Position numbers and translations under genes: made by a program. A stretch of DNA of 64,000 nucleotides, from sequence record PQ850594.1; one strand, written 5' to 3'. Source of the DNA: Escherichia phage AnnaHegner_Bas87. The notes below the pieces were generated by a model. It had not been told where the DNA came from. It saw nothing but the letters and a program-made list of their open reading frames with translations, and made no database searches. This document shows positions 1 through 64,000 of the stretch, piece by piece. Positions within the stretch are counted from its first letter, which is position 1. Each line of letters begins with the position of its first letter.

Positions 1-50
1 AATAAGTAATGAAACTACTATATCCAAAAGGAAAATGAAAGGAGAAGAAA

Positions 51-269
51 ATGAAAATGATGAAACAGGTAACTTATGGTCTAGCTTGCTTAGGGACAGG
101 TTTTGTGATTTCCACAGCAGTACCTGTAAATGCAGTAGGCTCTCATTCTATTATAGAAGCTCCTGTAGAGAAGCTTAGTTCTCAATGTAAACAAAGGACC
201 ATTCAAAATAATTTGGTTGTTATTTGCCCAGACGCTCAATCTTCAGCTCTGAGAAAAATTCTTCCTTAA
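51..269 (+). CDS. small exported or membrane protein, possible lysis accessory
   Basis: GGAG RBS 5 nt upstream; N-terminal MKMMKQ + hydrophobic stretch + VNA-like cleavage site; sits immediately upstream of endolysin. Confidence 0.3.
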   Translation: MKMMKQVTYGLACLGTGFVISTAVPVNAVGSHSIIEAPVEKLSSQCKQRTIQNNLVVICPDAQSSALRKILP

Positions 270-302
270 TTGACCTAAAATAACAACAAAAGGAGGTCAA
301 AG

Positions 303-794
303 ATGGACGCTATCGCATTGCCGCCTGTACAGATGAGCCTAAGTCCGGCTGGTATGGAGTTTATCATGAAGCATGAAGGCATGAGAACTAAAGCCTATAA
401 AGACTCCGCTGGAATCTGGACTATATGTGTAGGGGCTACGCGCGATATGAATGGGTATCCAGTAAGACAAGGATTAACGTATTCTATAGAGGATTGTCTA
501 GCTCTGCTAGATAGAGACACACAAGACTCTGTTCGTGCTACTCAGAAAAACATAAGAGTTCCTATGCTAGCTCATGAATTTGATGCTGTCACTTCTTTCA
601 ACTTTAATGTTGGTGGTGGTGCTTTGTCAGCTTCAAAACTTAGGAAAGTGATCAACGGAGATGTGAAGGGTGATGTTTACTCAGAGTTCTTACGTTGGGA
701 TAAGATAACTGTTAAAGGTGTAAAGCAGCGGAGTCCGGGACTTCACAATCGCAGGGTTGCAGAAGCAAATCTATACACTACAGGAAAATATTAA
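303..794 (+). CDS. endolysin, T4-lysozyme-like (GH24) muramidase
   Basis: HEGMRTKAYKDSAGIWTICVGAT matches the catalytic E...D...T region of phage lysozymes; RBS AAGGAGG upstream. Confidence 0.85.
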   Translation: MDAIALPPVQMSLSPAGMEFIMKHEGMRTKAYKDSAGIWTICVGATRDMNGYPVRQGLTYSIEDCLALLDRDTQDSVRATQKNIRVPMLAHEFDAVTSFNFNVGGGALSASKLRKVINGDVKGDVYSEFLRWDKITVKGVKQRSPGLHNRRVAEANLYTTGKY

Positions 795-806
795 TGGAGG
801 TGCCTT

Positions 807-1610
807 TTGGCTATCGAAACAACTGCAGTAGTTACTACCGACTTAAACCCTCTGTACCCACGGGACAGGGATTATCTTTATGAAGGGGCTGCCCAGATAC
901 GACTGGTCAAACAAGTCTTAATTAACACTTTCCCTAACATCACAGAGCCGGTTCAACTTGATTCGGATTCTTTCAATATCCTAGCAAACAAGGTCTCTTT
1001 TACTGGAGACTCTATGGATGTTGGTGGTTTGATGATCAAAAACTTAACTCCGGGAACAGGAGACAAAGATGCTGTAACCAAGGGTCAGATGGAAGCTTTC
1101 ATGTTAAACTGGATGCAGAATAAACTCTATCGTATTGGAGCTTACTATATCACTGAAGAAGATATCAACCCCGGAGATTCTAGCTCTCTTGGCTTCGGTT
1201 CTTGGGCTAAAGTAACTGGTGTTGTTATGGGTACTGGTGTTGTTAACCCTGACGGTTCGGTTCCTAACGCCCAGCGTGTGGAATTCCAAGCAGGTGGCAC
1301 AGGAGGTCGAGTATTCAACACAATCCGTGCTGACAATATGCCTCTTACTACAATCAATGGTTCCAGTTTTCAAGTTAGTTCTTATTCTCACTCACATAAT
1401 ATCACGATGGGTCGTGGAGATGCTAGCGGTCACAACAGCAGTCCTAATTGGTACAGTCCGGGTGGTGGTTATACTCAGGTAACTGATACTAACACTCACT
1501 CTCACTCGATTACAGGTTCTGTTAGTTTTGGACGTGATGATGTATCGAGACAACCTATCAACACTTTGCCGCCTTTCAGAGCAGCGCATATCTGGAGACG
1601 TATTAGCTAA
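807..1610 (+). CDS. tail fibre / tail-associated structural protein
   Basis: Gly/Ser/Thr-rich with HSHS repeats, in structural block after endolysin; no enzymatic motif. Confidence 0.4.
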   Translation: MAIETTAVVTTDLNPLYPRDRDYLYEGAAQIRLVKQVLINTFPNITEPVQLDSDSFNILANKVSFTGDSMDVGGLMIKNLTPGTGDKDAVTKGQMEAFMLNWMQNKLYRIGAYYITEEDINPGDSSSLGFGSWAKVTGVVMGTGVVNPDGSVPNAQRVEFQAGGTGGRVFNTIRADNMPLTTINGSSFQVSSYSHSHNITMGRGDASGHNSSPNWYSPGGGYTQVTDTNTHSHSITGSVSFGRDDVSRQPINTLPPFRAAHIWRRIS

Positions 1611-1619
1611 GGAGGAACT

Positions 1620-4600
1620 ATGGCGCTTTATCCAATAAAATCTTTAGGGGCTGTAGGGGTTATTGCTGACCAAGCTCCGACTGATTTAGCACCTAATGCT
1701 TTCACTAATGCTATCAATGCCCGCTTTGTAGAGCAAAGAGTTTTTAAGACGGGGGGCAATGCCCCTCTTTCTTATGTAGAAGAAGATAAAGAGATTACAC
1801 CACTTTCTTTTATATCAATGCCTTTTGACTACTATAGTGCAGGTAATAGCTTTCTGATTGTTGGTACAGACAAAAAGCTATACAAGCTAACAGATGAAAG
1901 TTTGACAGATATTAGCCGAAAGGTTGCTACTGTCACAAAAAGAGCTTCCGCTTCTATTAAGATATATCCGGTTGTTTCTCAGATTGTTCCTAAAGAAACT
2001 TCTATTTCAATGAATTTCAATCAAACTAAAGCCTTGGAAGTTTCTATTCTTCCTGAAGATGCTAATAACACAGCTTTAGTTTGGGAGGTTAGTAATTCTT
2101 CTTATGGTAAAGTAGAAGCTGACACCGAGAACCCTAAAACTGCAACCTTGACGTCTTATGAAAAAGAAGGGAATTTAGTAGTTACTGTATCAACAGCTGA
2201 TAAATCTATTAGTGCTCAGATTGCAGTAAACATCATAGATGGTGATTCTGGTATCTTCTTAAGTCAGGATACAATAACTGTCCGCAAAGGTGGTAACACA
2301 ACGCTAACTGCTGTTACTGGAAAAACTCCTGTAACTTGGGTCTCTAGTAATGCTTCTGTTGTGTCTGTAACACCTAATGCTAATACACTGACAGCTACTT
2401 TGTCTGCTAATGGTGAGGGTACTGTAACAATAACTGCTGATAACGGAACTAAGAGTGCTTCTTGTCAAGTTACTGTTATACCTCAGATAGATAGTATCAC
2501 TCTGAGTCAGACAAGCGTTCAAATGAGCAGGGGTACTCAGTATGTTTTAACTGCTACGGTTAATCCTTCAGATGCTCCCAATAAAAGCATAACTTGGACT
2601 TCCTCTAATCCTACCATTGCCACAGTTTCTGGAAATAGTACAGAAGCGGTAATAACAGGGTTACTAGCTGGGTTTACTGAAATCACAGCTGTTACTCAAG
2701 AGGGTGATAGATCAGCAACCTGTACAGTGAGAGTTGATTTAGCTGGGAGAATGATGCGAACTTCTGCAATGGCTTTATCAGAACCTGTTGTAGATTCTAT
2801 ACAAGAAGAAGAAACCAATAATACTCCTATCGAATCAGAAGAGGTTTTATATTTTGTTAATGAGCCATCTGGAGTTGATACCTCAGGAATGTATGAAGGT
2901 AACAACTTCTATGATTACTCAAACGTCAACGATATGGAAGGTTTTGCACGAGCTGCACTCATGTCCAGCGATACTCCGTTGCAATCTTTATCACTAGATA
3001 TCATCGATGCCTCTCTTGATGTTGGGGAAGATATTGTAATCACAGCCAATGCTTTGCCTGAGGGAGAGTATTTCTATCAGTGGACAGTGGACAAAGCAGG
3101 ATATGTTTCAACCACATCTACTACCGGGAAATCTCTAAAACTGACAGCTATTCGTAAAGGTGAGATCAAAGTTACTTGTACTGCTAGTCAAATGACTCAG
3201 AAAGATTATGATGCTTTTGACGACTATCCTTGGTATCACACCATAATCTCTAACTGTGCAGTGGCTACCACTCACTATGAAACACCACAGGTCAAAGAAT
3301 TTGAATCTGAGTATTTCGTAGATCTTCCGGGATGGGGTGAGCAAACAGTCGTTGATAATGATGGCAACCCTTCTGTTAAGAAATTTAACTGGAAGTGTGA
3401 GCGTATTCGTGCATTCAACAACAGACTTTTTGCTCTGAATATGAGGGAATCTAATGCATCTGGTGTAACTACTCACTACCCTCTAAGACTTCGGTGGTCG
3501 AATTTCGCTAACGAAAACAAAGCTCCATCTCTTTGGGATGATTATGCTTATGATCGTTTAACAACTTCAGACCTATCAGCAAACATTGTTGGTCAAACTG
3601 AGGCTTTGGAAAATGGGTACGCTGGGTATATAGATTTAGCAGATTCTAACGGAAGCTTGATTGATGTACTTCCTCTGAAAGATTACCTTTTTGTTTACAC
3701 GGAGTTCGAAACCTACATTGGCTCTCCAACCAATAACACATATCAGCCCCTTATGTTTAAGAAGCTGTTTAATGACTCTGGCATACTTGCTCCTGAGTGT
3801 GCAGTTGAAGTCGAAGGTGGACACTTCGTAGTAACTCAAAATGATGTGATCTTACATAATGGTGCATCTAAAAAATCTATAGCATCTAACCGAGTCAAGA
3901 ATCTTCTCATTAATGAGATCTGTCTAGTAAACCCTCTAGCTACTAGAGTTCACCTACACCAAGACAAGAAAGAGGTTTGGGTTTTATATGTAGGTCCGGG
4001 AGAGCCTAAAGAGAGTTTTGCTTGTAATAAAGCCGCTGTTTGGAATTATGAGTTTGACACTTGGTCTTTCCGTACAATACCATATGCTCAGTGTATTGGG
4101 TTAGTCGATCCACCAGTTCTTGAGAGAGGTCCAATCTGGGCAGATTTTCAAGAGATCACTTGGGATGATCCCTCTATTAACCAATTAGTCTGGAGAAAGG
4201 ATGCTAATAACTTCCGTCAAAGGATTACAATAGTTGGCTCTTTCCTGAAGGGATTCTATCAAGTGGATGTTGGTGCTCTGGACTACATCTACGATAGAAC
4301 CAATGATAGGATTATAGAAAAACCTTTAGAAATGAGGCTAGAAAGAACTGGTATTGATTTTGATAATGTCACTAATGAGTGGAATCAAAAACATATTAAT
4401 AGATTTAGACCTCAAGTTACTGGTACAGGTACTTATACTTTTGAAGTCGGTGGAAGTCAATTCTCAAACGAGTATGGACACAATCACTCAACTAAAGAGT
4501 TTAGGGTAGGCTCAGATCGTCATGTATCCGTGAGACTGAACCATCCATACCTATTCTATAATGTTATAGATAATGATGTTAACAGTAATGCTTCTATGAA

Positions 4601-4640
4601 TGGTTTAACCATAGAGTTTAGTGTTGGCGGTCGAAGATAA
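1620..4640 (+). CDS. tail fibre or tailspike protein with bacterial Ig-like (Big_2-type) repeats
   Basis: 1006 aa; repeated ~80 aa Ig-like units (e.g. VTITADNGTKSASCQVTV, ITAVTQEGDRSATCTVRV); T7-like tail-fibre style N-terminus. Confidence 0.6.
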   Translation: MALYPIKSLGAVGVIADQAPTDLAPNAFTNAINARFVEQRVFKTGGNAPLSYVEEDKEITPLSFISMPFDYYSAGNSFLIVGTDKKLYKLTDESLTDISRKVATVTKRASASIKIYPVVSQIVPKETSISMNFNQTKALEVSILPEDANNTALVWEVSNSSYGKVEADTENPKTATLTSYEKEGNLVVTVSTADKSISAQIAVNIIDGDSGIFLSQDTITVRKGGNTTLTAVTGKTPVTWVSSNASVVSVTPNANTLTATLSANGEGTVTITADNGTKSASCQVTVIPQIDSITLSQTSVQMSRGTQYVLTATVNPSDAPNKSITWTSSNPTIATVSGNSTEAVITGLLAGFTEITAVTQEGDRSATCTVRVDLAGRMMRTSAMALSEPVVDSIQEEETNNTPIESEEVLYFVNEPSGVDTSGMYEGNNFYDYSNVNDMEGFARAALMSSDTPLQSLSLDIIDASLDVGEDIVITANALPEGEYFYQWTVDKAGYVSTTSTTGKSLKLTAIRKGEIKVTCTASQMTQKDYDAFDDYPWYHTIISNCAVATTHYETPQVKEFESEYFVDLPGWGEQTVVDNDGNPSVKKFNWKCERIRAFNNRLFALNMRESNASGVTTHYPLRLRWSNFANENKAPSLWDDYAYDRLTTSDLSANIVGQTEALENGYAGYIDLADSNGSLIDVLPLKDYLFVYTEFETYIGSPTNNTYQPLMFKKLFNDSGILAPECAVEVEGGHFVVTQNDVILHNGASKKSIASNRVKNLLINEICLVNPLATRVHLHQDKKEVWVLYVGPGEPKESFACNKAAVWNYEFDTWSFRTIPYAQCIGLVDPPVLERGPIWADFQEITWDDPSINQLVWRKDANNFRQRITIVGSFLKGFYQVDVGALDYIYDRTNDRIIEKPLEMRLERTGIDFDNVTNEWNQKHINRFRPQVTGTGTYTFEVGGSQFSNEYGHNHSTKEFRVGSDRHVSVRLNHPYLFYNVIDNDVNSNASMNGLTIEFSVGGRR

Positions 4641-4644
4641 CAAA

Positions 4645-4673
4645 TAGGGGCTTCGGCCCCTTTTATTGTTTTT
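4645..4673 (+). terminator. rho-independent terminator
   Basis: GGGGC-TTCG-GCCCC hairpin followed by TTTTATTGTTTTT directly after stop codon. Confidence 0.75.
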
Positions 4674-4687
4674 AATTGGAGGTACTT

Positions 4688-5656
4688 ATGGGTGCTGGAG
4701 GTTTTCGAAAGAATACTGGTAGAAACAACACCACACTTCCGTACAATGTTGGTTTTCTAAACAATGTGCAGGATACAGAAACTTACAACGTTGCCGTCTA
4801 TGATGAACTACAAAAAGTTAGTACAGCAACTAATCAGATGTTTCAAGCTATTGATGAAATACATGAAGAAATTGATGTTAGGATTAAAGCTCTTAATGCA
4901 ATGAATCTTCAATTTGATGAACTTGAAAACAGAATTACTACAGAGATCGAAACAGCTATTGCTGATATTCAAACACAGATGGGCAATCTGTCCACTGAAG
5001 ATATTTGGGATAATTCAGTACAACCGCCAGTTAAGCTAGAAAGTTCTATGGCAGGGTTTAAAACTTCTATAGAAGGTAATGAGGTTAAGATACAATCTGT
5101 TGAGGGAATCGTAAACCAGCAGGGAGAGGAAATTGGCTTAGTTCAAACAGAGATCTCCAACATTAACAGCAGTCTATCTTCTTATATGAAGCTATCTGAC
5201 TACGAAGCTACGTGGGGAATTAACTCAAATGTCAACGGTAGGTATGCTGGTGTCAAACTAACTAACAACGGCACGAATAGTCAGTTCCAAGTTACAGCTG
5301 ATAAGTTTGTTGTAGGTGATGGTAACTCGGGTAATACACCTTTTGTATTTGAAGGAGGTCGAGCTAAGATAGAGTTTGCTGATATTAAGAACGTCAATAT
5401 CACAACTGCTCAAATTGCTAATGCTCGTATTCAGTTTGCTCAAATAGATAACGTGTGGATTACTGATGGTCAGATTGCCAATCTTACAGCTAACAAGATC
5501 ACTGCTGGCTCTATGAGTGGTTCAAACTGGAGACTTACTGTTGGTGGGGATTTTGTGATGGGTGGCACAGGTGGGGCACAGCTCTGGATGAATGGTAATA
5601 GAATTGATTTCTATGATGGGAGCGGTGCACTGAGAATCAGAATAGGGAGTTGGTAA
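4688..5656 (+). CDS. tail fibre-like structural protein
   Basis: start moved to ATG at 4688 (GGAGG RBS; track ORF begins at in-frame TTG 4676); coiled-coil N-half, Gly-rich C-half. Confidence 0.4.
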   Translation: MGAGGFRKNTGRNNTTLPYNVGFLNNVQDTETYNVAVYDELQKVSTATNQMFQAIDEIHEEIDVRIKALNAMNLQFDELENRITTEIETAIADIQTQMGNLSTEDIWDNSVQPPVKLESSMAGFKTSIEGNEVKIQSVEGIVNQQGEEIGLVQTEISNINSSLSSYMKLSDYEATWGINSNVNGRYAGVKLTNNGTNSQFQVTADKFVVGDGNSGNTPFVFEGGRAKIEFADIKNVNITTAQIANARIQFAQIDNVWITDGQIANLTANKITAGSMSGSNWRLTVGGDFVMGGTGGAQLWMNGNRIDFYDGSGALRIRIGSW

Positions 5657-5657
5657 T

Positions 5658-6689
5658 ATGGCTTATGGAATATGGTGTCAACCTGTAGGACCGGGACCAG
5701 CTTCCCCAGCTCCTCTCTTTATTGATAGCGGAAGCACTTTTCCTCAAATAAAAAATTCAATAAGTGGGAGTTTCAACTTTAACGGGGCTGGTAGATCTTT
5801 TCCTATTAGTGGGTGGGATGGGAGTGGTCAAATAGTGATTGTACCAACAGGCTCTCTTTGTTGGCAATGGGAGGTTCCTCCTAATTTAGTTCCTGATGTA
5901 TATTGTGTCAACAATATCTATGTAGAGAATAACACATCATTCAGGGTTACATTAAACCAAAACCCGGGAAGCAACCCTTTGTTTGACTGTGGTTTCAATG
6001 TATATCAAATCTACCCAAGAGCTGATAGGAACTATGGAATAACCTTCTCTAATACAGCTGATTATTTCTCTATCTCAGATGCTGGGATTGTGGGTCAATG
6101 CATCTGGGCTTGGCAAGGAACTATAAACAACGCTCTACAGATACCTGATATTGGTGGTTTCTATATGCCTAATGCTGTAGTTTTTGCTAACTGGTCTGAT
6201 GGTGGTGTTGGTTTATCTTATACATCAGGAGATAGGGTGATTCGAGTTTATCAAAACAGGTCTTATAACAATGGCAACACTAATGAAGGTGGTTCTGTGT
6301 TTGCTAGGGTTGCTGTATTTTGTAATGGTGCTGGGGTTCCTGAACACAACGGCGGTTTAAATATATACTCTCCCGGAACTACTCAGTGCGTATTCTCTAC
6401 TTATAGGTCTCCTTTTACAGTAGACACTTTCGTAGGCTCAGCAGGTGGAAATACTGGCTTAGCTTATCCTATGATTCCTCTGTCTTCTGGAGTTGGAGCT
6501 ATCAGAGGAAGTGGGAGTGGTTGGTATTATCAACAAATGCGTTCTCATACCATGTCAGGGTCTTCAATAGGAACTGGATATGGTAGATATATGTTCCAAT
6601 GGTCTAACAGTTATGACTTAGGTTCTAATGCTGCTGTTAATATCTCCATCCCTGTAATCAACGCTGCTAAGATTTTTGCAGGTTTATGA
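5658..6689 (+). CDS. tail fibre / receptor-binding-like structural protein
   Basis: Gly/Asn-rich beta-type composition, structural block; no catalytic motif. Confidence 0.35.
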   Translation: MAYGIWCQPVGPGPASPAPLFIDSGSTFPQIKNSISGSFNFNGAGRSFPISGWDGSGQIVIVPTGSLCWQWEVPPNLVPDVYCVNNIYVENNTSFRVTLNQNPGSNPLFDCGFNVYQIYPRADRNYGITFSNTADYFSISDAGIVGQCIWAWQGTINNALQIPDIGGFYMPNAVVFANWSDGGVGLSYTSGDRVIRVYQNRSYNNGNTNEGGSVFARVAVFCNGAGVPEHNGGLNIYSPGTTQCVFSTYRSPFTVDTFVGSAGGNTGLAYPMIPLSSGVGAIRGSGSGWYYQQMRSHTMSGSSIGTGYGRYMFQWSNSYDLGSNAAVNISIPVINAAKIFAGL

Positions 6690-6701
6690 TAAGGAGTTTT
6701 T

Positions 6702-7499
6702 ATGACAAAAATAATGGGAGTGTCAGAGCTTGACCCTTTGGTCCAACAAGCTTCTAAGAAATATGGCATTCCTGCTGCTCTTATACATGCAGTGATTCAG
6801 AGAGAGTCTAATGGAAGACCTTCTGTTGAATCTGGTACAGGACCAGTAGGTTTAATGCAAATCAGTAAGGGGTTGGCTAAAGATTATGGATATAAACTTG
6901 AAGATAGGTTAGACCCTGCAAAGAATATTGACATGGGTGCTAGATATTTAAGAGATAACCTGAAAGCTTTTGATGGTGATGTGAGGAAGGCTTTGGTGGG
7001 GTATTCAGAAGGAACTGGTGGTGCTAAGCAAATGTTTGCTGGTAAGAGAGGGTTTACACCTCAAGCTTTAGATTCAATGAATAATAAGCTGTTCCTACCA
7101 TTCTTTGATAAGAACACAGCAGCGGCACAAGTGGCTAATCCTGTAGGTGCTTTGAAAGCAGTTCAGCCTGTGGACCAGTTTGATTCTAATACGCTGACTA
7201 GAGAAGGTGCTGCAAACGCTCCTACTCAAGCAGAGATAGCTGCAAGCAAGGCTGGAGCTTTAGGTGGTCGTCCTGTAGAGTTTTACTCTGATGAACAATC
7301 TACTGGGGAAAATCAAAAACCTCAACAGAACTTTGGAAATGCTGTATTGGCAGCTGCTTCTATGCTTGCAGGAAAACAGCCTAACTCTCAAACCGTACAG
7401 AGAGCACATGCCCCTACTCAAGCAGGTTCTCGATACAGTCCACAAACACAAGCCGTGCTGAGACGTTTGTCTAGCATAGGTACTGATATTTACAGATAA
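6702..7499 (+). CDS. virion-associated lytic transglycosylase (SLT domain)
   Basis: ESNGRPSVESGTGPVGLMQIS matches the SLT catalytic Glu and GLMQ motif. Confidence 0.7.
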   Translation: MTKIMGVSELDPLVQQASKKYGIPAALIHAVIQRESNGRPSVESGTGPVGLMQISKGLAKDYGYKLEDRLDPAKNIDMGARYLRDNLKAFDGDVRKALVGYSEGTGGAKQMFAGKRGFTPQALDSMNNKLFLPFFDKNTAAAQVANPVGALKAVQPVDQFDSNTLTREGAANAPTQAEIAASKAGALGGRPVEFYSDEQSTGENQKPQQNFGNAVLAAASMLAGKQPNSQTVQRAHAPTQAGSRYSPQTQAVLRRLSSIGTDIYR

Positions 7500-7508
7500 G
7501 GAGGACGT

Positions 7509-8561
7509 ATGTCTCTTTTCGGTTCTGCTCCTAAATCTAAGACTACGGTAGCTCCGTCTTCTCAGGTTGATGCTCTTCTGAAACAGATTGTAGCAAATGC
7601 TCAGGCTATGAATCAAAACGATCAAGGTTTTATTAATCGTAACATAGCAGGTTTTAATGAAAATCAAACAGCAGCTCTTTCTAATTTAGCAAATTCTAAC
7701 ACACTCAACCAACTCAGTAAGATGTACACCCCTAGAACTCAACAAGGGTTGGACCAGATGAATGAGTTGGCTCAGAAATATCAAAACCTAGTTAATAAAG
7801 GTGGTATCACTGCTCAGGATGTTAATAATTTTAGCTCTGGATTGAATAGCTCTGCTTTAGCTAAGTCTACAGGTAAAGCTGCTGCTAATGTATCTCTTGG
7901 TAATGGTTCTGATTCAGGTTCTCTTAGACGTGCTGCTGCTCAAGGTGCTGCTCTCTCTTCAGCGAATACAAACCTTTCTCGTTCTATTCAAGGTAAAAAC
8001 ATGGGTGTTAGCAATCTTATGAATAACAACTCCTATCAGCAAGGTTTGCTCAATGCTCAATCGGGTCTAGCAAATCAGAATCTGAATCTAGGAGCTGCTG
8101 GGGTACAAGCTGGTCAACAGGCAATACAGAATCAGCTCACTGCTGGGAATCTTCAACAACAGCAAGATCAACTCCAAGCTAACAACAATTGGGAGAATGC
8201 TATTGGCAATCAGCAGTATGGTTGGAATCAGCTTAACAACCAGCTTAATGTATTAAACTCAGTAAGCCCAATGGCTGGGTACACCATTACTAACAAAGGT
8301 GCTGCCCCTAATGTTTCACAACAAATCCTTGGTGCTGGGGTTACTGGTCTTGGTATTGCTGGACGTCTAGGTGCTTTTACCCCTAATCAGCAAACTACTA
8401 ATGCTTGGAACTCATACAATGCTTCTGGAGGTCAAGCTGGGATGGCTGGTCCTATGATTGGTGGCTCAAACCTGTCTCAACAGAATGGTCAGAGCAACTG
8501 GTTATCTACCGCAGGAAGTAATATCTTAGGTGGTGTTCTAGGAGCCTTTGGAGCAAATTAA
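7509..8561 (+). CDS. N/Q-rich internal virion protein
   Basis: low-complexity Asn/Gln/Gly-rich; N-terminus MSLFGSAPKSKTT paralogous to next gene. Confidence 0.4.
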   Translation: MSLFGSAPKSKTTVAPSSQVDALLKQIVANAQAMNQNDQGFINRNIAGFNENQTAALSNLANSNTLNQLSKMYTPRTQQGLDQMNELAQKYQNLVNKGGITAQDVNNFSSGLNSSALAKSTGKAAANVSLGNGSDSGSLRRAAAQGAALSSANTNLSRSIQGKNMGVSNLMNNNSYQQGLLNAQSGLANQNLNLGAAGVQAGQQAIQNQLTAGNLQQQQDQLQANNNWENAIGNQQYGWNQLNNQLNVLNSVSPMAGYTITNKGAAPNVSQQILGAGVTGLGIAGRLGAFTPNQQTTNAWNSYNASGGQAGMAGPMIGGSNLSQQNGQSNWLSTAGSNILGGVLGAFGAN

Positions 8562-8570
8562 GGAGGAGCT

Positions 8571-9539
8571 ATGGCTTTATTTGGTAGTGGGAGTAGCAAG
8601 ACTACTTCTAAAATGACAAGACCTGACTACATTCAGTCCTATATTGATCAGTTGGTCAATCAGGTTAATAACACTAGTTCAGGCGATTATGTGTATCGAG
8701 AAAATGTTGGACTTAATCAAAACCAGCAAGAAGCTCTGAACAATCTATCACAATCTGGTGCATTAGGTGCACTTTCTTCTCAGTATATGGATGCTGCTCA
8801 ATCTGGTTTAGGTTATCTAGATAATGCATACTCTGGATATAACAACCTGTCTAACTCTGGTCAAATCACTGGGGAACAGATTGGTGCTCTTGCAGGCCAG
8901 CTCTATGACGACGAGGCTGTGCAAGCAGCTATTGCAGCGAATAATGAACAAACCCAACAGAGTTTGGCTAGGAATGCACTTCCTCAAATCTCTCAGCAGT
9001 TTGCTGGTCAGCAAGGTTCTGGTGCACGTATGGCTAAATCTTTTGCTCAGGGTGATGCTCTGAACCAGATGCAGAACACAGCAACTAATATTACTAACAG
9101 TGCTTATGACTCCGCTCTAACTCAAGCACAGAACATTCTTTCTGGTAATAGACAAACACAAGCATCTGCTTTGGGTGGTTTATCTAACATTGGCTCCAAT
9201 CTTGCTAATCTAGGAAACCAAGCTGGTCAGTTATCACAACAGCAAATGATGAATCAGTGGAATGCAGGACTGCAACAGCAGCAACAACAGCAGTCTGATT
9301 TGAACAATGCTTATGAGAATGCTCAGAATGCCGCTAATTGGGGTTGGCAGGATATTAACAATCAACTAGGTGCTGCCGGGGTTCTTAATGGAGCTTTAGG
9401 GACAACCACAACTACTAAAACATCTGGTGGTAGTGGAGGCTTCCTAGGTGGTGCTGCTAGCGGTGCTGCTGCTGGCTCAGCTTTTGGCCCTTGGGGTGCT
9501 TTAGCTGGCGGTGTTATCGGTGGCTTAGCTAGCTCTTAA
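8571..9539 (+). CDS. N/Q-rich internal virion protein (paralog of 7509-8561)
   Basis: MALFGSGSSKTT N-terminus, QQQQQQ tract, Gly-rich C-terminus. Confidence 0.4.
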   Translation: MALFGSGSSKTTSKMTRPDYIQSYIDQLVNQVNNTSSGDYVYRENVGLNQNQQEALNNLSQSGALGALSSQYMDAAQSGLGYLDNAYSGYNNLSNSGQITGEQIGALAGQLYDDEAVQAAIAANNEQTQQSLARNALPQISQQFAGQQGSGARMAKSFAQGDALNQMQNTATNITNSAYDSALTQAQNILSGNRQTQASALGGLSNIGSNLANLGNQAGQLSQQQMMNQWNAGLQQQQQQQSDLNNAYENAQNAANWGWQDINNQLGAAGVLNGALGTTTTTKTSGGSGGFLGGAASGAAAGSAFGPWGALAGGVIGGLASS

Positions 9540-9553
9540 TTAGGAGAATAATT

Positions 9554-11221
9554 ATGCAACAAACTTCTTATGCGTATCTTCGCAGTCAAGACCCAAGAAA
9601 TCAGATTTATGGTGTTAAACAAGGGGCCGCTTCGGCCTCTCCATACATGGCAAGACCTGCTTATCCAGCTGCTGATGTTTCTATGTATAACCGGAGACCT
9701 CCTGCCTCTCCTGTAGGTTTATCCTCTCTTGTTGCTACTACTCAAGAAGACCAAGAAGCTATGTTAAATCCGGGATTTAGGCAGCGCCTTATGGAAGCAG
9801 AGAATCAAGGGACTCCTACAAGCCTTCAGGGTATTGATATTGGCGAACCAGCTCCTGCTATGAATAACCCAGATCTATCCTCTGATGAGGGTCTACAAGC
9901 TGCTGGGTTGATGCCTAGTGACCCACTTCCTGTTACTCCTCCTCGTAAACCTCTGGAAGAAACAGATAAAGAGTTCTCTCCAGTTCAGGTGGAACAGGCT
10001 CAGAATGTTATTAACACTTTAGCTAATAGTAATCCAGCTCCTGAAGGTATGGCTGGTGCAACTCGTGCTAAAGACCAAGAACGTATTAATAATGATATTA
10101 TGGAAGTAGCTAAAGCTAAAGATCCAGCACAAGCTTGGAATGAGCTTCAGAAGCAACCGTTCTACCAGAAGTCTAGTTTCTATACTGGCTTAATGGGTGT
10201 TGGTCTTTCTATCATGTCAGGTAAATCCCCTATTGAAGCTTTCCAGATTGGTTCTGGCTTAGCTGCTCAGGATGAAACTAAACAACAACTAGAAGCCAAC
10301 CGTGATGCTCTGTTAGAACAAGGCTATTCTCAAGATTCAGTTGCTGCTGCAATTGCTTCGGGAGATCCCTCCCTTCTCAAAATGCGTCAGATTAGTCCTC
10401 AGGAGAAGATGGCTCTTGCTGCTCAGGATGAAGAACGTGCTAATCGTGAGTGGGATAGACGTCAACAGATTCAAGAGAATTCGATGCGGGAACGTGCTGC
10501 TGAAACTCGTCGTGCTGCTGAAGAACGTGCTAATGCTCAGTTCGAGAAACAGAAAGAACTTATTGGATATCGTGATCAAGTTAAAGCAGAGCGTGCAGAG
10601 AAGGCTGCTCAGAGCTTTACTTTCAACCCTAAAGAAGTTCGTCTGGCTCAGAACACAGCAGAAGGTACAGTTGCTAAGCAGTGGGCAGAGAAAGCAGGTC
10701 TGTTCAACCAGTCTCATAAGGACTTGGATTTAGCAGACAAAGCTGTTAAGGATAAGGATTACCAAACTGCTCGTTCTGCTTACATGCAGGCTATTATGAA
10801 CTCCGCAAGGGCAGAAATTGGTGCTAACCGTTCTCTCCAAGCTGATGACTTGGCTCACTTTGCAGAAGACCCGTCAATCTTCGTTAAGGTTGGTAATACT
10901 TGGTCCCTTAAAGCAGGCTATCGTCCTTCTGATGCTGCTCTGTCATATGCTCGTAAGCAGGCAACTGTTGGTGCTACTTCCGCTGAGAAAGGTGTGAAGG
11001 ATGCTAAGAAAGCAACAATTGAGGCATATATCGGTTCTGGTATGGATAAGAAAAGAGCTACAGCTCTTGTCAACCGTGCTATCCCATCTGCTGGTTTCTA
11101 TGACCCATTCGGTACGTTTGAGAGTGAAGCTGAAGCAGCTGTTGGTGGAGATACTACAAATCCTCGCTTAACAGGTGCTCTTTCTTCTTCAGCGGCAGAT
11201 ACGAGTTGGATGTTCCAGTAA
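9554..11221 (+). CDS. internal virion protein
   Basis: 555 aa, charged coiled-coil middle, structural-block position. Confidence 0.35.
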   Translation: MQQTSYAYLRSQDPRNQIYGVKQGAASASPYMARPAYPAADVSMYNRRPPASPVGLSSLVATTQEDQEAMLNPGFRQRLMEAENQGTPTSLQGIDIGEPAPAMNNPDLSSDEGLQAAGLMPSDPLPVTPPRKPLEETDKEFSPVQVEQAQNVINTLANSNPAPEGMAGATRAKDQERINNDIMEVAKAKDPAQAWNELQKQPFYQKSSFYTGLMGVGLSIMSGKSPIEAFQIGSGLAAQDETKQQLEANRDALLEQGYSQDSVAAAIASGDPSLLKMRQISPQEKMALAAQDEERANREWDRRQQIQENSMRERAAETRRAAEERANAQFEKQKELIGYRDQVKAERAEKAAQSFTFNPKEVRLAQNTAEGTVAKQWAEKAGLFNQSHKDLDLADKAVKDKDYQTARSAYMQAIMNSARAEIGANRSLQADDLAHFAEDPSIFVKVGNTWSLKAGYRPSDAALSYARKQATVGATSAEKGVKDAKKATIEAYIGSGMDKKRATALVNRAIPSAGFYDPFGTFESEAEAAVGGDTTNPRLTGALSSSAADTSWMFQ

Positions 11222-11246
11222 TCTAAGACCTAAGTCCTATCTCTTA

Positions 11247-11255
11247 TAATGTATA
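11247..11255 (+). promoter_or_regulatory. TAATGTATA phage-sigma promoter-like element
   Basis: exact TAATGTATA about 37 nt upstream of the 11292 start codon, followed by AAGGAGA RBS. Confidence 0.5.
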
Positions 11256-11291
11256 TAGGAGGTAGGACATTTTTATTTATAAGGAGACGTT

Positions 11292-14200
11292 ATGGCTAAT
11301 TTAAAATCGTGGGAAGAAGCTTCCAAAGCTCCTGCGTATCTGAATGCCTCTCCAGAGCAACAGGCTCAAATGAGAGAACAATACAAGGCAGCAGGGGGCA
11401 CTATTCCTGAGACTCAACCACAAGAGCAACCACAACAAGAAGAACGAGGTGTTATTGGGGAGTTTGCTCAAGGTGTGTCTAACGCTCTTCAATCAGGTGG
11501 TGCTAACATTGCAGCTAGTGCTGCTAAAGGTTTAGGTGGGCTGGTAGAGATTGGTGAAAACCTAACTGGTTCGGAAACAAGCTATGGTAAGCGCATTCAA
11601 GAGAACTCTAAGCAATTGCTGGAAGAACGCTTATCTAAGATAGAAGATGGTTTTGGTAAAACAGCTGGTCAGTATGCTGGTGTTGCTGCTGATATTGGTT
11701 TGACAGTTGCAAACCCTGCTGTTGCTGCTGCTGTTATCGCAGCTCGTGAAACAGGTCGTGCTTATGCTGATCAAACTCCTAAAGAAGATGAAGATAAGTC
11801 AATCTTAGATGCTGCTCTTGTTGGTGGTGCTAACTACGCTGCTCAGAAGATACTTCCGGGCATGACTGGTACAGCTTCTACTACTCTAGGTCGTGTAGGA
11901 CAAAGCGTAGCCTCTAACGCGGTTGCTGGTGCTAAGGGTGGTGCTATTGTTGGTGCTGCTGAAGCTCAGAACAAATATGGAGATGATACTACTCTAGCTA
12001 ATGTCTTAGAAGGGGCTATTGAAGAAGGTGCACTCGGTGCCGCTTATGGTGGGGCGATTGGTGGGGTTCATGGGTTAATAAGTCGTCCTAGTCCTCAAGT
12101 GTTTGATCGTACTCCTGAGCATGTTAAGACTGACATTGCTGCTGAAGATGAGGCTATTCGTAAAGCTGCTAACGCTGATGAACTTCGTGAAGCCTATGCT
12201 AAAGCTGAGAATGCTAATGCTGCCTCTGCTTTAAACCTTCTGGATGAAAATGGTTTCCGAATCACAGATGCAGTTGCTATGGACTCTCCTGCTGTTCAAC
12301 GTATATTAAATACAGATCAAAATCGTGCAGAGAAGGCTGCTACGGTTCAGAAAGATAGTTCTAACGTTCCCGGTCTTAATCCTTTAGCTTCTCCTAAGAA
12401 GACTCAAGGTAAAGCTTTTGCGGACAACGAGTACAACCAGAAACAAGCTGTGGCAATGAAAGATGCAATGGCTGACTACACTAAAGATAACACCAAAGCC
12501 CTTACTGATGTTCTAGACAACCTAGACCGAGAGTTAGTAGCTCTGAGAGCAAGTGGTGATTTTACTGGTAGTGCTATTGACATTAAAAACCGTACTCAAG
12601 CTGATCGTGATTTTATTGATGCTTATAAAACTTTTTACAGTGAAGCTAATCGTTTCAAAGCTCGTGATGGTGAAGACCTAAACAACTTCATTGATAAAGC
12701 TACTCAGTTGCAGAAGCTCTCTGAAAATGTTTCTCCAGAAATGAAGAAGGCCATTGGTGGATTAAAGAAACTAAAAGGTATGCCTGAAGGTTTTAACCCT
12801 ATCCAAGATGCTTTCACTCTGAATAATACAGCTAAGTTCATGAGTAACCAAGACCGTGGTTGGACCTCTCTGACTGATGACGGTTTTCGTGAAGCTCCGG
12901 CTCCTGTGTTAGTTAAGAATCCTCTCGGTGCAGCCAAGTATGTACTTAACCGCTTTACTTCCGATCGTGCTCGTGCTCAACGTGAGAAGCAACAGTCAGC
13001 TAATAGTGAAGCTATCCGCTCTTTGGCTAGGGCTGATTTAGAAGTACAACGAGCTAGAACTCAGGCTGAAGAAGCAAGAGCAAAAATGGAAGAAGAACCA
13101 ACTACAGAAGATATCAAATTCCGTACTCAAAATGATGCACCTTCCGAACCGGTTCGTGAGGAGCCTTCTGCTACTACTGTGACGGAAGAAATTCCTTCCT
13201 CTCCAGCTCCAGCTGAAACACCTCTTACTGCGAGGGATTTGGTTGCTCAAAGACGTGCTCTCCAACAAGCAGAGCTTAGACGTCAAGAAGCTGAAGCTGC
13301 TCAGGCTCAAGAAAGTGCTACATCAGAACCTGAACCACAGCAAGAAGCTCTTACAGCTAGAGAATTAGTAGCTCAGCGTAGGGCTGTAGCAGAGGCTAAG
13401 AAACGTCAAGAGGCAGAGGAAGCAGAACGTGCTAAAGAAGCTCCTGAGGAGGCCGTAGAAGAGCCTAAAGAGAAACCTGAGCCATTACCTGCTCGTGCTC
13501 CTAAAGCTCCTGAGAAGGCTCCTGAGCCTGTTAAACCATCACTCGGTGTAGAGCGTCTGGCTTCTATGTCAACTGCTGCCCGTCAGGCAACAAAAGATCG
13601 TGCTGACCGATTTGCTCGTTCTTTGTATTCGGCTGCTGCTAAAGCTAAAGCTACTGCGGAAAACTTCCTTTCTTATAAAGGAGACCCTAAAGAGCTTATG
13701 CGTCGTATCCGTCAGGAAGACCAAGCAAACAACACACAGCGTCATGAAGAGATGGCTAGAAACCAACTAGCTTCACAGCAAGGCATTGCTTCTGCTAAAT
13801 CTCAACATGTTCGTGCTTCTTTTGCTGATTGGGTGAAAGAACGTGGGTTGCCTTCTGATATTGCTACTAAGGCTTTACGGGCTGAAGAGAAAGGTTTAGG
13901 TGGGAACGTCACAAGTCTAGATTCACTGAAGCGAAGAGCTGAGCGTTTATATCAGAAACAAAGAGATGATGAGTTTGACCGTCTCTATAGAGAGGCTCTG
14001 GAAGAGAATAAAGCTTTTGATAAGAGAGATGCTCCTAAACTGGTAGACCAGAAGAAAGAGCTTCAGGATGAAATTGGTGCGTTGCTTGATGCTGAACCGT
14101 TACGTCCTGCTCAGAAAGATGCTATGCGTAGGATTATGGAAGACTTCGTGGAGAGCAAGTTTAAATCTTCAGAGAAAGCTGGAAGGGTTGAGGCTTTGGA

Positions 14201-15737
14201 AGTTGGTCAGATGAAGGATGTGTGGGATGGGTTTATTAATACCTATAACCGAGAAGTTAACATGTTCAACAAGGCTAACAAGAATTCTCAATACGAAGCA
14301 GCAGCTAAACACTTGCAAGCACGTCAAGAACGTCTTGAGACGCTCCGTAACAGAGCTAAGGCTCGCAGTGATGCTAAGGCAGCCATGGAGGCTGAGAAGC
14401 AGTCCTTGGAGGCTATAGCGGCTCAGAAATCAGAGATAGAGAAGATGTTCAAAGAATTGCCTGAAAGTGTCAGAGAGGCTCAGGAAGGGCGTACTTTGAA
14501 ACAGCTTGCTGCTCACCATGATAAGAACTCTCCAGTACCACCGGAGCGTTTCCGTAGTATTATTGAACGTATCCACAACGCTGAGAGTGATTACCTCGAT
14601 CGCAAACGTCGTTTGACCGAAGCAGAGGAAGATGCTCGTGAAGCTAAGTGGAACAGGATGTATGAACAGGCTGAGGAAATGAACCGTAGGTTTGATATCG
14701 ATGCTAGAGTGAAGAGAGATAAAGCTCTAAAGGAAGCTCAAGAACGAGAGAATGACTTAATGGCAGTTCAACGTCAGCGTGATGACATTCATAAGCGTTT
14801 AGTCAATACTCTGGAAGAGAAGGGAGTTTCTAGGGAAGATGCTGAAGCGTATGCTGGGTCTTACATGGATAATCGGTATGCTTTGTTAGAGAAACCAATG
14901 ACTCCAGTGGAACACCAGAATGCTCGTGCTCGTATTGAATCTGACGTAGAGAAGTTTGTTAAGAAATACGAAACAGCTACTCCAATCGAAAGAGAGATCG
15001 CTAAAGCAACTGGTGATGTAGATGGGAAACCTTCTGACTTAGATGCAGAAACATTAAAAGCTATCGAAGATGCTCGTAAAGTTGATTCCGATTTTAAGAA
15101 ACTCTTAGATGAAGAGAAGGAAATGGAGAAGATTCGTTCAGCTCTACCTGAAGATGAAAGATCTCAGGCGAACTCTGATATTCTGGAAAGTATCAAGAAA
15201 CAGGAAGATGATTTTGCTAGCAAAGCAGAGAAAGCTTTTATTGAAGGGAAGGATTTGCAGGAGTTAGCGAGTGTTGCAGAAGTTCTAGATAGGGTTCATG
15301 GTGCAGACAAGGCTGGTAACAACCGTCGATTTGTACGTGCTCTACAGACTGCTGCCGAGAACAAGAAACGTTATGGGGATAATCCAGTGGCTTGGTTTAG
15401 TGCTGATGATTACTCTGCTATTGCGAAACTTGGTGCTGCTTCGGCAGGTGGTAACAAATCTCGAGCACTTGAGAAAATCTTTGGTTCTACAGCAGAACAA
15501 GCTAAAGGGAAACTTTTAGGGCGGGATGATGTAGCTAAGATTAGGCGTGTGATTGAAGCGAATCCTAATGTTAAGATTCCTTCTTACAAGACAACTACTC
15601 GACAAGAGTACATGCAGTTCTTGGAGAAGTATAATGACGAGGGAGAGTTGAAAGTCAAACGTGGTTCTCTGTCTGACAAGTTGGAGAGAGGTAAGCGTCA
15701 AGCCAAACTCCGTGTTAGAGTTCGAGCTAAAGAGTAA
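11292..15737 (+). CDS. giant internal virion / ejection protein
   Basis: 1481 aa; Ala/Gly-rich N-terminus, long Glu/Lys/Arg coiled coil, internal ~30 aa direct repeat (LTAR-D/E-LVAQRRA). Confidence 0.45.
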   Translation: MANLKSWEEASKAPAYLNASPEQQAQMREQYKAAGGTIPETQPQEQPQQEERGVIGEFAQGVSNALQSGGANIAASAAKGLGGLVEIGENLTGSETSYGKRIQENSKQLLEERLSKIEDGFGKTAGQYAGVAADIGLTVANPAVAAAVIAARETGRAYADQTPKEDEDKSILDAALVGGANYAAQKILPGMTGTASTTLGRVGQSVASNAVAGAKGGAIVGAAEAQNKYGDDTTLANVLEGAIEEGALGAAYGGAIGGVHGLISRPSPQVFDRTPEHVKTDIAAEDEAIRKAANADELREAYAKAENANAASALNLLDENGFRITDAVAMDSPAVQRILNTDQNRAEKAATVQKDSSNVPGLNPLASPKKTQGKAFADNEYNQKQAVAMKDAMADYTKDNTKALTDVLDNLDRELVALRASGDFTGSAIDIKNRTQADRDFIDAYKTFYSEANRFKARDGEDLNNFIDKATQLQKLSENVSPEMKKAIGGLKKLKGMPEGFNPIQDAFTLNNTAKFMSNQDRGWTSLTDDGFREAPAPVLVKNPLGAAKYVLNRFTSDRARAQREKQQSANSEAIRSLARADLEVQRARTQAEEARAKMEEEPTTEDIKFRTQNDAPSEPVREEPSATTVTEEIPSSPAPAETPLTARDLVAQRRALQQAELRRQEAEAAQAQESATSEPEPQQEALTARELVAQRRAVAEAKKRQEAEEAERAKEAPEEAVEEPKEKPEPLPARAPKAPEKAPEPVKPSLGVERLASMSTAARQATKDRADRFARSLYSAAAKAKATAENFLSYKGDPKELMRRIRQEDQANNTQRHEEMARNQLASQQGIASAKSQHVRASFADWVKERGLPSDIATKALRAEEKGLGGNVTSLDSLKRRAERLYQKQRDDEFDRLYREALEENKAFDKRDAPKLVDQKKELQDEIGALLDAEPLRPAQKDAMRRIMEDFVESKFKSSEKAGRVEALEVGQMKDVWDGFINTYNREVNMFNKANKNSQYEAAAKHLQARQERLETLRNRAKARSDAKAAMEAEKQSLEAIAAQKSEIEKMFKELPESVREAQEGRTLKQLAAHHDKNSPVPPERFRSIIERIHNAESDYLDRKRRLTEAEEDAREAKWNRMYEQAEEMNRRFDIDARVKRDKALKEAQERENDLMAVQRQRDDIHKRLVNTLEEKGVSREDAEAYAGSYMDNRYALLEKPMTPVEHQNARARIESDVEKFVKKYETATPIEREIAKATGDVDGKPSDLDAETLKAIEDARKVDSDFKKLLDEEKEMEKIRSALPEDERSQANSDILESIKKQEDDFASKAEKAFIEGKDLQELASVAEVLDRVHGADKAGNNRRFVRALQTAAENKKRYGDNPVAWFSADDYSAIAKLGAASAGGNKSRALEKIFGSTAEQAKGKLLGRDDVAKIRRVIEANPNVKIPSYKTTTRQEYMQFLEKYNDEGELKVKRGSLSDKLERGKRQAKLRVRVRAKE

Positions 15738-15790
15738 ACAAAAAAAGCCCCCAACCTGTAAAAAGGAAGGGGGCTTCTTTATTTCTAGAT
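15738..15790. terminator. bidirectional terminator between convergent blocks
   Basis: AGCCCCC...GGGGGCT hairpin with A-run on the left and T-rich on the right. Confidence 0.6.
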
Positions 15791-15842
15791 GTTAGAATCC
15801 ATCGAATTCATCACACATCCCAATTTTCTTCTTCGAAGTCAA

Positions 15843-16109
15843 TCATAAGACCTCCCAATCATCTGCAAATAAATCACCCTGAGATGGAACCCATCCGGGT
15901 TGCATAATACCCTGAGCATTCTTTAAGTCTAAATGAGGGGCGATAGTGAATCGACCTGTGATGCCAGCTTTTTCATAATCAGAACCCGGTCGAGCTTCTT
16001 CTACTTCATATCCACCTGCTTTGATGACGAACTGATTTGCACCATTCCAACCAGAACGAGCAATCTTCTTACCTTCTTTTACTTTAATAAGTGCTGAACT
16101 AAAATCCAT
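15843..16109 (-). CDS. DUF2829-family protein, Tad2-like anti-defence candidate
   Basis: MDFSSALIKVKEGKKIARSGWNG ... PGWVPSQGDLFADDWEVL matches my recollection of the DUF2829 signature. Confidence 0.55.
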   Translation of the reverse strand: MDFSSALIKVKEGKKIARSGWNGANQFVIKAGGYEVEEARPGSDYEKAGITGRFTIAPHLDLKNAQGIMQPGWVPSQGDLFADDWEVL

Positions 16110-16117
16110 TTGTTCTC

Positions 16118-16420
16118 CTAGATTAAATCATAATACTTAATAATATCGGAGAGCTTAAACTCTCGAATGTCATTCTTGTCGTTGTCCCAAGCGGTCATTA
16201 TCCAACAAGGTTTGCCCCCATTATGATAGCGGGAAGAAGCAACTGAGGTTCGTAAAGGAATAACGGAGCGGTCTGCAACTTCACCTCTCCAATTACGATA
16301 GCTAAAGCGAAGAACTTGTTTCGTAGATACTTGATCATGTGTGTTTTCCTTGTTCATAGATTCAAAGACTTCTCTTTCTTCAGGAGTCTCTAGATTTTTT
16401 AAATTCACGTCTTGCATCAT
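16118..16420 (-). CDS. hypothetical protein
   Basis: AAGGAAG RBS before ATGATG start; no recognisable motif. Confidence 0.4.
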   Translation of the reverse strand: MMQDVNLKNLETPEEREVFESMNKENTHDQVSTKQVLRFSYRNWRGEVADRSVIPLRTSVASSRYHNGGKPCWIMTAWDNDKNDIREFKLSDIIKYYDLI

Positions 16421-16784
16421 TCTCTTCCTTAGTTTTTATCTTATGGCAAGGCTCTTTGCATAAGACTTGAAAACCATCTTTCTCAACTAAAGCCCTCTCG
16501 ATGATTTCATCCCAAGTAGCTTCATGGTCCACTGGAACAATAGGCTCTACATGGTCTACTGCTACGTCTTTAAGAGGAGAATCATTACCACACATGGCGC
16601 ATTTGTAATGCATTGCCAGTTTGCCAGTTTTAGGGTTGATTTTACGTTCTGTCTGAGCCTCTTTGAGAGAATCAAACATAGGTTTCCATTTCCTAGTCAG
16701 AGAACGAATCCCTGACTTAATGAAGGAGTTATAACGTGCTTCAGTCCACTGACCAGAGCATCTTGTCTTCTCAGCTTTCGCCAT
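16380..16784 (-). CDS. HNH endonuclease
   Basis: CAMCG...VAVDHVEPIVPVDHE...LCKEPCHKIK, HNH with Cys pairs. Confidence 0.6.
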   Translation of the reverse strand: MAKAEKTRCSGQWTEARYNSFIKSGIRSLTRKWKPMFDSLKEAQTERKINPKTGKLAMHYKCAMCGNDSPLKDVAVDHVEPIVPVDHEATWDEIIERALVEKDGFQVLCKEPCHKIKTKEENDARREFKKSRDS

Positions 16785-16962
16785 AACCTACATCCATATC
16801 AGCGTCTTCCCAAATGCGTTTATTGACTCGGTGTGATTCTTTATCAGCACGAGGGATACGACCTGTGCGACGATCAAATGCTTGGTGCTTAATCTTTTGA
16901 TCTTTACGAGATTCACGAGTAGAGAAGTTTTCATCATACGAACGATAGTCAAATTTACCCAT
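16771..16962 (-). CDS. hypothetical small basic protein
   Basis: ORF only. Confidence 0.3.
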   Translation of the reverse strand: MGKFDYRSYDENFSTRESRKDQKIKHQAFDRRTGRIPRADKESHRVNKRIWEDADMDVGYGES

Positions 16963-16972
16963 TATAATATCC

Positions 16973-17818
16973 TTATTCCCAAGTTTTATCTAACCATGAC
17001 CAATCAAAGAGGTCACCTTCAGCTTGTCCAACGAAGAGCAATCGAGCGTTTTCTAACATCTTATCTTCTGCTTCTTCCTCGAACCTCTTATAGTATTCCA
17101 TTCGTATAATATGATAAAGAGTCCACTTATCGAATACCTTCTCAATAAGTTTGATTGCAGCCTTGCTACCAATGCCTTTACGACGCATTACTAGATTGCC
17201 ACCCCACATCATTTCAACCTTCTCACCACATCCGGGAATGTTATCTGTGCTATCCCCGATCAGCATCTGGTAGAAGAAGTTCTGCCATGCTACTTCCTCT
17301 GGTACATAGTGGGGAGGTACTTCTTTCTGTCTCTCCCCGCAAGCCCAACGGTAATGCCATCCGGGGGTGATTAACAAATCTTTATCACGGGTGCAAATGA
17401 TAGTGTTCTTATCACGTCTCTGTCTTTCAGCTAAGGCATCATCTGCCTCTCTCCCAAAAACTTCAACGAATTCATAATTCTCTTTAATGTAATCACTGAC
17501 ATTTTGCCAGTGGTGAGGTCTTTCTCCCGGTGGTCGATTAGCTTTATAACCTTGCTGCTTAGCAATATCAAACCGAAAATTACCACCTTCGCTGAAGTAA
17601 AAGATTGTTTTCTCGCAACCAGACCTTGCAATGATTACATCTATTTTATGTTGAAGTCGTTCAATCAAGAATCCATAATCAACTGGAACACGACCTGTGT
17701 CTAGAAAAGGATGCTCTTGTGTAAGAGCACCGACTTCATATCGCAGAACATCTGCATCCACAATTGCTACTTCAGGATAGATTACATCAGACATAGAGAC
17801 CTCTCCGTGTCCCTTCAA
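16973..17818 (-). CDS. 5'-3' exonuclease / flap endonuclease (T7 gp6-like)
   Basis: IVDADVL, READDALA, GDSTDNIPG and GIGSKAA motifs of the FEN/5'-nuclease family. Confidence 0.8.
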   Translation of the reverse strand: MKGHGEVSMSDVIYPEVAIVDADVLRYEVGALTQEHPFLDTGRVPVDYGFLIERLQHKIDVIIARSGCEKTIFYFSEGGNFRFDIAKQQGYKANRPPGERPHHWQNVSDYIKENYEFVEVFGREADDALAERQRRDKNTIICTRDKDLLITPGWHYRWACGERQKEVPPHYVPEEVAWQNFFYQMLIGDSTDNIPGCGEKVEMMWGGNLVMRRKGIGSKAAIKLIEKVFDKWTLYHIIRMEYYKRFEEEAEDKMLENARLLFVGQAEGDLFDWSWLDKTWE

Positions 17819-18383
17819 TAATCCACTCTAAATCCTCAACTGCCTCTTCTACAGAACGGTCATTAAAGAGGAGGTAGGTTGGTAGGTTTGTTCCTTCAAT
17901 ATAAGAACGGGAGTCTCCTTCAAAGGAGCAGCCATCGCGGAGAATCTGAACTACTCGAACATGGAAGTGTTTCTCTAGTTCTTCAACTTCTGCTTTAAAT
18001 CCACCATCAGAGAAGACGATAACATCATTCTGTGATGGGATACGTTGTTGAATACTGCTAACAGCAAGTTTACCCATGCAGGTCTCACCAAACATAGGCT
18101 TCAGGTAATTCTCGCTAGTTGCAATCATCAAGTCTCGAACTGACTTACCGTCCCATTCAGGACGGCTATGTTCTTTCCACTCACGGTCGTTGTACAGCTC
18201 CATGAACTCGTAAAGAGGTAGACCTAATGCAGCAGCAGCCACTCGATACATAGGCTCCTTAAAAGCCTTTACATGCGGCCTAAACTCGGTGTTACCAAGT
18301 GTTTTCTCTAACCAAGAATTAGCGATTGTATCTTTACCACAACCCGGTGGTCCATTCAGAATTACTACTAATGGTTTACTCAT
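17787..18383 (-). CDS. P-loop kinase, putative dNMP kinase
   Basis: Walker A GPPGCGKDT at N-terminus; size consistent with phage dNMP kinases. Confidence 0.5.
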   Translation of the reverse strand: MSKPLVVILNGPPGCGKDTIANSWLEKTLGNTEFRPHVKAFKEPMYRVAAAALGLPLYEFMELYNDREWKEHSRPEWDGKSVRDLMIATSENYLKPMFGETCMGKLAVSSIQQRIPSQNDVIVFSDGGFKAEVEELEKHFHVRVVQILRDGCSFEGDSRSYIEGTNLPTYLLFNDRSVEEAVEDLEWIIEGTRRGLYV

Positions 18384-19033
18384 TATTGAATCATCCCTTG
18401 AAGATCTTCTTTATCAAAGTGCTTCTCTACTACCGCTTCATACAGATCACGATTCTCTGAATAACGACGATAGAAGGTTCCGTGTGAAATTCCCAACTCT
18501 TGCTGGATGTGATCATGTGGGATGCCGAGAAAGAGCATTGAGAACATGCTTGCCATCTTACGGTTTTCCATAATGTCACTCAGGTCTTGGAAGAAGAAAA
18601 AGATTCTAGATTCCAAGAACGGGTCTCCAGTAGAATCATGCTTATCCATCGCAATCTCTAAAGGACTTTCCCATGAATTCATCTCAGGAGGTCTAAACAT
18701 ATCAGCCTCTGGAATAGAGTAGATACGTCGGTCTCCAACTGTCTGACGATTAGAACGAATCGACCAGATGATATTCTTGACACGATAAGTCATGTGCTCA
18801 ATATCTTTTTCATCAGTGAGCAGAAGTTCTTCTTGCTTTGCAAATACAAAACGCCAAGCGTTCAGTAACACTTCCTGAGCAACATCCTCTGCCTCGTGAT
18901 AATCTTTAATGTCATACATAAAATACTTATGCACAACTTTCCAGTTCTCTCGATAAAATTCATCGAAGGTTGGATAATATTTAATAGGAATGCCATGAAT
19001 ACGATAGCGTGTGGGTGTTGTCTTCTTCTTCAT
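18383..19033 (-). CDS. phage-encoded sigma-70-family sigma factor
   Basis: region 2-like [15 protein letters not shown] and C-terminal region 4-like HTH; ATGA overlap with downstream gene. Confidence 0.7.
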
Positions 19034-19057
19034 AAGTCGTCCTTAACTTACTTTATA

Positions 19058-19282
19058 TTAAACTACACAGAACAAATATATTGCTGTGTCAGGACAAGGG
19101 ATGTGATCACTAGGTTGCCTAATTCTATCCCATTCATCATCTTCTGCTATATAATAAGCCCAATAAGACTCACCATCGTTGATGAAGAATTTGAATGTTC
19201 GTCCCCAAATCTGATTATTATGTTCCCATACTGCATGAAATTGAGTAACACCTTCTGGTATTGTAAGTTCCGCTCTGATCAT
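19058..19282 (-). CDS. hypothetical protein
   Basis: ORF only. Confidence 0.35.
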   Translation of the reverse strand: MIRAELTIPEGVTQFHAVWEHNNQIWGRTFKFFINDGESYWAYYIAEDDEWDRIRQPSDHIPCPDTAIYLFCVV

Positions 19283-19578
19283 TGTATTCCTCTCTCCTTG
19301 AGAGCTTTAAGTAAACCATTATGGTTAGCAGCACAGGTTGTATAATTATCCTGATACCACTCAAGTGTTGTTGCAAATGCCACTCCCTGTGCACTCTGAA
19401 GTAAAGGGAGGTCTACATCACATTCAGCTTTTAGGTTTGTTGGTAAGGGCATTAGCTGCCTGCTGTTGTCGCTCATTGAACAAGCCATCAAACTAGAAGC
19501 GAGCAAAATCACCAAACAACTCTTTTGCTTTTTCTTTGTAAGCATTTTCTGCACCTTCTTGAGTGCTATGATAACCAA
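19279..19578 (-). CDS. o-spanin (outer-membrane lipoprotein, Rz1-like)
   Basis: signal peptide KKKQKSCLVILLASSLMAC with lipobox Cys, Pro-rich periplasmic part; true start probably internal Met. Confidence 0.5.
   Translation of the reverse strand: MVIIALKKVQKMLTKKKQKSCLVILLASSLMACSMSDNSRQLMPLPTNLKAECDVDLPLLQSAQGVAFATTLEWYQDNYTTCAANHNGLLKALKERGIQ
19448..19486 (-). repeat. duplicated spanin-junction segment, copy 2
   Basis: encodes GLFNERQQQAANAL in the HNH frame after its stop; near-synonymous copy of the i-spanin 3' end. Confidence 0.7.
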
Positions 19579-19843
19579 GCCAAATTACTTTGTTTTGATA
19601 TCCGATACGAGCACTCCATTTATTAATATCTGACCTGTATCCTACACCTTTTATTCCAGTTAAAGAGTTCTTTTGAACTATTTTATTGGCATTGTTGAGG
19701 ACAGGTGTTGCTTTTCTTAGATTGCTCCAAGAGTTATTAGACTTATCTAAATCTTTATGGTCTATTTGGAAATCGGGAATTTCTCCAGTTTTTATATACC
19801 AAGCAACTCGGTGAGCTTTGTATGTCTTTCTCTGAAAATTCAA
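19493..19843 (-). CDS. HNH homing endonuclease (HNH_3-type with AP2-like DNA-binding domain)
   Basis: HRVAW...IDHKDLDKSNN...NLR and AP2-like KWSARIGY...LGYH..EGAENAY; homologous N-terminal region extends upstream of the track start. Confidence 0.7.
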   Translation of the reverse strand: MNFQRKTYKAHRVAWYIKTGEIPDFQIDHKDLDKSNNSWSNLRKATPVLNNANKIVQKNSLTGIKGVGYRSDINKWSARIGYQNKVIWLGYHSTQEGAENAYKEKAKELFGDFARF

Positions 19844-19974
19844 TGTTACATAACCAGCTTTTGTTTTACACCCTGCAACCTTTCCTGCGAGTCTTGAGTT
19901 CCACTGAGCGCTCTTATCTTTAGAATGTTTCCAGTACAGAAGACCGGAAGCCTCGTCATAAGACAGATATTTAA

Positions 19975-20316
19975 TTAATTCTTTAATTTCAGTGCCTCCG
20001 CTGCTTGTTGTTGTCGTTCATTGAAAAGTCCTACATACTCATCGCTAGCACACACATTGTAAAAAACTGGCTTAGTCTTTTCATAATGCATCTCTTTGTA
20101 AATAGTTTCCGTGTTCTTCTTCCAGTTTGATAAACCAGTTAGAACTTTCTGAGCCACTTCATCAGCAGCCCTAGCCCTCTCAATCTCTATCTCGTGCTGC
20201 TTCTTCTCTTGGTCAAGAGTGTTGCTATCATTTCGATATTGCTCAAACTTCATTCCACCAAAGAAAATAAGAGCTGTGAAAATAAGAAAGCCTATATTGT
20301 TTTGAAGCTTTTCCAT
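19975..20316 (-). CDS. i-spanin (Rz-like)
   Basis: start moved to ATG 20316 (GGAG RBS; track start is GTG 20340 inside terminator hairpin); N-terminal TM, coiled coil. Confidence 0.5.
   Translation of the reverse strand: MEKLQNNIGFLIFTALIFFGGMKFEQYRNDSNTLDQEKKQHEIEIERARAADEVAQKVLTGLSNWKKNTETIYKEMHYEKTKPVFYNVCASDEYVGLFNERQQQAAEALKLKN
19996..20031 (-). repeat. duplicated spanin-junction segment, copy 1
   Basis: encodes GLFNERQQQAAEAL as the true i-spanin C-terminus. Confidence 0.7.
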
Positions 20317-20329
20317 TTTAACTCCAACG

Positions 20330-20351
20330 AAAAAAGCCACCCAAAGGTGGC
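20330..20351 (-). terminator. rho-independent terminator (minus strand)
   Basis: GCCACC-CAAA-GGTGGC hairpin followed on the minus strand by a T-run. Confidence 0.6.
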
Positions 20352-20374
20352 TAAGCTATTACAAGGAGAGATTC

Positions 20375-21115
20375 TTAGAATGGAGAGTCATCCTCTTCAA
20401 AGGTTGATTGCGGCTCTTCATTAATGGTAGGGATGCTTGGAGTAGCATCTTTCTGTTCAGTGTCAGAAGCTTTAGTAACTTCACGACCAGCCAGAGGGAT
20501 ATTCTTAGCATCGTTAGCTTGAGTCAAGAGGCTACGTTGGAATGGGAAGATTGCTTGATAAGCAGCTAAGTTAGCGTCAGTCTCAGCATACGGTTCGAAG
20601 AAGATCAACTCACTACGAGGAGCACCTACCGCGTCACGATATTTAGTCGGGATTGGAGTGATGCTTTTAATGGAGTTTTTCTTCTCACCAGCTTTGTTTA
20701 CATAGGAATTAACCAGAATGTTAACAGGCTGACCTAACAGCATATCTTTAAACCAACCCAAATCACCTTTCAGTGCTTGAACACTTGGGTCGATCATTTT
20801 AATCAGATTTAGAATACCAGAGTTCTTAGCTCGTGGATTTACATCGAAAGATTTAAACTGGCAAGCAGGACGAGGGTCCAGAGGTTTGCCTTCATTATCA
20901 GTCCCTGTTGCATCTACGCCAATCAGCTCAAAAGCTAAGTCCATACGGAAAGCTGGATTCTTAGGAGTAACTGCTTTGGTTTTAGGGTCAATCCAAGGGT
21001 CACGATTGTGAACACCCAAACCTACAACACGAACAATACGTGCTTCGTACTCACCATCAGGGATTACATCGTAGTTGGATTTACGGGATACAGACAGTTC
21101 AGGGATCATAGACAT
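20375..21115 (-). CDS. putative single-stranded DNA-binding protein
   Basis: acidic C-terminal tail ending EEDDSPF resembles SSB/gp2.5 tails; adjacent to replication genes; weak inference. Confidence 0.4.
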   Translation of the reverse strand: MSMIPELSVSRKSNYDVIPDGEYEARIVRVVGLGVHNRDPWIDPKTKAVTPKNPAFRMDLAFELIGVDATGTDNEGKPLDPRPACQFKSFDVNPRAKNSGILNLIKMIDPSVQALKGDLGWFKDMLLGQPVNILVNSYVNKAGEKKNSIKSITPIPTKYRDAVGAPRSELIFFEPYAETDANLAAYQAIFPFQRSLLTQANDAKNIPLAGREVTKASDTEQKDATPSIPTINEEPQSTFEEDDSPF

Positions 21116-21174
21116 ATTAATATTTCCTTATATAGATTTAAGATTGTTGCTCTCTTTGAGCGGTTTGTATACTA

Positions 21175-21183
21175 TATACATTA
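21175..21183 (-). promoter_or_regulatory. TAATGTATA promoter-like element (minus strand)
   Basis: exact motif about 60 nt upstream of the 21115 start. Confidence 0.5.
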
Positions 21184-21245
21184 CACTTATACAGATAAGG
21201 TTCTATTATACTATAACCTTTTTGGTAGTAGATAATGACAAGTAG

Positions 21246-21254
21246 TAATGTATA
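21246..21254 (+). promoter_or_regulatory. TAATGTATA promoter-like element (plus strand)
   Basis: exact motif on the plus strand back-to-back with the minus-strand copy, facing a ~190 nt ORF-free segment. Confidence 0.35.
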
Positions 21255-21448
21255 TATGGTATAGCTAGTAAAGCTATTGCAGGCTTGTATATTGGGCAAT
21301 CATTGTAACCCTTGCAAGTACCGAAGGGCAGGAGACACCTGCGAGATAAAAATAGAGAATTAAGGAAATCCTTGATTTAGGTTGAGGACTCCTAGGACTT
21401 TGATTCTCTATTAAAATCAAAAGAAAACTTAACTTAAAACAATAACTT

Positions 21449-22087
21449 CTACCATTCTAAAAGACCTTTAAAACTAGTTTGTTCTACTGTTCTCTGATAA
21501 GGTAAGTTAGATTCTGCTTGTTTGCTTAACATCTCTTGTACTTTATCAGTAATTGGATAATCTTTTTGTAATAAAGAAGCTATCCACTCTTTCCTACTTT
21601 CCAGTTCTTTTCTAATCTCTTGCAGAGACACAGCTTTGTAATCAATTTGTTCCATAGAGGTACAAAAATATCTCCAATCTTTGATAGTAGAGTTATGAGT
21701 ATGAGCATAGATATTATACTTTCCTCTCATTTCATCAGAGTGAATAGGAATATGAGTTACCCAAAATTCTTTGTATTTATAATCACCACTGATGTGTCTA
21801 AAGACTTTCATCATATCAGGGAGAAGTTCTAATCTGTCATGATTTCCTAAGACAAGATGTTTCTCTCCCTTTACTTCAGCGATAATATCAAGTGCATATT
21901 TCTCAAACACCCAATCACCTGTAAAGAAAGTTTTATCACGTTTAGTAACATGGTCGAACGCTGCTAAGATAGCTTTGTCATGTTCTTCAATACTACTAAA
22001 CTTCTTTCTAAAATTACAGATGTTACGATGGCCTAGGTGACCATCACCTGCAAAATAAACTTCAGCCATTCTCGTATGTGTCCTCAT
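21449..22087 (-). CDS. calcineurin-like metallophosphoesterase
   Basis: GDGHLGH, GNHD and HTHN metal-binding motifs. Confidence 0.65.
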   Translation of the reverse strand: MRTHTRMAEVYFAGDGHLGHRNICNFRKKFSSIEEHDKAILAAFDHVTKRDKTFFTGDWVFEKYALDIIAEVKGEKHLVLGNHDRLELLPDMMKVFRHISGDYKYKEFWVTHIPIHSDEMRGKYNIYAHTHNSTIKDWRYFCTSMEQIDYKAVSLQEIRKELESRKEWIASLLQKDYPITDKVQEMLSKQAESNLPYQRTVEQTSFKGLLEW

Positions 22088-22247
22088 AATATGAGTAGTT
22101 GAAGGATTCAGCTTTCGTTTCAGCCTCCTCCATATCGTCTGTTTCCAGAATCACTTTCCAGCCAGAACCTTCAGGATACTCAGCCCCTTCGTCTAGCCAG
22201 ACTTTATACCGTTTAGATAGTGCAACCATCGCAGATATAATCTCCAC
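22062..22247 (-). CDS. small acidic protein (paralog of 22797-22976)
   Basis: shares Y-K/S-VW...GW.VIL.TDD.EEAE...NYS.YYE pattern with the downstream paralog. Confidence 0.4.
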   Translation of the reverse strand: MEIISAMVALSKRYKVWLDEGAEYPEGSGWKVILETDDMEEAETKAESFNYSYYEDTYENG

Positions 22248-22416
22248 TCAAGGATTCTTGTAAGAGACGAGATTGCTCATCGGCATACAAAGCATCAATT
22301 TCTTCCTTGAGCTTTGCAAGCTCTACAAAGTTGATAAGTTGCCCATAATCTGTCGCATCTGTGATAAATTGAAACAAACCTGTCGCATCATTTTTAATAA
22401 TATATTCATTAGACAT
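22213..22416 (-). CDS. hypothetical small protein
   Basis: ORF only. Confidence 0.35.
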   Translation of the reverse strand: MSNEYIIKNDATGLFQFITDATDYGQLINFVELAKLKEEIDALYADEQSRLLQESLSGDYICDGCTI

Positions 22417-22640
22417 TATAGCAACTCCCTTTGTTTACTGTTGATAACAGTCATCGCTGTTACTGGGTTGTTTGTTCCAAGATATTCTAGAACAGAGACA
22501 CCCTTAGTCGGTTTATCAGCCTCTATGTAATTCTTAACCTTGCCACCAAGAACCGCTAGAGAAGCCTGAGCTTCTGCTTCATCAGTATGAACTCGGTCAA
22601 CTGTTTTCTTTCCAATCGTGTAAGTGTGAACGTAAATCAT
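22416..22640 (-). CDS. hypothetical small protein
   Basis: ORF only. Confidence 0.35.
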   Translation of the reverse strand: MIYVHTYTIGKKTVDRVHTDEAEAQASLAVLGGKVKNYIEADKPTKGVSVLEYLGTNNPVTAMTVINSKQRELL

Positions 22641-22843
22641 TTAACTTCCTCAATATTGACTAATTCAAAACTTCCTATTTCTTCAAGTTTGATAATCTCT
22701 TTAACCTTCTCAACAGCTTTAATAGGGTTTTCTTCTTCTACAACTTTACACCCTGACACTTCAAGACTTCCTGTTCCACGAAGGTATAAATTTAACTTAT
22801 AAACTACTTTGTAGTATTTCATCGTGCTCCCAATTTCTTTCAT
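22637..22843 (-). CDS. hypothetical small protein
   Basis: ORF only. Confidence 0.35.
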   Translation of the reverse strand: MKEIGSTMKYYKVVYKLNLYLRGTGSLEVSGCKVVEEENPIKAVEKVKEIIKLEEIGSFELVNIEEVK

Positions 22844-22976
22844 AATATCCAGAGTTGTAGTTTAGGGCGCATTTCTCGGCCTCTTCTATGTCGTCTGTGT
22901 TTAGGATATTAACCCAACCACCAACTTCATCAAAACCCTCTTCTTCTTCATTAAACCATACGCTGTATTTCTTCAT
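22797..22976 (-). CDS. small acidic protein (paralog of 22062-22247)
   Basis: start moved to internal Met (MKKYSVW) giving ATGA overlap with the upstream small ORF. Confidence 0.4.
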   Translation of the reverse strand: MKKYSVWFNEEEEGFDEVGGWVNILNTDDIEEAEKCALNYNSGYYERNWEHDEILQSSL

Positions 22977-23152
22977 CTTGATAAGACTCTCCCCCAATCC
23001 TTGATGTAACAGCGACCGTCAACCCACTTGGTCTCTGATTTAAACTCTTTTGAGATTCGAGTCTCGCAATCTTCTTTACTGTAATCTCCAAGAGCATCCA
23101 TCGCCCAAAGAAACAGAGCAATTACAATAGACCAGATTAGAAACTTCTTCAT
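22973..23152 (-). CDS. small secreted protein (sub-60 aa, not in ORF track)
   Basis: ATG overlapping the stop of the HAD gene; MKKFLIWSIVIALFLWAMDALG signal-like N-terminus; 59 aa. Confidence 0.35.
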   Translation of the reverse strand: MKKFLIWSIVIALFLWAMDALGDYSKEDCETRISKEFKSETKWVDGRCYIKDWGRVLSR

Positions 23153-23541
23153 CGTATCACCAGAGGCTCTTCAGAGTATACAGGAGAGGCTATTTCTACC
23201 GGAGGTGCTGCTCTAAGGTCATTAAGCCTTACGCCCTTCAGCATACCATCTAGGTGGTCCATTTTAGGGATACCTACAGGGAAGTCATCAATCCAAACAT
23301 CCACAAAGAAACCCAAGCTCTGAGTGACGGAATCCTTCTGAACACCGTTGCAAAAGATAACAGGAATATCTAGACTTGCTGCATCTGCTAGAAGCTCCTC
23401 ATTTGAATACCCATTGGGTTGAGCAAAACGATAGGTGACAATACGTACGTCATGTCCACGAGATTTCATAAGACCTACAATGTGGGTCCACATCTCTTTG
23501 TCCACTGTAAAAGTATCATCATAATCTAAACCAATATTCAT
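23149..23541 (-). CDS. HAD-superfamily phosphatase-like protein
   Basis: N-terminal GLDYDDT (DxDxT) and later VWIDD acidic motif. Confidence 0.5.
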   Translation of the reverse strand: MNIGLDYDDTFTVDKEMWTHIVGLMKSRGHDVRIVTYRFAQPNGYSNEELLADAASLDIPVIFCNGVQKDSVTQSLGFFVDVWIDDFPVGIPKMDHLDGMLKGVRLNDLRAAPPVEIASPVYSEEPLVIR

Positions 23542-23556
23542 ATTAGCCTCTTAGAC

Positions 23557-23580
23557 AAGAAAAGCCACCCGAAGGTAGCT
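23557..23580 (-). terminator. rho-independent terminator (minus strand)
   Basis: AGCTACC-TTCG-GGTGGCT hairpin with G-U wobble on the minus strand, then TTTTCTT. Confidence 0.55.
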
Positions 23581-23822
23581 TATTTATTCTGTGTTTCCAG
23601 TTCGCTGATACGAACTTTCAAACCATTGATTTCAGCCTGAGCGGCTTCTAGCTTAATTAGAGCTTCTTCAGCGTCAGCTTCTGTTTGAAGAACCGCAGTA
23701 GTTAGTTCATACAAAGCCTGACGTAGTGAATCTTTGCCCATAGAATGAATCTGTGCAACAAAGAATTGCTTACCTTCAGTTGTTTCTAGAGTCTCTTTCA
23801 ATTCTTTAGATGTTAAAGTCAT
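23580..23822 (-). CDS. small coiled-coil protein
   Basis: AAGGGAG RBS; heptad-like Ala/Glu/Leu composition. Confidence 0.4.
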   Translation of the reverse strand: MTLTSKELKETLETTEGKQFFVAQIHSMGKDSLRQALYELTTAVLQTEADAEEALIKLEAAQAEINGLKVRISELETQNK

Positions 23823-23824
23823 TA

Positions 23825-23992
23825 TTACTCCCTTTCATAAATTTTGAGAACTGTACCACCATCTGCTTTAATCTGAGCAGCGACTTCATCGCGTTCTTCA
23901 TCAGAATAAACCAGTTGGTTGTGAAATTTTCCTGTAGCATCTTGGAAATATACATTCCATTTTGGAGCAGGTTTACGAATCAAATCCATCAT
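23825..23992 (-). CDS. hypothetical small protein (sub-60 aa, not in ORF track)
   Basis: GAGGAG RBS then ATGATG; 55 aa ORF ending 3 nt before the next start. Confidence 0.35.
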   Translation of the reverse strand: MMDLIRKPAPKWNVYFQDATGKFHNQLVYSDEERDEVAAQIKADGGTVLKIYERE

Positions 23993-24180
23993 TGATCTTT
24001 CTCCTCTCGTTCAACCCATGTACGGAAAAGCTCCCCATACACTTTGGCATCATCAAAACGTCCTTCTTCCTGTGCGAGTTTTTGTTGCTTCAAGCACCAT
24101 TCAGAACTTTTTACTTCTTCCACTTCCTTGTCTCCTTAAAAAGAACTAATCAATAAGACTAGTTCATTTCGTAATACGAT

Positions 24181-24372
24181 TCAGCTCTTCCACGGGAGGT
24201 TGATGGTTAAATTCTTAATGGAGAAATCTTTATCAGGAAACTCTTCCATTAACTCAGCCGCTTCTTGAATAGCTTTTCTTTCTGTGTTATAGATGCAGAA
24301 ATGTCCATTACAGCAAACAATTGCATCTTTTGCTCCCGTAATGGCCCATGTTTCATGTACATGTCTAGTCAT
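24181..24372 (-). CDS. hypothetical small Cys-containing protein
   Basis: ORF only; CCNGHFCIYN. Confidence 0.35.
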   Translation of the reverse strand: MTRHVHETWAITGAKDAIVCCNGHFCIYNTERKAIQEAAELMEEFPDKDFSIKNLTINLPWKS

Positions 24373-24389
24373 TATTCCTCCACTACAAA

Positions 24390-26237
24390 TTAGTGAGTGT
24401 GATTCCAGTTTAACCCAATCTTACAGTCAGATGCCAGAGGGCATTCCATTTTGAGATACTCACCTGCTTTACGAACACACTCTTCAGTGAGGGTACGAAG
24501 TTTGTTAACATCGTCACGATGTACAGTGAACTGGCCTTCATCATGCATGTCAATAACCTTCGCACAACGAACACCATCACGCTCAATCCATTTATTAAGG
24601 AATAGCATTGCATACTTCATAACAATCGCCCCAGCGCTCTGTAAGAGAGTATTTAAGGCTTTATGAACCATAACCTTTCCAGTTGCATCTCTTCTCATTG
24701 TAATACGACGTCCATCCACACCGTAGATGTATCCACTTTGTGCTTTCTCTGTCATACGTTCAATAAGAATTGCAATACAAGGATTCTCTGCTAAGAATCT
24801 TGCCCTCATGACAGCTCCTTCATCAGAGCCACCGCCTACGATGCTTCCTAACTTAGCGTCACCAGCTCCGTAGTTGAATGCGTAGATAAATGTTTTAGCA
24901 TTATCACGAGTAGGAAGGCCAGCAAGTTTTTGGTTATGTGAGTGAATATCTCCTTCTAAAAGAATATCTCTGTACATAACAGCAGAAGCTAGACCGCGTT
25001 CAGCTTCTCGTTTCTTAGCCGGGTTGTTTTCTCGCTCTGCTTCAGCGAGCATCTCACGACACTCTTTAATAAGGTAGTGAGCTAGCATCCTCAGCTCAAG
25101 ACCAGAGCCATCGTAACCTAAGAAGATTTCACGACCAGCAGGAACATAGAACTTATAGGCACCTACAGGTTTGTCTTTCTTGCCCGGTTTTCCCACTTCG
25201 TAGATAGTGTTAGTACCCTTTCGTACGTAACACCCATCAGGGATATGGTTGGTAATGGTGAAAGGATGGTTATGACTATCGTCTGAGGAATAGTCAGATT
25301 GAAAAAGACTGCGGCACTCGTGACCAAACAAACCGCGAGAAGGAATATTAACAACAATGCGATGTTTAAAACGAAATGTCGGAGTAGCGCAGCTATTAGC
25401 TTCGGCGGACAACTTACCATCTTTACGTTCCTTGTCGATAAGCCCGCTAATCAAACCTAGCCTGTGAGCCGCTACAACGCGTCTCTTAAGCAAACTTCCT
25501 ACACCCCCTAGCTCACCCCCAAGCCCTTCTTCAAGAGTCTCCTCAAGGTTTGTAGGGGCTGTAGGCCACTTGTTTGATGTAGCCAAAGCTTTTTTGATTT
25601 CATCAAAGGTTACAGGCTTCTTCCTATTAGGGTTAAGACCTAAACCGCTGACATAGGCTTTCATATAATTGACAGTGTGATAACGGAAGTGCTTATCCAA
25701 AAACCTTCGGATATCAGCATCTATCATCTCTGCTGTCTGTTTCTCTTTAGCGTTACCTCGAATCCAAGCAGAATACCATGCAGAGTATGTACCATACTTC
25801 TTCATAGCTTTACGAATTTCAAAAGTATTCCAAGGTTTCTTAGAATAATTCCACTCTGGAGGTATAAAACCTTCATCCATCAAGGCTTCTTTAATACGTG
25901 CATCTTTTGATGGGTCAAAATCTACATACTCAACGCAAGTAAACGCCCCACCGATATCTTCTCTTTTAAGACCAACCCTATCGCAATAGAGCTGAGGCCA
26001 CTTCTGTAAAGCACCTGACTTCTTAAAAGGCTTAGCATAAGTTGAACCATCCACCCGCATTTTAGGGAGGAGAGGAATCAGTTCTTTATCAATATTGACA
26101 ATAATCTCTTTGAGAAGGTGAACAAACCACCGAGCGTTTCTTCTGTTGAAGTTGACTCCATGCTTCGCTTGTTTTGAGATTATATCAGCGACTGTCATCT
26201 CCGTTATGAAAGGTAACTTATCAGGGTTATCCATCAC
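24390..26237 (-). CDS. DNA polymerase, family A, polymerase domain only (T7 gp5-like)
   Basis: DGSGLELRMLAHY (motif A), RDNAKTFIYAFNYGAG (motif B), VIDMHDEGQF (motif C); no exonuclease domain in this ORF. Confidence 0.85.
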   Translation of the reverse strand: MMDNPDKLPFITEMTVADIISKQAKHGVNFNRRNARWFVHLLKEIIVNIDKELIPLLPKMRVDGSTYAKPFKKSGALQKWPQLYCDRVGLKREDIGGAFTCVEYVDFDPSKDARIKEALMDEGFIPPEWNYSKKPWNTFEIRKAMKKYGTYSAWYSAWIRGNAKEKQTAEMIDADIRRFLDKHFRYHTVNYMKAYVSGLGLNPNRKKPVTFDEIKKALATSNKWPTAPTNLEETLEEGLGGELGGVGSLLKRRVVAAHRLGLISGLIDKERKDGKLSAEANSCATPTFRFKHRIVVNIPSRGLFGHECRSLFQSDYSSDDSHNHPFTITNHIPDGCYVRKGTNTIYEVGKPGKKDKPVGAYKFYVPAGREIFLGYDGSGLELRMLAHYLIKECREMLAEAERENNPAKKREAERGLASAVMYRDILLEGDIHSHNQKLAGLPTRDNAKTFIYAFNYGAGDAKLGSIVGGGSDEGAVMRARFLAENPCIAILIERMTEKAQSGYIYGVDGRRITMRRDATGKVMVHKALNTLLQSAGAIVMKYAMLFLNKWIERDGVRCAKVIDMHDEGQFTVHRDDVNKLRTLTEECVRKAGEYLKMECPLASDCKIGLNWNHTH

Positions 26238-26250
26238 CCACTCCTTATAG

Positions 26251-26604
26251 TTATTGGTATATTAAATCTGTGAATGCTTGGTTGTCTTCAACAATATCTA
26301 AAGCTTCATATGAATCAGCCAATTCATCCACATAAAAGACTGCTGGAATATCTTCTGCTCGTTGTCTACGAGCTTCTCTCCGTTCGTTGCTGTTTCTCTG
26401 AACCTGTGCAAGTTTCATACCCCACACCTGCTCATATAACTCTGGATACTTGTCACTAACCACTACATAGTTTCGAGCTGGTTGGTTTCTATTAATCTTC
26501 GCTGTCAACTCAATAAACTGGCGAAACTCTTGAATAGAGAGGTTGTCATGAATATTATCCCACTTGAGAACGCAGTGACGTTCTAGGCGTTGAGGTACTG
26601 GCAT
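26251..26604 (-). CDS. hypothetical protein
   Basis: ORF only. Confidence 0.4.
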   Translation of the reverse strand: MPVPQRLERHCVLKWDNIHDNLSIQEFRQFIELTAKINRNQPARNYVVVSDKYPELYEQVWGMKLAQVQRNSNERREARRQRAEDIPAVFYVDELADSYEALDIVEDNQAFTDLIYQ

Positions 26605-26607
26605 AAC

Positions 26608-26877
26608 TTACTCCACTGTAGGGAATGGTTTTAGGTTGTTCATGGCTGTACGAACATCAGCACAGACTTCAGGGTCACGATAAGAGAGGAATTTACCATC
26701 CTTACCACGAATCATTACATTAGTCCGTGCTGTTTTATTAGGCAATAAAGAAATCCCTCCAATCAGGTGATTGGTAGGGTGTTGTCCTTGATTAACCTTG
26801 TAGTCATGAGTCTGAGCGTCACCATTAAAGAGATGATCACGAATTTGGATTAAGCTGATCTTCATATTATGCACCAA
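26608..26877 (-). CDS. small protein, tandem paralog A
   Basis: shares KTARTNVMIRGKDGKF...NLKPFP with the adjacent gene. Confidence 0.4.
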   Translation of the reverse strand: MVHNMKISLIQIRDHLFNGDAQTHDYKVNQGQHPTNHLIGGISLLPNKTARTNVMIRGKDGKFLSYRDPEVCADVRTAMNNLKPFPTVE

Positions 26878-27118
26878 AGTTAGGGAAAGGTTTCAGATTT
26901 TCAATAGACTTAGCAATACGCTTAGGAACAATCTTATCACGGAAGGAGATGAACTTGCCATCAGGGCCACGAAGGGCTACATTAGTACGAGCTGTTGTTT
27001 TGTTAAACTGAATCATCTCAACAGAGCTTGTAACATTTTCTACAGGAAAAGTATAACTCTCAGTTGTGTTCAGAGAAGGAAGGAAATCAGTTACAGTGAT
27101 ATAAGTTACTTTAGACAT
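26867..27118 (-). CDS. small protein, tandem paralog B
   Basis: TTARTNVALRGPDGKF...NLKPFP. Confidence 0.4.
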   Translation of the reverse strand: MSKVTYITVTDFLPSLNTTESYTFPVENVTSSVEMIQFNKTTARTNVALRGPDGKFISFRDKIVPKRIAKSIENLKPFPNFGA

Positions 27119-27140
27119 ATTTATTACCTTAGGTTACATA

Positions 27141-27170
27141 AAAGAAAAGGCCACCCGAAATGGGTAGCCT
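27141..27170 (-). terminator. rho-independent terminator (minus strand)
   Basis: AGGCTACCC-loop-GGGTGGCCT hairpin (G-U wobble on minus strand) then TTTCTTTT. Confidence 0.55.
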
Positions 27171-27174
27171 TATA

Positions 27175-27492
27175 TTAACTTGAGCTTAAAGCTCCTTTTC
27201 GACCGCCTGCTGATTTTCCAGCACGATCTCCACTTTTGCCGCCGTTCGAGCGATTTCGAGAGACTGATTCAACACGTAAGTTACTTGACGCATTAGAACC
27301 TCCCGACTTGATTGATCGTTTGTGTCCAACATCTTTACCTCGGACAGCAGCTTTTCCATCGCGCTTTTCAACGATGCGACGTGCACGGTGGCGCTGAGCA
27401 TCTCCGCTCTTGCTACCAACGCCGGTCTCACCCCTTGCGATTGCAGTTCTTCGTTCTTGTGCATAATCACGTTTCGCCTTATCGGTCATCAC
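27175..27492 (-). CDS. basic Gly/Lys/Arg-rich protein, KGG-repeat-like
   Basis: strong TAAGGAG RBS and TAATGTATA motif upstream; preferred over overlapping alternative-frame ORF 27186-27470. Confidence 0.45.
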   Translation of the reverse strand: MMTDKAKRDYAQERRTAIARGETGVGSKSGDAQRHRARRIVEKRDGKAAVRGKDVGHKRSIKSGGSNASSNLRVESVSRNRSNGGKSGDRAGKSAGGRKGALSSS

Positions 27493-27524
27493 AACTCCTT
27501 AACATATCAGTGTACACTAAGGAG

Positions 27525-27533
27525 TATACATTA
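27525..27533 (-). promoter_or_regulatory. TAATGTATA promoter-like element (minus strand)
   Basis: exact motif in the 44 nt gap between the PhoH stop and the 27492 start. Confidence 0.5.
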
Positions 27534-27536
27534 TGT

Positions 27537-28274
27537 TTATGATTTTTCAGATTCCATTGCTTTAACAATAGCTTTACAGAAACCTGAACGAACAATATCG
27601 TCTGATTCACCATCTACTAGAGCGGCAAATTCAAATAACTGGTGACGGTAGATGAAATCAGTAGCCCAATCCAGACCACTCTCACCACGCATATCATGCT
27701 GATTAGTATCTCCCATGCAGAACATCTGAGAGGTTTCACCAAGACGTGTCATGATTGAATATGCTTCATCAGGAGTAGTATTCTGGAACTCATCAACAAT
27801 CACGATGGCGTCATTGAATGATCGACCACGCAGATATTCCAGAGGTACGAACTCAATGTTACCATTACCTACTTGACATTCGTAGAAACCTTTACCGTAG
27901 CGCTGAGTAATAACATCAACGATTGGCATCAGGTATGGTTCAAACTTCTCACGAAGCCCACCGGGAAGTAGTCCAAGACTGTTACCCATACCAACAGCAG
28001 GTCGGCTTAGGATAATCTTCTCAATCTTCCCACTCTTCAGAGCATCGATCACTGTAGAAGTGATTACGAATGTCTTACCACAGCCAGCAGGAGCATCTGT
28101 GAATACAACCTGTTTGGTTTTAATTGCATCAAGCAGCTCACTCTGGAATTGGTTCTGAGGTACTACCGGCTTAGCAAGAACTACTTCTTCAAATTCCCGC
28201 TTTCCTTTCTTGGTGACGAGAGCTTCACGACGTAATTCTCTCCGTGATGCTTTCCGAGATTCTCTACGACTCAT
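27537..28274 (-). CDS. phoH: PhoH-like ATPase
   Basis: Walker A APAGCGKTF and overall PhoH-like layout. Confidence 0.8.
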   Translation of the reverse strand: MSRRESRKASRRELRREALVTKKGKREFEEVVLAKPVVPQNQFQSELLDAIKTKQVVFTDAPAGCGKTFVITSTVIDALKSGKIEKIILSRPAVGMGNSLGLLPGGLREKFEPYLMPIVDVITQRYGKGFYECQVGNGNIEFVPLEYLRGRSFNDAIVIVDEFQNTTPDEAYSIMTRLGETSQMFCMGDTNQHDMRGESGLDWATDFIYRHQLFEFAALVDGESDDIVRSGFCKAIVKAMESEKS

Positions 28275-28452
28275 TTCCTACCTCCGTGTTCTTCATATAA
28301 GAAGCTACAGGATTTACACTCTGAGCAATGGATACCTATAACCTTAATTTCGACAAACTTCTTATTCTTCCCTTTAGTCGGGGAGCCTTTGGCAAGCTCC
28401 CGTATTACTTTCGAGTCCAAATGGAGAAGAGTTGATTCACATTTAAAACATT

Positions 28453-28773
28453 TCAGATTGATTTGTCCTTATGTAAACGGTATACTTCAGTAGCCATACA
28501 AGCTATACGCTCGTCATGAGGAAGATGCATACCAGTGGAGCCATTCCATCCATTGAACTCTGAATCGAAGAATCCAATAGGCTCAGGATACATCTCTTGC
28601 AAGGTGGTTAAGTCATCAGCCACTTGTTGCCACTTATCGTCAGACCAGATTGGGTCATCCAACCAATAATACAAATAGGAGTGGATAAGCATCTGTGTTC
28701 TGTGTCGTTTAATCACTTCAGCAGGACTGATTTCATTTCCGTTACCAGTCCTAAATGTATTATTGTTGATCAT
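28453..28773 (-). CDS. small protein resembling the N-terminal Ia domain of NAD-dependent DNA ligase
   Basis: IHSYLYYWLDDPIWSDDKWQQVADDL...YPE parallels the LigA H.YLY...D.PEI.D..YD..L pattern; no adenylation domain present. Confidence 0.35.
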   Translation of the reverse strand: MINNNTFRTGNGNEISPAEVIKRHRTQMLIHSYLYYWLDDPIWSDDKWQQVADDLTTLQEMYPEPIGFFDSEFNGWNGSTGMHLPHDERIACMATEVYRLHKDKSI

Positions 28774-29249
28774 TCCAAAACCCTTTCTTCTAAATCATAA
28801 AAGATTTGATTTGTCCCATTATTCTCAACAAGCACTGTTCCATTATCTAACAGGGTAGCAACTTGGGAATAAGGAATGTTCTTTAACATCAGAGAGTTGG
28901 TGGTTGGCTTCTTTTTGAAGTAAGCGACAGGCTCAACGTAGAAGGAAATCCCACGACTCCCTTTGATTGGAGTACTCGAAGACAATACCCAAATTGTTTC
29001 TGGATTGCCTACTCCTTTTTCAACACCGACCTCAACAAGAGAGTCAGCAGCGAAACCTACAGGACGCCTAGAAGAACCAAGCAACCGAATATATCCCGGT
29101 AGTTTTGACATATTAGACCAACTGCCAGTGTTTTCATTAAACATAGGTCGTGTATTTCCATATGCCCAAACCTGATTATCACAATCGCGGGCTATGTATT
29201 TGGTCCACTCAGGAACATCATATTCTCTTCCTTCAAAAATAGCTTTCAT
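28770..29249 (-). CDS. hypothetical protein
   Basis: ORF only. Confidence 0.4.
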   Translation of the reverse strand: MKAIFEGREYDVPEWTKYIARDCDNQVWAYGNTRPMFNENTGSWSNMSKLPGYIRLLGSSRRPVGFAADSLVEVGVEKGVGNPETIWVLSSSTPIKGSRGISFYVEPVAYFKKKPTTNSLMLKNIPYSQVATLLDNGTVLVENNGTNQIFYDLEERVLE

Positions 29250-29558
29250 TTAGATAACCTTGTGCTTGTAGGTGTTAGGTTTGTAGTAATGCAACCAGTT
29301 TATGTGTTGCTTCTGTTCAAGGTAGTGCCTGCAATCATGACAAAAAGCATGACCCAAACCTGTTTCCTCGTTCAGCTTGAAATTGATAAGAAGCTTCTTC
29401 TTTTGACAGAAGCTACATACTTTAGTGGGCTTCACGTAGTGCGTCCCATGAGATTGGGAAAAGTTTACGAAGCTCTTCATCAACAGTTGATGCGAATAAA
29501 CGCACTTCGTATTGAGCATGGTCTGACAGACGTTGACGACACAACTCTGACCAACCAA
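29250..29558 (-). CDS. Cys-rich putative zinc-binding protein
   Basis: CSFCQKKK...CHDCRH; start uncertain because it overlaps the ThyX-like 3' end. Confidence 0.3.
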   Translation of the reverse strand: MVGQSCVVNVCQTMLNTKCVYSHQLLMKSFVNFSQSHGTHYVKPTKVCSFCQKKKLLINFKLNEETGLGHAFCHDCRHYLEQKQHINWLHYYKPNTYKHKVI

Positions 29559-30072
29559 ATAAAGACCCTGTCCACACCCACTCAGTGATCATGCCCTGAG
29601 GCAATACGAATCGAGCTTGCTCTGGAGCGATAAACTTAATCAATTCATCATACGACTCAAGAGCTGTTTCGTATGCCCGATTAATCAGAACTAGTGCAGA
29701 GTTTTGTGCTCCTGTGGTGAGGAGATTCCCCGCACCTGCATGGAGGTCCGAAGGTCTTTCAAAAATCTCTTTAGGGATGAAGAGTTCAACTGCTCCATCT
29801 TTATACCGCCGGGACATTTCGTTCCATGAGAATCCAACTTGGTGTTTATTGAGTTGTCTAGCAATTGCAATGGGAGCCTTACACCGAAAGGTGATTTGAG
29901 GGTGTCGAAAAGGAGTCACATGACGTTCCCGAGCTAAGAATTTAATCAACCGCTCGTCACGTTCGTTCAGATCACCATCTCGTGTCACACCAAAGGAAAC
30001 CCTTGCTGCATTGACCACAGATTTGTCGGAACCCATGTGCTCTACCAGTGTTGCTTTTAAAAAATCAGACAT
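29422..30072 (-). CDS. thyX: ThyX-family (flavin-dependent thymidylate synthase-like) protein with divergent signature
   Basis: overall ThyX pattern but the canonical RHR-X7-8-S motif reads KHQVGFSWNEMSRRY. Confidence 0.55.
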   Translation of the reverse strand: MSDFLKATLVEHMGSDKSVVNAARVSFGVTRDGDLNERDERLIKFLARERHVTPFRHPQITFRCKAPIAIARQLNKHQVGFSWNEMSRRYKDGAVELFIPKEIFERPSDLHAGAGNLLTTGAQNSALVLINRAYETALESYDELIKFIAPEQARFVLPQGMITEWVWTGSLFGWSELCRQRLSDHAQYEVRLFASTVDEELRKLFPISWDALREAH

Positions 30073-30532
30073 ACTTCAACTTCTCCTTGTTGTAAACTTC
30101 TTCTGCCTCTTCGCAAGAAGCAAAAGTCCCTAAATGTATATTCTTACCTTTGACGCCAATGATGGCTCGGTATCTATCACCAGAAGTTGTCTTACGAAGA
30201 TACACACCCCTAGGAAGATTTCCTATCTTGCTATCAACATCATACTGCTTTCTGTTATGGCAGTTAGTGGATGGATTTACATCTCTTAGGTTATCAATCG
30301 AATCATTAAGTTTGTTCTGGTCGATGTGGTCAATTTCAAACTCAGGAAACTTTCCATGAACAAAGAACCAAGCAAGGCGACAAGCTCTGTAGCTTTTCCC
30401 TTCATACTCAATATAACGATAACCTAGAGAAGATACATATCCAGCTTGATTCCCTTTAACCCTTCGACCTTTTGTGTTCTTCCAGAAGAAGGCTCCAGTC
30501 TTAGGGTTATATTCCAAGTCATCTTGTATCAT
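30065..30532 (-). CDS. HNH homing endonuclease (HNH_3-type with AP2-like domain)
   Basis: YRACRLAW...IDHIDQNKLNDSIDNLR and AP2-like RYRAIIGVKGKNIHLGTF..EEAEEVY; stop overlaps the ThyX-like start. Confidence 0.7.
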   Translation of the reverse strand: MIQDDLEYNPKTGAFFWKNTKGRRVKGNQAGYVSSLGYRYIEYEGKSYRACRLAWFFVHGKFPEFEIDHIDQNKLNDSIDNLRDVNPSTNCHNRKQYDVDSKIGNLPRGVYLRKTTSGDRYRAIIGVKGKNIHLGTFASCEEAEEVYNKEKLKYV

Positions 30533-30539
30533 CTCTTCC

Positions 30540-30752
30540 TTAATAATAAACTTTTGGTACTACTACAATGAAACCCGCTGCTGTCATATATGCACGGTGG
30601 ATTGAAATCTTCGAATCACGACCCATCTTCTTGAGGGCACGTTTAGTGCATCGTGCAGTTTTACGAGTAGCACACGTGTTAACCCTTGGATACTCCATCT
30701 CTGGATATTCAGAAACAACAGCCCAAAAATACACATCTTTTCCTTGAGTCAT
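30540..30752 (-). CDS. small protein, KVYY family member 1
   Basis: W.VV...TR..AR..KRALK....ISI.....Y ending KVYY; four paralogs in the window. Confidence 0.4.
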   Translation of the reverse strand: MTQGKDVYFWAVVSEYPEMEYPRVNTCATRKTARCTKRALKKMGRDSKISIHRAYMTAAGFIVVVPKVYY

Positions 30753-30767
30753 AATAGCACCTATTCT

Positions 30768-30983
30768 TTAATAGTAAATCTTTTTATAAATCAGGTTGCT
30801 TCCACTTTCTGTTTCAATCCCTTTCTGGATTGTAATCTTAGAAGCACCGGTATTAGCAATTTTTAAAGCTCGTTTAAAGCGGCGAGCCTCTCTCCGTGTT
30901 GTGTATGAGGAGAAGCTAGGGATTGTACTATCAAAATTAAACCACTTAACTACCCAAAAAGTAATCCAAGGTTTCTTTTCCAT
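30768..30983 (-). CDS. small protein, KVYY family member 2
   Basis: TRREARRFKRALK...ITIQK ending KIYY. Confidence 0.4.
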   Translation of the reverse strand: MEKKPWITFWVVKWFNFDSTIPSFSSYTTRREARRFKRALKIANTGASKITIQKGIETESGSNLIYKKIYY

Positions 30984-30984
30984 A

Positions 30985-31260
30985 TTAAATACCTTTCAGA
31001 GCTGTATCTAAAAACGCACGGAGGTTTGATTCAGTTTGCATACCGGACAAGCTGTAGTGAGCACCACTGTTCATGTTAGGAACCACAAAGGCTGGGATAC
31101 TGCGAACACCATATTCAATGGCTCGCTCTCGACCATCACCTTCAGAGATATTTACTTCTTCAACTTCTACGTTGTAATCAGCTACAACTTTCTTAAACAC
31201 AGGAGCCATAGCTGCACATGGAGCACAGGAATTACTATAAAACTTAATTACTTTACTCAT
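30985..31260 (-). CDS. thioredoxin/glutaredoxin-fold protein
   Basis: CAPC active-site motif; start moved to internal Met (MSKVIKF) with AAGGAA RBS. Confidence 0.6.
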   Translation of the reverse strand: MSKVIKFYSNSCAPCAAMAPVFKKVVADYNVEVEEVNISEGDGRERAIEYGVRSIPAFVVPNMNSGAHYSLSGMQTESNLRAFLDTALKGI

Positions 31261-31450
31261 TTTATTCCTTGTTAATAAACAGATTGATATGACGCTGGGT
31301 AGCAGGAACAACAATAAAAGATTTATACTGACCTTTTGCTAAGTCATGAGCAATCTTCTTTGTCTGACCAAGACCCATCACACAGCCACTAACGATAATG
31401 GCATGTGCTTGTAATTCTTCAGGTAGGTTTAGTTTCACTCTTTGGATTCC

Positions 31451-31636
31451 TTATAGCATACAAAGAATAATAACAAGAGGTAGTGTTATAGCAAAATGTA
31501 CCAGAACAACACTACCTAGCTTGATAGCTTTAACATCCTCTTCTGCTGGGTTTTCTTTAATTGCTAAATTTCGAGCTTTATATATAACAGTACCAACTAT
31601 TAACGACCACACGGCCCACACAATCAGTGAAATCAT
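31451..31636 (-). CDS. small two-TM membrane protein (paralog pair)
   Basis: two hydrophobic helices around a KENP loop. Confidence 0.4.
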   Translation of the reverse strand: MISLIVWAVWSLIVGTVIYKARNLAIKENPAEEDVKAIKLGSVVLVHFAITLPLVIILCML

Positions 31637-31645
31637 ATCAAACCC

Positions 31646-31867
31646 TTATGCAGTCAACAGGTGGAGAAGGAAAGGAATGACAACAGAGAAAACTACCAGA
31701 GCAATGCTACCATGTTTAATAGGTTTGGCATCATTTGGATTTTCTTTAAGCATCTGCTTCTGAGCCAGATAAACGATACCACCAACAAGGATTGCCCATA
31801 CAGACCATACGATTGCTGAAAACATACTCATATCCTTATAAAGAAGTTCGCCCCACCTCTTGAACAA
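31646..31867 (-). CDS. small two-TM membrane protein (paralog pair)
   Basis: AIVWSVWAILVGGIVY...KENPND...ALVVFSVVIPFLL. Confidence 0.4.
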   Translation of the reverse strand: MFKRWGELLYKDMSMFSAIVWSVWAILVGGIVYLAQKQMLKENPNDAKPIKHGSIALVVFSVVIPFLLHLLTA

Positions 31868-31888
31868 AGAGACAGGGCGGAGGTTTGA

Positions 31889-32464
31889 TTAGTAAGACAC
31901 ATCACCACTGGAGTGGGACATGTTGCTCTTGACGAAGTAACAGAACTTGCCAAGACCTTCATTAATTTCTTGAAGCATACTCTGGTCCACTGGATAGGTG
32001 CACAAGTCTGAATCAAACTCATCCATCTTCTCAATGATACACATAAGAGTCATGCACATGTCGGAAAGCATACCGTCCATGTCGAGATCAGCGTTACCTT
32101 CTCGGAACCAAGCATGGCCTAAATAATTACTAGCAGTAGCATCCACTTTAACACAATGAAAGCGCATACGCTCTGCTATTCGGTCGCCTGCCTCACGAGC
32201 ATAATCTTCTAGTTCATCGAACATACCATGAACACCTTGGAAACCAGCTCCAGAGACGTTCCAGTGGTAGTTCTTTGCTTTGATGTGTAGAAGTTCAAGG
32301 TTAGCTTGCACACCACACAAGATGTGTTCTAAGCTGTTACCGCTAATCAGTTTATTCATTCCCTCAAGACGAGAGATAGAAGAGTCAGTAGTAGAGAATG
32401 GGTTGCTAGAACCCACTCGTGTTAGTTCTGGTAAGTCGAAGACATTATTATGCATTAGGTGCAT
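31889..32464 (-). CDS. Dps/ferritin-like protein
   Basis: YHWNVSGAGFQGVHGMFDELEDYAREAGDRIAERM matches the Dps ferroxidase-site signature. Confidence 0.6.
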   Translation of the reverse strand: MHLMHNNVFDLPELTRVGSSNPFSTTDSSISRLEGMNKLISGNSLEHILCGVQANLELLHIKAKNYHWNVSGAGFQGVHGMFDELEDYAREAGDRIAERMRFHCVKVDATASNYLGHAWFREGNADLDMDGMLSDMCMTLMCIIEKMDEFDSDLCTYPVDQSMLQEINEGLGKFCYFVKSNMSHSSGDVSY

Positions 32465-32795
32465 CCCCTTCTAAGTTAGTTGAATTAGCTACATTACGAG
32501 CAATGTTATCCATGACCTGCTGGGTAATAACAATGCAATTCTGTGGGTCTACAGACTTAGAACGCCCCATTTCAGGGTCATAAACCTTAACACGCTTGGC
32601 TGTTGAGCCAGTAACTTGCAACACTTTGAGAAGATAACCTTGGTTTCCAATAGACCATGCAACAACATCACGATTCTTGATATAACGACCAAGCATATCA
32701 CGATGATAGAACTGCTGCATAACTTTAGCTTTGCTAATCTCTTCAGATGGCGGGGCCACTTTACTCAAATCTAACATAACTCTCTCCTGTTTCAT
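32448..32795 (-). CDS. hypothetical protein
   Basis: AGGAGAG RBS; AAATGTATA promoter-like variant upstream. Confidence 0.4.
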   Translation of the reverse strand: MKQERVMLDLSKVAPPSEEISKAKVMQQFYHRDMLGRYIKNRDVVAWSIGNQGYLLKVLQVTGSTAKRVKVYDPEMGRSKSVDPQNCIVITQQVMDNIARNVANSTNLEGDAPNA

Positions 32796-32813
32796 ACAAT
32801 ATTCTTATACTGT

Positions 32814-32822
32814 ATATACATT
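32814..32822 (-). promoter_or_regulatory. promoter-like variant AAATGTATA (minus strand)
   Basis: one-mismatch variant of TAATGTATA about 20 nt upstream of the 32795 start. Confidence 0.3.
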
Positions 32823-32847
32823 TGAGAGTTATCATATCTACTACCAA

Positions 32848-33063
32848 CTAGTAATAAACCTTGCTGGATATGAATCCAGCACTGTTATGGATATTTTCAA
32901 TCCAACGATGAATCTCCACCTTTTCAGCGATTCCTAAAGCTTTTGTAGCTTTTATAGTTTTCTTAGCAAGACGAGCCTCTTGTCTTGTGTTGAATAATTG
33001 AATACAATCACCACCAAGAGCTTTGTTAGCCCATTTAGTACGAACTGCCCATAATTTATCCAT
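32848..33063 (-). CDS. small protein, KVYY family member 3
   Basis: NTRQEARLAKKTIK...VEIHR ending KVYY. Confidence 0.4.
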   Translation of the reverse strand: MDKLWAVRTKWANKALGGDCIQLFNTRQEARLAKKTIKATKALGIAEKVEIHRWIENIHNSAGFISSKVYY

Positions 33064-33275
33064 TAGTAATGTACCTTTCCGCTGATATAGAAACGACCTG
33101 ATTTAAAGTCTTGAGCTTTGTGGATAGTGATCTTATTAATTGTGCTTTCACAACTTAACAAGAACTTCTTATGAGCGCGAGCTTCTTGACGGGTATTCCT
33201 AATACCCATTGACTCTGTACCACTGCTCCAGTGAATACGAACTACCCAACGTCTTTTCATTGTTCCAAACTCCAT
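33063..33275 (-). CDS. small protein, KVYY family member 4
   Basis: NTRQEARAHKKFL...ITIHK ending KVHY. Confidence 0.4.
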   Translation of the reverse strand: MEFGTMKRRWVVRIHWSSGTESMGIRNTRQEARAHKKFLLSCESTINKITIHKAQDFKSGRFYISGKVHY

Positions 33276-33466
33276 TATCTGTCAACCAATTTAGGGACAA
33301 ACTGCATTACACAGACCTGACTACGAGGGAGATTTATTTCACAAGCGGCTCTTCTCGTCTCAATCTTAACGCTAGAATCTGGACCAACGTTAGATATAAA
33401 TACTCCCATAGCAAATGCCCCAACTACAAAACCAATAGCTAAGTAAGTAGCTTTTTCTTCTTTCAT
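33275..33466 (-). CDS. small membrane protein
   Basis: single hydrophobic helix LAIGFVVGAFAMGVFI. Confidence 0.35.
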   Translation of the reverse strand: MKEEKATYLAIGFVVGAFAMGVFISNVGPDSSVKIETRRAACEINLPRSQVCVMQFVPKLVDR

Positions 33467-33471
33467 CTTGG

Positions 33472-34005
33472 TTATACACCTTTAGATGCAACTACCCCAT
33501 TGCTGCCATTGTAACGACCCTTCACTGCATAGGAATCATCACCAGCGTGAGAGTGTTCAAACATAACCATCTGACCAACACGCATCCCAGCACGAACTCG
33601 TAAGCTGTGGTTGTGGGTAACGTTATGGAATTCAAAGGTCAGCTTACTGCTGTTAAACCCTGCATCAGCCCAACCAGCATGTAAGTGGTTCAAACCACAA
33701 CGAGCCATTGAGGAGCGAAGTACAAACAGACTTGAGATGTTATCTGGAAGGTTAAACTCTTCCATTGAGTGCGCTAAGAAGAATTGTCCCGGAGTGATGA
33801 CAATACCATCTTCAGGGATTTTCACCTCTTTCCACTTGAGGTTTTCTTTAGCATCAATGTCAACAATGCCGTCAGCCTGTTCTTCAACAAGGATAGTATC
33901 ACCAATACGGATATCCACACTAGCAGCGTTAACATATTTATGCTCCGCATCTAAAAAGCCATTATCAATAACACTGTGTAATTCTTGAGAACCTAAAAGA
34001 CTCAT
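33472..34005 (-). CDS. dcd: dCTP deaminase / dUTPase-superfamily enzyme
   Basis: HAGWADAGFNS...GMRVGQMV matches the dCTP deaminase G.iDpGf...pGmri.Q pattern. Confidence 0.65.
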   Translation of the reverse strand: MSLLGSQELHSVIDNGFLDAEHKYVNAASVDIRIGDTILVEEQADGIVDIDAKENLKWKEVKIPEDGIVITPGQFFLAHSMEEFNLPDNISSLFVLRSSMARCGLNHLHAGWADAGFNSSKLTFEFHNVTHNHSLRVRAGMRVGQMVMFEHSHAGDDSYAVKGRYNGSNGVVASKGV

Positions 34006-35450
34006 GAGTTTCTGTTTCCTTGTACAGATGATGCCAAATTGTTAATCATGTTACGAGCTGTTTCACGAGTCAGCGTAACACCTGCTAAGTTACTATCAAG
34101 TTCACCAACTAATTCACGAGCTGTTGCTCGGAGTTCTGCACCAAGTGTAGTGTTAGAATGAGCCAGACCATTACGACGACCGACAGGTCGAGGAGTATTG
34201 TTAGCATCATTAGCTAAAGATGCAAAACCAATACGAGCAGCTTCACGAGCGGCTATAGCTGCTACCCGATCTTCCGTAGGGGTTGGCAAATCACCAACTT
34301 CTACACGTTCTATATCACTAGAACGTAGACCCTGAACAACAGAGCTAACTGTTTCCCATGAACGACGGGAGCGCTGCAAATCACCCATAGATGGAGAAGA
34401 AGCAGGTCGAACAGTTACTCCACCTGTATCATGAGTGACGTGCCATGTACGAGTACCCATTCCAGAAGAACGGGCACTACCAAAACTACCAGTGAAAGTA
34501 TCACGAGGTGACTCTGTAGCAGGTGCTGCGAATCTTGTCTGTTGCCAAGAGTCACGTCTGTCAGTTCCCGGAGTCCAAGGCTGCGTAATTGCTTCAGCAC
34601 CTATAGTGGTTAATCCGCTAGACCATTCTGTCTGTAGATTAACTTCCTCGTCCAGATAACTACGACCCCTTTCCTGAGGAATGTTTAATATAGTTTCCAT
34701 CATCTTCAGGGTATAATGACGACGCTGATTCTGATATAAATTTACACCAGCCATAGGTCCAACTAAATCACTAATCAGGTGAACTTCTGGCTCACCGAAA
34801 GCTCCCATTGCAAGGTGCATGTATTCAGTAGAACTGCTATAAACTGCAACAGTTGCTTCAGGCCACTTCTTGTGAACATACTTCATTTCACGACTAGATA
34901 CCACAGGAATGTCACGAGTGTATGACATTGCAAACAAACCTTCGTTTGACACATACAGATTACCAAGAGTCATAAACCCTTGACAGATCATAGGAAAGCG
35001 ACGGCTTAAAGTATCCATATCCAAAGGTAGATTAATCATCATCTGGATTTTAACTTGATCAATCTCAATTTCCAGAATCTCTTGGAAAGTGAAAAGCGCT
35101 TCAGCATAGGTTGTCCCGTTAACAGGCTGAATTAGTCGAGATGTAACCTGAAGCCCCTTACTTTCTGTCCAAGATAAGAAGTTGTCAAGGAATAGTGCAG
35201 CATTACCTACGTTAGCAGGGCTGTTTTCTTGACGAGTGTTCCAACGAAGCCCTCCTTGAACTAGGAAGATATCAACATCATTCGGAGTTCTATTTTGAAA
35301 GAACGTATCACGGATAGCACCACCTGCAATAACAGGATAGATGCCATCAGGGACTACGTTATCTCTGATCAAATTACGAATCAGGTCAAGCCCTACACTG
35401 AGGGCTTCTCCTTCTTGAAGGTTCAATTCAGATAGTGGAATCTTAATCAT
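34002..35450 (-). CDS. Pol-beta-superfamily nucleotidyltransferase (CCA-adding/poly(A) polymerase-like head) with low-complexity C-terminal half
   Basis: PVIAGGAIRDTFF...PNDVDIFLV (GG.xRD plus DxD); C-terminal ~200 aa Ser/Arg/Thr/Gly-rich. Confidence 0.5.
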   Translation of the reverse strand: MIKIPLSELNLQEGEALSVGLDLIRNLIRDNVVPDGIYPVIAGGAIRDTFFQNRTPNDVDIFLVQGGLRWNTRQENSPANVGNAALFLDNFLSWTESKGLQVTSRLIQPVNGTTYAEALFTFQEILEIEIDQVKIQMMINLPLDMDTLSRRFPMICQGFMTLGNLYVSNEGLFAMSYTRDIPVVSSREMKYVHKKWPEATVAVYSSSTEYMHLAMGAFGEPEVHLISDLVGPMAGVNLYQNQRRHYTLKMMETILNIPQERGRSYLDEEVNLQTEWSSGLTTIGAEAITQPWTPGTDRRDSWQQTRFAAPATESPRDTFTGSFGSARSSGMGTRTWHVTHDTGGVTVRPASSPSMGDLQRSRRSWETVSSVVQGLRSSDIERVEVGDLPTPTEDRVAAIAAREAARIGFASLANDANNTPRPVGRRNGLAHSNTTLGAELRATARELVGELDSNLAGVTLTRETARNMINNLASSVQGNRNS

Positions 35451-35452
35451 TT

Positions 35453-36001
35453 CTACATTTTCCAGTTGAGAGATGGGGGATTCTTATAATCAAATCCAGC
35501 CATTTGGCAAAGACACATGTAAACCTTAACTGTCAAGTTAACGTCTTGTTCACAATACGTGAACATGTCTTCAGTGAAAGCATCCCATGCTTCTTCCTGT
35601 TCACCATAGTCACCCTTCAGCTCTCCCAGAAATTCGCCCCATTGCTTGAGGCCATGACCGCGAGGTCCGTGTCTAGGGTCGCCTTTGGGATATTCTGGAC
35701 TGTCACCAATACGGTCAGGCTTGAGGTATCGACTCAGGCACAGGGTATCAAAGACATTAAAACGAAAAGGTATCACATGAGAGTAGAATTTAAACAAAGC
35801 AGGAAGGTCAAAATCAATAATATTGTGACCTATTACTACATCAGCTTCTTTCAGTTTGTGTAGTGCTTCTTCAATTTGGTGAGGGCGATACCCCCACCGT
35901 TCTCCAGACAGTACATCAAATATCCATATACACCAGACATTCTGAATACCATCATAGAGGTTATCACCTTCAATATCAAACGCATACAGTTTCTTTACCA
36001 C
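35453..36001 (-). CDS. 3'-5' exonuclease, DnaQ-like (T7 gp5 N-terminal exonuclease homolog)
   Basis: FDIEGDN (Exo I), HNIIDFDLP (Exo II), YCEQDV (Exo III); collinear with the T7 DNA polymerase exonuclease domain. Confidence 0.75.
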
Positions 36002-37785
36002 GGACGTGCCTCCCCTTCTTGTGAAAGTAAGGAAGCTGCATCTTCTCCGTTGGTGACTGTAAACGGATTATCTTCATCAACTTCATGATCTTCTCGTTCC
36101 ACAAGACGACCTGTTTCGTTAATGTATTTGGTATAGCAAACCCCTGTCTGTCCATAGTTACGCTCTTTGAGCAGACGTATGATTGACAAGTTTTTACCTA
36201 ACCCATCCGCTTGTTTATTACGTTCGAAACCGATAATACATTGACACCAGCGCATTAATGAACGTGAGCCAGTAAACTGTACTTCTTTAACCTGACCACC
36301 TTCTTCGTGAGGGGCACCGCCCGCCGGAGCATTCAAGTGAGATAACACAAAAGCAGTGAAGTCTAATTCCTTACACATACCAGCAAGCTCTGAAGCAATC
36401 TTACTGATTTCTGTATTCACTTCGGATGGAGTTAAGTGAGATACCAATGCAGTGATGTTATCAAGAATGATAAATTTACACTGATTCTCAACTACCCAAA
36501 AGCGAATACACTGCTTAATGTCTTCCCATTCGTTCTGCCCAAAGTTGTCATACAAGAAAAACTTATCAGCGTATCGAAGTGCTTCATCTCGTAGCTGGCT
36601 TTCTTCGTACTCAACATCTGGTCGGTGGAAAGGTACAGATGCTGACTTACCTGCAATGTTCTTAACAGACATGCCTACCTTCTCTTCCAAGAAGAAGCCA
36701 CCACCATTAAAACCATGCTCAAGGCAAAGCCATGCTACCAGTTCGTGTGCGATTAAGGTTTTACCTGAACCAACACCACCGCCGATTGCAACCATCTCTC
36801 CCCAACGAATACCGAAAGTCATGTCGTTAAGAGTTTTCCACGGATAAGGGATACCCCACTCCGCTTTCTTCAGAGCATCTTCAAGGCAATCAAAAACTGT
36901 AACAGCGCCGGCAGGAGATTCCCGCTTAGCTGAATATTTCAGATTGTTGAAAAGCTCTTGACCTCTCCCTGCAAGTAACATGTCGTTTGCATCTTTGATT
37001 TCCTTTTCTTGTCCGTTATAAGTGAACGTACCTTTTGGAATTCTTGCAAACTTGACATGTGGGTACAGAGAACGACCTTTAGTCAATGCAATCTCTCCTG
37101 CATCATCATTGTCCATGCAGAGTACAATCTCCTCGAAACCATTAATAAAATCACGATTTCTTGACAACACAGAAGAGATTGAACCTGCACCGAACGGAAG
37201 AGAGACACAAGCAGGTTTGATATTAGTTGCGTTTGTGAACGCAGTAAGTACGTGGAATCCAGACATACAAGAGAGTGGGTCTTCGAAGATGAAGAGCTTC
37301 TTATTGTAAACATCGCCACGTTGTGCTTGAGCCATACCAAATAAGTCGGCTTCTTTCACATTACCTACATAATAGAACTTCTTGCTGTCTAGAAGTTTTA
37401 CTTCATATCCAACAATATTCCCATCACGTTCACGAGGGAAGAAGTAGCTGTCAGGAGTTTGACCATCTGTTTGGCTTAAACCGATACGGCATCCATAACG
37501 TTCAGATACAGCTTTAGGAATTAAGCGACGAGTCAACTCTCCCTGAGGAAGCTCTAAGCAATCGTCTAAGACTTCTCGGAGTTCTTCAGGGGACAGCTCT
37601 TTCTTTTCATTAGGAGTGGGCGTCGTTCCTTTCTCGAAGATTTCATACGCACCACATCTGTTACATGAACCCCACTCCTCACCGGACTCTTCATTTCGGA
37701 AGAGAATCATGTGATTGCGGGTCTTATCACGACCATGAGAGATACACTCTTTACAGCCTGTGTCTCCCAAAATGATCTTTGACAT
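35995..37785 (-). CDS. primase-helicase (T7 gp4-like)
   Basis: N-terminal zinc ribbon CKEC...CNRC, TOPRIM region, DnaB-type Walker [10 protein letters not shown]. Confidence 0.85.
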
Positions 37786-37820
37786 GCTCTATCCTCCTTG
37801 GAATTCCTTGAGCAATCTTC

Positions 37821-38027
37821 TTAATAAAACGATCGTATTTCTTCCCACACGTCATCTTGCAAGTTTCGGAAACCCTGCAAGGTTTGCTTTGTTCTGTGAA
37901 TAAATTCTTCAGAGTGCTTATCAGGTGTGAGCATACTGACAAACTTTTCATAGCGATTAATCTTCCACCGCATCTTTAAGTAGTCAGATTCAAGCTTTCT
38001 TAATTTCTGCCTGTCAGTTACTGTCAT
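37821..38027 (-). CDS. hypothetical small protein
   Basis: start moved to internal Met to limit overlap with the upstream gene. Confidence 0.3.
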   Translation of the reverse strand: MTVTDRQKLRKLESDYLKMRWKINRYEKFVSMLTPDKHSEEFIHRTKQTLQGFRNLQDDVWEEIRSFY

Positions 38028-38445
38028 CCTTCTCACCTGCCAGATATGCTGTCCAGTCACCCGATTCAACCAGAACATCTTGTTCTTCGTCGATGTGATA
38101 AATCCACGCTTCCACAGTTTCGCCGCTGTCCAATAATACTGGAATCAGCGTACGCTTATAAAAGGTGTATGGGTTATCATTGCCACGGTGACCTTCCAGA
38201 CCGTCATATGGGCCTTCCAGACCAGCTTGGGTTGTTTCAAAGACTTCTACACGAACAGGCTTACCATTGCTGTCATGCTCCAAAGATACACTTGGGAAGT
38301 ATGCTGTGCAATACTGATACAGGTTACAGTTGTTTACTGTCCACCCTTCACCAATAGACACACCACCTGCACGAGCATTGATAGCATGGTTGTGTTGACC
38401 TTTTCTCAAGCTTCCGTAAGTTGCAACTAGTACTTTATCAGACAT
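38014..38445 (-). CDS. gamma-glutamyl cyclotransferase-like (AIG2/GGCT fold) protein
   Basis: N-terminal VATYGSLRKGQHNH (YGSL motif). Confidence 0.55.
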   Translation of the reverse strand: MSDKVLVATYGSLRKGQHNHAINARAGGVSIGEGWTVNNCNLYQYCTAYFPSVSLEHDSNGKPVRVEVFETTQAGLEGPYDGLEGHRGNDNPYTFYKRTLIPVLLDSGETVEAWIYHIDEEQDVLVESGDWTAYLAGEKDDSN

Positions 38446-38511
38446 TATATTACCTTTTAGTGTTTCAGTTAAATTCGAACTAGCCTCCTCTTTCGAAGAG
38501 GCTAAAGCAAA

Positions 38512-38697
38512 TCATTCTACTTCGAAGTGTTTGATCACACCAGTCAACACATCAGATTGGAATGTACCCACTAGCTCTGTACCTCGGAAGAAGTTAACAC
38601 TTGTTCCAAGTGATTCAAAGCGATCTGCTTGAATGTCCAGAGATTGAATATTTCCTTCTGCTGACATTGTACGAAACATGATTGTGTATTTATTCAC
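38512..38697 (-). CDS. hypothetical small protein in ligase cluster
   Basis: 61 aa ending in Glu (KHFEVE). Confidence 0.35.
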   Translation of the reverse strand: MNKYTIMFRTMSAEGNIQSLDIQADRFESLGTSVNFFRGTELVGTFQSDVLTGVIKHFEVE

Positions 38698-38936
38698 AGA
38701 CTTGTTACTCCCTTATCTGCTTGTGCAATTGCGATGATACGCTCAGCACATTCCATTGAATATTTATCACCTCGTTTGAGGAAGGTGATGATTGCAGAGA
38801 ACTGATTACCAATCATTCTCTTATTTGTGATACCGAACTCTTCACAGAGTTGGTTGATAGCTTTACGAGAGCCTACAATCAGAGGCTCTTTTTCTTCGGT
38901 CATTCCACGGCTGATCAAATCTTCGATAGACAACAT
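38694..38936 (-). CDS. hypothetical small protein in ligase cluster
   Basis: ORF only. Confidence 0.35.
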   Translation of the reverse strand: MLSIEDLISRGMTEEKEPLIVGSRKAINQLCEEFGITNKRMIGNQFSAIITFLKRGDKYSMECAERIIAIAQADKGVTSL

Positions 38937-38962
38937 TACAAATTCCTTTTTGTTTAATTTAA

Positions 38963-40198
38963 TTACAGAGTTACTGCTACTTCGCTACCTTCAACATTGA
39001 CAGACTCTAACTTGCGAGGGTTATGAATCTGTACCGGATTAACCGGAACGTTCCAACCACTACGGTAGAAGTTACGACCATCACAGAACAAAATGACATT
39101 GGCAGACATTGCATTCGGTTGCAGGTTGTTATGGACATGACGGATATCTGCAATCCAATAACCACGAGACAAAGTGTAACCAGTAGGTGCATTACGAATA
39201 GTTTGAGTATTCATCTGACCTTCCAGTTGCATCTCTTCAGGAACTACATCTACCGAATCAACTGGCTGTGCTACCTGATCTTCCAGTGCAAAGTTTTCAT
39301 CATTAGCGCTTTCGCTGTCATCTACCAACTCACCGTCTCCATCTTCAATCGGAGTCTGGTAAACCACTTTATACTGAGGAGTATAGAGAGGGTTCTGAGC
39401 TTTAACAAACTCAAGGATGTTATGGCGGTAGGTATCCAGAGTTGTACCAGTCAGGCCCGGTGCTGTATTAACTTCCAGTACCCACGCTTCTTGACCTTTG
39501 GTGATAATATCAACTGCACCGAAATCCAGACCCATTGATTCAACAGCTTTCACCGCATTGATCAGAGAGGCGTCATTCGGAGCATCTGTGAAGGAGCTTG
39601 AGTAAACCCAGCCAGTGTGGTGATTACGAATATCTTCACGATAGTTAGGGTCTTCGCGATAACCATTGCGACGAATCTTCTTCTGAACATAGGTGATTAC
39701 ACCTTTGAACACATGGACACGCCACTCACGACGTGGGCCTTGAATGCCTTTAGTGTACAGTTCAGCTCGACCAAGACCATCACCCGGTTCTACAACAACA
39801 ATACCCGAACCAGAGTGACCAGTCAGCTCATGGCGCTCATACACAATATTACCAGTGTTTGACCACTCCTGAGCAGTCTCTTGAACATCTGTGTATTCCA
39901 CAGTTTTAACACCTGCTTGGTCCATCACACTGAAAGCACGACGTTTGTTCGCTGCCATATATAAGGCTGCGGTACGGTTAAGGACGGTTGCAGAACCAAA
40001 GAATGATTCAGGATAGCGACGGTTCCCGTAGTTAACAACCACATCACCTTCACGAGAACGCCAGCGGCTATTCTCTGAAAGAAGACCCATCACGTTAGCA
40101 TTGATGCGTTCATCACGGATAGTATCACTGATAGCAGATACTAGAGCGTTAACAGAATCAGACGGGCCATACGGAAGAACACGGATACGAGTAGTCAT
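38963..40198 (-). CDS. ATP-grasp ligase (RimK/glutathione-synthetase-like) with C-terminal extension
   Basis: EWRVHVFKG ... AWVLEVNTAPGLTG matches ATP-grasp nucleotide-binding strands. Confidence 0.65.
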   Translation of the reverse strand: MTTRIRVLPYGPSDSVNALVSAISDTIRDERINANVMGLLSENSRWRSREGDVVVNYGNRRYPESFFGSATVLNRTAALYMAANKRRAFSVMDQAGVKTVEYTDVQETAQEWSNTGNIVYERHELTGHSGSGIVVVEPGDGLGRAELYTKGIQGPRREWRVHVFKGVITYVQKKIRRNGYREDPNYREDIRNHHTGWVYSSSFTDAPNDASLINAVKAVESMGLDFGAVDIITKGQEAWVLEVNTAPGLTGTTLDTYRHNILEFVKAQNPLYTPQYKVVYQTPIEDGDGELVDDSESANDENFALEDQVAQPVDSVDVVPEEMQLEGQMNTQTIRNAPTGYTLSRGYWIADIRHVHNNLQPNAMSANVILFCDGRNFYRSGWNVPVNPVQIHNPRKLESVNVEGSEVAVTL

Positions 40199-40200
40199 TT

Positions 40201-40431
40201 TTAGATACCTTTTAGTTTAAGAATTTCGTTACGACAGGATTGAATTTTAGCTTCGATTGCCCAATACTCAGCGAACATTTCGTCTTCTTGGGCATCGCTT
40301 GGAGAGTCAATTAAGTTAAAAGCAAACGGATACAGCTTTCGCTGCTCCGTTACCAGTTGTTGAAGTCGGAGTTGTTGATACTCCAGCATTGTCAGGTGAG
40401 GCTTAGCTCCCTTGCTTGACATGAGGCTCAA
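40201..40431 (-). CDS. hypothetical small protein in ligase cluster
   Basis: ORF only. Confidence 0.35.
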   Translation of the reverse strand: MSLMSSKGAKPHLTMLEYQQLRLQQLVTEQRKLYPFAFNLIDSPSDAQEDEMFAEYWAIEAKIQSCRNEILKLKGI

Positions 40432-40636
40432 CTTTAATCCCCTTCATTTTAACATAGTCAGCCAACACGTTATTGATAACGGTTGGAAAAGGGATTTCTA
40501 CTGGAGAGTCAACCAGCTTCCCAATACCTTCTTGCATCCACTTCTGGATTGCTCGGAGGTTATCACATCCTGTGCTTGTCATCGGAATACGGCGGGTAGT
40601 TACCACGTTATCCAACATCAGTTTACGAACTTCCAT
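40403..40636 (-). CDS. hypothetical small protein in ligase cluster
   Basis: ORF only. Confidence 0.35.
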   Translation of the reverse strand: MEVRKLMLDNVVTTRRIPMTSTGCDNLRAIQKWMQEGIGKLVDSPVEIPFPTVINNVLADYVKMKGIKVEPHVKQGS

Positions 40637-40647
40637 AACTATACCTC

Positions 40648-42681
40648 TTAGTGTTTACCTTTACAGTAATCTGAATTACAGATCACCCTGTTTTCTTTGT
40701 TCAGTGAGCAAGTTTCTGCATCACGCCACGGAATTTGTTTATAACAGACTGCACAAAACCCAATTGAAGTCCAGAGGGCTTTTGTAAACTCAGCTGTTCG
40801 TTGTCCATCGTAACTGACAACTGTTTTTCGGAGAGAGGTTGACTTTTCTGGAAATGTCTCCGCTTTCTCAGCGGGTACCTCCTTTGGGGCATTCTTTGGA
40901 CCATAAACAGAGATGGCATAAGTATCACCACCACGTTTTTCCAAATACGAATTAGGAACATCTGCAAGTGTGATGTCCCCTGAACGTTTTGCTGAGCTGA
41001 CCATTACAATCATACGGCTAAGCATACGTTCATCAACACGAACAGCTACTTCAGGACGACGTGGGTTGGTTGTGTCTACTGCTTTAGTCCAAATATAACC
41101 TTCAGATAGAGTAACATTCTTTACTTTATCTTTGATTTCTTTGGAGCAGATATAACAAACGTCTTCACCACGAAGTTTACTCATTTCGTTGTCAAACTCG
41201 AAATCAGTCTTGACTTCACCACAGATAGCACATACACCCAAAGGCACATCTTCTTCCTCTTCAGAGGTTTTAGATAACGCTTCGAAGCATTCTGGATGCC
41301 AGTATGCCTGATAAGCAAACACAGCCTTACGAGCATCTTTCCAGTCAATGTGCTTATCACAACCACCACAGTCACCATGAGAGTGAGATTCCCAGAACTT
41401 ACGAGTGACTTCTACACCATTCTTAGTGATGAAGGAGTCCTCTGCATCAAAAGGGATATCATCATCAAAATCAGCAGTAGTGCTTTGAGGCTCCTTATCT
41501 GTAGCATCAACAAACAGCCCTGAAGTTAGTACGAGGCGAATCATACTGTCCACTTCGGAGATACAAGCGATTGTCCCGCGATATACTACCTTTGGGTTTT
41601 CAAGAGCCTTAAGATATTCATCTTTGGCTACGTTGTGAACATCCCCTTCGACATACTCTTGGGCTTTATCATCGTAGATGTAACCAACCATCTTACCACG
41701 ATCTGTGTTGTTATAAGCATGGAACTCGTGAGGAATAATATCCACACGACCATCACGACGATAAGGAAGACCACGATCGGCAGCCAGTTTGTTCTGGTCT
41801 TCAATCGCTTTACGACGACGAATGTCTCCGCTTGTCACGCCGGGCTTGTCGTCTTTGTTTCCGTAAATGTCGCTTGTGCTGCTGCTTGGTTTGTTTGTCT
41901 GTTGGTTCTGATAAAGAGAGGAGTTCGAGTAATAGCCGCCCCAGCGACTCGTTACCGTAAAAACCGGAAGCTTGTGCTCCACCTCTTGAACCAGAGTCAT
42001 ACGACTGTTAGACACATCAAAGATATACTCAGTTCCCACTTTACACTCGAAGTGGTCATTGATACGGTTCTTGTGGGATTTAGAACGCTCTAAAATCCAC
42101 ATAAGCATAGCTTCTTCAGAAGCCCCAAACCAATCCAAACCACAGCGGGCTAGGTGGAAAGGACGCTCATCATTACGGATAATGTGAAGCGTGTTGTCTT
42201 TAGCATCATGCCAAATCAAAGTGAATGCACCATCCAGTTTTTGGATAGTCTCTGCTGCTCCAATGGTGTTAATTGAGTGGCAGATGTTTTCACTATCAAC
42301 TTCGAAACGCTTACTGTCAGGAAGGAGATCTTGATCTAACAGGGTTCCATTATGAACCAGAGTAATATCCCCGTGAGTAAATGGGTGAGCATTTCGAGCA
42401 TTGACAGCCCCACGAGTGGCATGTCGGCTGTGACCAACAATCCACGAAGGAGGAACTACGTAGTTCGTAAGCCCTTTGGTAATATTTGTATATTCTGTCT
42501 GGAGCATAAAAGCATAAGAAGGAAGAGCTTCTTTATAAGAGAAGACTTGCTTTTCACCTTTACGCTGACCAAACACACCAGTTGAGTGCTGTCCACGGAA
42601 AACACCAGCATACAGAAGTTGGTTGAAAATGTCCAAATCTGCTGAGGTCATGTTGCCGCCAGCTAATACGATACCACAAAT
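40648..42681 (-). CDS. class II glutamine amidotransferase / Ntn-hydrolase-fold protein fused to Cys-rich C-terminal domain
   Basis: GATase-II signature (RGQHSTG, HSRHATRG, HNGTL); upstream in-frame ATT-TGT-GGT-ATC-GTA supplies the CGIV nucleophile, so start set to ATT 42679-42681 with AGGTGG RBS. Confidence 0.65.
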   Translation of the reverse strand: MCGIVLAGGNMTSADLDIFNQLLYAGVFRGQHSTGVFGQRKGEKQVFSYKEALPSYAFMLQTEYTNITKGLTNYVVPPSWIVGHSRHATRGAVNARNAHPFTHGDITLVHNGTLLDQDLLPDSKRFEVDSENICHSINTIGAAETIQKLDGAFTLIWHDAKDNTLHIIRNDERPFHLARCGLDWFGASEEAMLMWILERSKSHKNRINDHFECKVGTEYIFDVSNSRMTLVQEVEHKLPVFTVTSRWGGYYSNSSLYQNQQTNKPSSSTSDIYGNKDDKPGVTSGDIRRRKAIEDQNKLAADRGLPYRRDGRVDIIPHEFHAYNNTDRGKMVGYIYDDKAQEYVEGDVHNVAKDEYLKALENPKVVYRGTIACISEVDSMIRLVLTSGLFVDATDKEPQSTTADFDDDIPFDAEDSFITKNGVEVTRKFWESHSHGDCGGCDKHIDWKDARKAVFAYQAYWHPECFEALSKTSEEEEDVPLGVCAICGEVKTDFEFDNEMSKLRGEDVCYICSKEIKDKVKNVTLSEGYIWTKAVDTTNPRRPEVAVRVDERMLSRMIVMVSSAKRSGDITLADVPNSYLEKRGGDTYAISVYGPKNAPKEVPAEKAETFPEKSTSLRKTVVSYDGQRTAEFTKALWTSIGFCAVCYKQIPWRDAETCSLNKENRVICNSDYCKGKH

Positions 42682-42758
42682 TTTCTAATCCACCTGAAGG
42701 GTAAACCCTTTCATCTAATTAACCTTTAAATGCGCCCTGTATAAGAGCGCCCGTTGTG

Positions 42759-43859
42759 TTACAGTAGTCGTTCTAATTGCATTTCCAGATGGTCTGGAAT
42801 ATAACCAGTGACGTTATCATCACTGCTACCTGATTCACGCATCAATGCAAACATGTGACGAATTTCACGAACCGTTGCGATTCGAGTGCTTTCAATCTGA
42901 GGGGTGTAGTAGGTCATGATCTCTTCGTAGACACTGTTGGCATTACCGCGCACATATCCCAAGAAACCATAGAAGTCATTCATATCACGTAAGTTGATAA
43001 GGACTTCACCATCAGGGCCAGTCTGTTGCACACGAACACGACCAACCAAAGTCACAGATTGCTCACGACAGAAGAGAATATCACGAGCAAGACGATACCC
43101 TTCAGTGAGATCACTGTCTCTTGGAGTATAGTCTAGGGGTAGATGTTGAATCATAGGAGCGAAGCGCAGCTCATTCAACTTCTCAACATAAGCTTCATTG
43201 TCTAAATCTGCATATTCAACAGCCAGTTTCTTGAGAACCAAGAAGCGGTTGACCAGATTCAGAAGTTGGCTCTTTTTCCACTTCGGCTCTGAGATACGGA
43301 ACTCAACAGAACCAAATTGAGATAGAGGCAAAAGATTAAGGGAGGTATATTTATCCCAGCTATTAACAAGAGAGTGGAAGAAAGCTTCCCCGTCTCGGTT
43401 GAACGCTGACGAAGCATTCATAACTTGTGCTTGAACGACAGCAAAAGCTGGACAGAAGTTGCTACGATAGCGATGGTATCCAGAACATTTGAACATCATC
43501 TTTTCATAGAACGTCCATCCAAGAATAACTTTCTTAAGGATGTTACTATCAGCGTCACGCATATCCATATGAACATGAGTGGAGCAGCGCCAAGTTCCCT
43601 CGGCTCCAGAATCCTGTACTGCTTCACTCAGATTGTTAATAGCACGAAGTAATTCTTCACCGTTGTAAGGTCGTGCACATACTAATTCACAACCATCACG
43701 AAGAGAGCCATCTTCAGTACAAACCCACATATCAGCGTCAATGTCAGTTGTACCTTCGACTTCTAACTCAATACCAACACCACACTGAAAAGCAATACTT
43801 GGATGCGGTTCAGATAAGCGAGGGTTACGGTATCCAAAAACTTGTGCTACGGTTGTCAT
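42759..43859 (-). CDS. glutamine-synthetase-like amidoligase (GCS2/YbdK-like carboxylate-amine ligase)
   Basis: GVGIELEVEG N-terminal acidic strand and STHVHMD His motif. Confidence 0.55.
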   Translation of the reverse strand: MTTVAQVFGYRNPRLSEPHPSIAFQCGVGIELEVEGTTDIDADMWVCTEDGSLRDGCELVCARPYNGEELLRAINNLSEAVQDSGAEGTWRCSTHVHMDMRDADSNILKKVILGWTFYEKMMFKCSGYHRYRSNFCPAFAVVQAQVMNASSAFNRDGEAFFHSLVNSWDKYTSLNLLPLSQFGSVEFRISEPKWKKSQLLNLVNRFLVLKKLAVEYADLDNEAYVEKLNELRFAPMIQHLPLDYTPRDSDLTEGYRLARDILFCREQSVTLVGRVRVQQTGPDGEVLINLRDMNDFYGFLGYVRGNANSVYEEIMTYYTPQIESTRIATVREIRHMFALMRESGSSDDNVTGYIPDHLEMQLERLL

Positions 43860-44482
43860 AATGATTCCACCAACTCTACATTATATGATGACAGGTCTGA
43901 AGAAATATGCTTGAACTTCTCCAGAAGGTTTAAAGATTGACGACCATTGTCGCCATAACCAGCTTCAAGAAGCACGTTTCCAACGTAAGCCCCTTTGTAA
44001 TAAACTTTTCCATCGACAGGATTGATATAGATGAAACGAGTAACCAACCCTTCAAACTCTGGATTAAACAGGTTGTACACCAAATCACCCGGAATCGAAC
44101 GTCCGAGAGAAGGTGGAGTACCACGAAGTTTATTCCCCATCAAGCCTTTAGCTCGCTGACGAACAGGGTTGATATGGGTCCAGCTCACCATGTTATTACC
44201 ATGCTGAAGGTATCCTACATCTGGAGACTCCAGAATGAGGCTGTGATCAAACACTGGGATATTACTAACAATCTGACGTTCAAACTGACCTTCGGAGTTT
44301 TTAGTCCAGCGTTCCGCCTCAAACACTAAAGACATTTCAGCGTCGTGTGAGTAGTCGTCAATATCAAAGTTACCTTGCTGACGAACATCAAGCACATATA
44401 GAGGGAGGTTTTTACCATCAGGTGATCGCTGGGCAATCCATGTTCCACAATAATAGTGTTGAAAATCTCTTAACAAGCTCAC
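43856..44482 (-). CDS. hypothetical protein in ligase cluster
   Basis: ORF only; overlaps neighbours by 4 nt. Confidence 0.4.
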   Translation of the reverse strand: MSLLRDFQHYYCGTWIAQRSPDGKNLPLYVLDVRQQGNFDIDDYSHDAEMSLVFEAERWTKNSEGQFERQIVSNIPVFDHSLILESPDVGYLQHGNNMVSWTHINPVRQRAKGLMGNKLRGTPPSLGRSIPGDLVYNLFNPEFEGLVTRFIYINPVDGKVYYKGAYVGNVLLEAGYGDNGRQSLNLLEKFKHISSDLSSYNVELVESL

Positions 44483-44491
44483 AATATCACC

Positions 44492-45298
44492 TTATACAAT
44501 CTGGAGTTTAGAGGAGAATTTATCCGCTTCTTTAACATCGTTACTGTTGATGATGTTGTGAAGCTTTTCAATTGGAAGGCGAGAATGAAGTGACATCAAT
44601 ACTTCCATATCACAGCCTTGAACAACCTTATCAACTTGCTCATAAACAAACTTGCGGGTTGACTTCTCGCCAATCCAGAAGTTAGAAAGAGAACGATATT
44701 CAATACCGTAATCTTTGTAGCGAATGGCAGAAGCCTTTCCGTATAACTCTTTACGACGAGTGTCTTTATCCATGATCACAGCTGGCAAGGACAGGAAGTA
44801 ATCACACAACACACCCAACATCATTTGAGTCTGACGACTAATTTCCAGCGTACCAGTGACGCCAAGGTGAACATGACCGCCAGCAGTACGCAGACCTTTG
44901 TCTGTCGCTACTGGAGATGGGTTTTTCTGACCAGTGAAGGCGTTGAAATCAGGAGTACAACCAAATACAAAAGCTGACGGGTGGAATGATTCAAGCTCTT
45001 CTGAAGTGAACACATGAGAGCTAATCCCAAGCGCTGCTTCCAGACCACGATCATTCAGGATTTTGTTAGTCAGATCAATACCACGCTGAATATTATCATC
45101 AAACGCTTCAAATCCTTTCTGTGGGTTAATATCGAATTCAGCCAGAACGTTGTCTTCTTGAAGACGAACATCAGGGGCCAGATCAATTTTGTTGTCTTTA
45201 GAGCAGCCCAGCTTACCAGCCACAGAGGTGATAATACCAGAAGCAGTACGAACAAACATTTCAGGGTCAGAACCAATAAGGAAAGCACGCTTAGTCAT
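44492..45298 (-). CDS. second amidoligase-like protein (weak)
   Basis: start moved to internal Met (MTKRAFLIGSDPEMF); GSDPEMF acidic strand and GGHVHLGV motif. Confidence 0.4.
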   Translation of the reverse strand: MTKRAFLIGSDPEMFVRTASGIITSVAGKLGCSKDNKIDLAPDVRLQEDNVLAEFDINPQKGFEAFDDNIQRGIDLTNKILNDRGLEAALGISSHVFTSEELESFHPSAFVFGCTPDFNAFTGQKNPSPVATDKGLRTAGGHVHLGVTGTLEISRQTQMMLGVLCDYFLSLPAVIMDKDTRRKELYGKASAIRYKDYGIEYRSLSNFWIGEKSTRKFVYEQVDKVVQGCDMEVLMSLHSRLPIEKLHNIINSNDVKEADKFSSKLQIV

Positions 45299-46241
45299 TG
45301 TAATACTCCACGAGTTCATCAAAAAGGGAAACAACACGAGCACCAGCTTCTTCTGGTGTCATTGAGGAAGGTACTGCTTGCATCAGTCGTTCGATAAAAC
45401 TGCGAACAGTGATTCTGTCCATACGCTGATCTAATACTTCTCGCTTGTGACCTGCACAAGTTGACCAGAGACGCAACCACTCACTCATACTTTCATAATG
45501 GTCAGGGTCTTGGTCACGACGGCGTGCCATACGACGGAGAACTCCATCATTATGGTTTCGTACATAACCATCTCGGTTATCATCAACACCGAACACATTC
45601 TGAACCCATACGTTTTCAGAAAATTCATCAGTGGTGCAAATTAGTGGCAGAAATGCAATTGCACTCATGTCACCATCAAAATAAGTCGCTGCTGACTCAT
45701 CGGTTGAGTCTACGTCATTACTATAACACCAGCGACCAAAGAAGTTACGACTTAAACCAGCTAAGCGTAGAGCTAAACCGATTCGTTGTCGCTTAAGCAA
45801 CTCTTCCTTGTCTTGTACGCCTTCCTGAAGGAACTCCATTCCATTAAAATCACCATCCAAATAACTACGGATGGTCATTAGTCCAGTAAACACCTTGTCT
45901 GCTGGATGGTTTCGAAGGTTCACGGCAATGGAGTTCACCGAAGTGACAGAGAACATATCTTTATAGCAAGACATTGAGTTAAAAATGTCTGTTGCTTCAA
46001 CTAAAGCTCTTTCGATATCTTTAGCCGGCACGCCATAAAAATTGTGAGGCCAGAAGTTAATAACTTCAATTTCTGAAGTTCTGTCACGAAGGCTTGTTCG
46101 GTTACGACTTTCACCGTTAATGTCTGTAACAGAATACATGTGCATACAGTTAAAAGTACCAAAGCAAGCTCTTCCTTTGAACACTGACTCACCGAAATCC
46201 TCTGCCGGTGTTACCGGAGCAATCGATGCGGAGATTGACAT
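45291..46241 (-). CDS. hypothetical protein in ligase cluster
   Basis: ORF only. Confidence 0.4.
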   Translation of the reverse strand: MSISASIAPVTPAEDFGESVFKGRACFGTFNCMHMYSVTDINGESRNRTSLRDRTSEIEVINFWPHNFYGVPAKDIERALVEATDIFNSMSCYKDMFSVTSVNSIAVNLRNHPADKVFTGLMTIRSYLDGDFNGMEFLQEGVQDKEELLKRQRIGLALRLAGLSRNFFGRWCYSNDVDSTDESAATYFDGDMSAIAFLPLICTTDEFSENVWVQNVFGVDDNRDGYVRNHNDGVLRRMARRRDQDPDHYESMSEWLRLWSTCAGHKREVLDQRMDRITVRSFIERLMQAVPSSMTPEEAGARVVSLFDELVEYYND

Positions 46242-46249
46242 ATTCGCCT

Positions 46250-47467
46250 CTATTTATTAAAGAATAATTTTTCCATAATGGTTTCCCACTCTTCTGAGGG
46301 GAGGGTTGAGAACCCGTTTCCGTGAAGCCTGTTTGTCATGCAACTAATAATATTGTACATGTTGTAGCTTCGGGTGGATTCTGTTCCATTGTTCCAGTTA
46401 TAACCGAAAACAATTTTATCGAAGGAGGTTTTATCCGTAGTTACTTCTCGGATGAACTCAACCAAGAGCGATTTCTCTGTGATGACCGCACGTTCACCAT
46501 CTGGCAGATTACAATACTGAGGAAGAAGGATTGGTAAGAACATCGAATTGTTCACTCGACAATCGCGCACACCTTCACTGCGATAGATTAGGCTTGAGAA
46601 GTCTTCATCACGCAGGTGTCCTTCACCTTCAGTGTATTCACACTGTCGCCATTTGGTCTGGCGAGGTTTAACCATTGTACTACCAACGCCTACTGTATAC
46701 AGAGACGCTTGGAAGATACATGAATCGTAATCATTCCCTGTTAAAGCAACTTGCTCATTGCCGAACACATCCACTGAAGAGTTGATCAGTCGGCTGAATG
46801 CAAGAGAGGCTAAAGGGGACCAACCTTTCTTATACATCTTGTTCAACATTTCATACACAGCAGATTTTTCATCATCTGTATAGAATGTACGATTCAGCAT
46901 CAGATAGAACAGAGCGCGATCAGCAGGACAACCATCAGTACAAACACCCATGAATCCTACTTCATGCCATACCAGACATGAGTCAGAATCCTTATCCATG
47001 AATGCTTCAAAGGCTTCCATTACAGCCCTGTCAGTAACATCAGGACGGTTGTTTTCTTCTGCCCATGTTTCTACATGAGAAGGAGGACGAGGGTCTCCAT
47101 TCTCCACCCCTTCGCGGAAATATTGAGTGGTAATAGGCTTTTTATCACCATAACGTTTTACACCATAAGCGGGAAGGTGTGTACCAGAGTTCCAGATGTA
47201 CTTAATTTCGGACATAGGCATCATGTTTTCAAGAACGTTCTCTTCAGCAGTGCCTTGACGAACCATCATATTTTCACTCCACACCTTAATGCGGATATTC
47301 CAGCCGTAGTTGCTGTCATACGTGTTATAATAATCAGGATCACCATCTTCATCTTCATCATAATCACCACCCTGATAGTAACCTGCTTTCAGGAAACCAT
47401 AACAAGGAGGCCAGATGGTTACAACATCATCTGATTCTTTCCAGCTTTGAAGTGTTACAGGGAACAT
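46250..47467 (-). CDS. hypothetical protein in ligase cluster
   Basis: 405 aa ORF, acidic N-terminal patch; no motif recognised. Confidence 0.4.
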   Translation of the reverse strand: MFPVTLQSWKESDDVVTIWPPCYGFLKAGYYQGGDYDEDEDGDPDYYNTYDSNYGWNIRIKVWSENMMVRQGTAEENVLENMMPMSEIKYIWNSGTHLPAYGVKRYGDKKPITTQYFREGVENGDPRPPSHVETWAEENNRPDVTDRAVMEAFEAFMDKDSDSCLVWHEVGFMGVCTDGCPADRALFYLMLNRTFYTDDEKSAVYEMLNKMYKKGWSPLASLAFSRLINSSVDVFGNEQVALTGNDYDSCIFQASLYTVGVGSTMVKPRQTKWRQCEYTEGEGHLRDEDFSSLIYRSEGVRDCRVNNSMFLPILLPQYCNLPDGERAVITEKSLLVEFIREVTTDKTSFDKIVFGYNWNNGTESTRSYNMYNIISCMTNRLHGNGFSTLPSEEWETIMEKLFFNK

Positions 47468-47478
47468 CTTTTACCTCT

Positions 47479-47841
47479 TTACTCTGCTACCAAAAGGCTC
47501 AGAGATTTGCGAATGTAGTCAATACTACGGAAGTTTCGATAGTTCTCTTGGAAGCGCATTTTTTCAAACTCTGCTTCCTGAAGCTCTACCTCTGCTGCTT
47601 TATATCCTGATAAAGCTAAACTTACCACATCCTGAGGTAAGGTATTACGACGGCGAATAAGATATTTATTCGCTTTTAGTTTACCTTGTGCACGAGCCAT
47701 TTTGGCCTTTGCCGCCTTGATACCATGAGAAATCCAAAGCAGTTGCTGTTTCAGATCTTCCTCATCCATACCACCTAAATCATTTGCTACTTTATGAAGC
47801 GTAGACAGGTTCACATGGCCTTTAATGGGGCGTAGGTTCAT
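47479..47841 (-). CDS. hypothetical protein
   Basis: ORF only. Confidence 0.4.
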   Translation of the reverse strand: MNLRPIKGHVNLSTLHKVANDLGGMDEEDLKQQLLWISHGIKAAKAKMARAQGKLKANKYLIRRRNTLPQDVVSLALSGYKAAEVELQEAEFEKMRFQENYRNFRSIDYIRKSLSLLVAE

Positions 47842-48208
47842 AACTTCTCCTGTTTGTCACATTGATTGGTTAGCCAGTTGTAAGACCCTCTGTTATTCTT
47901 GCTTAACTCGCAAGATGCAAAAGAGTACATCCTGACAAACCCCACAGTGGCTAAGCAAATAAAGATTGCTGCCAATAAGAATTTAGCTTTCAACTTATTA
48001 TCCATACAACCTCTTCTTTGAACTTAAAAAAGGACTCTCATAAGAGAGCCAAGCTTTAAGGCCAATTAAATAGATATCACCCAATATCTGTGGATAACCT
48101 GCTCTTAAAATATTCTATCCGACGGATGTTCGAGGATTATTCCTCTCCCTAGCATCGGCCCCATACGGGAAAGATTAAATTAAGATTAGGTTAGTTGAGC
48201 CAGAATAG

Positions 48209-48243
48209 CTCACATAGCCCTCTGATACTCACGAGGGCTATAG
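48209..48243 (-). repeat. conserved hairpin element, copy A
   Basis: CTCACATAGCCCTC-loop-GAGGGCTATA, 9 bp stem, immediately 3' of gene 48247-48498. Confidence 0.6.
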
Positions 48244-48246
48244 ATG

Positions 48247-48498
48247 TTACTCTGTATCTCCGTCGAAGCGGAGGATTGCTGTCGGAACAGGAATAACTGC
48301 CATGTCAATCTCTAAACGGAAGAGATGACCTGTGCTCAACTGAACTGCTGTTACCGGCTTAGCGATACCAGCAACAGAGGCAGAAGGGATTCGGATAAAG
48401 AATTCCCCCGGATATTCAACCGAACGAAACACATCTCCCGGTGTCATATCTTTTACTTGAACAGTAGGCTCAGGAGGTGTTTTATTGGAAATTTGCAT
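48247..48498 (-). CDS. small protein, PGDVFR family
   Basis: PGDVFR...G.LFRLE...VIPVP shared with 53775-54005. Confidence 0.45.
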   Translation of the reverse strand: MQISNKTPPEPTVQVKDMTPGDVFRSVEYPGEFFIRIPSASVAGIAKPVTAVQLSTGHLFRLEIDMAVIPVPTAILRFDGDTE

Positions 48499-48731
48499 TA
48501 CAAACCTTTCTTAGCACGATCTTTGGCAGTCTTGCCAGTGCGAATACGGTGGGAAACATTAACCAGTTCGCCGCCTTCGACGATGGTTACGCTTTTATTT
48601 TTCGCAATATCGAATACAGTCTTCTCTGTACCGCCCAGACGAATCTGTTTAGGTTCGCTGTGGGTCTGAGTTGATTTAGACTGGAACTGGAACGGCTGAC
48701 GGATGGCATCAATTGCGCTAACTTTAGACAT
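48498..48731 (-). CDS. hypothetical small protein
   Basis: ORF only. Confidence 0.35.
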   Translation of the reverse strand: MSKVSAIDAIRQPFQFQSKSTQTHSEPKQIRLGGTEKTVFDIAKNKSVTIVEGGELVNVSHRIRTGKTAKDRAKKGL

Positions 48732-48758
48732 GCTTTATTACCTTACATTAAAGAGAGA

Positions 48759-49187
48759 TTAAACAACAAATTGGAACGCTTCGTATCCAAACTTGTATGA
48801 GAAGTCATGCTTGAATTTCACTACACGACCACGATCACGGAAAGATTTCAGACGACTAATAAAGCCAGCCATCGGCTCAGGGTCAATAGGGCTACGAATC
48901 TTCATAGCTACAGAGTGCAGCTTGAAGCGTTTACCAGTGCTACAGGCCATCATCACATACTCCATACGAGTAGTCCAGATGTTGAGCACCATGCTTGTTT
49001 TCTCCGCTGACCAACCAGTCTTGCGGGCGATTTCTTTATGGACATTAAGCTCCAAAGGAAGAGGGAATTGCTTGTTGAATGAAGCCGGATATAGCTTGAC
49101 CAGAAGGTCAATGTTTTCTTTATACGTTAAGTAAGCCAATTTCTTGCTTACGTTAGGGAATTTCCCAGACATTTTTTGAAGCTCCAA
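48759..49187 (-). CDS. ProQ/FinO-domain-like RNA-binding protein
   Basis: KKLAYLTYKE...YPASF...PLPLELNVHKEIA...WTTRMEYV...GKRFKL parallels the ProQ N-terminal domain. Confidence 0.45.
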   Translation of the reverse strand: MELQKMSGKFPNVSKKLAYLTYKENIDLLVKLYPASFNKQFPLPLELNVHKEIARKTGWSAEKTSMVLNIWTTRMEYVMMACSTGKRFKLHSVAMKIRSPIDPEPMAGFISRLKSFRDRGRVVKFKHDFSYKFGYEAFQFVV

Positions 49188-49371
49188 AACAGCGCCGAAA
49201 AGAGAGGCGTCATAGTAGCTAAAGGGAGGAGAGAAGAGGGATTATTTACTTACCTTTTTCTGTCCATTGATATACCAGATAACTGAACCGTCAGGCTGTC
49301 GTTGACCGAAGCCTTTCAAGTTAACCATTTCTTCTTCAGAGTAGGCACGTTTTCTCACTGAGTTTCTCCTG

Positions 49372-49629
49372 TCAATAGAAGGTGTGTGTAGAGTCATCGT
49401 TCATACATAACCAAACGAAGAAGACAATCACACAGAAAGCAATAACACCGAGAACTGCAAGGATTATAGTGTTAGCTAATGTGGTATCTAACACGCTTTG
49501 CAGGTACATAAAGAATTGTACGATACCACATAACCCTAGCACGACCCCAACGACAATGAGGAGCCAATATGTGCAGAGAAGGACTGCATCTAATAGTGAT
49601 ACATACTTTGGATGATCTTTATGTCTCAC
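49372..49629 (-). CDS. small multi-pass membrane protein
   Basis: three hydrophobic segments. Confidence 0.4.
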   Translation of the reverse strand: MRHKDHPKYVSLLDAVLLCTYWLLIVVGVVLGLCGIVQFFMYLQSVLDTTLANTIILAVLGVIAFCVIVFFVWLCMNDDSTHTFY

Positions 49630-49885
49630 TGATCTTTTCCACTAAATCCAGAGTTGCTGATTCAAATACAACACCAACTACCATATTAGGTGCCATATTA
49701 CGAACGTATCCGCTCTGCATAGACACGGCCCGAGAGTATTCAGAACCGTTAGAACTTTTGTTTACCTTCATGTAAAGGGTTTGCTCTTTATCTTCTTTCA
49801 GAGTAAAGAAAGAGCCGGGAAGAAGCCTCTGAACAGTCAGAGGGATATCTGCAACATGAGTCTTATTGATAGTAAGAACTGTCAT
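49619..49885 (-). CDS. small protein, PGDVFR-family-like
   Basis: LLPGSFFTLKEDKEQTLYMKV resembles the family N-terminus. Confidence 0.35.
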   Translation of the reverse strand: MTVLTINKTHVADIPLTVQRLLPGSFFTLKEDKEQTLYMKVNKSSNGSEYSRAVSMQSGYVRNMAPNMVVGVVFESATLDLVEKISET

Positions 49886-49888
49886 TGC

Positions 49889-50143
49889 TTATTCCTTAAT
49901 AGTTGCTTCAGCTTTAATAGGAATAACAGCAACATCTTTACGAGGTGCGGTCGCTCGACCTGTGTTAAGGCAGGCTACAAGTCTGTGCTCATCCGCACCT
50001 TTAATACACAGTCGAGTTGAGAACTCGGTAGATAGTAAGATGTACAAATCGTCATCTTCACTGTTAGGATACATGAAGCAATCCCCAAGACGCAGAGCGC
50101 TGAGTGGTATTGCGTTCTTACTGGCTGGTTTATTAACTTTCAT
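49889..50143 (-). CDS. small protein, PGDVFR-family-like
   Basis: LRLGDCFMY...VAVIPIKAEA. Confidence 0.35.
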   Translation of the reverse strand: MKVNKPASKNAIPLSALRLGDCFMYPNSEDDDLYILLSTEFSTRLCIKGADEHRLVACLNTGRATAPRKDVAVIPIKAEATIKE

Positions 50144-50419
50144 TTTACCACCTTTAGTTATGGACCAATTTATGAGAGAACTCTCGGAAGAATGCTTTCA
50201 TAAATAGGGGGAGGGGACGAATCCTCCCATATCCTATTAATTAATGTTGCATGTAAGACCTAACAATCCGATGCTGTAGTGGATAGCGTAAAACGCTTAC
50301 CGGCATTAAACCCAGCCCATGAGGGGCTTATGTGATTAAAATGCTCAACATTGAGCGGTTAGTTGATAGGAGATCTGAAGTCCTATCTCAAAGGACTCTC
50401 GTAAGAATCCTTCACGATA

Positions 50420-50674
50420 TCACTTAGTAAGAAAGATTATCAACTTATCCGCTACCCAGCCTATTAACATAAGGACAGGTAAGAAGAAGATAAAGATCAG
50501 CATAAAAGGCCAGAAGAATATCACCGTCCAAATAGAAAGTATATCAGGCTGACCACTCCATGAGCAGTGGAAGAAGTTGTAGAGTGTATTGGTTTTGAAA
50601 CACCATTTAACTGCGATGGCTGCTAACCACCAACCAATAACATAAATCAGGAGGACATACGCTGCTGTAACCAT
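50420..50674 (-). CDS. small membrane protein
   Basis: two or three hydrophobic helices, Trp-rich. Confidence 0.4.
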   Translation of the reverse strand: MVTAAYVLLIYVIGWWLAAIAVKWCFKTNTLYNFFHCSWSGQPDILSIWTVIFFWPFMLIFIFFLPVLMLIGWVADKLIIFLTK

Positions 50675-50901
50675 TCACCGTTCCATTGATAGTTTCGAGT
50701 GACCACGTTTCCGTGGATAAGGAAGTGCTGTCGGCGAAGGATATCTTTAACGTTGTAATAAGCAGCGTTTCCAAGATGACCTTCTTTGATAAGCCAACGC
50801 AGATTACGAATATCAACCAACAACAGTTTTACTTGCTGTTGGCATGAAGTCTTAGCTGCTGTTTCAAGCAACGCTTTCGTATCAGAATAATGACCAGACA
50901 T
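50647..50901 (-). CDS. hypothetical protein
   Basis: ORF only. Confidence 0.35.
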   Translation of the reverse strand: MSGHYSDTKALLETAAKTSCQQQVKLLLVDIRNLRWLIKEGHLGNAAYYNVKDILRRQHFLIHGNVVTRNYQWNGEWLQQRMSS

Positions 50902-50902
50902 A

Positions 50903-51229
50903 TCACCACTCCTTACCCTTTGTTGTTACAGAGCCACTACACTGTACACCACGGGAGATAAAGTCATAACGCGACCAATCACCTTGTGTCTCCATATCAC
51001 GCCCTGCATAAGCCTTCTCATCAACAGCACCGCCGTTGGAACAAGAAGCACCAGCATAACGCATATCAATTTCACCACTAGGAATCTTCTCCCCGCTGTG
51101 CCAACGGGAAACACAGACACCTTCTACCGATAATGCACACCATCCATCAGGACGATGCTGTACGCAGCCTGTAAGAGCTACACAGGCGATAAAGATACAG
51201 GTTAAGGTAATTACACCACCCCAGCTCAT
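50903..51229 (-). CDS. Cys-rich lipoprotein, superinfection-exclusion candidate
   Basis: signal peptide with lipobox LTGC; mature part has 6 additional Cys. Confidence 0.45.
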   Translation of the reverse strand: MSWGGVITLTCIFIACVALTGCVQHRPDGWCALSVEGVCVSRWHSGEKIPSGEIDMRYAGASCSNGGAVDEKAYAGRDMETQGDWSRYDFISRGVQCSGSVTTKGKEW

Positions 51230-51366
51230 GATCCCTCCTGAAGCGCCTTACGGCGGCTATCTCGCCAAGCCATCCATAGGTAGGTTTTGAGTTCTTCTCT
51301 CTCTTCTTCGCTGAATAAAGGAGAAGTAAAGATATCATCAAACCACTCATTAAACTCAGGGGTCAT
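51226..51366 (-). CDS. hypothetical small acidic protein (sub-60 aa, not in ORF track)
   Basis: AGGAGG RBS then ATG right after the tRNA; 46 aa; stop overlaps the lipoprotein start (ATGA). Confidence 0.35.
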   Translation of the reverse strand: MTPEFNEWFDDIFTSPLFSEEEREELKTYLWMAWRDSRRKALQEGS

Positions 51367-51384
51367 ATACCCTCCTACGTTGAT

Positions 51385-51460
51385 TGGTGCACCCTACAGG
51401 ATTCGAACCTGTAACCAACGACTTAGAAGGTCGCTGCTCTATCCATTGAGCTAAGGGTGC
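51385..51460 (-). tRNA. tRNA-Arg (anticodon UCU), with encoded CCA
   Basis: cloverleaf folded by hand: 7 bp acceptor stem GCACCCT/AGGGTGC, D-arm GCTC/GAGC, anticodon loop CUUCUAA, T-arm ACAGG-TTCGAAT-CCTGT. Confidence 0.85.
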
Positions 51461-51469
51461 TGGATTTGT

Positions 51470-51679
51470 TTAACTAAAAATACGCAAGGCCACATCGTGA
51501 CCAATATGACCGGGAACTTTATGCTGCTCTATTTTCAGACAGCGCTTACAGATACGAGATACACGAGACTCTTTTCTCTCAACTGGAGTGTCTTTAGCAT
51601 GAGTGATTTGAAGGTTTTCAGTGATCACCCACTCATGTTTACATTCAGAATCTTCGGGCTTTTTCTTACGAAAGAACAT
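51470..51679 (-). CDS. small zinc-ribbon protein, HEW/CxxC family
   Basis: start moved to internal Met (MFFRKKK) with AAGAGGTG RBS; CKHEW...CKRC. Confidence 0.4.
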   Translation of the reverse strand: MFFRKKKPEDSECKHEWVITENLQITHAKDTPVERKESRVSRICKRCLKIEQHKVPGHIGHDVALRIFS

Positions 51680-51687
51680 AACACCTC

Positions 51688-51852
51688 TTAGATCAGATCT
51701 GTTTTCTTGTGCAGACCACACACTTTACAGCGAGAGTAGATACGCAACCCTTGTCGCTCTCTGTCAGTAAGTTTATTTGTGATCGTCAGTTCATAAGTAG
51801 AAAGATCTTCCCACTCATGGAAATGAAATAGACGTTTGAACCATTTGATCAT
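51688..51852 (-). CDS. small zinc-ribbon protein, HEW/CxxC family (not in ORF track)
   Basis: MIKWFKRLFHFHEW...CKVCG, 54 aa. Confidence 0.4.
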   Translation of the reverse strand: MIKWFKRLFHFHEWEDLSTYELTITNKLTDRERQGLRIYSRCKVCGLHKKTDLI

Positions 51853-51861
51853 AATGATTCC

Positions 51862-52023
51862 TTAGATTACATCACGATGACTAACATCACCACACACCTT
51901 ACACTGAATAACGTAACGTGTGCCCTTGTCATTGTTCCCATCTGAATCCGTATAGACCAGAGGACGGGTGTTAATAATCTTCCAATCATGACAATGGAAG
52001 ACACGCTTTAGCCACTTAATCAT
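51862..52023 (-). CDS. small zinc-ribbon protein, HEW/CxxC family
   Basis: start moved to internal Met (MIKWLKRVFHCHDW...CKVCG). Confidence 0.4.
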   Translation of the reverse strand: MIKWLKRVFHCHDWKIINTRPLVYTDSDGNNDKGTRYVIQCKVCGDVSHRDVI

Positions 52024-52024
52024 A

Positions 52025-52282
52025 TTAAGCACACGCCGGTAATTCAATTAACTGAGGAGTACGACAAGGGCCATCCTCATACACACCTACCAGTGTTGGC
52101 ATGTAAGGCCCAGCGCACTGGTATTCATCGAACAGTTCATTGTAAGTAGGCTTCCACTTCCAAGCCCACACATAACCCATTCGATCAATGGCAATGTAAC
52201 GAGTGTTCAGAGGAACCTGCATCATCACATCACCAACTGCTATTACTTTCGTAATAACTGCTGCTCGGAAGTTTGTCTTCAT
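52025..52282 (-). CDS. hypothetical protein
   Basis: ORF only. Confidence 0.35.
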   Translation of the reverse strand: MKTNFRAAVITKVIAVGDVMMQVPLNTRYIAIDRMGYVWAWKWKPTYNELFDEYQCAGPYMPTLVGVYEDGPCRTPQLIELPACA

Positions 52283-52587
52283 GACTTTGCAGCCTCCATC
52301 ATTTTATTCATTTTAGCCACACCTTTACAGATAAGAGGCATCAATTCATCAGCCAGTTCAGTGGATAAAAGTTCAAGTCCACCTGACTTAATACCATTCA
52401 CTGCATTCTCAACGTCATCCGACAACAACATCATTGTTAACCATGGGGATTTTATTCCCACAGTAAAGCCCGGTTCGTACCGTGAGTGACTATAGGTGAA
52501 ATCTAAATGGGTCACACCGGGCATTTTAGACATTTGAGCACGGATGACTACCTTAGGATTGCAGCGAGTTGAAGATGAAATTGTCAT
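52279..52587 (-). CDS. hypothetical protein
   Basis: ORF only. Confidence 0.35.
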   Translation of the reverse strand: MTISSSTRCNPKVVIRAQMSKMPGVTHLDFTYSHSRYEPGFTVGIKSPWLTMMLLSDDVENAVNGIKSGGLELLSTELADELMPLICKGVAKMNKMMEAAKS

Positions 52588-52835
52588 GGCTTTTTAATCT
52601 CAATCTGAACGTTGACGACGAATACAGTATGGTTTGCACTGTACACTGAAGTGCCTATGATTGGCTTATCATCACTGAGGATTTCAACAGCGTGCTCAAG
52701 GTTAATCTTCAGATGAAGACGCCCTGATTCCATGAAGAAATCACCAGCACGTATCTCACCGAACTTAGCTGGCACACCGATAGAGGGTATCAGTATGTCA
52801 GTGCGACCTTTACGGTCAAATAAACGATTGAACAT
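52584..52835 (-). CDS. hypothetical protein
   Basis: ORF only. Confidence 0.35.
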   Translation of the reverse strand: MFNRLFDRKGRTDILIPSIGVPAKFGEIRAGDFFMESGRLHLKINLEHAVEILSDDKPIIGTSVYSANHTVFVVNVQIEIKKP

Positions 52836-52844
52836 ATCAACCCC

Positions 52845-53054
52845 TTATGTAATATCAACCTCAAACCAACAGGTAAGAGCTTTTTCATTGTTGCGTTTTG
52901 GCTCAAAGGATTTAACAACCGATAATACTCGGCGCTGTTCCCCATCAAACCAGATAGTTTCATCTTTTTCAGGGAGTAGGTTGTGTGCAGCACAAACGAT
53001 TTCACCTAGCACAACCTGTCTGCCATCTTGCTTACGAACTAAACGAATGTTCAT
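52845..53054 (-). CDS. hypothetical small protein
   Basis: start moved to internal Met (MNIRLVRKQ) with AGAGAGG RBS. Confidence 0.35.
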   Translation of the reverse strand: MNIRLVRKQDGRQVVLGEIVCAAHNLLPEKDETIWFDGEQRRVLSVVKSFEPKRNNEKALTCWFEVDIT

Positions 53055-53099
53055 AACAACCTCTCTTGTTAGTTTAAGTAAGAGTTGTCCCTTAATTAA

Positions 53100-53130
53100 A
53101 ACAACAAAGGCCACCCCTAAGGGCAGCCTC
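53100..53130 (-). terminator. rho-independent terminator (minus strand)
   Basis: GGCTGCCC-TTAG-GGGTGGCC hairpin (two G-U wobbles on minus strand) then TTTGTTGT. Confidence 0.5.
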
Positions 53131-53134
53131 TTAT

Positions 53135-53338
53135 TTAAGCGCAAGCACTACGCAGTTTGTTATTCAAGAAGCGATCTTCTGCATTATACAGGAATGCATA
53201 GAACAACTCTTTTGCTACATCCCGATCGCAATTGAGACATTTAGAGATCTGTAACAACAAACCATCACGACTATTAGGATGGTCAATTATCGCAAGACGA
53301 ATAATCTCACGAATACCAATGTCATGCTCAGCCGCCAT
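53135..53338 (-). CDS. hypothetical small protein
   Basis: start moved to internal Met (MAAEHD) overlapping an upstream 46-codon ORF. Confidence 0.35.
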   Translation of the reverse strand: MAAEHDIGIREIIRLAIIDHPNSRDGLLLQISKCLNCDRDVAKELFYAFLYNAEDRFLNNKLRSACA

Positions 53339-53728
53339 AGAACCAATCACCCTGACGTTTACGGATGTTAGTTGTCAGACGAAGCATGGCAGACTCAATC
53401 TTCAGAGCACCATTTGCCACTGCTTCCATACGCTCAGGACGGTTCATACGCTTGGTTGACTTCTTCATAACGTTCTCTCTTTGTTAGTGGAGGCAGTATT
53501 GCCAGTTAATATAAAGGGAAGCCCTACACGTTAAGGCTTCCGCTTGTACAAACTGTCGAGAACTTTCTACCCCTAGATTGTTCTCTATCCCAAACCGATA
53601 CATACCCCTACATATCGGAAAGCTGTTCGAAAATTAACAGGTTTTAGTCTATCACCGGATGTTTGAGACAAGTCTCGCCCTAGCGGTGAGCCATATGGCG
53701 TTGAGATTATAGTTAATTGAGGAACATC

Positions 53729-53763
53729 CTCACATAGCCCTCTGATAAACACAAGGGCTATAA
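53729..53763 (-). repeat. conserved hairpin element, copy B
   Basis: CTCACATAGCCCTC-loop-AAGGGCTATA immediately 3' of gene 53775-54005. Confidence 0.6.
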
Positions 53764-53774
53764 GTCGATGTTAC

Positions 53775-54005
53775 TTAACCATTGATATGAGTTACTTGAA
53801 CATCAGGTACAGGGATGACTTCATGGTCTTCCTGTAATTGGAACAGTGTCCCCTGACTAAGACCAACCACACGACGCATATCGTTAAGGCTAGTGTCTGT
53901 CTTTAGGTAGACATTTTCAGAGTTAGTTGGTAAACGGAACACATCTCCCGGACGTAACTCACTGAGCTTTTTAGTAACAACTACAGAGAAGAGATTAATT
54001 TTCAT
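53775..54005 (-). CDS. small protein, PGDVFR family
   Basis: LRPGDVFRL...GTLFQLQEDHEVIPVP. Confidence 0.45.
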   Translation of the reverse strand: MKINLFSVVVTKKLSELRPGDVFRLPTNSENVYLKTDTSLNDMRRVVGLSQGTLFQLQEDHEVIPVPDVQVTHING

Positions 54006-54178
54006 TTGATTAACACCAAATCAGTACGACGTTCGAAGGAAGGAGAAGATTCACCATTCCACTGAACAAGATAACAGAGAACACCATCAATCGTTGTTCT
54101 CCGACGAATAACACCTGTTTGAGTACCGCCAACAAGGCGAACAGTGTTACCAGTGGTAAACTTAACCTTTGAGCGCAT
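54002..54178 (-). CDS. hypothetical small basic protein
   Basis: start moved to internal Met; overlaps the 3' end of the upstream gene. Confidence 0.3.
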   Translation of the reverse strand: MRSKVKFTTGNTVRLVGGTQTGVIRRRTTIDGVLCYLVQWNGESSPSFERRTDLVLIK

Positions 54179-54467
54179 CCTCTGTTTCCTCATTCTGGCG
54201 TTTAATTTCTTCAGTGAGTTGCTTGTTGAGATCTTGAATACGTTTAATCTCCCAACCCAAAGAAGCCAAACGATCATTACGTGCTTCAATTTGCTCCTGC
54301 ATCTTGAGCAGTTTGGAACGAACATCAGCATTAAAGACTTCCTCTTGCTCAAGAAGGAACTCATAACGACGCTTCCAGCTTGCTGACTTATTACTTAACG
54401 CAATAAATCCTAGAACAGAAATCGTTACGGTGAGTACGAGAAGGAATCTATAAACCTCTAAAGTCAT
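54162..54467 (-). CDS. membrane-anchored coiled-coil protein
   Basis: N-terminal TM (FLLVLTVTISVLGFIAL) then heptad-rich Glu/Lys/Leu/Gln segment. Confidence 0.45.
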   Translation of the reverse strand: MTLEVYRFLLVLTVTISVLGFIALSNKSASWKRRYEFLLEQEEVFNADVRSKLLKMQEQIEARNDRLASLGWEIKRIQDLNKQLTEEIKRQNEETEDALKG

Positions 54468-54668
54468 ATCTTTATCCTCTTAAAGTAAGATATTATAAGA
54501 AATGTTATTTAGAATTTATTATTTCTAAACTTAATTTCTATCAATAATTTTCAGAGGTCTATATACAGTCATTACCTCTGGTCCCAAATCACTTCCACTT
54601 TTTGCAGAGAAAATCATAAGTGTGTGATTTATAAGGAAATTTAGTTTGTCAATCTTGGCACCTATGAA

Positions 54669-55055
54669 TCAATCACGGGCACTATTATTGAACACTAAAT
54701 CACCACAATACATTGGATTGGTATACCACTTTGGCACCCCTTCGCTCTTACTCTGAAAGTATGTACCGCTGTATAAAGGCACATAACCTCTCTTCAGTGC
54801 ACGTCTTGCAAGCCCCTCGCTCTCTCTGATTGACTTCTTTATCAGAGGATTATCATCACGAATCAGCTTTACATAACGTTTAAAAGGTTTCTCCTTCTTT
54901 AATAGGACGGGTATCCACTCGAACTGGTTTCGTTGATTTATAACCTGCTCGGCAGTCAGTTTTCGTTGTGACATTCTGTTTATTACGGTATCCGCAACTA
55001 ATGCTTTACATGCGGTTGGCTGGTTCCCTGCCTCATAATAAATAGTCAATGTCAA
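54669..55055 (-). CDS. SleB/CwlJ-like cell-wall hydrolase domain protein
   Basis: IYYEAGNQPTACKALVADTVINR...QFEW and later ARRALKRGYVPLY..TYF parallel the Hydrolase_2 pattern. Confidence 0.5.
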   Translation of the reverse strand: MTLTIYYEAGNQPTACKALVADTVINRMSQRKLTAEQVINQRNQFEWIPVLLKKEKPFKRYVKLIRDDNPLIKKSIRESEGLARRALKRGYVPLYSGTYFQSKSEGVPKWYTNPMYCGDLVFNNSARD

Positions 55056-55107
55056 AAGTAGCTGGGCCGTTGTTATCAGAACTTACTACCCCCTTGTTTT
55101 ACGGGCA

Positions 55108-55134
55108 TAAAAAAGCCCCATCCGAAGACGGGGC
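55108..55134 (-). terminator. rho-independent terminator (minus strand)
   Basis: GCCCCG-loop-TGGGGC hairpin followed on minus strand by TTTTTTAT. Confidence 0.5.
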
Positions 55135-55373
55135 GACCTGAAAGAGTGAACATGACCTCACTCATTTAAGAATCCTCGTAAAGACTCTTAAAAAAGAGGC
55201 CTCGTTAAAGGCCCGGTCAAATGACCATCCAATAGGGATTGAACCATGCCAATGATTCACAAAGGGAGTTCCCTTTAGGCATCACTAGCTACGCAAAAAG
55301 CCGCACAAAGGCGGCAGACAAAAAGACGCTCAAGAAGAGCGTCATAGTAGTTGACCACTGGTACAGAAGGGGC

Positions 55374-55817
55374 TTACTTAACTCTTGCTGTTTTGATTGG
55401 GTCAATATATTTTTCAACTCCCCATTTATGTTTACTATCAGCGTAGAAAACATCTGGTGCACATTGGCTAGTAGTAGGAAATGCTTTCGGTGGCTTAGTG
55501 CTACCTTTATTCTTCTGCTTACCTTTAGTGCGACCATTACAGAAGATTTCTAAACGTTTCTCTTCTTCTGTTTTCGCTGCACCGTTGGTTAACAAGGAAC
55601 GCTTATGATCAGCAAGAAGAAGCGCATCAGCACGGTGAACACGACGACCTAACACCTTCGCTACGGTAGAAGGTTTATGTTCTTGAGCGGCTTGTTTGAT
55701 AGCTCTTCGTTTAAGGCTACGTTTGCTAATATGGTTAACAGCGGCTGGCTTTTCTTTTTCCAGCTCACTCATAGAGAACACTCGTCCGCCTTTCATGCTG
55801 ATTTTAGATTTAGCCAT
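55374..55817 (-). CDS. hypothetical basic protein
   Basis: Lys/Arg-rich 147 aa ORF. Confidence 0.4.
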   Translation of the reverse strand: MAKSKISMKGGRVFSMSELEKEKPAAVNHISKRSLKRRAIKQAAQEHKPSTVAKVLGRRVHRADALLLADHKRSLLTNGAAKTEEEKRLEIFCNGRTKGKQKNKGSTKPPKAFPTTSQCAPDVFYADSKHKWGVEKYIDPIKTARVK

Positions 55818-55887
55818 TTCTTTATTCCTTTCGCTGATAAATTATATCGTGCAAGCCTTACCATACAGCAAGGCTTAACCAAATAAC

Positions 55888-56097
55888 TTAATCAATTAAA
55901 CTAAATGACTTCCAACTACGTGTAATTGCTACTTTTTCGCCATCAAAGAGAACACTTACAGAGATCAGTTTACCGCGACAACTGGATACCGTGGTAATAC
56001 GTCCGGTTAATGCCTTACCTTTATTCAGGTAGTGATAGCGGACACGACGTCCTAACAAACGAGTAGCTTTCTTCTCTAACGTGCTTAAGCTGGTCAT
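55888..56097 (-). CDS. hypothetical small protein
   Basis: ORF only. Confidence 0.35.
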   Translation of the reverse strand: MTSLSTLEKKATRLLGRRVRYHYLNKGKALTGRITTVSSCRGKLISVSVLFDGEKVAITRSWKSFSLID

Positions 56098-56318
56098 TAA
56101 ATAGCCCCTTTATATTGGAGTGATCTTACACGACGATACATAACAGTTGATGCACTAATCGCCGCTTGTTTTCTTTCGTGCTCATGCTGATTCTTTTTAA
56201 TCTTATCCATCTCGGCATCGTTACGACGACGCTGTAGTATTCTGCTACATTTGCGATGGTTGTTATTAGCACGTGCTTTCTTACAGATAGGGCACAAATG
56301 GGATTGAGTTAAGATCAT
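56097..56318 (-). CDS. hypothetical small Cys-containing basic protein
   Basis: CPICKKARANNNHRKC. Confidence 0.35.
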   Translation of the reverse strand: MILTQSHLCPICKKARANNNHRKCSRILQRRRNDAEMDKIKKNQHEHERKQAAISASTVMYRRVRSLQYKGAI

Positions 56319-56539
56319 TTGCGTAACCCCAGCTTACGAAGGAATCGGCCTAGCTTAGTTTCCTGCGTGATAGTGTAAGTAACAGAGTTTTCAATCAAGG
56401 CTTGTTCTTGAATCGGTGACGGATACCACTCGCCAGTAAGAACGCATTTGCATTCGATTCCGTATTTATCGGTTTTACGATAGGTCATGTTGTTGAGAAT
56501 GTTACGATACATCTTAACTTCTGTTTTCAGTTTTGGCAT
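56315..56539 (-). CDS. hypothetical small protein
   Basis: ORF only. Confidence 0.35.
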   Translation of the reverse strand: MPKLKTEVKMYRNILNNMTYRKTDKYGIECKCVLTGEWYPSPIQEQALIENSVTYTITQETKLGRFLRKLGLRK

Positions 56540-56593
56540 GGTGTTTATCTCTTTTTAGTTTCTTTGATTAGCACACTGAATCAATGCACTAGT

Positions 56594-56627
56594 AAAAGAA
56601 AAAGGCGCTACCCTTTCGAATAGCGCC
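56594..56627 (-). terminator. rho-independent terminator (minus strand)
   Basis: GGCGCTA-10 nt loop-TAGCGCC hairpin followed on minus strand by a T/C-rich run. Confidence 0.55.
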
Positions 56628-56646
56628 CCATGTGTTTTATTGTTGG

Positions 56647-57558
56647 TTATGCTGCCAGTTGACGCGCTGCCATAATCTCAGCGGCCTTGCGCAATACTTC
56701 TTCCTCTTCCTGCGCAGCTTTCTCGTTAGCTTTAACAGTCGAGGCGTTTGAGATACGACCGCGAAGGTTAGATAATTTCTCAGTCATTTCGTTGATCGCC
56801 TTTTCCATTTCATCAGCGTATGAGTCCAGAGATTCAAGCTCTTTAGTCGAGGCATTAATCAGGTAGTCATCGCTGATAGAAACAGTTGAAGCGGTTACTT
56901 TCTTAAGGAGTGAATCGAAAGTTTTCTTAACTTTGCCTACTTCTTCACTCAATGCGATAGTATTGTCAGAAGATGCGCCGTTGCGTTCATCTGCCAGTAG
57001 TGCCGCTTCAATACGGATTGCAGCCAGACGGTCAACCAGTGCATAAATATCCTGATTAAAGTTTTCGTTAACCTTCTGGTTGATCTGGTTTGCTACCGGA
57101 ACGTTGTCGTTGCAACCTTTGTAGAATGCTGGGTTATCAACCTGCACGTCTTCACCTTTAGCAAAGCGTTCAAAGGAATTAGACCAGCGGGCGCGGTTTT
57201 GTTCCATTTTGGCCTTAACTTGTTCCGGTTTAGCATCCTCTTTCGCTTTCGCTTCACCTTCCAGATTAATCCATTTCTTTTTACCGTTCGCCCCGTCGCT
57301 GTTGTACTTGATCGGGGTTAAGAAAGAGATGGCAACCGCAATCACGTCTAAGTCACGATAACGCTCAGTTAACAAGAAATCAACCGCCGCCTGCAATACA
57401 TCCAGTTTCTTACCGTTGGTGCGGAAGTGCTGCAAATGGCCTAACAGGAAGTTAGAAACATCTTGTTTGATTGCCGCGTTGTTGCTACGAATGTTGTTAG
57501 CCAGTGCATTAAAGCCGGATTCGTTAACCAGATTAAAAACTTTAGCCATGATATTCAC
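56647..57558 (-). CDS. hypothetical protein, first long ORF after the ORF-free leader
   Basis: 303 aa; Ala/Lys/Glu-rich helical composition. Confidence 0.45.
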   Translation of the reverse strand: MNIMAKVFNLVNESGFNALANNIRSNNAAIKQDVSNFLLGHLQHFRTNGKKLDVLQAAVDFLLTERYRDLDVIAVAISFLTPIKYNSDGANGKKKWINLEGEAKAKEDAKPEQVKAKMEQNRARWSNSFERFAKGEDVQVDNPAFYKGCNDNVPVANQINQKVNENFNQDIYALVDRLAAIRIEAALLADERNGASSDNTIALSEEVGKVKKTFDSLLKKVTASTVSISDDYLINASTKELESLDSYADEMEKAINEMTEKLSNLRGRISNASTVKANEKAAQEEEEVLRKAAEIMAARQLAA

Positions 57559-57616
57559 CTTTCAATTGTAAGGGCACTATGCCCCGCTCTCTATGAGCTT
57601 TTTAAGTCACTATTGA

Positions 57617-57656
57617 CTTATCAATAATCACTCAATATCAAGTAATTATTGATAAG
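57617..57656. promoter_or_regulatory. perfect 12 bp inverted repeat, operator-like
   Basis: CTTATCAATAAT-16 nt-ATTATTGATAAG about 60-100 nt upstream of the 57558 start. Confidence 0.4.
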
Positions 57657-58468
57657 CGAGGCGGTCTTATCAGGAGTTAACCTTGCCGCCTCCTTATCCG
57701 TGATGTTTCATCTGGTATCTTTAATTAGTCGCTATAAATAAAGCCGACCTGATAGCGATGATCAATCATCACAATAAGGCAGTGCGTCCGACTCTATTTA
57801 ATTACTTTATCGTAACCGTCGGCAATATCGTCTACTTTGCTTTCGCTCCCGCCTATCCTTTTGTACTAACTCTCAATCGCTAACCATCGCCCACTACGGG
57901 AGGTTATTGCGAAAGAGTCATTAGCCGTCTAATACATTGACGTTTTATATCTTTCAGCAGGTTTACTACATAAACTGATTATGTACGCCATCAATAGTGG
58001 CCTCAAATCATTCACATCGTAAACGTTCACACTAAACCTTTTTGTTAAATAGCAATTTGCCACTTTTTAACCATTCACCGCCGCCCCCAATTGGGCGTTA
58101 ATTCGTCGGATTTGCCTACCCTGATAAACTTCTTTCACTGTAGCACCTTGTTAGCGATGGCCGCCGCTACCCTTTAACCGTGGGCGATTAGTTTAGGCCG
58201 TTGCGTGTACTCAATGAATCCGTTTTATCAGTGGTGACGTTTCCAGTTAAGGGATTGTAAAAACTGTTTACCCTGATAATTTAGGGAGTCTTACGCCGTT
58301 TTATCTGGTATGTTTTCCGATGGTTATTATCATCCAACATATTCAACCGATATAGGAGAATGTTTAAATTGTTAAAGAGCGGTAAATCTATCAGTGTGCT
58401 TTCTCACACTATGCAACTGTTAGCCGTTGTTACGCTTTTCTTAAGCGGTGAATTGCTTAAGTGTGCTC

Positions 58469-58497
58469 ATTATGAATCATGCTGTTTTAGCTGTCAA
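58469..58497 (-). promoter_or_regulatory. sigma-70-like promoter (TTGACA-17 bp-CATAAT), leftward
   Basis: on minus strand TTGACA at 58492-58497 and CATAAT at 58469-58474; part of a 38 bp repeat. Confidence 0.45.
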
Positions 58498-58955
58498 CCG
58501 CTTTTTTAATCTTTTTCGTCGTTCCCGCTGTTGGGAAGATATATCAACCAGCTTTGTTTGATTGAAGATTAAGCGGTAAGGCTTAACTTATGATTCATAT
58601 TTTTAAAGAGCGGTGAAGCATTTACAGCTTAACACATCGTGTTAGCTTGTCAACTCTTTTTATCATCTTCTTTTATTCTATTCCCTTATCTCGCTTGAAT
58701 CTTTGCGAAAGGGCAAGATGATAAGTCTGATTTGTCTTTTAGGAATCTAGTGCGCTTTCAAGCATCGACCATTTGAAAGTATCGAACAAATGAGGCTTAT
58801 TTTGTTGCTCATCGTCCGCCTGTTTCACGTATGAATCAGGAATCAATTCTAGTGGTCAACTAAGCGCCTTATAGTAATGACGTCGCCGCCACCTGTAAGA
58901 CAAATCATATTTTTAAAGAGCGGGGATATTTTAAGTCATCGCTGACTGAGTGCTT

Positions 58956-58984
58956 ATTATGAATCAGGCTGTTTTCGGTGTCAA
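58956..58984 (-). promoter_or_regulatory. sigma-70-like promoter (TTGACA-17 bp-CATAAT), leftward, repeat copy 2
   Basis: same arrangement and about 85 percent identical 38 bp block. Confidence 0.45.
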
Positions 58985-59161
58985 TACTATTTTTAAAGTA
59001 TTTTCACTTTCTAGCCTGATTTTTAAAGAGCGTAGCACTTTCATTGTGCGTCTTACTGTCGGTATTCCTACCGCTCCCCGTTGAAGCCTTTTACCGTGAT
59101 GCTAATCACCTATCGAGGAGTTTTTACTACTTGTTGTTACTTACTGCTTACTACGGGATTC

Positions 59162-59189
59162 ATATTACTATACAGGAAAACCCTGTCAA
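59162..59189 (-). promoter_or_regulatory. weaker sigma-70-like promoter within 85 bp duplicated element, copy A
   Basis: TTGACA on minus strand at 59184-59189 with TAATAT-like -10. Confidence 0.3.
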
Positions 59190-59393
59190 TACCCTTTTTT
59201 CAAATTATTTTATATCTCACTGTTTTATAAAGGAATTTATTTTAGGGAGGATAGGAACTACAAAGAAATCAGGAGGTAAAGGAACGTGCACGCGTGATAC
59301 ATCACAAGAAATGGCTTGTAAAGCAATAATAAGCGTCCTGTAACGCATCACAACGAGCTAAAAGGGAGTAAGGCATACAATCACCTTAGAAAT

Positions 59394-59417
59394 GAAAAAA
59401 GCGCCTCAAAAGGGCGC
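59394..59417 (-). terminator. rho-independent terminator (minus strand)
   Basis: GCGCC-loop-GGCGC hairpin followed on minus strand by TTTTTT; directly after stop of 59439-59765. Confidence 0.6.
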
Positions 59418-59438
59418 TTAGAGAGTCTTACGGATTGG

Positions 59439-59765
59439 TTACGGATTGGTGCAAGTGCCGTTACCGGATGATATTTCGTTCATCGACTCATCGAACAACG
59501 TCATTCTAGACCGCATCATGTGATCTATAGTGATTTGCTTTCCGGTAATTTCGTTAACAAGCATCGCATACTTGCCATCAACGACACGATGATCATAGTC
59601 ATTCAGGTCAATCAATACTACCTTGCTAGACTTCTTGCCAGTGTCGTAGTTTTCCATAAGATAGGTGCATTGCAGACCATCTAAACTGGCCTCGTTGAAT
59701 ACGGCAGCATGTGACACGGAAGAAACGGCGAACAAGGCAGCAAATACAGCAAATTTAATTTTCAT
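59439..59765 (-). CDS. small secreted periplasmic protein
   Basis: start moved to internal Met: MKIKFAVFAALFAVSSVSHA signal peptide. Confidence 0.45.
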   Translation of the reverse strand: MKIKFAVFAALFAVSSVSHAAVFNEASLDGLQCTYLMENYDTGKKSSKVVLIDLNDYDHRVVDGKYAMLVNEITGKQITIDHMMRSRMTLFDESMNEISSGNGTCTNP

Positions 59766-59857
59766 GATCCAACCCTTAAGCGGAACGTGCAACAAAGAAA
59801 AACAAGTCATAGATAAATGCTATGATACAGAGAACTAACAGACAATGCAAAAAATAC

Positions 59858-60133
59858 TTATGTAACATTACTCACCACTTTATCTAGATGATCATCGAAC
59901 GTTTCACAAATGGATTGCACTTCGTCAATATCTAATAGCAGACCGTGACGGGCAAAGAATTGAGCTAACTCAAGATAATCCGCACCAATAAGCATGACAC
60001 CATTGAAAGGGGCGATCTTAACATCTTGAGATGTTACCAATAATAAATTACCAATATCAGCAATAGCGTCATAATTCAGTGTAACGCCTACGCCGTAATT
60101 ATGTGTTTCAATAATGGCGATAGTTTCCATCAT
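59858..60133 (-). CDS. hypothetical protein
   Basis: ORF only. Confidence 0.35.
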   Translation of the reverse strand: MMETIAIIETHNYGVGVTLNYDAIADIGNLLLVTSQDVKIAPFNGVMLIGADYLELAQFFARHGLLLDIDEVQSICETFDDHLDKVVSNVT

Positions 60134-60396
60134 TAGTTATCCTCGATAGTCAATAACTCTTCCAGCGATAAGCCAGATTTAACCAGCAAATCACGATACT
60201 CGTTAGCATCCATCGGATCAAGGCCGGACAACTGAGCGATAGTCATGCGTGCACGTAATGAAGATAAAGACACTAGCGCACGGATAGGGATCAGTACAAG
60301 CCCATATTTACCGCTGATAACTAAATCACCATGCTGGATGCACATGTAGGCGTTTATCACGGTTGCAAATGATTCGTTCATTGAATAGCCTCGCAA
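60133..60396 (-). CDS. hypothetical protein
   Basis: ORF only. Confidence 0.35.
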   Translation of the reverse strand: MRGYSMNESFATVINAYMCIQHGDLVISGKYGLVLIPIRALVSLSSLRARMTIAQLSGLDPMDANEYRDLLVKSGLSLEELLTIEDN

Positions 60397-61238
60397 TTAG
60401 CAAAGTTAATAAAGGTTGTATAAACTGCTACACCGTCATTGTAAGCAGTGGTAGCGAGTACAGTTTCACTCACATCACCATAACTAACGAGATTAGTTAC
60501 AAACTGTAATTTCTCTTTCTCAACCTTCTGGTAAAGAGAATACGTCACCATATCACGATCACTATCAGCACGTTTCAATTTAATAACTGATTGAATGCCT
60601 GATTTCTCGTCCAACGGGGTAAGAGTGACACGAACATCTTTTACGGTTACAGAGTTAAAATGCACCTTCCAGAATGAATCATTACCATCACTGCCAACGT
60701 CACGGCAGACCATATCAGGAGCATTCTTAAACGTGCTAACAAAGGATTGCAGACCAGTAGAAAGAGAGTCTTTTGCCTGAACATTGGTAGCGATAGCACT
60801 AACACCGATAGCTGCAACCAGTGCATAAGAAGCCAGATTAACAGACTTCATAATCTTATTTGCAATAGAAGGCTTGCTATCTTTCTTCTTGTTCTGAATA
60901 GCTTCAACCATAGCAGACAAGCGGGCTAATACTGCGTTAACATCGCGGCAAGATTCAGGCCAATCCTTTTGAGTCCAACTATCTAAATTAGCCTGAATGT
61001 AACAGTTGATAGCATCTTGCATATCGGTAAAACCATTCTCTTTCATCGACTCTTTATCTTCACACTGTAAGGCGTTCGCGGTGGAATCAATGATAAGGCA
61101 AGCCAGAATGACAGAGTTTTTGAAGCTGGTACGAGCTTGCTGATTATCCATCCATTGAGAAGGCACACCAACGGAAAGACCTAACGAAGAAAGTACATCA
61201 TTTGCTTGATTCAAGTATTTAATTGCTAACTTTGACAT
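60378..61238 (-). CDS. membrane protein with central signal-anchor-like helix
   Basis: 286 aa; central MKSVNLASYALVAAIGVSAIATNVQA segment between two soluble domains. Confidence 0.4.
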   Translation of the reverse strand: MSKLAIKYLNQANDVLSSLGLSVGVPSQWMDNQQARTSFKNSVILACLIIDSTANALQCEDKESMKENGFTDMQDAINCYIQANLDSWTQKDWPESCRDVNAVLARLSAMVEAIQNKKKDSKPSIANKIMKSVNLASYALVAAIGVSAIATNVQAKDSLSTGLQSFVSTFKNAPDMVCRDVGSDGNDSFWKVHFNSVTVKDVRVTLTPLDEKSGIQSVIKLKRADSDRDMVTYSLYQKVEKEKLQFVTNLVSYGDVSETVLATTAYNDGVAVYTTFINFANCEAIQ

Positions 61239-61283
61239 TTCATTAATCCTTTCGGTTGATGTGAACTACAAACTACGATTGCA

Positions 61284-61311
61284 ACTATATATTAAAGGAA
61301 AAACCTGTCAA
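61284..61311 (-). promoter_or_regulatory. sigma-70-like promoter (TTGACA-16 bp-TATAGT), leftward, within 85 bp element copy B
   Basis: about 45 nt upstream of the 61238 start. Confidence 0.45.
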
Positions 61312-61424
61312 CTACTTATTTTCAAACTATTTCATAACTCACTGAATATAAAAGGAATTTAATTTACTAAACTTTCTTGTTCAGAGGAATGACTAACTAA
61401 AAGAATGTTACTTTATAACACTTA

Positions 61425-61975
61425 TAGAACGGGTAGCAGACCAACGGGATAGATAGATGGGTAAGACGTGCCGCATAGGTTAGCCAATGGGTAAGAAGCC
61501 TAACGAGGAAGGGGAAACGGGTGGGATATAATGTAAGTTAGTTACAGGTAACAGGTCAGACCATGCGGTAATAAATTACCAGTCAAAAATCTACTCATCA
61601 AAAGAAAAAAGAAACGCTGAAAAAGAAAAGAATAAAAGAAAGAATAAAAATAATAACTAAAGTAAACAACTACCAGTCTAAACATACATACATCAATAAT
61701 CCACTCATGAATAATCACATAAGTTATTACATTCAAACTATGGGGGATGGTCATCAATGGTATAGTTGCATAGTGTTACTAGTAGTTATCATAGGTTATC
61801 ATTAGCCTGATCATAGTCACTATTATAGCCCCTTAACAGAGGCTAGCCTTTCATCCTTCCTTAACATGAGTAAGAGAAATACGGGTAGGAAATCACTGGT
61901 TAGATATACATGGGTAAATAATGCATGTGTAATATCAATGGGTAGGGTATTTATGGGTAGGGATACCACTGGTAG
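61425..61975. repeat. iteron-like array 1 of (A/C)(T/C)GGGTA-type motifs
   Basis: at least 8 dispersed copies (e.g. GATGGGTAAG, AATGGGTAAG, CATGGGTAAA, AATGGGTAGGG, TATGGGTAGGG) in ORF-free DNA, separated by a purine-rich A tract. Confidence 0.6.
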
Positions 61976-62184
61976 CAGGTAGGCTAGGGCTTAGAGCTTA
62001 AAGGCTGATTGATTTCCTAAAGGCAATTGCATTGGTAATAACCCTTTTTTAAATGAGGACTCCCCCTTTTTAGGAAACGCGCTCGGAGAGGCTAGGTCCA
62101 TCCGGTCAAATTGAAATTTTAAACTCTTATATATAACTATATGCCCCAACGTTAGTTGTGGATTTAAGAATAAGGAACTATTTT

Positions 62185-62349
62185 ATGTGGAATATTAAGT
62201 TACTAATTAAGCAATTCAAATGTCAACACGAATACTACCCGATACGAATATCGAGAGGTGATGAACGGTTACACGCTTATTACAAGAGTACTTGGAGATG
62301 CGCAGACTGTGGTAAGGTTAGGAATAGTAAATGGGTGGATAGGCCTTAA
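62185..62349 (+). CDS. small zinc-ribbon protein, HEW/CxxC-family-like
   Basis: start moved to ATG 62185 with AAGGAA RBS (track start is GTG 62158); FKCQHEY...WRCADCGK. Confidence 0.4.
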   Translation: MWNIKLLIKQFKCQHEYYPIRISRGDERLHAYYKSTWRCADCGKVRNSKWVDRP

Positions 62350-62460
62350 TGGGTATGCCTTAATGTGGGGTAGCCTTTATGGAGTCCCTTTACTTCAGCG
62401 TACATGGGTTAGTACATGGGTGGGCCTTTAGATGAGTACGCCTTTATGGGTTGATCACTC
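62325..62460. repeat. iteron-like array 2 of ATGGGT(A/G/T) motifs
   Basis: 6 further copies, the first inside the 3' end of ORF 62185-62349. Confidence 0.55.
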
Positions 62461-62484
62461 TCTTATATCAGAGGAGATATAAAA

Positions 62485-62751
62485 ATGATTCTAGACTTTT
62501 TATCAGAGTTGATTCCTTACTTCCGCACTGAAAAATGTGCATTTAAAGTTGAAGAAGTTGGGGACACTGAAGTAATAACTTGTTTGGGTAGATTAGTAGA
62601 CCTAGACGATGATGAAGATTTTGATGTTACAATAGACCTGAGTTCATTGGGCTGGTTGTACATGAGATTTTGCATAACCTACAAACCTGAGACTTATAAA
62701 GACTATCGTTATAGTGATAACACTGACACTGAAGGAGAGAATGATGAATAA
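62485..62751 (+). CDS. small acidic protein
   Basis: GGAG RBS; Asp/Glu-rich, acidic C-terminus. Confidence 0.4.
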   Translation: MILDFLSELIPYFRTEKCAFKVEEVGDTEVITCLGRLVDLDDDEDFDVTIDLSSLGWLYMRFCITYKPETYKDYRYSDNTDTEGENDE

Positions 62752-63397
62752 TATGACAGGAACTAATACACTGAATGCAATCTATGAGAACATGGGATGT
62801 AAAGGCGAGGTTGTTTATAATGGTGGTCTCCGTCCTTTATCAGAGGACACTTTCTATCTGAATCGTGTTCATGAAACTACTGGAGGTAAATCCCGAGTTG
62901 AGATGGTAAAACAACTGGCTCATGGTTCTGTGTATGGTTATGCTCCTTCAACCCGTGAATTATGGGAAGGTTTGATTTCTCATACAGAAGCTAAGGATGT
63001 GAAAGATTATTTCACTGTAGCGAAAGAGGTTAAACGTAAACTTCCTTCCAGTTTAGAAGTTGTTCCGTATGTATCCGACAAACATGCACACCTACCGGAC
63101 TATGCCCGTGAGATGATTGAGATGATAGAAGAGGCTGAGTATGAAGCTCTGAATAACTATCTCAACTCGAAAGATCAATGGTCACGTAATGTAGTAATTG
63201 ATGAAGAAGGTAATGAAGTTGTAACGTGGGTGCATGTTAGTGAACAAGCTCTGGACCCCGAGCTTGAAGAATACAAAAAATTTTTGGCGTCCTCTTCTTT
63301 TGATGTAGAGAATGACAAATCTGTTCCAGTTAGCTGGGAAGGTGAAACTGTAGCTCTCCAGACTTTGTTCAACCTACACGTAGGTGATGTAGACTAA
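62744..63397 (+). CDS. hypothetical protein
   Basis: start moved to ATG with AAGGAG RBS at 6 nt spacing; overlaps upstream stop. Confidence 0.4.
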   Translation: MNNMTGTNTLNAIYENMGCKGEVVYNGGLRPLSEDTFYLNRVHETTGGKSRVEMVKQLAHGSVYGYAPSTRELWEGLISHTEAKDVKDYFTVAKEVKRKLPSSLEVVPYVSDKHAHLPDYAREMIEMIEEAEYEALNNYLNSKDQWSRNVVIDEEGNEVVTWVHVSEQALDPELEEYKKFLASSSFDVENDKSVPVSWEGETVALQTLFNLHVGDVD

Positions 63398-63408
63398 TAA
63401 AAGGTGTT

Positions 63409-63433
63409 GCCTCCTCTCGTGGGAGGCTTTTTG
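63409..63433 (+). terminator. rho-independent terminator
   Basis: GCCTCC-7 nt loop-GGAGGC followed by TTTTTGTT. Confidence 0.6.
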
Positions 63434-63462
63434 TTATAACGATAATGTAGAAGGAGTATAAG

Positions 63463-63933
63463 ATGTTTGGAGAAAAAGGAGAACTCACGCCTGCACAGGT
63501 AGCTGAGATTACAGGAAGACTGCCCGGAGTAACGGAAGAACTTGAATCCAAGGGCATGGAACCAAGCACAGGGAAGTTCACTAAAGGTAATAAATTTGGA
63601 CGTCCCAAAGGTAGTAGAGGTAAATTGACACAGCTCATGCTCGATCGTGTTGCTGCTAGTCATCTGTCTCCCGATGAAGTGTTGATTCAGATTTATGAAG
63701 ATCCAAGTATTCCACCCGATCTTAGATTCAAGGCTGCAAGTAAAGTCGCTGATCTGGTATATCCTAAGGCAGCTTCTGTTGAGGTTAAGATTGAGGAAGA
63801 GAATGTAATCAATGAAGAATCACTGAACGCACAGATTCGAGACTTCTTGACTGGTGCACTGAAAGTGGATGTGCTACCTCCAGAGGACTCTGAGGACGCT
63901 GAAAAGGAGGAGGAGGAAGCGGACGAGAGTTAA
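63463..63933 (+). CDS. putative DNA-binding protein, possible small terminase subunit
   Basis: GGAG RBS; basic KGNKFGRPKGSRGK patch and acidic C-terminal tail; position ahead of the missing packaging genes; weak. Confidence 0.3.
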   Translation: MFGEKGELTPAQVAEITGRLPGVTEELESKGMEPSTGKFTKGNKFGRPKGSRGKLTQLMLDRVAASHLSPDEVLIQIYEDPSIPPDLRFKAASKVADLVYPKAASVEVKIEEENVINEESLNAQIRDFLTGALKVDVLPPEDSEDAEKEEEEADES

Positions 63934-64000
63934 TAGGAATAAAGGGGGAGGGTTCTTTTCGCGAGGGATCTCTCCCTTTCTTATTTTATTGGAGGAATAT

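Follow-up and report, generated by a model that had tools for sequence, protein, structure and literature searches.

Three major classes of bacterial RNA chaperones are recognised, and the FinO/ProQ proteins are one of them. A preliminary description of the genome of Escherichia phage AnnaHegner_Bas87 (PQ850594.1) assigned an open reading frame to this family on the basis of short sequence motifs, placed it in the early region and suggested that its product could remodel the stability of host or phage RNA early in infection. Is this a genuine gene, does its product belong to the FinO/ProQ family, and what could such a protein do in a lytic phage? The window that we analysed is a stretch of 64,000 nucleotides, which corresponds to a phiEco32-like podophage of the genus Suseptimavirus (Gordonclarkvirinae); unless otherwise stated, positions are those of this window.

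A selected coding gene on the minus strand

The minus-strand open reading frame initially reported at 48759-49187 is real; its upper limit is an in-frame TTG located upstream of the likely start, and the frame extended to this codon would encode 142 amino acids. The ATG at 49172 is the likely start since it is preceded by a GGAG motif at 49185-49182 and since the same 414-nt coding sequence is annotated in phages Bas86, SU7, ECBP2 and MLP3 (Table 1). In phage OliverMaurmann_Bas86, the gene is Bas86_0087, identical at both the DNA and the protein level, and its product is given in GenBank as a hypothetical protein. The predicted protein of 16 kDa is strongly basic, with a pI of 10.0 and 24 Lys and Arg residues versus 11 Asp and Glu.

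When the gene was compared with its counterparts in SU7, ECBP2 and MLP3, we observed 11-23 synonymous and 4-6 non-synonymous differences, which correspond to a dN/dS of 0.06-0.11. This ratio indicates that the minus-strand frame is under purifying selection and is a real coding gene. Residue 2 aside, V44I is the sole change before residue 105 in these comparisons, the others being located in the C-terminal helices. Two plus-strand open reading frames that overlap the gene (48793-49134 and 48807-49010) were rejected, since selection acts on the minus-strand frame. No second FinO-like open reading frame was found in the 64-kb window.

Table 1. Features of the FinO-like locus and its surroundings. 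Positions are those of the window, except for the further copies of the structured element.
Feature	Position	Strand	Description
FinO/ProQ-domain coding sequence	48759-49172	minus	414 nt, 137 aa; ATG at 49172, stop codon TAA at 48759-48761
Predicted FinO-domain core	48882-49133	minus	Residues ~14-97; Pfam match, profile versus PDB, AlphaFold2, Foldseek
C-terminal extension	48762-48881	minus	Residues 98-137; within-genus amino-acid changes cluster here
Shine-Dalgarno sequence, GGAG	49182-49185	minus	9 nt 5' of the ATG; ribosome-binding site annotated at the equivalent SU7 site; invariant in 4 phages
Terminator-like hairpin	48033-48050	minus	7 bp followed by CTTTTTT, 3' of the next two small genes; consensus match only
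Small flanking open reading frame	48247-48498	minus	83 aa
Small flanking open reading frame	49619-49885	minus	88 aa
Small flanking open reading frame	49889-50143	minus	84 aa
Candidate structured noncoding element	50199-50419	minus	~220 nt, ~1 kb upstream of the FinO-like gene; covariation support
Further copies of the element	L007 4448-4687	minus	
	L012 4292-4429		
	L025 5280-5494	minus	
	L013-L016 ~1183-1380		
tRNA-Arg(TCT)	51385-51460	minus	Inside the early block; conserved in phiEco32, SU7 and Bas86
Noncoding gap	55056-55373	minus	~320 nt, after a 147-aa open reading frame (55374-55817); terminator-like hairpins by scan at 55343-55325, 55315-55300, 55214-55197 and 55134-55115, and one more by eye near 55270

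The protein belongs to the FinO/ProQ family

The preliminary description had proposed a search against the ProQ_FinO profile, and would have taken the lack of a significant match as a refutation of its assignment; the search does not refute it. By itself, the protein matches this profile (Pfam PF04352) with E = 1e-5 and 25.9 bits, residues 18-87 being aligned with profile positions 5-78 of 109, though the score falls 1.1 bits short of the 27-bit gathering cutoff. For the 98%-identical cluster representative, PF04352.19 is listed in a precomputed table. No Pfam domain besides PF04352 was found in the 137-aa protein, and matches to Ribosomal_L31 and DUF7343 (Pfam) and to L31 (NCBIfam) were dismissed as sub-threshold noise. 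Pairwise BLASTP against the N-terminal domain of E. coli ProQ was not significant, and a single-sequence phmmer search of the PDB returned no FinO-domain match, only a chance match to a mannosidase (E = 1.3).

A word-indexed homologue search retrieved the near-identical cluster only, and 9 proteins when a profile was used. The clade studied here came from an exhaustive HMMER search of 1.84 billion representatives, which yielded 43 relatives; the clade alignment contains the query and 38 relatives (n = 39), and all 39 match PF04352. With the clade profile, we detected in the PDB the N-terminal domain of ProQ (5nb9, E = 1.7e-14, 57 bits), RocC (7rgu, 7rgt and 7rgs, E ~1e-11), FinO (1dvo, E = 4.5e-10), Lpp1663 (6s10, E = 3.6e-9) and NMB1681 (3mw6, E = 3e-6); nothing matched besides these five proteins. 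Taken together, the searches show that the resemblance to ProQ is visible at the profile level only, where it goes well beyond chance.

An AlphaFold2 model built on the clade alignment had a pLDDT of 93.1 and a pTM of 0.86. When this model was compared with the PDB by Foldseek, the top 26 matches were all FinO-domain chains (TM on target 0.5-0.7) and the next match had E = 0.77; in BFVD, the matches were phage ProQ/FinO proteins. Based on the PF04352 matches of the whole clade, on the matches of its profile in the PDB and on the predicted fold, membership in the FinO/ProQ family is secure at the level of both fold and homology. The assignment first made from motifs is thus supported by a clade profile that finds five solved FinO-domain proteins and by a predicted fold that matches FinO-domain structures only. 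The motifs themselves were partly exact: LAYL (residues 12-15) and YPASF (28-32) are present, but PLxLxI, WT..Y and G.R.DL read PLELNV (39-44), WTTRMEY (66-72) and GKRFKL (80-85), respectively.

The domain call is not new, since automatic UniProt annotation already has it: UniRef and BFVD name the Suseptimavirus orthologues (SU7, 98% identical) 'ProQ/FinO domain-containing protein'. Some homologues were labelled 'ProQ RNA chaperone' or 'sRNA-binding protein' by their depositors, and the FinO-like PHROGs 18901, 35316, 21591 and 30855 are labelled 'unknown function'. The existence of phage-encoded FinO/ProQ homologues has been noted in reviews (PMC9977716). In a literature search, we did not find a functional study of a phage FinO/ProQ homologue, and the gene is unmentioned in the BASEL paper. 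The protein can be regarded as a new, divergent but otherwise ordinary representative of a known family.

The 3'-end pocket is kept and the basic residues of helix 3 are replaced

The core of the AlphaFold2 model consists of helices 10-27, 44-52, 56-68 and 70-79 and of a beta-hairpin (81-83/93-95). The following helix, 98-110, is the counterpart of the last helix in FinO domains. A further helix, 114-128, which is modelled confidently, and an aromatic motif (F120/F124/F128/F133) are specific to the clade, where they occur in about 23-30 of the 39 homologues. The linker and the Tudor-like domain of ProQ are absent, leaving one domain and two C-terminal helices.

Residue equivalences were derived from the HMM alignment and from the published RocC-RocR structure and ProQ mutagenesis (PMC9674577, PMC10168233). 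The 3'-nucleotide pocket is kept: Tyr72 (Y87 in RocC, Y70 in ProQ) and Arg82 (R97 in RocC, R80 in ProQ) were found in 38/38 clade sequences, and their counterparts in both proteins are essential for RNA binding (PMC9674577, PMC10168233). Thr67 (RocC T82) is also kept, as is the helix N-cap Ser55, equivalent to RocC S70, which reads consecutive phosphates; this position is Ser or Thr in 29 of the 39 clade members. On helix 3, whose basic residues hold the hairpin duplex in ProQ and RocC, K54, R58 and R62 of ProQ are replaced by Ala56, Ser60 and Asn64, and a Lys or Arg is present at these positions in 8/39, 6/39 and 14/39 clade members, respectively. Ser60 is the counterpart of RocC R75, a residue about 80% conserved family-wide, whose replacement by Asp costs more than 100-fold in affinity (PMC9674577), and of ProQ R58, which none of seven RNAs tested could do without and whose replacement by Ala abolishes binding (PMC10168233). 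At the beta-turn, the near-universal, pocket-shaping Gly (RocC G52) is Asn43 here and Gly in 35 of the 39 clade members. An Asn residue, which often tolerates such a turn geometry, may do so here. Conserved basic positions peculiar to the clade are K18, K34 and the invariant R69, and Trp66 is likewise invariant. Since the basic residues of helix 3 are absent and a C-terminal helix has been added, duplex recognition, and hence the target range, probably differs from that of host ProQ.

The replacement of essential RNA-binding residues (R58/R75 and their neighbours) by small or neutral ones could be read in another way, namely that the FinO fold has been kept while RNA binding has been lost or has become secondary, and that the protein acts through protein-protein contacts, for which a ribonuclease, poly(A) polymerase or the ribosome would be conceivable partners. 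The clade-specific C-terminal helix, with its conserved aromatic face, could then be a protein interface. However, the buried Tyr and Arg of the pocket do not vary within the clade, although its members are only about 25-40% identical, the protein is strongly basic, and we know of no FinO domain that fails to bind RNA; we consider this reading very improbable.

Comparison with characterised FinO-domain proteins

According to the model, the architecture is closest to that of the minimal ProQ of Neisseria meningitidis, NMB1681 (3MW6). Like the phage protein, NMB1681 consists of a FinO domain by itself, which is flanked by short extensions but by neither linker nor Tudor-like domain, and its fold is the same (Foldseek TM on target up to 0.68) for an identity of only 18-24%. 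In contrast, NMB1681 is chromosomal and is a global RNA binder, and an additional C-terminal helix distinguishes the phage protein, which is also devoid of the conserved N-cap arginine.

The best structural match (E ~5e-4) was obtained with the FinO domain of RocC from Legionella pneumophila in complex with the RocR terminator (7RGU). K73 and R84 of RocC are kept as K58 and R69, in addition to Y87, R97, T82 and S70 (Y72, R82, T67 and S55 here), whereas R75, K71 and G52 are changed to S60, A56 and N43. RocC also carries a long C-terminal region, and it serves one dedicated sRNA. The N-terminal domain of E. coli ProQ (5NB9) is the best sequence-profile match; its Y70 and R80 are kept as Y72 and R82, whereas K54, R58, R62 and K35 correspond to A56, S60, N64 and E41, and ProQ, with 232 amino acids, carries the linker and the Tudor-like domain.

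Plasmid FinO (1DVO) and FopA resemble the Bas87 protein in that a FinO domain is encoded on a mobile genetic element. However, FinO extends into long helices at both its N and its C terminus and acts with FinP, an antisense RNA encoded in cis, and no such partner was found next to the Bas87 gene. The phage FinO-like proteins of PHROGs 18901 and 35316, which include gp122 of Salmonella phage 7-11, belong to the same clade and have the same invariant residues; those of the 7-11 type carry an extra domain of about 100 amino acids and several lie beside Prs/NamPT genes, both of which are absent in Bas87.

The clade is found in virulent phages

Outside the genus, tblastn detected homologues (28-41% local identity) exclusively in virulent phages of Enterobacterales and relatives, namely Erwinia Kolesnikvirus, Salmonella Moazamivirus (7-11), Aeromonas Lahexavirus and Shewanella phage KASIA. 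Apart from phage records, the clade was seen only in metagenomic contigs that lack annotation and reach about 100 kb; a tblastn search of plasmids gave no match, and no FinO-like gene was found by tblastn in the sister genus Kuravirus.

The extra C-terminal domain of the 7-11-type homologues (L002 2983-3684; P0014, P0015, P0018, P0027 and P0030) contains a conserved GNHPF(R/V)DG motif and has no Pfam match; the layout loosely recalls that of the ProQ N-terminal domain plus C-terminal domain. Besides gp122, a more distant protein with the FinO fold (G0X575, 125 aa) seems to be present in phage 7-11, and Cronobacter phage GAP52 encodes the FinO-fold protein K4F7Y7 (144 aa); both are 'uncharacterized' in BFVD. 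In phage 7-11 (L002), Erwinia phage Pistou (L003), L011 and L012, the FinO-like gene lies one or two genes away from genes for PRPP synthetase and for NamPT/NAPRTase-family proteins (NAD-salvage type). The order of these genes varies between lineages, and no such neighbours are present in the Bas87 window. This linkage could be due to functional coupling or to block transfer.

The gene lies within a block classed as early

The 2-kb surroundings of the gene match about 21 Suseptimavirus genomes at 89-95% identity, 21 records covering at least 80% of the region. Close copies of the gene (at least 95% identical) were detected by tblastn in about 21 records only, and all of the ~21 relatives that cover the region carry it. 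Given these two counts, the gene looks like a genus-level accessory, outside the subfamily core. It sits in a run of small same-strand open reading frames of unknown function, between the homologues of phi32_93 and phi32_94; in phiEco32, these two genes adjoin, with a 106-bp gap. The block that contains them is classed as early (sigma70-dependent) in SU10 and phiEco32 (PMC4281155, PMC8948821, PMC12276001), and it is this synteny that supports the location of the gene in the early region, as initially described.

The consensus of the gp36-type (middle/late) promoters is absent from the transcribed strand between 44 and 64 kb, and exact matches to the gp36-type TAATGTATA were found only at 11247, 21175, 21246 and 27525 of the window. 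A match with one mismatch inside the gene (49121-49129) is at chance level. Between 46 and 56 kb, we found 9 sigma70-like promoter matches versus 19.5 expected by chance, and no promoter was assigned. In the 69-nt leader that precedes the gene, a hairpin that could have served as attenuator or terminator was also rejected, being no more stable than shuffles (z = -0.14); the leader sequence is 97% conserved.

At the place equivalent to the terminator-like hairpin at 48033-48050, a terminator is annotated in SU7; this hairpin probably ends a local transcription unit that includes the FinO-like gene. Over the 46-56 kb region, 15 terminator-like hairpins were found versus 6.7 ± 2.7 expected, 11 of them on the transcribed strand, and these enriched hairpins are possible ligands of the protein. 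An Rfam scan of the window detected no family except tRNA, and no convincing antisense promoter-terminator pair was found near the gene.

Several other features were observed in this region and its surroundings. The three small open reading frames that flank the gene (Table 1) appear to be paralogous and cross-match PHROGs 6570, 12612 and 7832, all of unknown function. The early block also contains a tRNA gene. Further upstream, a noncoding gap with several terminator-like hairpins (Table 1) may be the counterpart of the spacer with early promoters and terminators known from SU10 and phiEco32, or it may encode short RNAs. In Bas86, the COOH.NH2 ligase gene (57409-58717 of that genome; window ~43990-45298) is annotated as two joined pieces around an HNH endonuclease open reading frame, and so is the Rz-like spanin gene (33217-34109), an arrangement that suggests intron-like insertions; no group I or group II intron was found in the window with Rfam at the gathering threshold.

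The position of the gene also raises the question of a role in host takeover or anti-defence, in which the protein would compete with host ProQ, or replace it, at the 3' ends of host RNAs. For example, labile ProQ-dependent type I antitoxin sRNAs would be kept alive after the shut-off of sigma70 transcription, so that no toxin-mediated abortive infection follows, or host RNAs would be diverted from ProQ. The diverse early block is thought to hold host-takeover genes (PMC8948821) and phiEco32-like phages shut off sigma70 transcription via gp79 (PMC12276001); the proximity of PRPP-synthetase and NamPT-family genes in relatives and the restriction of the clade to phage records and metagenomic contigs are consistent with such a role. 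However, the link to host RNA or to defence is wholly inferential, the gene was not found in Kuravirus, a sister genus on the same hosts, and the Prs/NamPT linkage may reflect the transfer of a gene block and not a shared function. We regard a takeover role of this kind as improbable.

A conserved candidate structured RNA upstream of the gene

The noncoding element located upstream of the FinO-like gene (Table 1) was found in 155 phage records distributed over Suseptimavirus, Kuravirus and the unrelated N4-like Gamaleyavirus, with an identity of at least 97% in most Suseptimavirus and of 68-82% in the two other genera. It was also detectable in phage 7-11 and in one metagenomic contig. The element matched neither Rfam, tRNAs nor the E. 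coli genome, and it is unannotated in all records that carry it. In its 5' hairpin, 95% of cells are paired and 8 of the 16 pairs show compensatory changes, a result reached by 0/500 shuffles. An alternative hairpin, mutually exclusive with the former, is 98.9% paired, with compensatory changes in 3 of its 7 pairs. The element is closed by an invariant CUAAC...GUUAG helix, and its 3' hairpin, which also covaries, carries the conserved loop UCGUCC. From this covariation, we propose the element as a candidate for a new structured phage RNA motif, which is possibly a switch and a possible ligand of the FinO-like protein.

The protein could be the dedicated partner of one structured phage RNA, in the manner of FinO/FinP, FopA/Inc or RocC/RocR; it would stabilise this RNA or favour its pairing and so control a phage gene, for example in the early-to-middle switch, instead of acting globally. 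Characterised FinO-domain proteins of mobile elements act with only one or two RNAs each (PMC9977716, PMC9674577), the loss of generic duplex-binding basic residues fits a specialised recognition, and the element, which has the same orientation as the gene, is also found upstream of the FinO-like genes of L012 and phage 7-11. However, since it is also present in Kuravirus and Gamaleyavirus, where tblastn did not find a FinO-like gene, the element appears to be independent of the protein. In addition, no antisense transcript signals were found near the gene, and the 3' hairpin of the element is not followed by a clean U-tract. On balance, a single dedicated RNA partner seems rather unlikely to us.

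Proposed role in infection

The reading that we favour, and that we consider reasonably probable, is that Bas87 expresses from its early block a single-domain member of the FinO/ProQ family, which binds RNA 3' ends and stabilises RNAs in infection. To our knowledge, every characterised FinO domain binds RNA 3' ends that have a hairpin and a free 3'-OH tail. The gene would be transcribed by the host RNA polymerase within the early block of a virulent Suseptimavirus and, by analogy with ProQ, RocC, FinO and NMB1681, its product would clamp the 3'-OH end of RNAs terminated by a hairpin and a short pyrimidine tail, ends of the type that intrinsic terminators yield. The most likely consequence would be the protection or stabilisation of a set of RNAs in infection, either phage early transcripts or a dedicated phage RNA, which would be kept from attack by 3' exonucleases and from polyadenylation; antisense pairing might be aided by the protein as well. 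Indeed, ProQ protects RNA 3' ends (PMC12086684). By the same analogy, the remodelling of RNA stability early in infection, as put forward in the preliminary description, is a reasonable idea, slightly weakened by the fact that three duplex-contact residues of ProQ are missing.

A bolder proposal is that virulent enterobacterial phages have their own FinO clade, in which the duplex-reading surface has been rebuilt, by loss of the helix-3 arginine ladder and gain of a C-terminal helix and of new conserved lysines, for early takeover or anti-defence at RNA 3' ends. Such a protein would shield phage transcripts from poly(A)-dependent decay or keep host antitoxin sRNAs after the shut-off, and it might cooperate with the conserved structured RNA upstream. 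We put this proposal forward tentatively and believe it to be on the unlikely side.

What is known so far amounts to a correct domain call on a hypothetical protein. An altered RNA-binding surface or a phage-specific role, if true, would add to the interest of the protein. Since Bas86, which has the same gene, is part of the public BASEL reference collection, the gene appears to be experimentally accessible. The protein is a natural variant in which the 3'-end pocket has been kept and the arginine essential in ProQ and RocC is missing, and it could help to understand what determines the specificity of FinO domains and whether the metabolism of RNA 3' ends is a target of lytic phages.

Follow-up and report, generated by a model that had tools for sequence, protein, structure and literature searches.

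A Putative LptD-Masking Superinfection-Exclusion Lipoprotein in an SU10-Like Escherichia coli Podophage

Escherichia phage AnnaHegner_Bas87, a phiEco32/SU10-like E. coli podophage of the Gordonclarkvirinae, harbors a gene for a lipoprotein of 108 amino acids that we consider a probable superinfection-exclusion factor masking LptD (with a probability of about 0.7), a DUF6453 protein encoded in the same genome being its counterpart as receptor-binding protein (RBP). The gene lies at positions 50903..51229 (minus strand) of the window, that is, the whole stretch of 64,000 nucleotides analysed here (sequence record PQ850594.1). The reading is built on analogy with Rtp45, the exclusion lipoprotein of siphophage Rtp, which has been solved bound to the inner face of LptDE, the lipopolysaccharide (LPS) exporter (PMC12685063): since the podophage encodes both a relative of Rtp45 and a relative of the LptD-binding RBPs, an exclusion role for the former and the use of LptD as a receptor are both probable. 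The first-pass annotation had proposed a superinfection-exclusion candidate that blocks the receptor of the same phage; the candidacy is supported by homology (PF24052, and Rtp45 in both sequence and fold), from which we infer the function, and a block of the phage's own receptor is plausible, since a homolog of the corresponding LptD-binding RBP is encoded in the genome. What is new with respect to that proposal is the implied target, LptD, suggested by the sequence relationships.

The Lipoprotein Gene and Its Genomic Context

An ATG-started ORF fills exactly positions 50903-51229 on the minus strand and codes for 108 amino acids followed by a stop codon; the first-pass annotation gave no strand for it. 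Its assignment to the Rtp45/PF24052 family relies on the ORF list, Pfam, PDB, Foldseek, and dN/dS analyses, and named homologs are SU10 gp104, SU7_97, and Bas86_0093. The dN/dS ratio is 0.04-0.30 in comparison with the copies of SU7, SU10, SGF2, and L011 (20 synonymous and 3 non-synonymous differences from the SU7 copy), so the gene is under purifying selection. The start codon is preceded by a Shine-Dalgarno sequence, AGGAGGG (51233..51239, minus strand; GGAGGG core at 51233-51238), which, read on the minus strand, lies 4-5 nt 5' of the ATG. Immediately 5' of the gene there is a 46-aa ORF (51226..51366, minus strand) with an AGGAGG of its own, whose TGA stop codon overlaps the lipoprotein ATG (ATGA); this overlap implies translational coupling. 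The counterparts of the 46-aa ORF are annotated as coding sequences in SU7 (SU7_98) and Bas86 (Bas86_0094), and a Pfam search with it gave no match. The low dN/dS, the strong Shine-Dalgarno sequence, and the coupled translation, together with a Pfam match at E 6.5e-36, lead us to regard the called gene as real.

The gene sits in a leftward cluster that in phiEco32 and SU10 is assigned to the early class, and its expression is presumably early. A tRNA-Arg(TCT), found by ARAGORN at 51385..51460 (minus strand) and also annotated in relatives, lies 156 nt upstream of the lipoprotein start within the same leftward early transcription unit, which is bracketed by terminator-like hairpins at ~53.1 kb and ~50.2 kb; the small neighbors in this region include predicted membrane proteins (50420-50674 and 49372-49629). 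A scan for sigma-70 promoters between 48 and 56 kb retrieved 9 sites, against a mean of 16.7 in shuffled sequences. Exact copies of the phiEco32 gp36-type promoter motif (TAATGTATA) occur only at 11247, 21175, 21246, and 27525, and none near the lipoprotein gene; this absence fits the early class, of which it is no proof.

Family Assignment, Conserved Core, and Predicted Fold

The lipoprotein matches Pfam PF24052 (Phage_lipoprotein) with 122.6 bits against a cut-off of 27, the match covering the entire model (1-80 of 80) and protein residues 3-108; down to E 10, no other Pfam family was retrieved. Probing the PDB with the sequence, again to E 10, gave Rtp45 (9rps_D, E 1.5e-15) as the sole match, with 44% identity over 66 amino acids in the HMMER alignment to chain D of 9RPS. 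Searches of NCBIfam and PADLOC gave no match, and among the PHROGs the protein falls only in the unnamed family phrog_4281.

The two proteins share the motif RPDGWC..GVCV..W..G..P.GE.D.RY.G, and the alignment to 9rps_D delimits a conserved family core at residues 26-60 (RPDGWC31...GVC39...G..P.GE.D.RY.G; 51050..51154, minus strand). All the family-invariant residues are retained. C31 and C39 are present in each of the 87 family members and align to C30 and C38 of Rtp45, which form a disulfide (Cys30-Cys38; PMC12685063); a C31-C39 disulfide is thus suggested for the podophage protein by the sequence alignment. The C-terminal strand (50906..50938, minus strand) ends in the family motif G-K-E-W, with E107 and W108 found in at least 90% of the members; the corresponding ends are ..GSKEWN in Rtp45 and ..KSREW in SEOeko.

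The AF2 model of the lipoprotein (pLDDT 87) is an ordered beta structure. When it was compared with the PDB by Foldseek, 9rps_D was retrieved with a probability of 1.00 and a TM-score of 0.77 normalised to the target, every match after it having an E-value above 2. The predicted fold resembles that of experimental Rtp45, with a disulfide-stapled core and a long beta-hairpin.

Signal Peptide, Lipidation, and Sorting

The signal peptide (residues 1-21, MSWGGVITLTCIFIACVALTG; 51167..51229, minus strand), as read from the sequence, contains C11 and C16 and neither Lys nor Arg. It leads into the lipobox L19-T20-G21-C22 (51164..51175, minus strand), in which C22 is the predicted acylated mature N-terminus. 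LTGC fits the pattern [LVI][ASTVI][GAS]C, and its Cys, residue 22, falls inside the 15-35 range; this Cys is invariant (87/87 members), and G21 is found in at least 90% of the family. Lipidation at Cys22 is predicted from the sequence pattern. PROSITE PS51257-type rules ask for at least one Lys or Arg in the n-region, before the hydrophobic core, and the lipoprotein fails this charged n-region rule. The signal peptide had been described as a classical one: the lipobox bears this out, and the lack of Lys/Arg before it does not. The same lack is seen in all 10 relatives of the MSWGG type among the database matches, and every parsed family member outside this type has at least one Lys or Arg before the lipobox. 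The efficiency of export and lipidation is uncertain, because the signal peptide is devoid of the usual positive n-region.

The residue at position +2 after Cys22 is Val and not Asp, and no parsed PF24052 member has Asp there. According to the established Lol +2 rule, this residue governs outer-membrane sorting; therefore, sorting to the outer membrane is expected. The protein has seven cysteines (C11, C16, C22, C31, C39, C63, and C97). Six further ones had been attributed to the mature domain; besides the lipid-anchor Cys22, the mature part holds four (C31, C39, C63, and C97), C11 and C16 lying in the signal peptide, which would be removed by cleavage.

A Clade-Specific Loop at the Hairpin Tip

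A loop from C63 to C97 (50939..51043, minus strand), with 33 residues between the two cysteines, emerged as clade-specific from the co-occurrence, AF2, and Foldseek analyses. C63 and C97 are both present in 18 of the 87 family members and both absent from 69, never occurring singly; because of this strict co-occurrence, the pair may well close the loop as a second disulfide. The size of the loop among the members ranges from 8 to 33 residues. In the AF2 model, strands 52-65 and 95-107 flank two short helices, an arrangement that would put the loop at the end of the long beta-hairpin; the Foldseek alignment, with 86 columns for a target of 53 residues, has 33 extra columns. If the loop is placed as in the model, this 33-residue knob might fail to fit into the LptD lumen as the Rtp45 hairpin does; AF3, as reported by the authors of the Rtp45 structure, mispredicted Rtp45 itself and fails on the Rtp45-LptDE complex (PMC12685063). 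Co-variation of the loop type with the variant of gp19/RBP was looked for across the tblastn matches, and none was found.

The Candidate Receptor-Binding Protein and the Tail Needle

The putative cognate RBP, a homolog of SU10 gp19, is a DUF6453 protein of 343 residues encoded at 5658..6689 (plus strand), and was recognised by tblastn, Pfam, PDB, and AF2/Foldseek analyses. This ORF is matched in tblastn by the LptD-binding RBPs Rtp44 (E 2e-13) and RBPOeko (E 5e-13), belongs to Pfam PF20051 (DUF6453; E 4.5e-25), and matches 9rpt_C, an LptD-binding RBP chain, in the PDB sequence search (E 7.3e-12). Its AF2 model (pLDDT 85, pTM 0.86) retrieved the same chain by Foldseek (E 3e-13, TM 0.80), the next match having an E-value of 0.17.

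Directly upstream of this gene, co-directional with it in the late structural operon, an ORF at 4676..5656 (plus strand) codes for a 326-aa homolog of SU10 gp18, which is the tail needle according to the SU10 cryo-EM literature. Pfam, blastp, and tblastn all connect it to the lambda-J-like tail-tip domain: it matches PF09327 (Phage_Tail_Tip) with E 8e-26, aligns by blastp to residues 868-1079 of the Oekolampad J-like protein (E 5e-8), and in tblastn matches T1 J at its C-terminal end (E 1e-8). The needle is the probable docking site of the DUF6453 RBP. We infer that the gp19 homolog is a virion RBP; in SU10, gp19 is not among the 34 virion proteins revealed by shotgun proteomics (gp16-18 and gp20-24 were detected), nor does it appear in the main text or the searched supplementary text of the SU10 cryo-EM paper.

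The lipoprotein gene (50.9-51.2 kb) and the RBP gene (5.7-6.7 kb) are 45 kb apart. In siphophages, the pairs rtp45-rtp44 and bas18_0026-0025 are adjacent; such an adjacency of lipoprotein and DUF6453 genes downstream of gpJ does not occur in the podophage genome. The two genes are likewise unlinked in the Klebsiella Webervirus and in Cronobacter ESP2949-1. Both are present in SU10, ECBP2, and Bas86, and the lipoprotein and the RBP, each used in a tblastn search, gave similar organism tallies. The longest recorded contigs of P0014 and P0107 both measure 100,570 bp and those of P0018 and P0090 both 74,018 bp, and this equality in size suggests that each pair lies on one shared metagenomic podophage contig. 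Among the small siphophages, this type of RBP locus matches LptD dependence "without exception" (PMC8594841); the FhuA-targeting T1, used as a negative control, has a homolog of neither the lipoprotein nor the RBP.

Proposed Mechanism and Implications

Bound to LptDE from the periplasmic side, Rtp45 pushes the LptD loop EL4 out of place, so that docking of the RBP is blocked (PMC12685063). By analogy, the podophage lipoprotein would be made early; after export and acylation at Cys22, Lol would deliver it to the inner leaflet of the outer membrane, where it would bind the periplasmic side of LptDE as Rtp45 does, with the C31-C39-stapled core docking on the LptD barrel. The long beta-hairpin would then insert upward into the LptD lumen and shift EL4, so that the LptD-binding protein of the phage could not dock; the candidate for the latter is the DUF6453 protein (5658-6689), probably carried on the J-like needle. 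In the podophage clade, the hairpin tip would bear the extra loop of variable size (33 residues here), closed by the C63-C97 disulfide. Infected cells, as well as the outer-membrane debris left after lysis, would in this way stop capturing virions, which would amount to both exclusion and progeny protection; such an exclusion phenotype is what the relationship to Rtp45 would predict.

Several observations count against this exclusion reading. The receptors described for Gordonclarkvirinae are the O-antigen and the LPS core, with no protein receptor named (PMC11990801), and gp19 is undetected in SU10 virions; to these one can add the uncharged signal n-region, the 45-kb gene separation, the bulky knob, and a loop type that does not track the RBP. 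LptD is essential and hence invisible to transposon screens (2026 preprint); its absence from receptor lists is weak evidence, because knockout collections and transposon screens are blind to it. A wider proposal can be put forward tentatively, at slightly less than even odds: Gordonclarkvirinae (C3 podophages) would use the essential LptDE as the terminal receptor via an overlooked, needle-borne gp19, to be paired with an early-expressed Rtp45-type lipoprotein; the complete module would have moved between siphoviruses and podoviruses and have been split between late and early units; and the disulfide-stapled knob of 8-33 residues on the lumen-penetrating hairpin would represent a new LptD plug or reshaper.

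If the exclusion reading is correct, a function could be assigned to a gene that some hundred sequenced coliphages carry under the label "hypothetical" or "putative lipoprotein", and LptD, so far unrecognised in this role, would be predicted as the protein receptor of a widely isolated, therapy-relevant group of podophages for which only O-antigen and LPS core are currently described as receptors. LptD is an essential and conserved protein and a drug target, and a genome-encoded exclusion factor is among the few sequence clues to its use. The variable, disulfide-closed loop would, in turn, represent a natural series of LptD-lumen binders that could inform the design of peptidomimetic inhibitors.

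Alternative Readings

The lipoprotein might serve to exclude competitors only: it would bind LptDE like Rtp45 and shut out LptD-targeting siphophages (Rtp-like phages, Dhillonvirus, and similar ones), the Gordonclarkvirinae themselves not being LptD users and gp19 not being an RBP. We consider this unlikely. The description of the group as dependent on O-antigen and LPS core, the failure to detect gp19 in SU10 virions, the position of the lipoprotein gene among early host-takeover genes, unlinked from gp19, and a loop type that does not co-vary with the gp19 type all agree with it; however, it leaves unexplained both the conserved DUF6453 homolog right after the J-like needle in the late operon and the joint occurrence of lipoprotein and gp19 homologs in distant SU10-like lineages, and it draws little strength from receptor lists in which an essential protein such as LptD is missing. 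Less probable still is that the diverged clade, with its extra disulfide loop and different signal peptide, has kept the fold and changed the target, binding another outer-membrane or periplasmic component or having a function unrelated to receptors. The identity with Rtp45 is only 44% over 66 residues and the C-terminal third differs, and the T5-like Llp variants illustrate how members of one family of small exclusion lipoproteins can come to differ in specificity. On the other hand, the invariant residues of the family are all kept, LptDE is the only partner known for it, and the genome has an LptD-type RBP homolog and nothing resembling a FhuA/Cor module.

Binding to LptDE could also be a means of host takeover, altering or arresting the insertion of LPS and O-antigen (e.g., weakening the envelope or preventing glycan renewal), with exclusion as a side effect. 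Such a role, which we rate as quite improbable, would suit a gene of the early region surrounded by those of small proteins, predicted membrane proteins included, and a relative of Rtp45, which sits between LptE and LptM with its hairpin in the LptD lumen, i.e., the path of LPS (PMC12685063); with its 33 residues, the knob could plug this path more completely. Nevertheless, the consulted passages of PMC12685063 mention no influence of Rtp45 on LPS transport, and Rtp45 and LptDE were overexpressed together in E. coli for purification of the complex; the turnover of surface LPS would be expected to be slow relative to the lytic cycle; and elsewhere the family is found in the company of LptD-binding RBPs, as would suit receptor masking. 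A lysis role, as an outer-membrane spanin subunit (o-spanin), is highly improbable. Being a small lipoprotein of the outer-membrane type with several cysteines, the protein recalls the o-spanins, which are small Cys-containing phage lipoproteins, and in SU10 and Bas86 the annotation shows no spanin next to holin and endolysin; yet, no i-spanin is adjacent or embedded (the neighboring ORFs lack the combination of a transmembrane segment at the N-terminus and a periplasmic coiled coil after it), the C-terminal transmembrane segment of a u-spanin is missing, and the gene belongs to the early region, with the holin and endolysin genes ~50 kb away. Moreover, the protein is a clear homolog of Rtp45 and is predicted to adopt an ordered beta fold, and in T1, which is related to the siphophages carrying PF24052, a spanin gene is annotated separately. 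The spanin identity was therefore rejected on position, neighbors, and homology.

Comparison with Known Systems

The closest known systems are Rtp45 and SEOeko (bas18_0026, phage Oekolampad), which share with the podophage lipoprotein the Pfam family, the lipobox Cys, the RPDGWC..GxC motif, and the C-terminal KEW; for Rtp45, the likeness extends to the predicted fold (TM 0.77) and to the presence of an LptD-type RBP homolog in the same genome. Rtp45 is shorter (76 residues vs. 108) and has a short Gly/Ser turn in place of the 33-residue Cys-closed insertion. Unlike both of them, the podophage protein has a signal peptide devoid of Lys and Arg and is carried by a podovirus, and its gene is part of the early region, at a distance of 45 kb from that of the RBP, whereas theirs are directly upstream of the RBP gene.

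The llp gene of T5 is an early gene. Its product, Llp, resembles the podophage protein as modelled here in being a small disulfide-bearing outer-membrane lipoprotein that binds the phage's receptor on the periplasmic face, reshapes its extracellular loops, and provides both exclusion and progeny protection (PMC9586334, PMC12685063). It differs in its target, FhuA, and in its mode of action, which is long-range allostery rather than the physical loop displacement exerted by Rtp45 (PMC12685063). Neither an Llp family in Pfam (to E 10) nor an Llp chain in the PDB search was retrieved. Cor (T1, phi80, N15, and HK022) is another small phage lipoprotein involved in exclusion and directed at FhuA; its gene is found close to the J/RBP locus of small siphophages, and receptor inactivation is the role assigned to it. 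T1 Cor probed against all the ORFs of the window gave a best E-value of 0.6, and the lipoprotein against the T1 genome one of 0.9. The Cor and Llp identities were both rejected, no sequence similarity to either having been found. One homolog of the lipoprotein is labelled "Cor" in GenBank; on PF24052 members, this label is an annotation carry-over.

Lastly, the RBP and exclusion-protein loci of the LptD allele that follow gpJ in Drexlerviridae, Dhillonvirus, and related small siphophages have three parts, all of which are also found in the podophage: a J-like tip, a DUF6453 RBP, and a PF24052 lipoprotein. In comparison with those loci, the J-like part is reduced to a needle of 326 residues, the RBP gene follows directly downstream in the same direction, and the lipoprotein gene has been relocated to the early region.

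Lipoprotein Gene and Genomic Organization

The lipoprotein ORF (50903-51229, minus strand; MSWGGVITLTCIFIACVALTGCVQHRPDGWCALSVEGVCVSRWHSGEKIPSGEIDMRYAGASCSNGGAVDEKAYAGRDMETQGDWSRYDFISRGVQCSGSVTTKGKEW) starts with ATG and codes for 108 residues. On the minus-strand read, it belongs to a packed unit whose first element is a tRNA-Arg(TCT) gene (51460-51385), followed by a 46-aa minus-strand ORF having its own AGGAGG. The lipoprotein ATG at 51229 is preceded by GGAGGG and overlaps the TGA stop of the 46-aa ORF (ATGA), while only two bases separate its own stop from the ATG of the next ORF. The comparison with its counterparts from SU7, SU10, SGF2, and L011 (a 74 kb Gordonclarkvirinae-like sequence, Logan SRR26073952) returned dN/dS values of 0.04-0.30, with 20 synonymous and 3 non-synonymous differences from the SU7 copy; given these dN/dS values, the lipoprotein gene is a real gene.

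The 2.5 kb around it share 93-96% identity with Gordonclarkvirinae Escherichia podophages (phiEco32/SU10-like, C3 morphotype), including vB_EcoP-101114UKE3, SU7, ECBP2, and Bas86/88; orthologues are labelled either "hypothetical protein" (SU7_97, Bas86_0093) or "putative lipoprotein" (SU10 gp104, SGF2). The gene lies within the leftward cluster of small genes, which in phiEco32 represents the early class (PMC8948821); in the SU10 proteomics table, the early-listed products come from genes 74-91. A motif search of the window did not retrieve any phiEco32 gp36-type promoter near the lipoprotein gene. Exact copies of the phiEco32 gp36-dependent element (TAATGTATA) are located at 11247 (+), 21175 (-), 21246 (+), and 27525 (-), and the change from late (rightward) to middle (leftward) units probably lies at the divergent pair 21175/21246.

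As for the neighbouring genes, the tRNA-Arg(TCT) (51385-51460, minus strand) is embedded in an early protein-coding unit, 8 nt ahead of the Shine-Dalgarno of the next ORF, a position kept across Gordonclarkvirinae. Just upstream of it, three small adjacent minus-strand ORFs (51470-51721, 51688-51852, and 51862-52047) have in common a (C/H)-x-H-(E/D)-W pattern towards the N-terminus and C-K-x-C towards the C-terminus, and resemble tandem paralogues of a small protein of zinc-ribbon type. Downstream of the lipoprotein gene, two early minus-strand ORFs of 84-85 residues (50420-50674, with no match in Pfam, and 49372-49629) are highly hydrophobic, with two or three probable transmembrane stretches apiece; hence, the early unit may encode several envelope-directed proteins.

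Family Assignment, Signal Peptide, and Cysteine Pattern

Pfam assigns the lipoprotein to PF24052 "Phage_lipoprotein" (E 6.5e-36, 122.6 bits, threshold 27). Probing all PDB sequences retrieved a single match, chain D of 9RPS (E 1.5e-15), i.e., Rtp45, the exclusion lipoprotein of siphophage Rtp; the alignment covers residues 6-70, with the common motif RPDGWC..GVCV..W..G..P.GE.D.RY.G. The AlphaFold2 model, built from an 87-sequence alignment, is confident (mean pLDDT of 87), and Rtp45 was its only credible Foldseek match in the PDB (probability 1.00, TM 0.77 normalised to the 53-residue target; runner-up E >2). Invariant across the 87 members are the lipobox Cys, the cysteines matching C30 and C38 of Rtp45, G52, and D55; G29, G37, G46, R57, G60, E107, and W108 come close to invariance.

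The observations of the first-pass annotation were partly confirmed. The lipoprotein signal peptide and the lipobox (L-T-G-C22) were found, but the peptide is "classical" only in part, since it contains no Lys or Arg. This uncharged MSWGG form is restricted to the Gordonclarkvirinae-like subgroup (the window and 10 out of 10 relatives from the databases). The six further cysteines attributed to the mature domain have to be reduced to four: of the seven in the precursor, C11 and C16 fall within the signal peptide, leaving C31, C39, C63, and C97 besides the anchor. None of the 87 members has Asp at +2, which is consistent with outer-membrane sorting.

Cysteines at the C63 and C97 positions are both present in 18 members and both missing from the other 69, and never occur alone; this strict co-occurrence is the signature of a disulfide, so that C63-C97 is predicted to form a second one. 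Siphophage members (from Rtp-like phages, Dhillonvirus including Oekolampad, TheodorHerzl, and HK578, Klebsiella Webervirus, and Cronobacter phages) have precursors of 73-81 residues and one Cys pair only. All the four-Cys members whose context was read (window, SU7, SU10, SGF2, L009, L010, both copies of L011, L015, and L016) map to the early small-gene region of SU10/phiEco32-like podophages. The loop enclosed by the second pair spans 8, 16-18, 23-24, or 33 residues, the longest form being common to the window, SU7, UKE3, ECBP2, and sequence entry P0001. In the model, strands 52-65 and 95-107 flank this loop, which forms the tip of the long hairpin, and the Foldseek alignment has exactly 33 columns beyond the Rtp45 chain; we infer that this tip would correspond to the one entering the LptD lumen in Rtp45. 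L011 harbors two PF24052 genes, 1447-1776 and 10799-11098; in one of them, the signal peptide contains Lys and the loop is of the 33-residue type; the other, at the canonical position, combines an MSWGG signal peptide with a loop of 24 residues.

A Candidate Receptor-Binding Protein

Lipoprotein and receptor-binding protein (RBP) genes are directly adjacent in Rtp (rtp45-rtp44) and Oekolampad (bas18_0026-bas18_0025); for this reason, the window was searched for an RBP. Rtp44 and RBPOeko, the Oekolampad RBP, retrieved by tblastn a single site, ORF 5658-6689 (plus strand; E 2e-13 and 5e-13, respectively). Its 343-aa product is a DUF6453 protein (PF20051, E 4.5e-25) whose sequence matches RBPOeko in 9RPT, chain C (E 7.3e-12); with its AlphaFold2 model (pLDDT 85, pTM 0.86), Foldseek found the same chain as unique match (E 3e-13, TM 0.80; next E 0.17). 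The product has the same sequence as Bas86_0016 (100% identity) and shares 88% identity with SU10 gp19, both annotated as "membrane protein", to which the Bas86 record adds "moron".

The gene is directly preceded by that of the tail needle (4676-5656, plus strand), homologous to SU10 gp18, whose product has a lambda-J-type "Phage_Tail_Tip" domain (E 8e-26) and aligns to the last 200-290 residues of the J-like central fibres from Oekolampad, Rtp, and T1; the podophage needle resembles a J fibre that has been truncated. RBPOeko has been observed bound to LptDE, and in siphophages this RBP-locus type agrees with LptD dependence without exception (PMC8594841). The FhuA-targeting T1, the negative control, has neither this RBP type nor this lipoprotein type, only the J similarity. 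The window podophage carries each of the three components that make up the LptD host-recognition module in small siphophages, namely the J-like tip, the RBP of DUF6453 type, and the lipoprotein of PF24052.

Divergent SU10-like contigs from metagenomes also seem to carry the lipoprotein and RBP genes together, as the longest contigs are of matching size for entries P0014 and P0107 (100,570 bp) and for P0018 and P0090 (74,018 bp). The separation of the two genes in the window is not unique, since in Klebsiella Webervirus and Cronobacter ESP2949-1 the lipoprotein gene lies between helicase and Dam methylase, several kb or more from the RBP gene. In Klebsiella phage VAC8 (Webervirus; L007:2495-2722) and Cronobacter phage ESP2949-1 (Kyungwonvirus; L008 ~2480-2668, unannotated), it is embedded in the replication module, between helicase/resolvase and Dam methylase.

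Possible Function and Comparison with Known Systems

According to the Rtp45 study (PMC12685063), Rtp45, which contains a Cys30-Cys38 disulfide, docks onto closed LptDE where the periplasm meets the outer membrane, close to strands 5-8, and occupies a site between LptE and LptM; its long, partly beta-stranded hairpin runs up through the LptD lumen and shifts the extracellular loop EL4 by as much as 20 Å, abolishing RBP binding. The superinfection exclusion proposed in the first-pass annotation thus gains support from Rtp45 homology, which also points to LptD as the putative target. The protein would be an outer-membrane lipoprotein made early in infection that, like Rtp45, binds LptDE on its periplasmic side and stops the phage's own LptD-binding protein from docking, resulting in superinfection exclusion and in progeny kept from adsorbing to debris. 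We infer the steps leading from Rtp45 homology to LptD binding and exclusion of the same phage, and assign this reading a probability of roughly two in three.

It is unlikely that the lipoprotein serves only to shut out competing LptD-dependent siphophages. Gordonclarkvirinae are reported to require O-antigen (long fibres) and probably the LPS core (short fibres, gp16), with no protein receptor named (PMC11990801, PMC9509320), and SU10 gp19 is missing from the 34 proteins that shotgun proteomics identified, a set that does include gp16-18 and gp20-24, nor is it mentioned in the main text or searched supplementary text of the SU10 cryo-EM paper, all of which counts against the reading above and would fit such a role; however, LptD is essential and transposon and knockout screens are blind to it, so that its absence from receptor lists is weak evidence. 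A diverged target appears rather improbable and a modulation of LPS export as host takeover slightly more so, while a spanin, contradicted by position, neighbouring ORFs, and Rtp45 homology, is very hard to credit.

The PF24052 family and the prototype mechanism are already known (2025), and the window gene is a clear member. Within the literature searched, no paper connects LptD with Kuravirus, Gordonclarkvirinae, SU10, or phiEco32, and neither DUF6453 nor Rtp45 is mentioned for them. New within the same literature are the podophage sub-clade with a second, predicted disulfide closing a variable hairpin-tip loop, the uncharged signal peptide of the podophage lipoprotein, the early-region site of its gene, and the implied full module for LptD recognition and exclusion in Gordonclarkvirinae.

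In GenBank, the PF24052 homologue of Escherichia phage vB_Ec-G8 (PQ433350.1: 4504-4692) is called "Cor superinfection exclusion protein"; T1 Cor has no sequence similarity to the family, and the label is probably an annotation transfer by function or position. With the role proposed here, Llp of T5 and Cor of T1 represent functional analogues of the window lipoprotein, unrelated to it in sequence.

What the first reader, a model, noticed from the sequence alone, without database searches (positions are those of the whole stretch)
54669..55055. SleB/CwlJ-like cell-wall hydrolase domain encoded among early genes
The protein matches the Hydrolase_2 pattern, yet it sits in the minus-strand early block, far from the plus-strand endolysin and SLT genes. 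That makes three peptidoglycan-hydrolase-type domains in one window, with this one in an unexpected expression context.
Basis: partly seen in the sequence, partly recalled or inferred. Interest (0 to 1): 0.4.

Follow-up and report, generated by a model that had tools for sequence, protein, structure and literature searches.

The report
Accessory SleB-like wall hydrolase, throttled expression
This phiEco32-like coliphage carries a real, well-conserved gene for a small SleB/CwlJ-type cell-wall-cutting enzyme among its early genes; related phages already carry that annotation, so it is ordinary, apart from an apparent CTG start codon and a stack of transcription terminators in front that suggest it is made in very small amounts.

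Summary
ORF 54669..55055 (-) matches Pfam Hydrolase_2 just above threshold (28.9 bits against 27). A profile of its family matches the SleB catalytic domain at E 5e-16. An AlphaFold model (pLDDT 91.6) finds only SleB structures in the PDB. Glu16 aligns with the SleB catalytic glutamate, and dN/dS is 0.04-0.2.

The window is a Kuravirus/Suseptimavirus-like phage, and the gene is the ortholog of phiEco32 gp117.

Three refinements:
- **Start codon.** The gene most likely starts 24 nt upstream, at a CTG (55079..55077) behind a strong Shine-Dalgarno sequence, giving 136 aa. Relatives have ATG or TTG at exactly that codon.
- **Expression.** Four intrinsic terminators precede the gene, and no promoter was found, so expression is probably low.
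- **Not the main endolysin.** The leaderless subfamily is shared by Gordonclarkvirinae and Grimontviridae, whose main endolysins are of different types.

My best reading is an accessory lytic-transglycosylase-type enzyme. Relatives (phage Paul, XT18; UniProt for SU10) are already annotated "cell wall hydrolase", so novelty is low. Its biological role is untested.

The parts
54669..55079 (-). Coding sequence of the SleB/CwlJ-like (Hydrolase_2) protein, 136 aa when read from the conserved CTG. Ortholog of phiEco32 gp117 and SU10 CDS116.
   Evidence: dN/dS 0.04-0.22 against nine relatives
55077..55079 (-). CTG, the probable (non-canonical) start codon. It is the second codon after an in-frame TAA (55085..55083), with one GTT codon between them.
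   Evidence: CTG at this codon in 15 of 15 kuravirus-like genomes. Homologs at 46-69% identity, and the 7-11, A24 and Privateer homologs, start at exactly this aligned codon with ATG or TTG. The 8 codons down to 55056 show three third-position synonymous differences, and the only amino-acid change is Leu/Met at the ATG/CTT codon. Bas86 and Bas89 records annotate 136 aa from this codon. AF2 helix 4-17 has pLDDT 93.
55088..55095 (-). Shine-Dalgarno sequence AAGGGGGT (AGGAGGT in most relatives), 8 nt before the CTG
   Evidence: Conserved in all aligned relatives. No SD-like sequence precedes the TTG at 55055 or the ATG used in phiEco32 (read directly).
55053..55055 (-). The neighbouring codon is ATG in phiEco32-type genomes and CTT here. 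This is a possible secondary start without an SD.
55032..55034 (-). GAG codon for Glu16, the predicted catalytic acid/base
   Evidence: Invariant in 46 of 46 family members. Aligns with the Glu of the SleB YGESRGE motif in 4F55 and 4FET. The catalytic glutamate is essential for SleB lytic transglycosylase activity (PMC12331253).
54975..54977 (-). AGA codon for Arg35 (INRM motif), a conserved catalytic-groove residue
   Evidence: Invariant in alignment A2. Corresponds to the NR-motif Arg listed in the B. subtilis SleB groove (E203, R222, Y278, H301; bioRxiv 10.64898/2026.06.01.729290). The mapping is by motif alignment and is an inference.
55115..55134 (-). Intrinsic terminator T4: GCCCCGTC-TTCG-GATGGGGC followed by TTTTTT, ending 35 nt before the CTG
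   Evidence: Conserved in position, with compensatory stem changes, in 9 kuravirus-like genomes and in L027 and L030; a terminator also lies 45 nt before the start in phage 7-11.
55197..55214 (-). Terminator-like hairpin T3, present only in the window/SU7/Bas86 group
55300..55315 (-). Terminator-like hairpin T2 (GCCGC-CTTTGT-GCGGC followed by TTTTT), conserved in most relatives
55325..55343 (-). Terminator-like hairpin T1, just after the stop of the upstream 147-aa gene
   Evidence: annotated as a terminator in SU7
303..794 (+). Context: the phage's canonical endolysin, a soluble GH24 lysozyme with the E-8-D-5-T motif and no N-terminal membrane segment, next to a one-TMD holin-like ORF at 51..269
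   Evidence: [quoted passage not shown]
6702..7499 (+). Context: SLT-domain protein inside the structural module, presumably a virion-associated transglycosylase

Best explanation
The locus encodes an intact, selectively maintained, single-domain, leaderless member of the SleB/CwlJ (Pfam Hydrolase_2) family of peptidoglycan glycan-strand-cleaving enzymes. It is the ortholog of phiEco32 gp117.

Shown here:
- It has the SleB fold and motifs, with Glu16 at the catalytic position.
- It is under strong purifying selection.
- It belongs to a distinct 133-144-aa subfamily carried by prolate (C3) podophages of both Gordonclarkvirinae and Grimontviridae, in the non-structural leftward arm.
- These phages also have a separate dedicated endolysin: GH24 lysozyme plus holin here, and a T5-like L-Ala-D-Glu peptidase in Grimontviridae.

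Inferred:
- Translation starts at the conserved CTG (55079) behind a strong Shine-Dalgarno sequence. CUG initiates at roughly 1-2% of AUG in E. coli.
- Transcription reaches the gene only by read-through of up to four intrinsic terminators from the sigma-70 early promoters about 2.5-3.4 kb upstream. The protein would therefore be made in small amounts through the cycle.
- With no export signal, it stays in the cytoplasm until the holin permeabilises the inner membrane.
- It then cuts MurNAc-GlcNAc bonds, by analogy with SleB as a lytic transglycosylase, alongside the GH24 lysozyme. That makes it an accessory muralytic enzyme rather than the main endolysin.

The confidence of 0.5 is for the whole statement. 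The identity part alone I put at about 0.9, the CTG start at about 0.7, and the accessory-lysis role at about 0.4.
For: Identity:
- Pfam hit of 28.9 bits against 27.
- Family profile against SleB structures at E 4.9e-16, with YtEAgge aligned to YGESRGE.
- AF2 model at pLDDT 91.6. Foldseek finds only SleB in the PDB and SleB-domain phage proteins in BFVD.
- E16, R35 and Q52 are invariant in 46 sequences.

Still functional:
- dN/dS is 0.04-0.22 at dS up to 0.75.
- The gene is present in 127 phage records.

Start codon. CUG efficiency is from bioRxiv 10.1101/063800.

Terminators and lack of a promoter. The SU10 promoter table places early promoters only upstream of CDS125 and between CDS120 and CDS121. 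The matching promoter-like sites in the window lie at 57565-58497.

Not the main endolysin:
- GH24 lysozyme and a holin-like ORF lie in the late module.
- Privateer, P59, 3H10_20, CsaP_009, BUCT695, A24, ECO319P1, PKM.Lu.22.1 and YP1 each carry both a peptidase endolysin and this hydrolase. The Privateer paper names the peptidase as the endolysin (PMC7881722).

No leader: 15-16 residues precede the catalytic Glu, against 63-116 residues with a signal or TM segment in more distant family members.
Against: - No enzymatic, transcript or protein data exist for any member of this subfamily. The SU10 supplement gives CDS116 no function, and the phiEco32 proteomics and macroarray papers are not held.
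- One of the four groove residues listed for B. subtilis SleB is lost: His301 corresponds to Leu128 in all kuravirus-branch sequences, while the 7-11 branch keeps His.
- SleB itself needs muramic-delta-lactam, which E. coli wall lacks, so the substrate and bond specificity here are unknown.
- A cytoplasmic enzyme should be harmless, so the accessory-endolysin model does not explain the throttled expression.
- The CTG start is inferred, not observed. Translation could instead start at TTG 55055.
- One metagenomic genome has a C-terminal deletion (P0016), so the gene may be dispensable.
Confidence: 0.5

Rival explanations
1. Self-exporting early enzyme. The uniformly uncharged, hydrophobic N-terminal helix acts as an uncleaved, SAR-like signal. 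The enzyme reaches the periplasm by itself, is held inactive with Glu16 at the membrane, and remodels or weakens the wall before holin triggering. Tight throttling of expression is needed because it is toxic.
For: In all 33 full-length members of the leaderless subfamily in the 46-sequence alignment, the 15 residues before the catalytic Glu carry 0-1 charges and have mean Kyte-Doolittle hydropathy of 1.0-1.75. The same helix in members with a leader has 2-8 charges and hydropathy of -0.9 to 1.1. That hydropathy is similar to SAR segments of R21 and P1 Lyz, whose sequences I recalled from memory. Weak start codons run through the subfamily: CTG in all kuraviruses and TTG in 5 of 9 other lineages. 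Terminators sit directly upstream. Both features fit a protein that is harmful if overproduced.
Against: The hydrophobic stretch is only 15-16 residues, and 9 in the window protein once Gln6 is counted, against about 20 or more for known SAR domains. The summed Hessa-scale cost of a 19-residue window is about +8 kcal/mol here (my hand calculation). No positively charged N-region exists except in the Privateer type. AF2 packs helix 4-17 confidently into the fold. A 15-20-residue helical insertion relative to SleB could simply bury that helix. No paper links SAR with SleB-type enzymes. No signal-peptide predictor was available.
Confidence: 0.12
2. Decaying relic. The gene is the ancestral endolysin of the C3 podophage lineage, made redundant when other endolysins were acquired. 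It is now losing expression signals (ATG to TTG to CTG, no promoter, terminators in front) on its way to loss.
For: The canonical start is lost in all kuravirus-like genomes. No promoter was found, and terminators lie upstream. The groove His is replaced by Leu. One natural C-terminal deletion exists (P0016). GenBank annotators disagree on the ORF, giving 101, 110, 128, 129 or 136 aa.
Against: dN/dS is 0.04-0.22 with saturating synonymous divergence. The SD, the CTG and the reading frame are intact in 15 of 15 genomes across several genera. The catalytic Glu and the core motifs are invariant. Grimontviridae keep the gene with ATG or TTG starts beside their own endolysin. A relic would not survive across two virus families.
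Confidence: 0.08
3. Non-lytic function. The SleB fold is used as a wall-fragment-binding or regulatory protein in host takeover, for example to sequester or process cytoplasmic muropeptides or to inhibit a host wall enzyme, rather than to help lysis.
For: It sits among host-takeover genes of unknown function (PMC8948821; PHROG hits all 'unknown'). It has no export signal. It is conserved independently of whichever endolysin the phage uses. One groove residue is altered.
Against: The catalytic Glu and the NR-motif Arg are strictly invariant, which is what an enzyme would show. No cytoplasmic substrate with a MurNAc-beta-1,4-GlcNAc bond is known (my own knowledge). There is no co-varying partner gene: the neighbours differ between the two virus families.
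Confidence: 0.15

Closest known systems
Bacillus SleB catalytic domain (PDB 4F55, 4FET), a germination-specific lytic transglycosylase
   Same: Same fold (Foldseek prob 1.00, TM about 0.6). Full-length profile match at E 5e-16. The catalytic Glu at the end of helix 1, the NR-motif Arg, and the QF, YF, P-x-W and C-terminal G-x-x-x-F motifs are all conserved.
   Different: It has no signal peptide and no N-terminal PG-binding domain. Relative to SleB it has a 15-20-residue helical insertion after the QF(E/S)W motif. Helix 1 is uncharged. The groove His is replaced by Leu128 in the kuravirus branch. The host wall lacks muramic-delta-lactam, the SleB specificity determinant. The sequences are only 17-18% identical.
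Bacillus CwlJ
   Same: Single-domain, about 140 aa, leaderless Hydrolase_2 protein with the same catalytic glutamate (PMC12331253). This is the closest architectural match.
   Different: CwlJ is a spore-coat protein activated by Ca-DPA, and its bond specificity has never been shown. It has no relation to phage infection. I recall its helix 1 as polar (from memory, not tested here).
Phage 'cell wall hydrolase SleB' proteins, e.g. Erwinia phage vB_EamM-Y2 endolysin and the Phapecoctavirus second lytic protein
   Same: Phage-encoded Hydrolase_2 domains. The Y2 endolysin is the best structural match outside the subfamily (TMq 0.80). Phapecoctaviruses also pair a GH24 lysozyme with a Hydrolase_2 protein (PMC10793346).
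   Different: Those proteins are 160-230 aa with N-terminal extensions, and some are the phage's annotated endolysin. The protein here is minimal and leaderless, sits far from the lysis genes, and forms its own cluster. In the profile search, E drops from 1e-26 for the last subfamily member to 1e-9 for the nearest outsider.
phiEco32 gp117, SU10 CDS116, phage Paul gp123 (orthologs)
   Same: 81-98% identical (82-98% in the SU7, SU10 and Paul records named here), in the same position between the 147-aa gene and the TM/coiled-coil gene. Paul's is annotated 'cell wall hydrolase' with PF07486. UniProt names the SU10 protein 'Cell wall hydrolase SleB domain-containing protein'.
   Different: phiEco32-type genomes have an ATG eight codons after the CTG, where this window has CTT followed by TTG. 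phiEco32 also has a gp118-gp119 ('agglutinating adhesin') insertion in place of most of the upstream terminator region.

Membership tests
Pfam Hydrolase_2 (PF07486) / SleB-CwlJ family | Profile match at or above the curated threshold | tested here: met
   28.9 bits against a gathering score of 27 (E 1.9e-6), which is marginal. The 7-11 homolog scores 61.7 bits. The family profile against SleB chains gives E 4.9e-16.
Pfam Hydrolase_2 (PF07486) / SleB-CwlJ family | SleB catalytic-domain fold | tested here: met
   AF2 model with pLDDT 91.6 and pTM 0.88. Only 4F55 and 4FET are found in the PDB, at prob 1.00, TM 0.58-0.65 and rmsd 4.1-4.7 A.
Pfam Hydrolase_2 (PF07486) / SleB-CwlJ family | Catalytic glutamate at the end of helix 1 (Y-G-E-x-R-G-E motif) | tested here: met
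   Glu16 (IYYEAGNQ) aligns with the first Glu of YGESRGE and is invariant in 46 of 46 sequences. Its essential role in SleB is from PMC12331253.
Pfam Hydrolase_2 (PF07486) / SleB-CwlJ family | Other catalytic-groove residues (B. subtilis SleB R222, Y278, H301) | tested here: inconclusive
   Arg35 and Tyr107 are present. The His position is Leu128 (GDLVF) in all kuravirus-branch sequences, whereas the 7-11 branch has His (GNHYF). The mapping is by motif alignment, not by superposed coordinates.
Pfam Hydrolase_2 (PF07486) / SleB-CwlJ family | Lytic transglycosylase activity (1,6-anhydroMurNAc products) | not testable with these tools
   Needs purified protein and muropeptide analysis.
Phage endolysin (functional class: the enzyme of the holin-endolysin-spanin lysis pathway) | Encoded with holin or spanin genes, or expressed late | tested here: not met
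   It is more than 50 kb away, on the opposite strand, from the GH24 lysozyme and holin-like ORF at 51..794. No phage sigma (gp36) promoter motif TAATGTATA lies within 5 kb. The neighbours have no lysis-related PHROG hits.
Phage endolysin (functional class: the enzyme of the holin-endolysin-spanin lysis pathway) | It is the phage's only or principal muralytic enzyme | tested here: not met
   A canonical GH24 endolysin is present. Grimontviridae relatives carry a T5-like peptidase endolysin as well.
SAR (signal-arrest-release) endolysins | N-terminal weakly hydrophobic transmembrane segment of about 20 residues preceding or containing catalytic residues | tested here: not met
   Only 15 uncharged residues precede Glu16, interrupted by Gln6. 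The hydropathy is SAR-like but the length is too short. No dedicated predictor was available, so this is a rule-of-thumb test.
Virion-associated peptidoglycan hydrolase | Encoded in the structural module or fused to a structural protein | tested here: not met
   It lies in the non-structural arm as a stand-alone 136-aa protein. The SLT protein at 6702..7499 fills that role. The Privateer homolog is not flagged as a virion protein, while MS-verified virion proteins are marked in that record.

The most novel reading that the evidence does not exclude
The leaderless C3-podophage subfamily is a new type of self-targeting muralytic enzyme. Its all-hydrophobic N-terminal helix, which ends in the catalytic Glu, would serve as a short SAR-like membrane tether. 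The enzyme would be dosed deliberately by terminator read-through and a CTG or TTG start. It would then pre-weaken or remodel the sacculus from early infection, independently of the holin.
Probability: 0.1. Interest if true: 0.6.

Novelty: already known. Interest (0 to 1): 0.27.

Why it matters
As a domain call it adds little, because orthologs already carry this annotation.

Three things are useful:
- **Annotation.** GenBank records give this gene five different lengths (101 to 136 aa). The 101-aa versions cut off the catalytic Glu, and the predicted structure of one of them aligns poorly with the full-length model. The comparative data point to a 136-aa product from a conserved CTG. That would be a rare, testable case of a fixed non-canonical start codon in a coliphage.
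- **Biology.** The gene is one of the few shared by Gordonclarkvirinae and Grimontviridae, and it persists while the main endolysin has been swapped. Its role is therefore probably not simple redundancy, and a knockout would be informative.
- **Enzybiotics.** For lysin engineering, it is a minimal 15-kDa SleB-type domain acting on Gram-negative hosts.

Tried and rejected
- Single-sequence phmmer against PDB sequences found nothing relevant. The family profile was needed.
- NCBIfam gave no meaningful hit.
- Rfam on 54300-55500 gave only a sub-threshold anti-hemB hit (20 bits against 49.5), which I take as chance.
- A search for the phiEco32 gp36 promoter motif found exact sites at 11247, 21175, 21246 and 27525, but none near the gene. 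The sigma-70 scan found no site between 55056 and 55373. By eye I saw no convincing -35/-10 pair there.
- A 10-codon upstream mini-ORF (ATG 55108 to TGA 55076, overlapping the CTG) could have allowed translational coupling. A 1-nt indel puts it out of frame in the other genera, so I rejected it.
- I asked whether the downstream 101-aa TM/coiled-coil protein forms a mini lysis cassette with the hydrolase. It is not conserved next to the gene in Grimontviridae, and no lipoprotein partner was seen, so I rejected this.
- I asked whether the gene is the sole endolysin of the 7-11-like phages, as some records annotate it. Their relatives carry a T5-like peptidase endolysin, so I rejected this. Phage 7-11 itself was not among the 40 rows listed.
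- The phiEco32 genome/proteome and macroarray papers (PMC2587145, PMC3275717) are not held. The SU10 supplements give no function for CDS116. The svsR/Kuravirus RNA-seq paper mapped reads to the host only.

Full report
**What the window is.** The 1.1 kb around the finding is 95-98% identical to Escherichia phages vB_EcoP_PAS59, SU7, EK010, NC-B and ECBP2, and 81-84% identical to Paul, EP335 and other kuraviruses. These are Gordonclarkvirinae, the phiEco32-like prolate (C3) podophages. The window has the layout described for this group. Late structural genes are on the plus strand, and middle and early genes are on the minus strand (PMC8948821; ORF map).

**Checking the observation.**
- ORF 54669..55055 (-) exists: 128 aa with a TTG start.
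- It passes the Pfam Hydrolase_2 threshold only narrowly, at 28.9 against 27 bits, E 1.9e-6.
- Its own PHROG family (12974) is labelled 'unknown function'.
- A single-sequence search of PDB sequences finds nothing.
- A profile built from 46 family members matches the SleB catalytic domains 4F55 and 4FET at E 4.9e-16 and 2.9e-15 across the whole domain. It aligns 'niYtEAgge' with SleB 'avYGESRGE'.
- An AlphaFold2 model from that alignment is confident (pLDDT 91.6, pTM 0.88). Foldseek against the PDB returns the SleB structures and nothing else of significance (prob 1.00, TM 0.58-0.65).
- Against viral models, the top hit is the SU10 ortholog, which UniProt already names 'Cell wall hydrolase SleB domain-containing protein'.
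A GH24 Phage_lysozyme lies at 303..794(+), and an SLT-domain protein lies at 6702..7499(+) in the structural module.

**The gene is alive.** I compared it with nine relatives from four genera. dN/dS is 0.04-0.22 while dS reaches 0.6-0.75. Glu16, Arg35, Val46 and Gln52 are invariant in all 46 aligned family members. Tyr14, Ala17, Phe53, Trp55, Phe108, Pro116, Trp118 and Phe130 are nearly invariant. The catalytic glutamate is essential for SleB lytic transglycosylase activity (PMC12331253).

One caveat concerns the catalytic groove. A recent preprint lists the B. subtilis SleB groove as E203, R222, Y278 and H301. By motif alignment the window protein keeps Glu16, Arg35 and Tyr107. It has Leu128 where the His would be, and so do all kuravirus-branch sequences. 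The 7-11 branch keeps His.

**Where the gene really starts.** GenBank records disagree: 101 aa (SU7, KBNP1711), 110 aa (O18-011), 128 aa (E20-1, PAS59), 129 aa (phiEco32, Paul, XT18, Bas91, SU10) and 136 aa (Bas86, Bas89). An alignment of ten genomes shows three things:
- The ATG used in phiEco32-type genomes is CTT in the window group, where the next codon, TTG, is the only canonical option.
- Neither that ATG nor the TTG has a Shine-Dalgarno sequence.
- A strong SD (AGGAGGT; AAGGGGGT at 55095..55088 here) is conserved about 31 nt further upstream. It is followed 8 nt later by an in-frame CTG (55079..55077), the second codon after an in-frame TAA (one GTT codon lies between them).

Several lines of evidence favour the CTG:
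- The eight codons between the CTG and the ATG/TTG show three third-position synonymous differences, and the only amino-acid change is Leu/Met at the ATG/CTT codon.
- Homologs at 46-69% identity from metagenomic phage contigs are 133-136 aa. They begin 'MLTTAALLLTLTIYHEAG', at exactly the codon aligned with the CTG.
- Their DNA shows ATG (L014, L028) or TTG (L012, L027, L029, L030) at that codon behind the same SD. The start is ATG in 7-11 and A24 and TTG in Privateer.
- All 15 kuravirus-like genomes examined have CTG.
- The model places residues 4-17 in one helix with pLDDT 93.

I therefore take 54669..55079 (136 aa) as the gene and CTG as the most likely start. CUG initiates at about 1-2% of AUG in E. 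coli (range 0.02-3%; bioRxiv 10.1101/063800). This is inference, because no start-site data exist.

**Expression context.** The 320-nt spacer between the upstream 147-aa gene and this gene holds four terminator-like hairpins on the coding strand: 55343-55325, 55315-55300, 55214-55197 and 55134-55115. Shuffled sequence of the 5-kb scan region gives 3.7 terminator-like sites, against 7 found.
- The last hairpin is a C(UUCG)G-capped 8-bp stem followed by six U. It ends 35 nt before the CTG.
- It is conserved in position with compensatory stem changes across genera. A terminator in the equivalent position, 45 nt before the start, is found in L027, L030 and phage 7-11.
- The spacer as a whole folds far better than shuffles (z = -5.8).
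- Neither a sigma-70-like site nor the phage sigma motif TAATGTATA occurs between the terminators and the gene.
- The nearest early promoters are the cluster at 57565-58497. These correspond to the SU10 promoters between CDS120 and CDS121.

So the gene is physically in the early arm, but transcription should reach it only by terminator read-through, and it is then translated from a weak codon. The unusual feature is how strongly expression seems to be limited, not that the gene is early.

**Relation to lysis.**
- Kuraviruses have a holin and a GH24 lysozyme among the morphogenesis genes (PMC9965538; PMC7881722). In the window this lysozyme is soluble, with an E-8-D-5-T motif and no N-terminal membrane segment. 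A one-TMD ORF precedes it. A canonical holin would therefore also release a cytoplasmic SleB-like enzyme.
- Grimontviridae lack the kuravirus holin and lysozyme (PMC4281155). This family includes 7-11, GAP52, A24, Privateer, CsaP_009, the Proteus phages and the Aeromonas phages.
- At least nine of these phages carry both a T5-like L-Ala-D-Glu peptidase endolysin and a 140-142-aa homolog of this protein. The Privateer authors name the peptidase as the endolysin and call the homolog only 'hydrolase'.
- The SleB-like gene is thus retained in both families while the principal endolysin differs. Its genomic neighbours also differ: in Grimontviridae it lies near homologs of phiEco32 genes 84-99, and in kuraviruses between genes 116 and 120. 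It is therefore on the same arm but not strictly syntenic.

**What distinguishes the subfamily.**
- In a profile search of 5.8 billion proteins, the family forms a tight set of 133-150-aa proteins. These lie on contigs of up to 98 kb, E down to 1e-26. There is then a gap to generic Hydrolase_2 proteins at E 1e-9 or worse.
- The generic proteins have 63-116 residues, including signal or TM segments, before the catalytic Glu. The subfamily has 15-18.
- In the subfamily those residues carry 0-1 charges (mean hydropathy 1.0-1.75). The equivalent helix elsewhere has 2-8 charges.
- This raises the possibility of a short SAR-like tether. The segment is too short, though, at nine residues after Gln6 in the window protein, and it lacks a positive N-region. 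It is also packed in the model, possibly under the 15-20-residue helical insertion that the subfamily has relative to SleB. I rate this reading at about 10%.

**Conclusion.** Identity is secure: a bona fide SleB/CwlJ-family wall hydrolase gene, the ortholog of phiEco32 gp117. Its role is not established. The best-supported reading is an accessory muralytic enzyme, probably a lytic transglycosylase. It would be made at low level and reach the wall when the holin fires. The rivals are a self-exporting early enzyme, a non-lytic wall-fragment-binding role, and a decaying relic. The relic model fits the selection data poorly.

The domain identification is already in public annotation (Paul, XT18, ShigP1, EcP-vB, UniProt for SU10). 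Pairing a GH24 lysozyme with a second Hydrolase_2 protein is also seen in other coliphages. The finding is therefore real but ordinary. The details I found no report of in the annotations and papers examined are the conserved CTG start, the terminator stack, and retention across two virus families independently of the endolysin.

Noticed in passing
window 55056-55373 (minus strand): The 320-nt spacer upstream of the gene is densely structured, with about nine hairpins (MFE z-score -5.8). Besides the terminators it holds a 12-bp hairpin capped by a UACG tetraloop (about 55192-55165). That stem covaries between genera: 10 of 24 predicted pairs show compensatory changes. It could be a processed leader, an attenuator or a small-RNA locus. 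There is no Rfam match.
   Followed up: partly
window 55163-55144 (minus strand): A hairpin with a conserved 8-nt loop, GGTCATGT. Its 6-bp stem is GAGTGA/TCACTC here, AGCAAC/GTTGCT in Paul-type genomes and GCAAT/ATTGC in Bas89 and XT18. It also occurs in distant relatives L027 and L030, directly upstream of the last terminator. In Paul-type genomes its 5' arm can alternatively pair with an upstream GTTGCT segment.
   Followed up: partly
window 54580-54552 and 54652-54647 (minus strand): Downstream of the stop codon there is a perfectly conserved TTGACA, with only a 13-nt gap to TATAAA, so it is not a canonical promoter. There is also a hairpin (CAGAGGT/ACCTCTG) whose stem covaries between genera. 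Its 15-nt loop AATGACTGTATATAG is conserved and resembles the phage sigma (gp36) promoter core TGTATA.
   Followed up: no
window 54162-54467 (minus strand): The next gene (101 aa) is annotated 'DNA helicase' in many relatives and in PHROG 12154. Its sequence is an N-terminal transmembrane helix followed by a charged coiled coil. The helicase label looks like a propagated annotation error.
   Followed up: partly
L006 (phiEco32) 2090-3023, compared with window 55080-55373: phiEco32 carries two extra genes, gp119 'agglutinating adhesin' and gp118, between gp120 and gp117. They replace most of the terminator-rich spacer found in the window and in the other relatives examined.
   Followed up: no
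P0016 (113 aa; Logan contig of 76,344 nt): One kuravirus-like assembly has a deletion that removes the C-terminal third of the hydrolase and fuses it to the downstream spacer. This suggests the gene can be lost without killing the phage, if the assembly is correct.
   Followed up: no
window 54669-54974, compared with SU7, KBNP1711 and EP335 records: Several GenBank and UniProt entries start this gene at the internal ATG (Met36), giving 101 aa without the catalytic Glu. That version falls below the Pfam threshold (17.4 bits), and the predicted structure of one such entry aligns poorly with the full-length model (TMq 0.28).
   Followed up: yes
window 57565-58497 (minus strand): A cluster of sigma-70-like promoters. 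The best is TTGACA-17-CATAAT at 58497-58469. The cluster matches the three early promoters described between SU10 CDS120 and CDS121, and it is the likely source of any transcript that reaches the hydrolase gene.
   Followed up: partly
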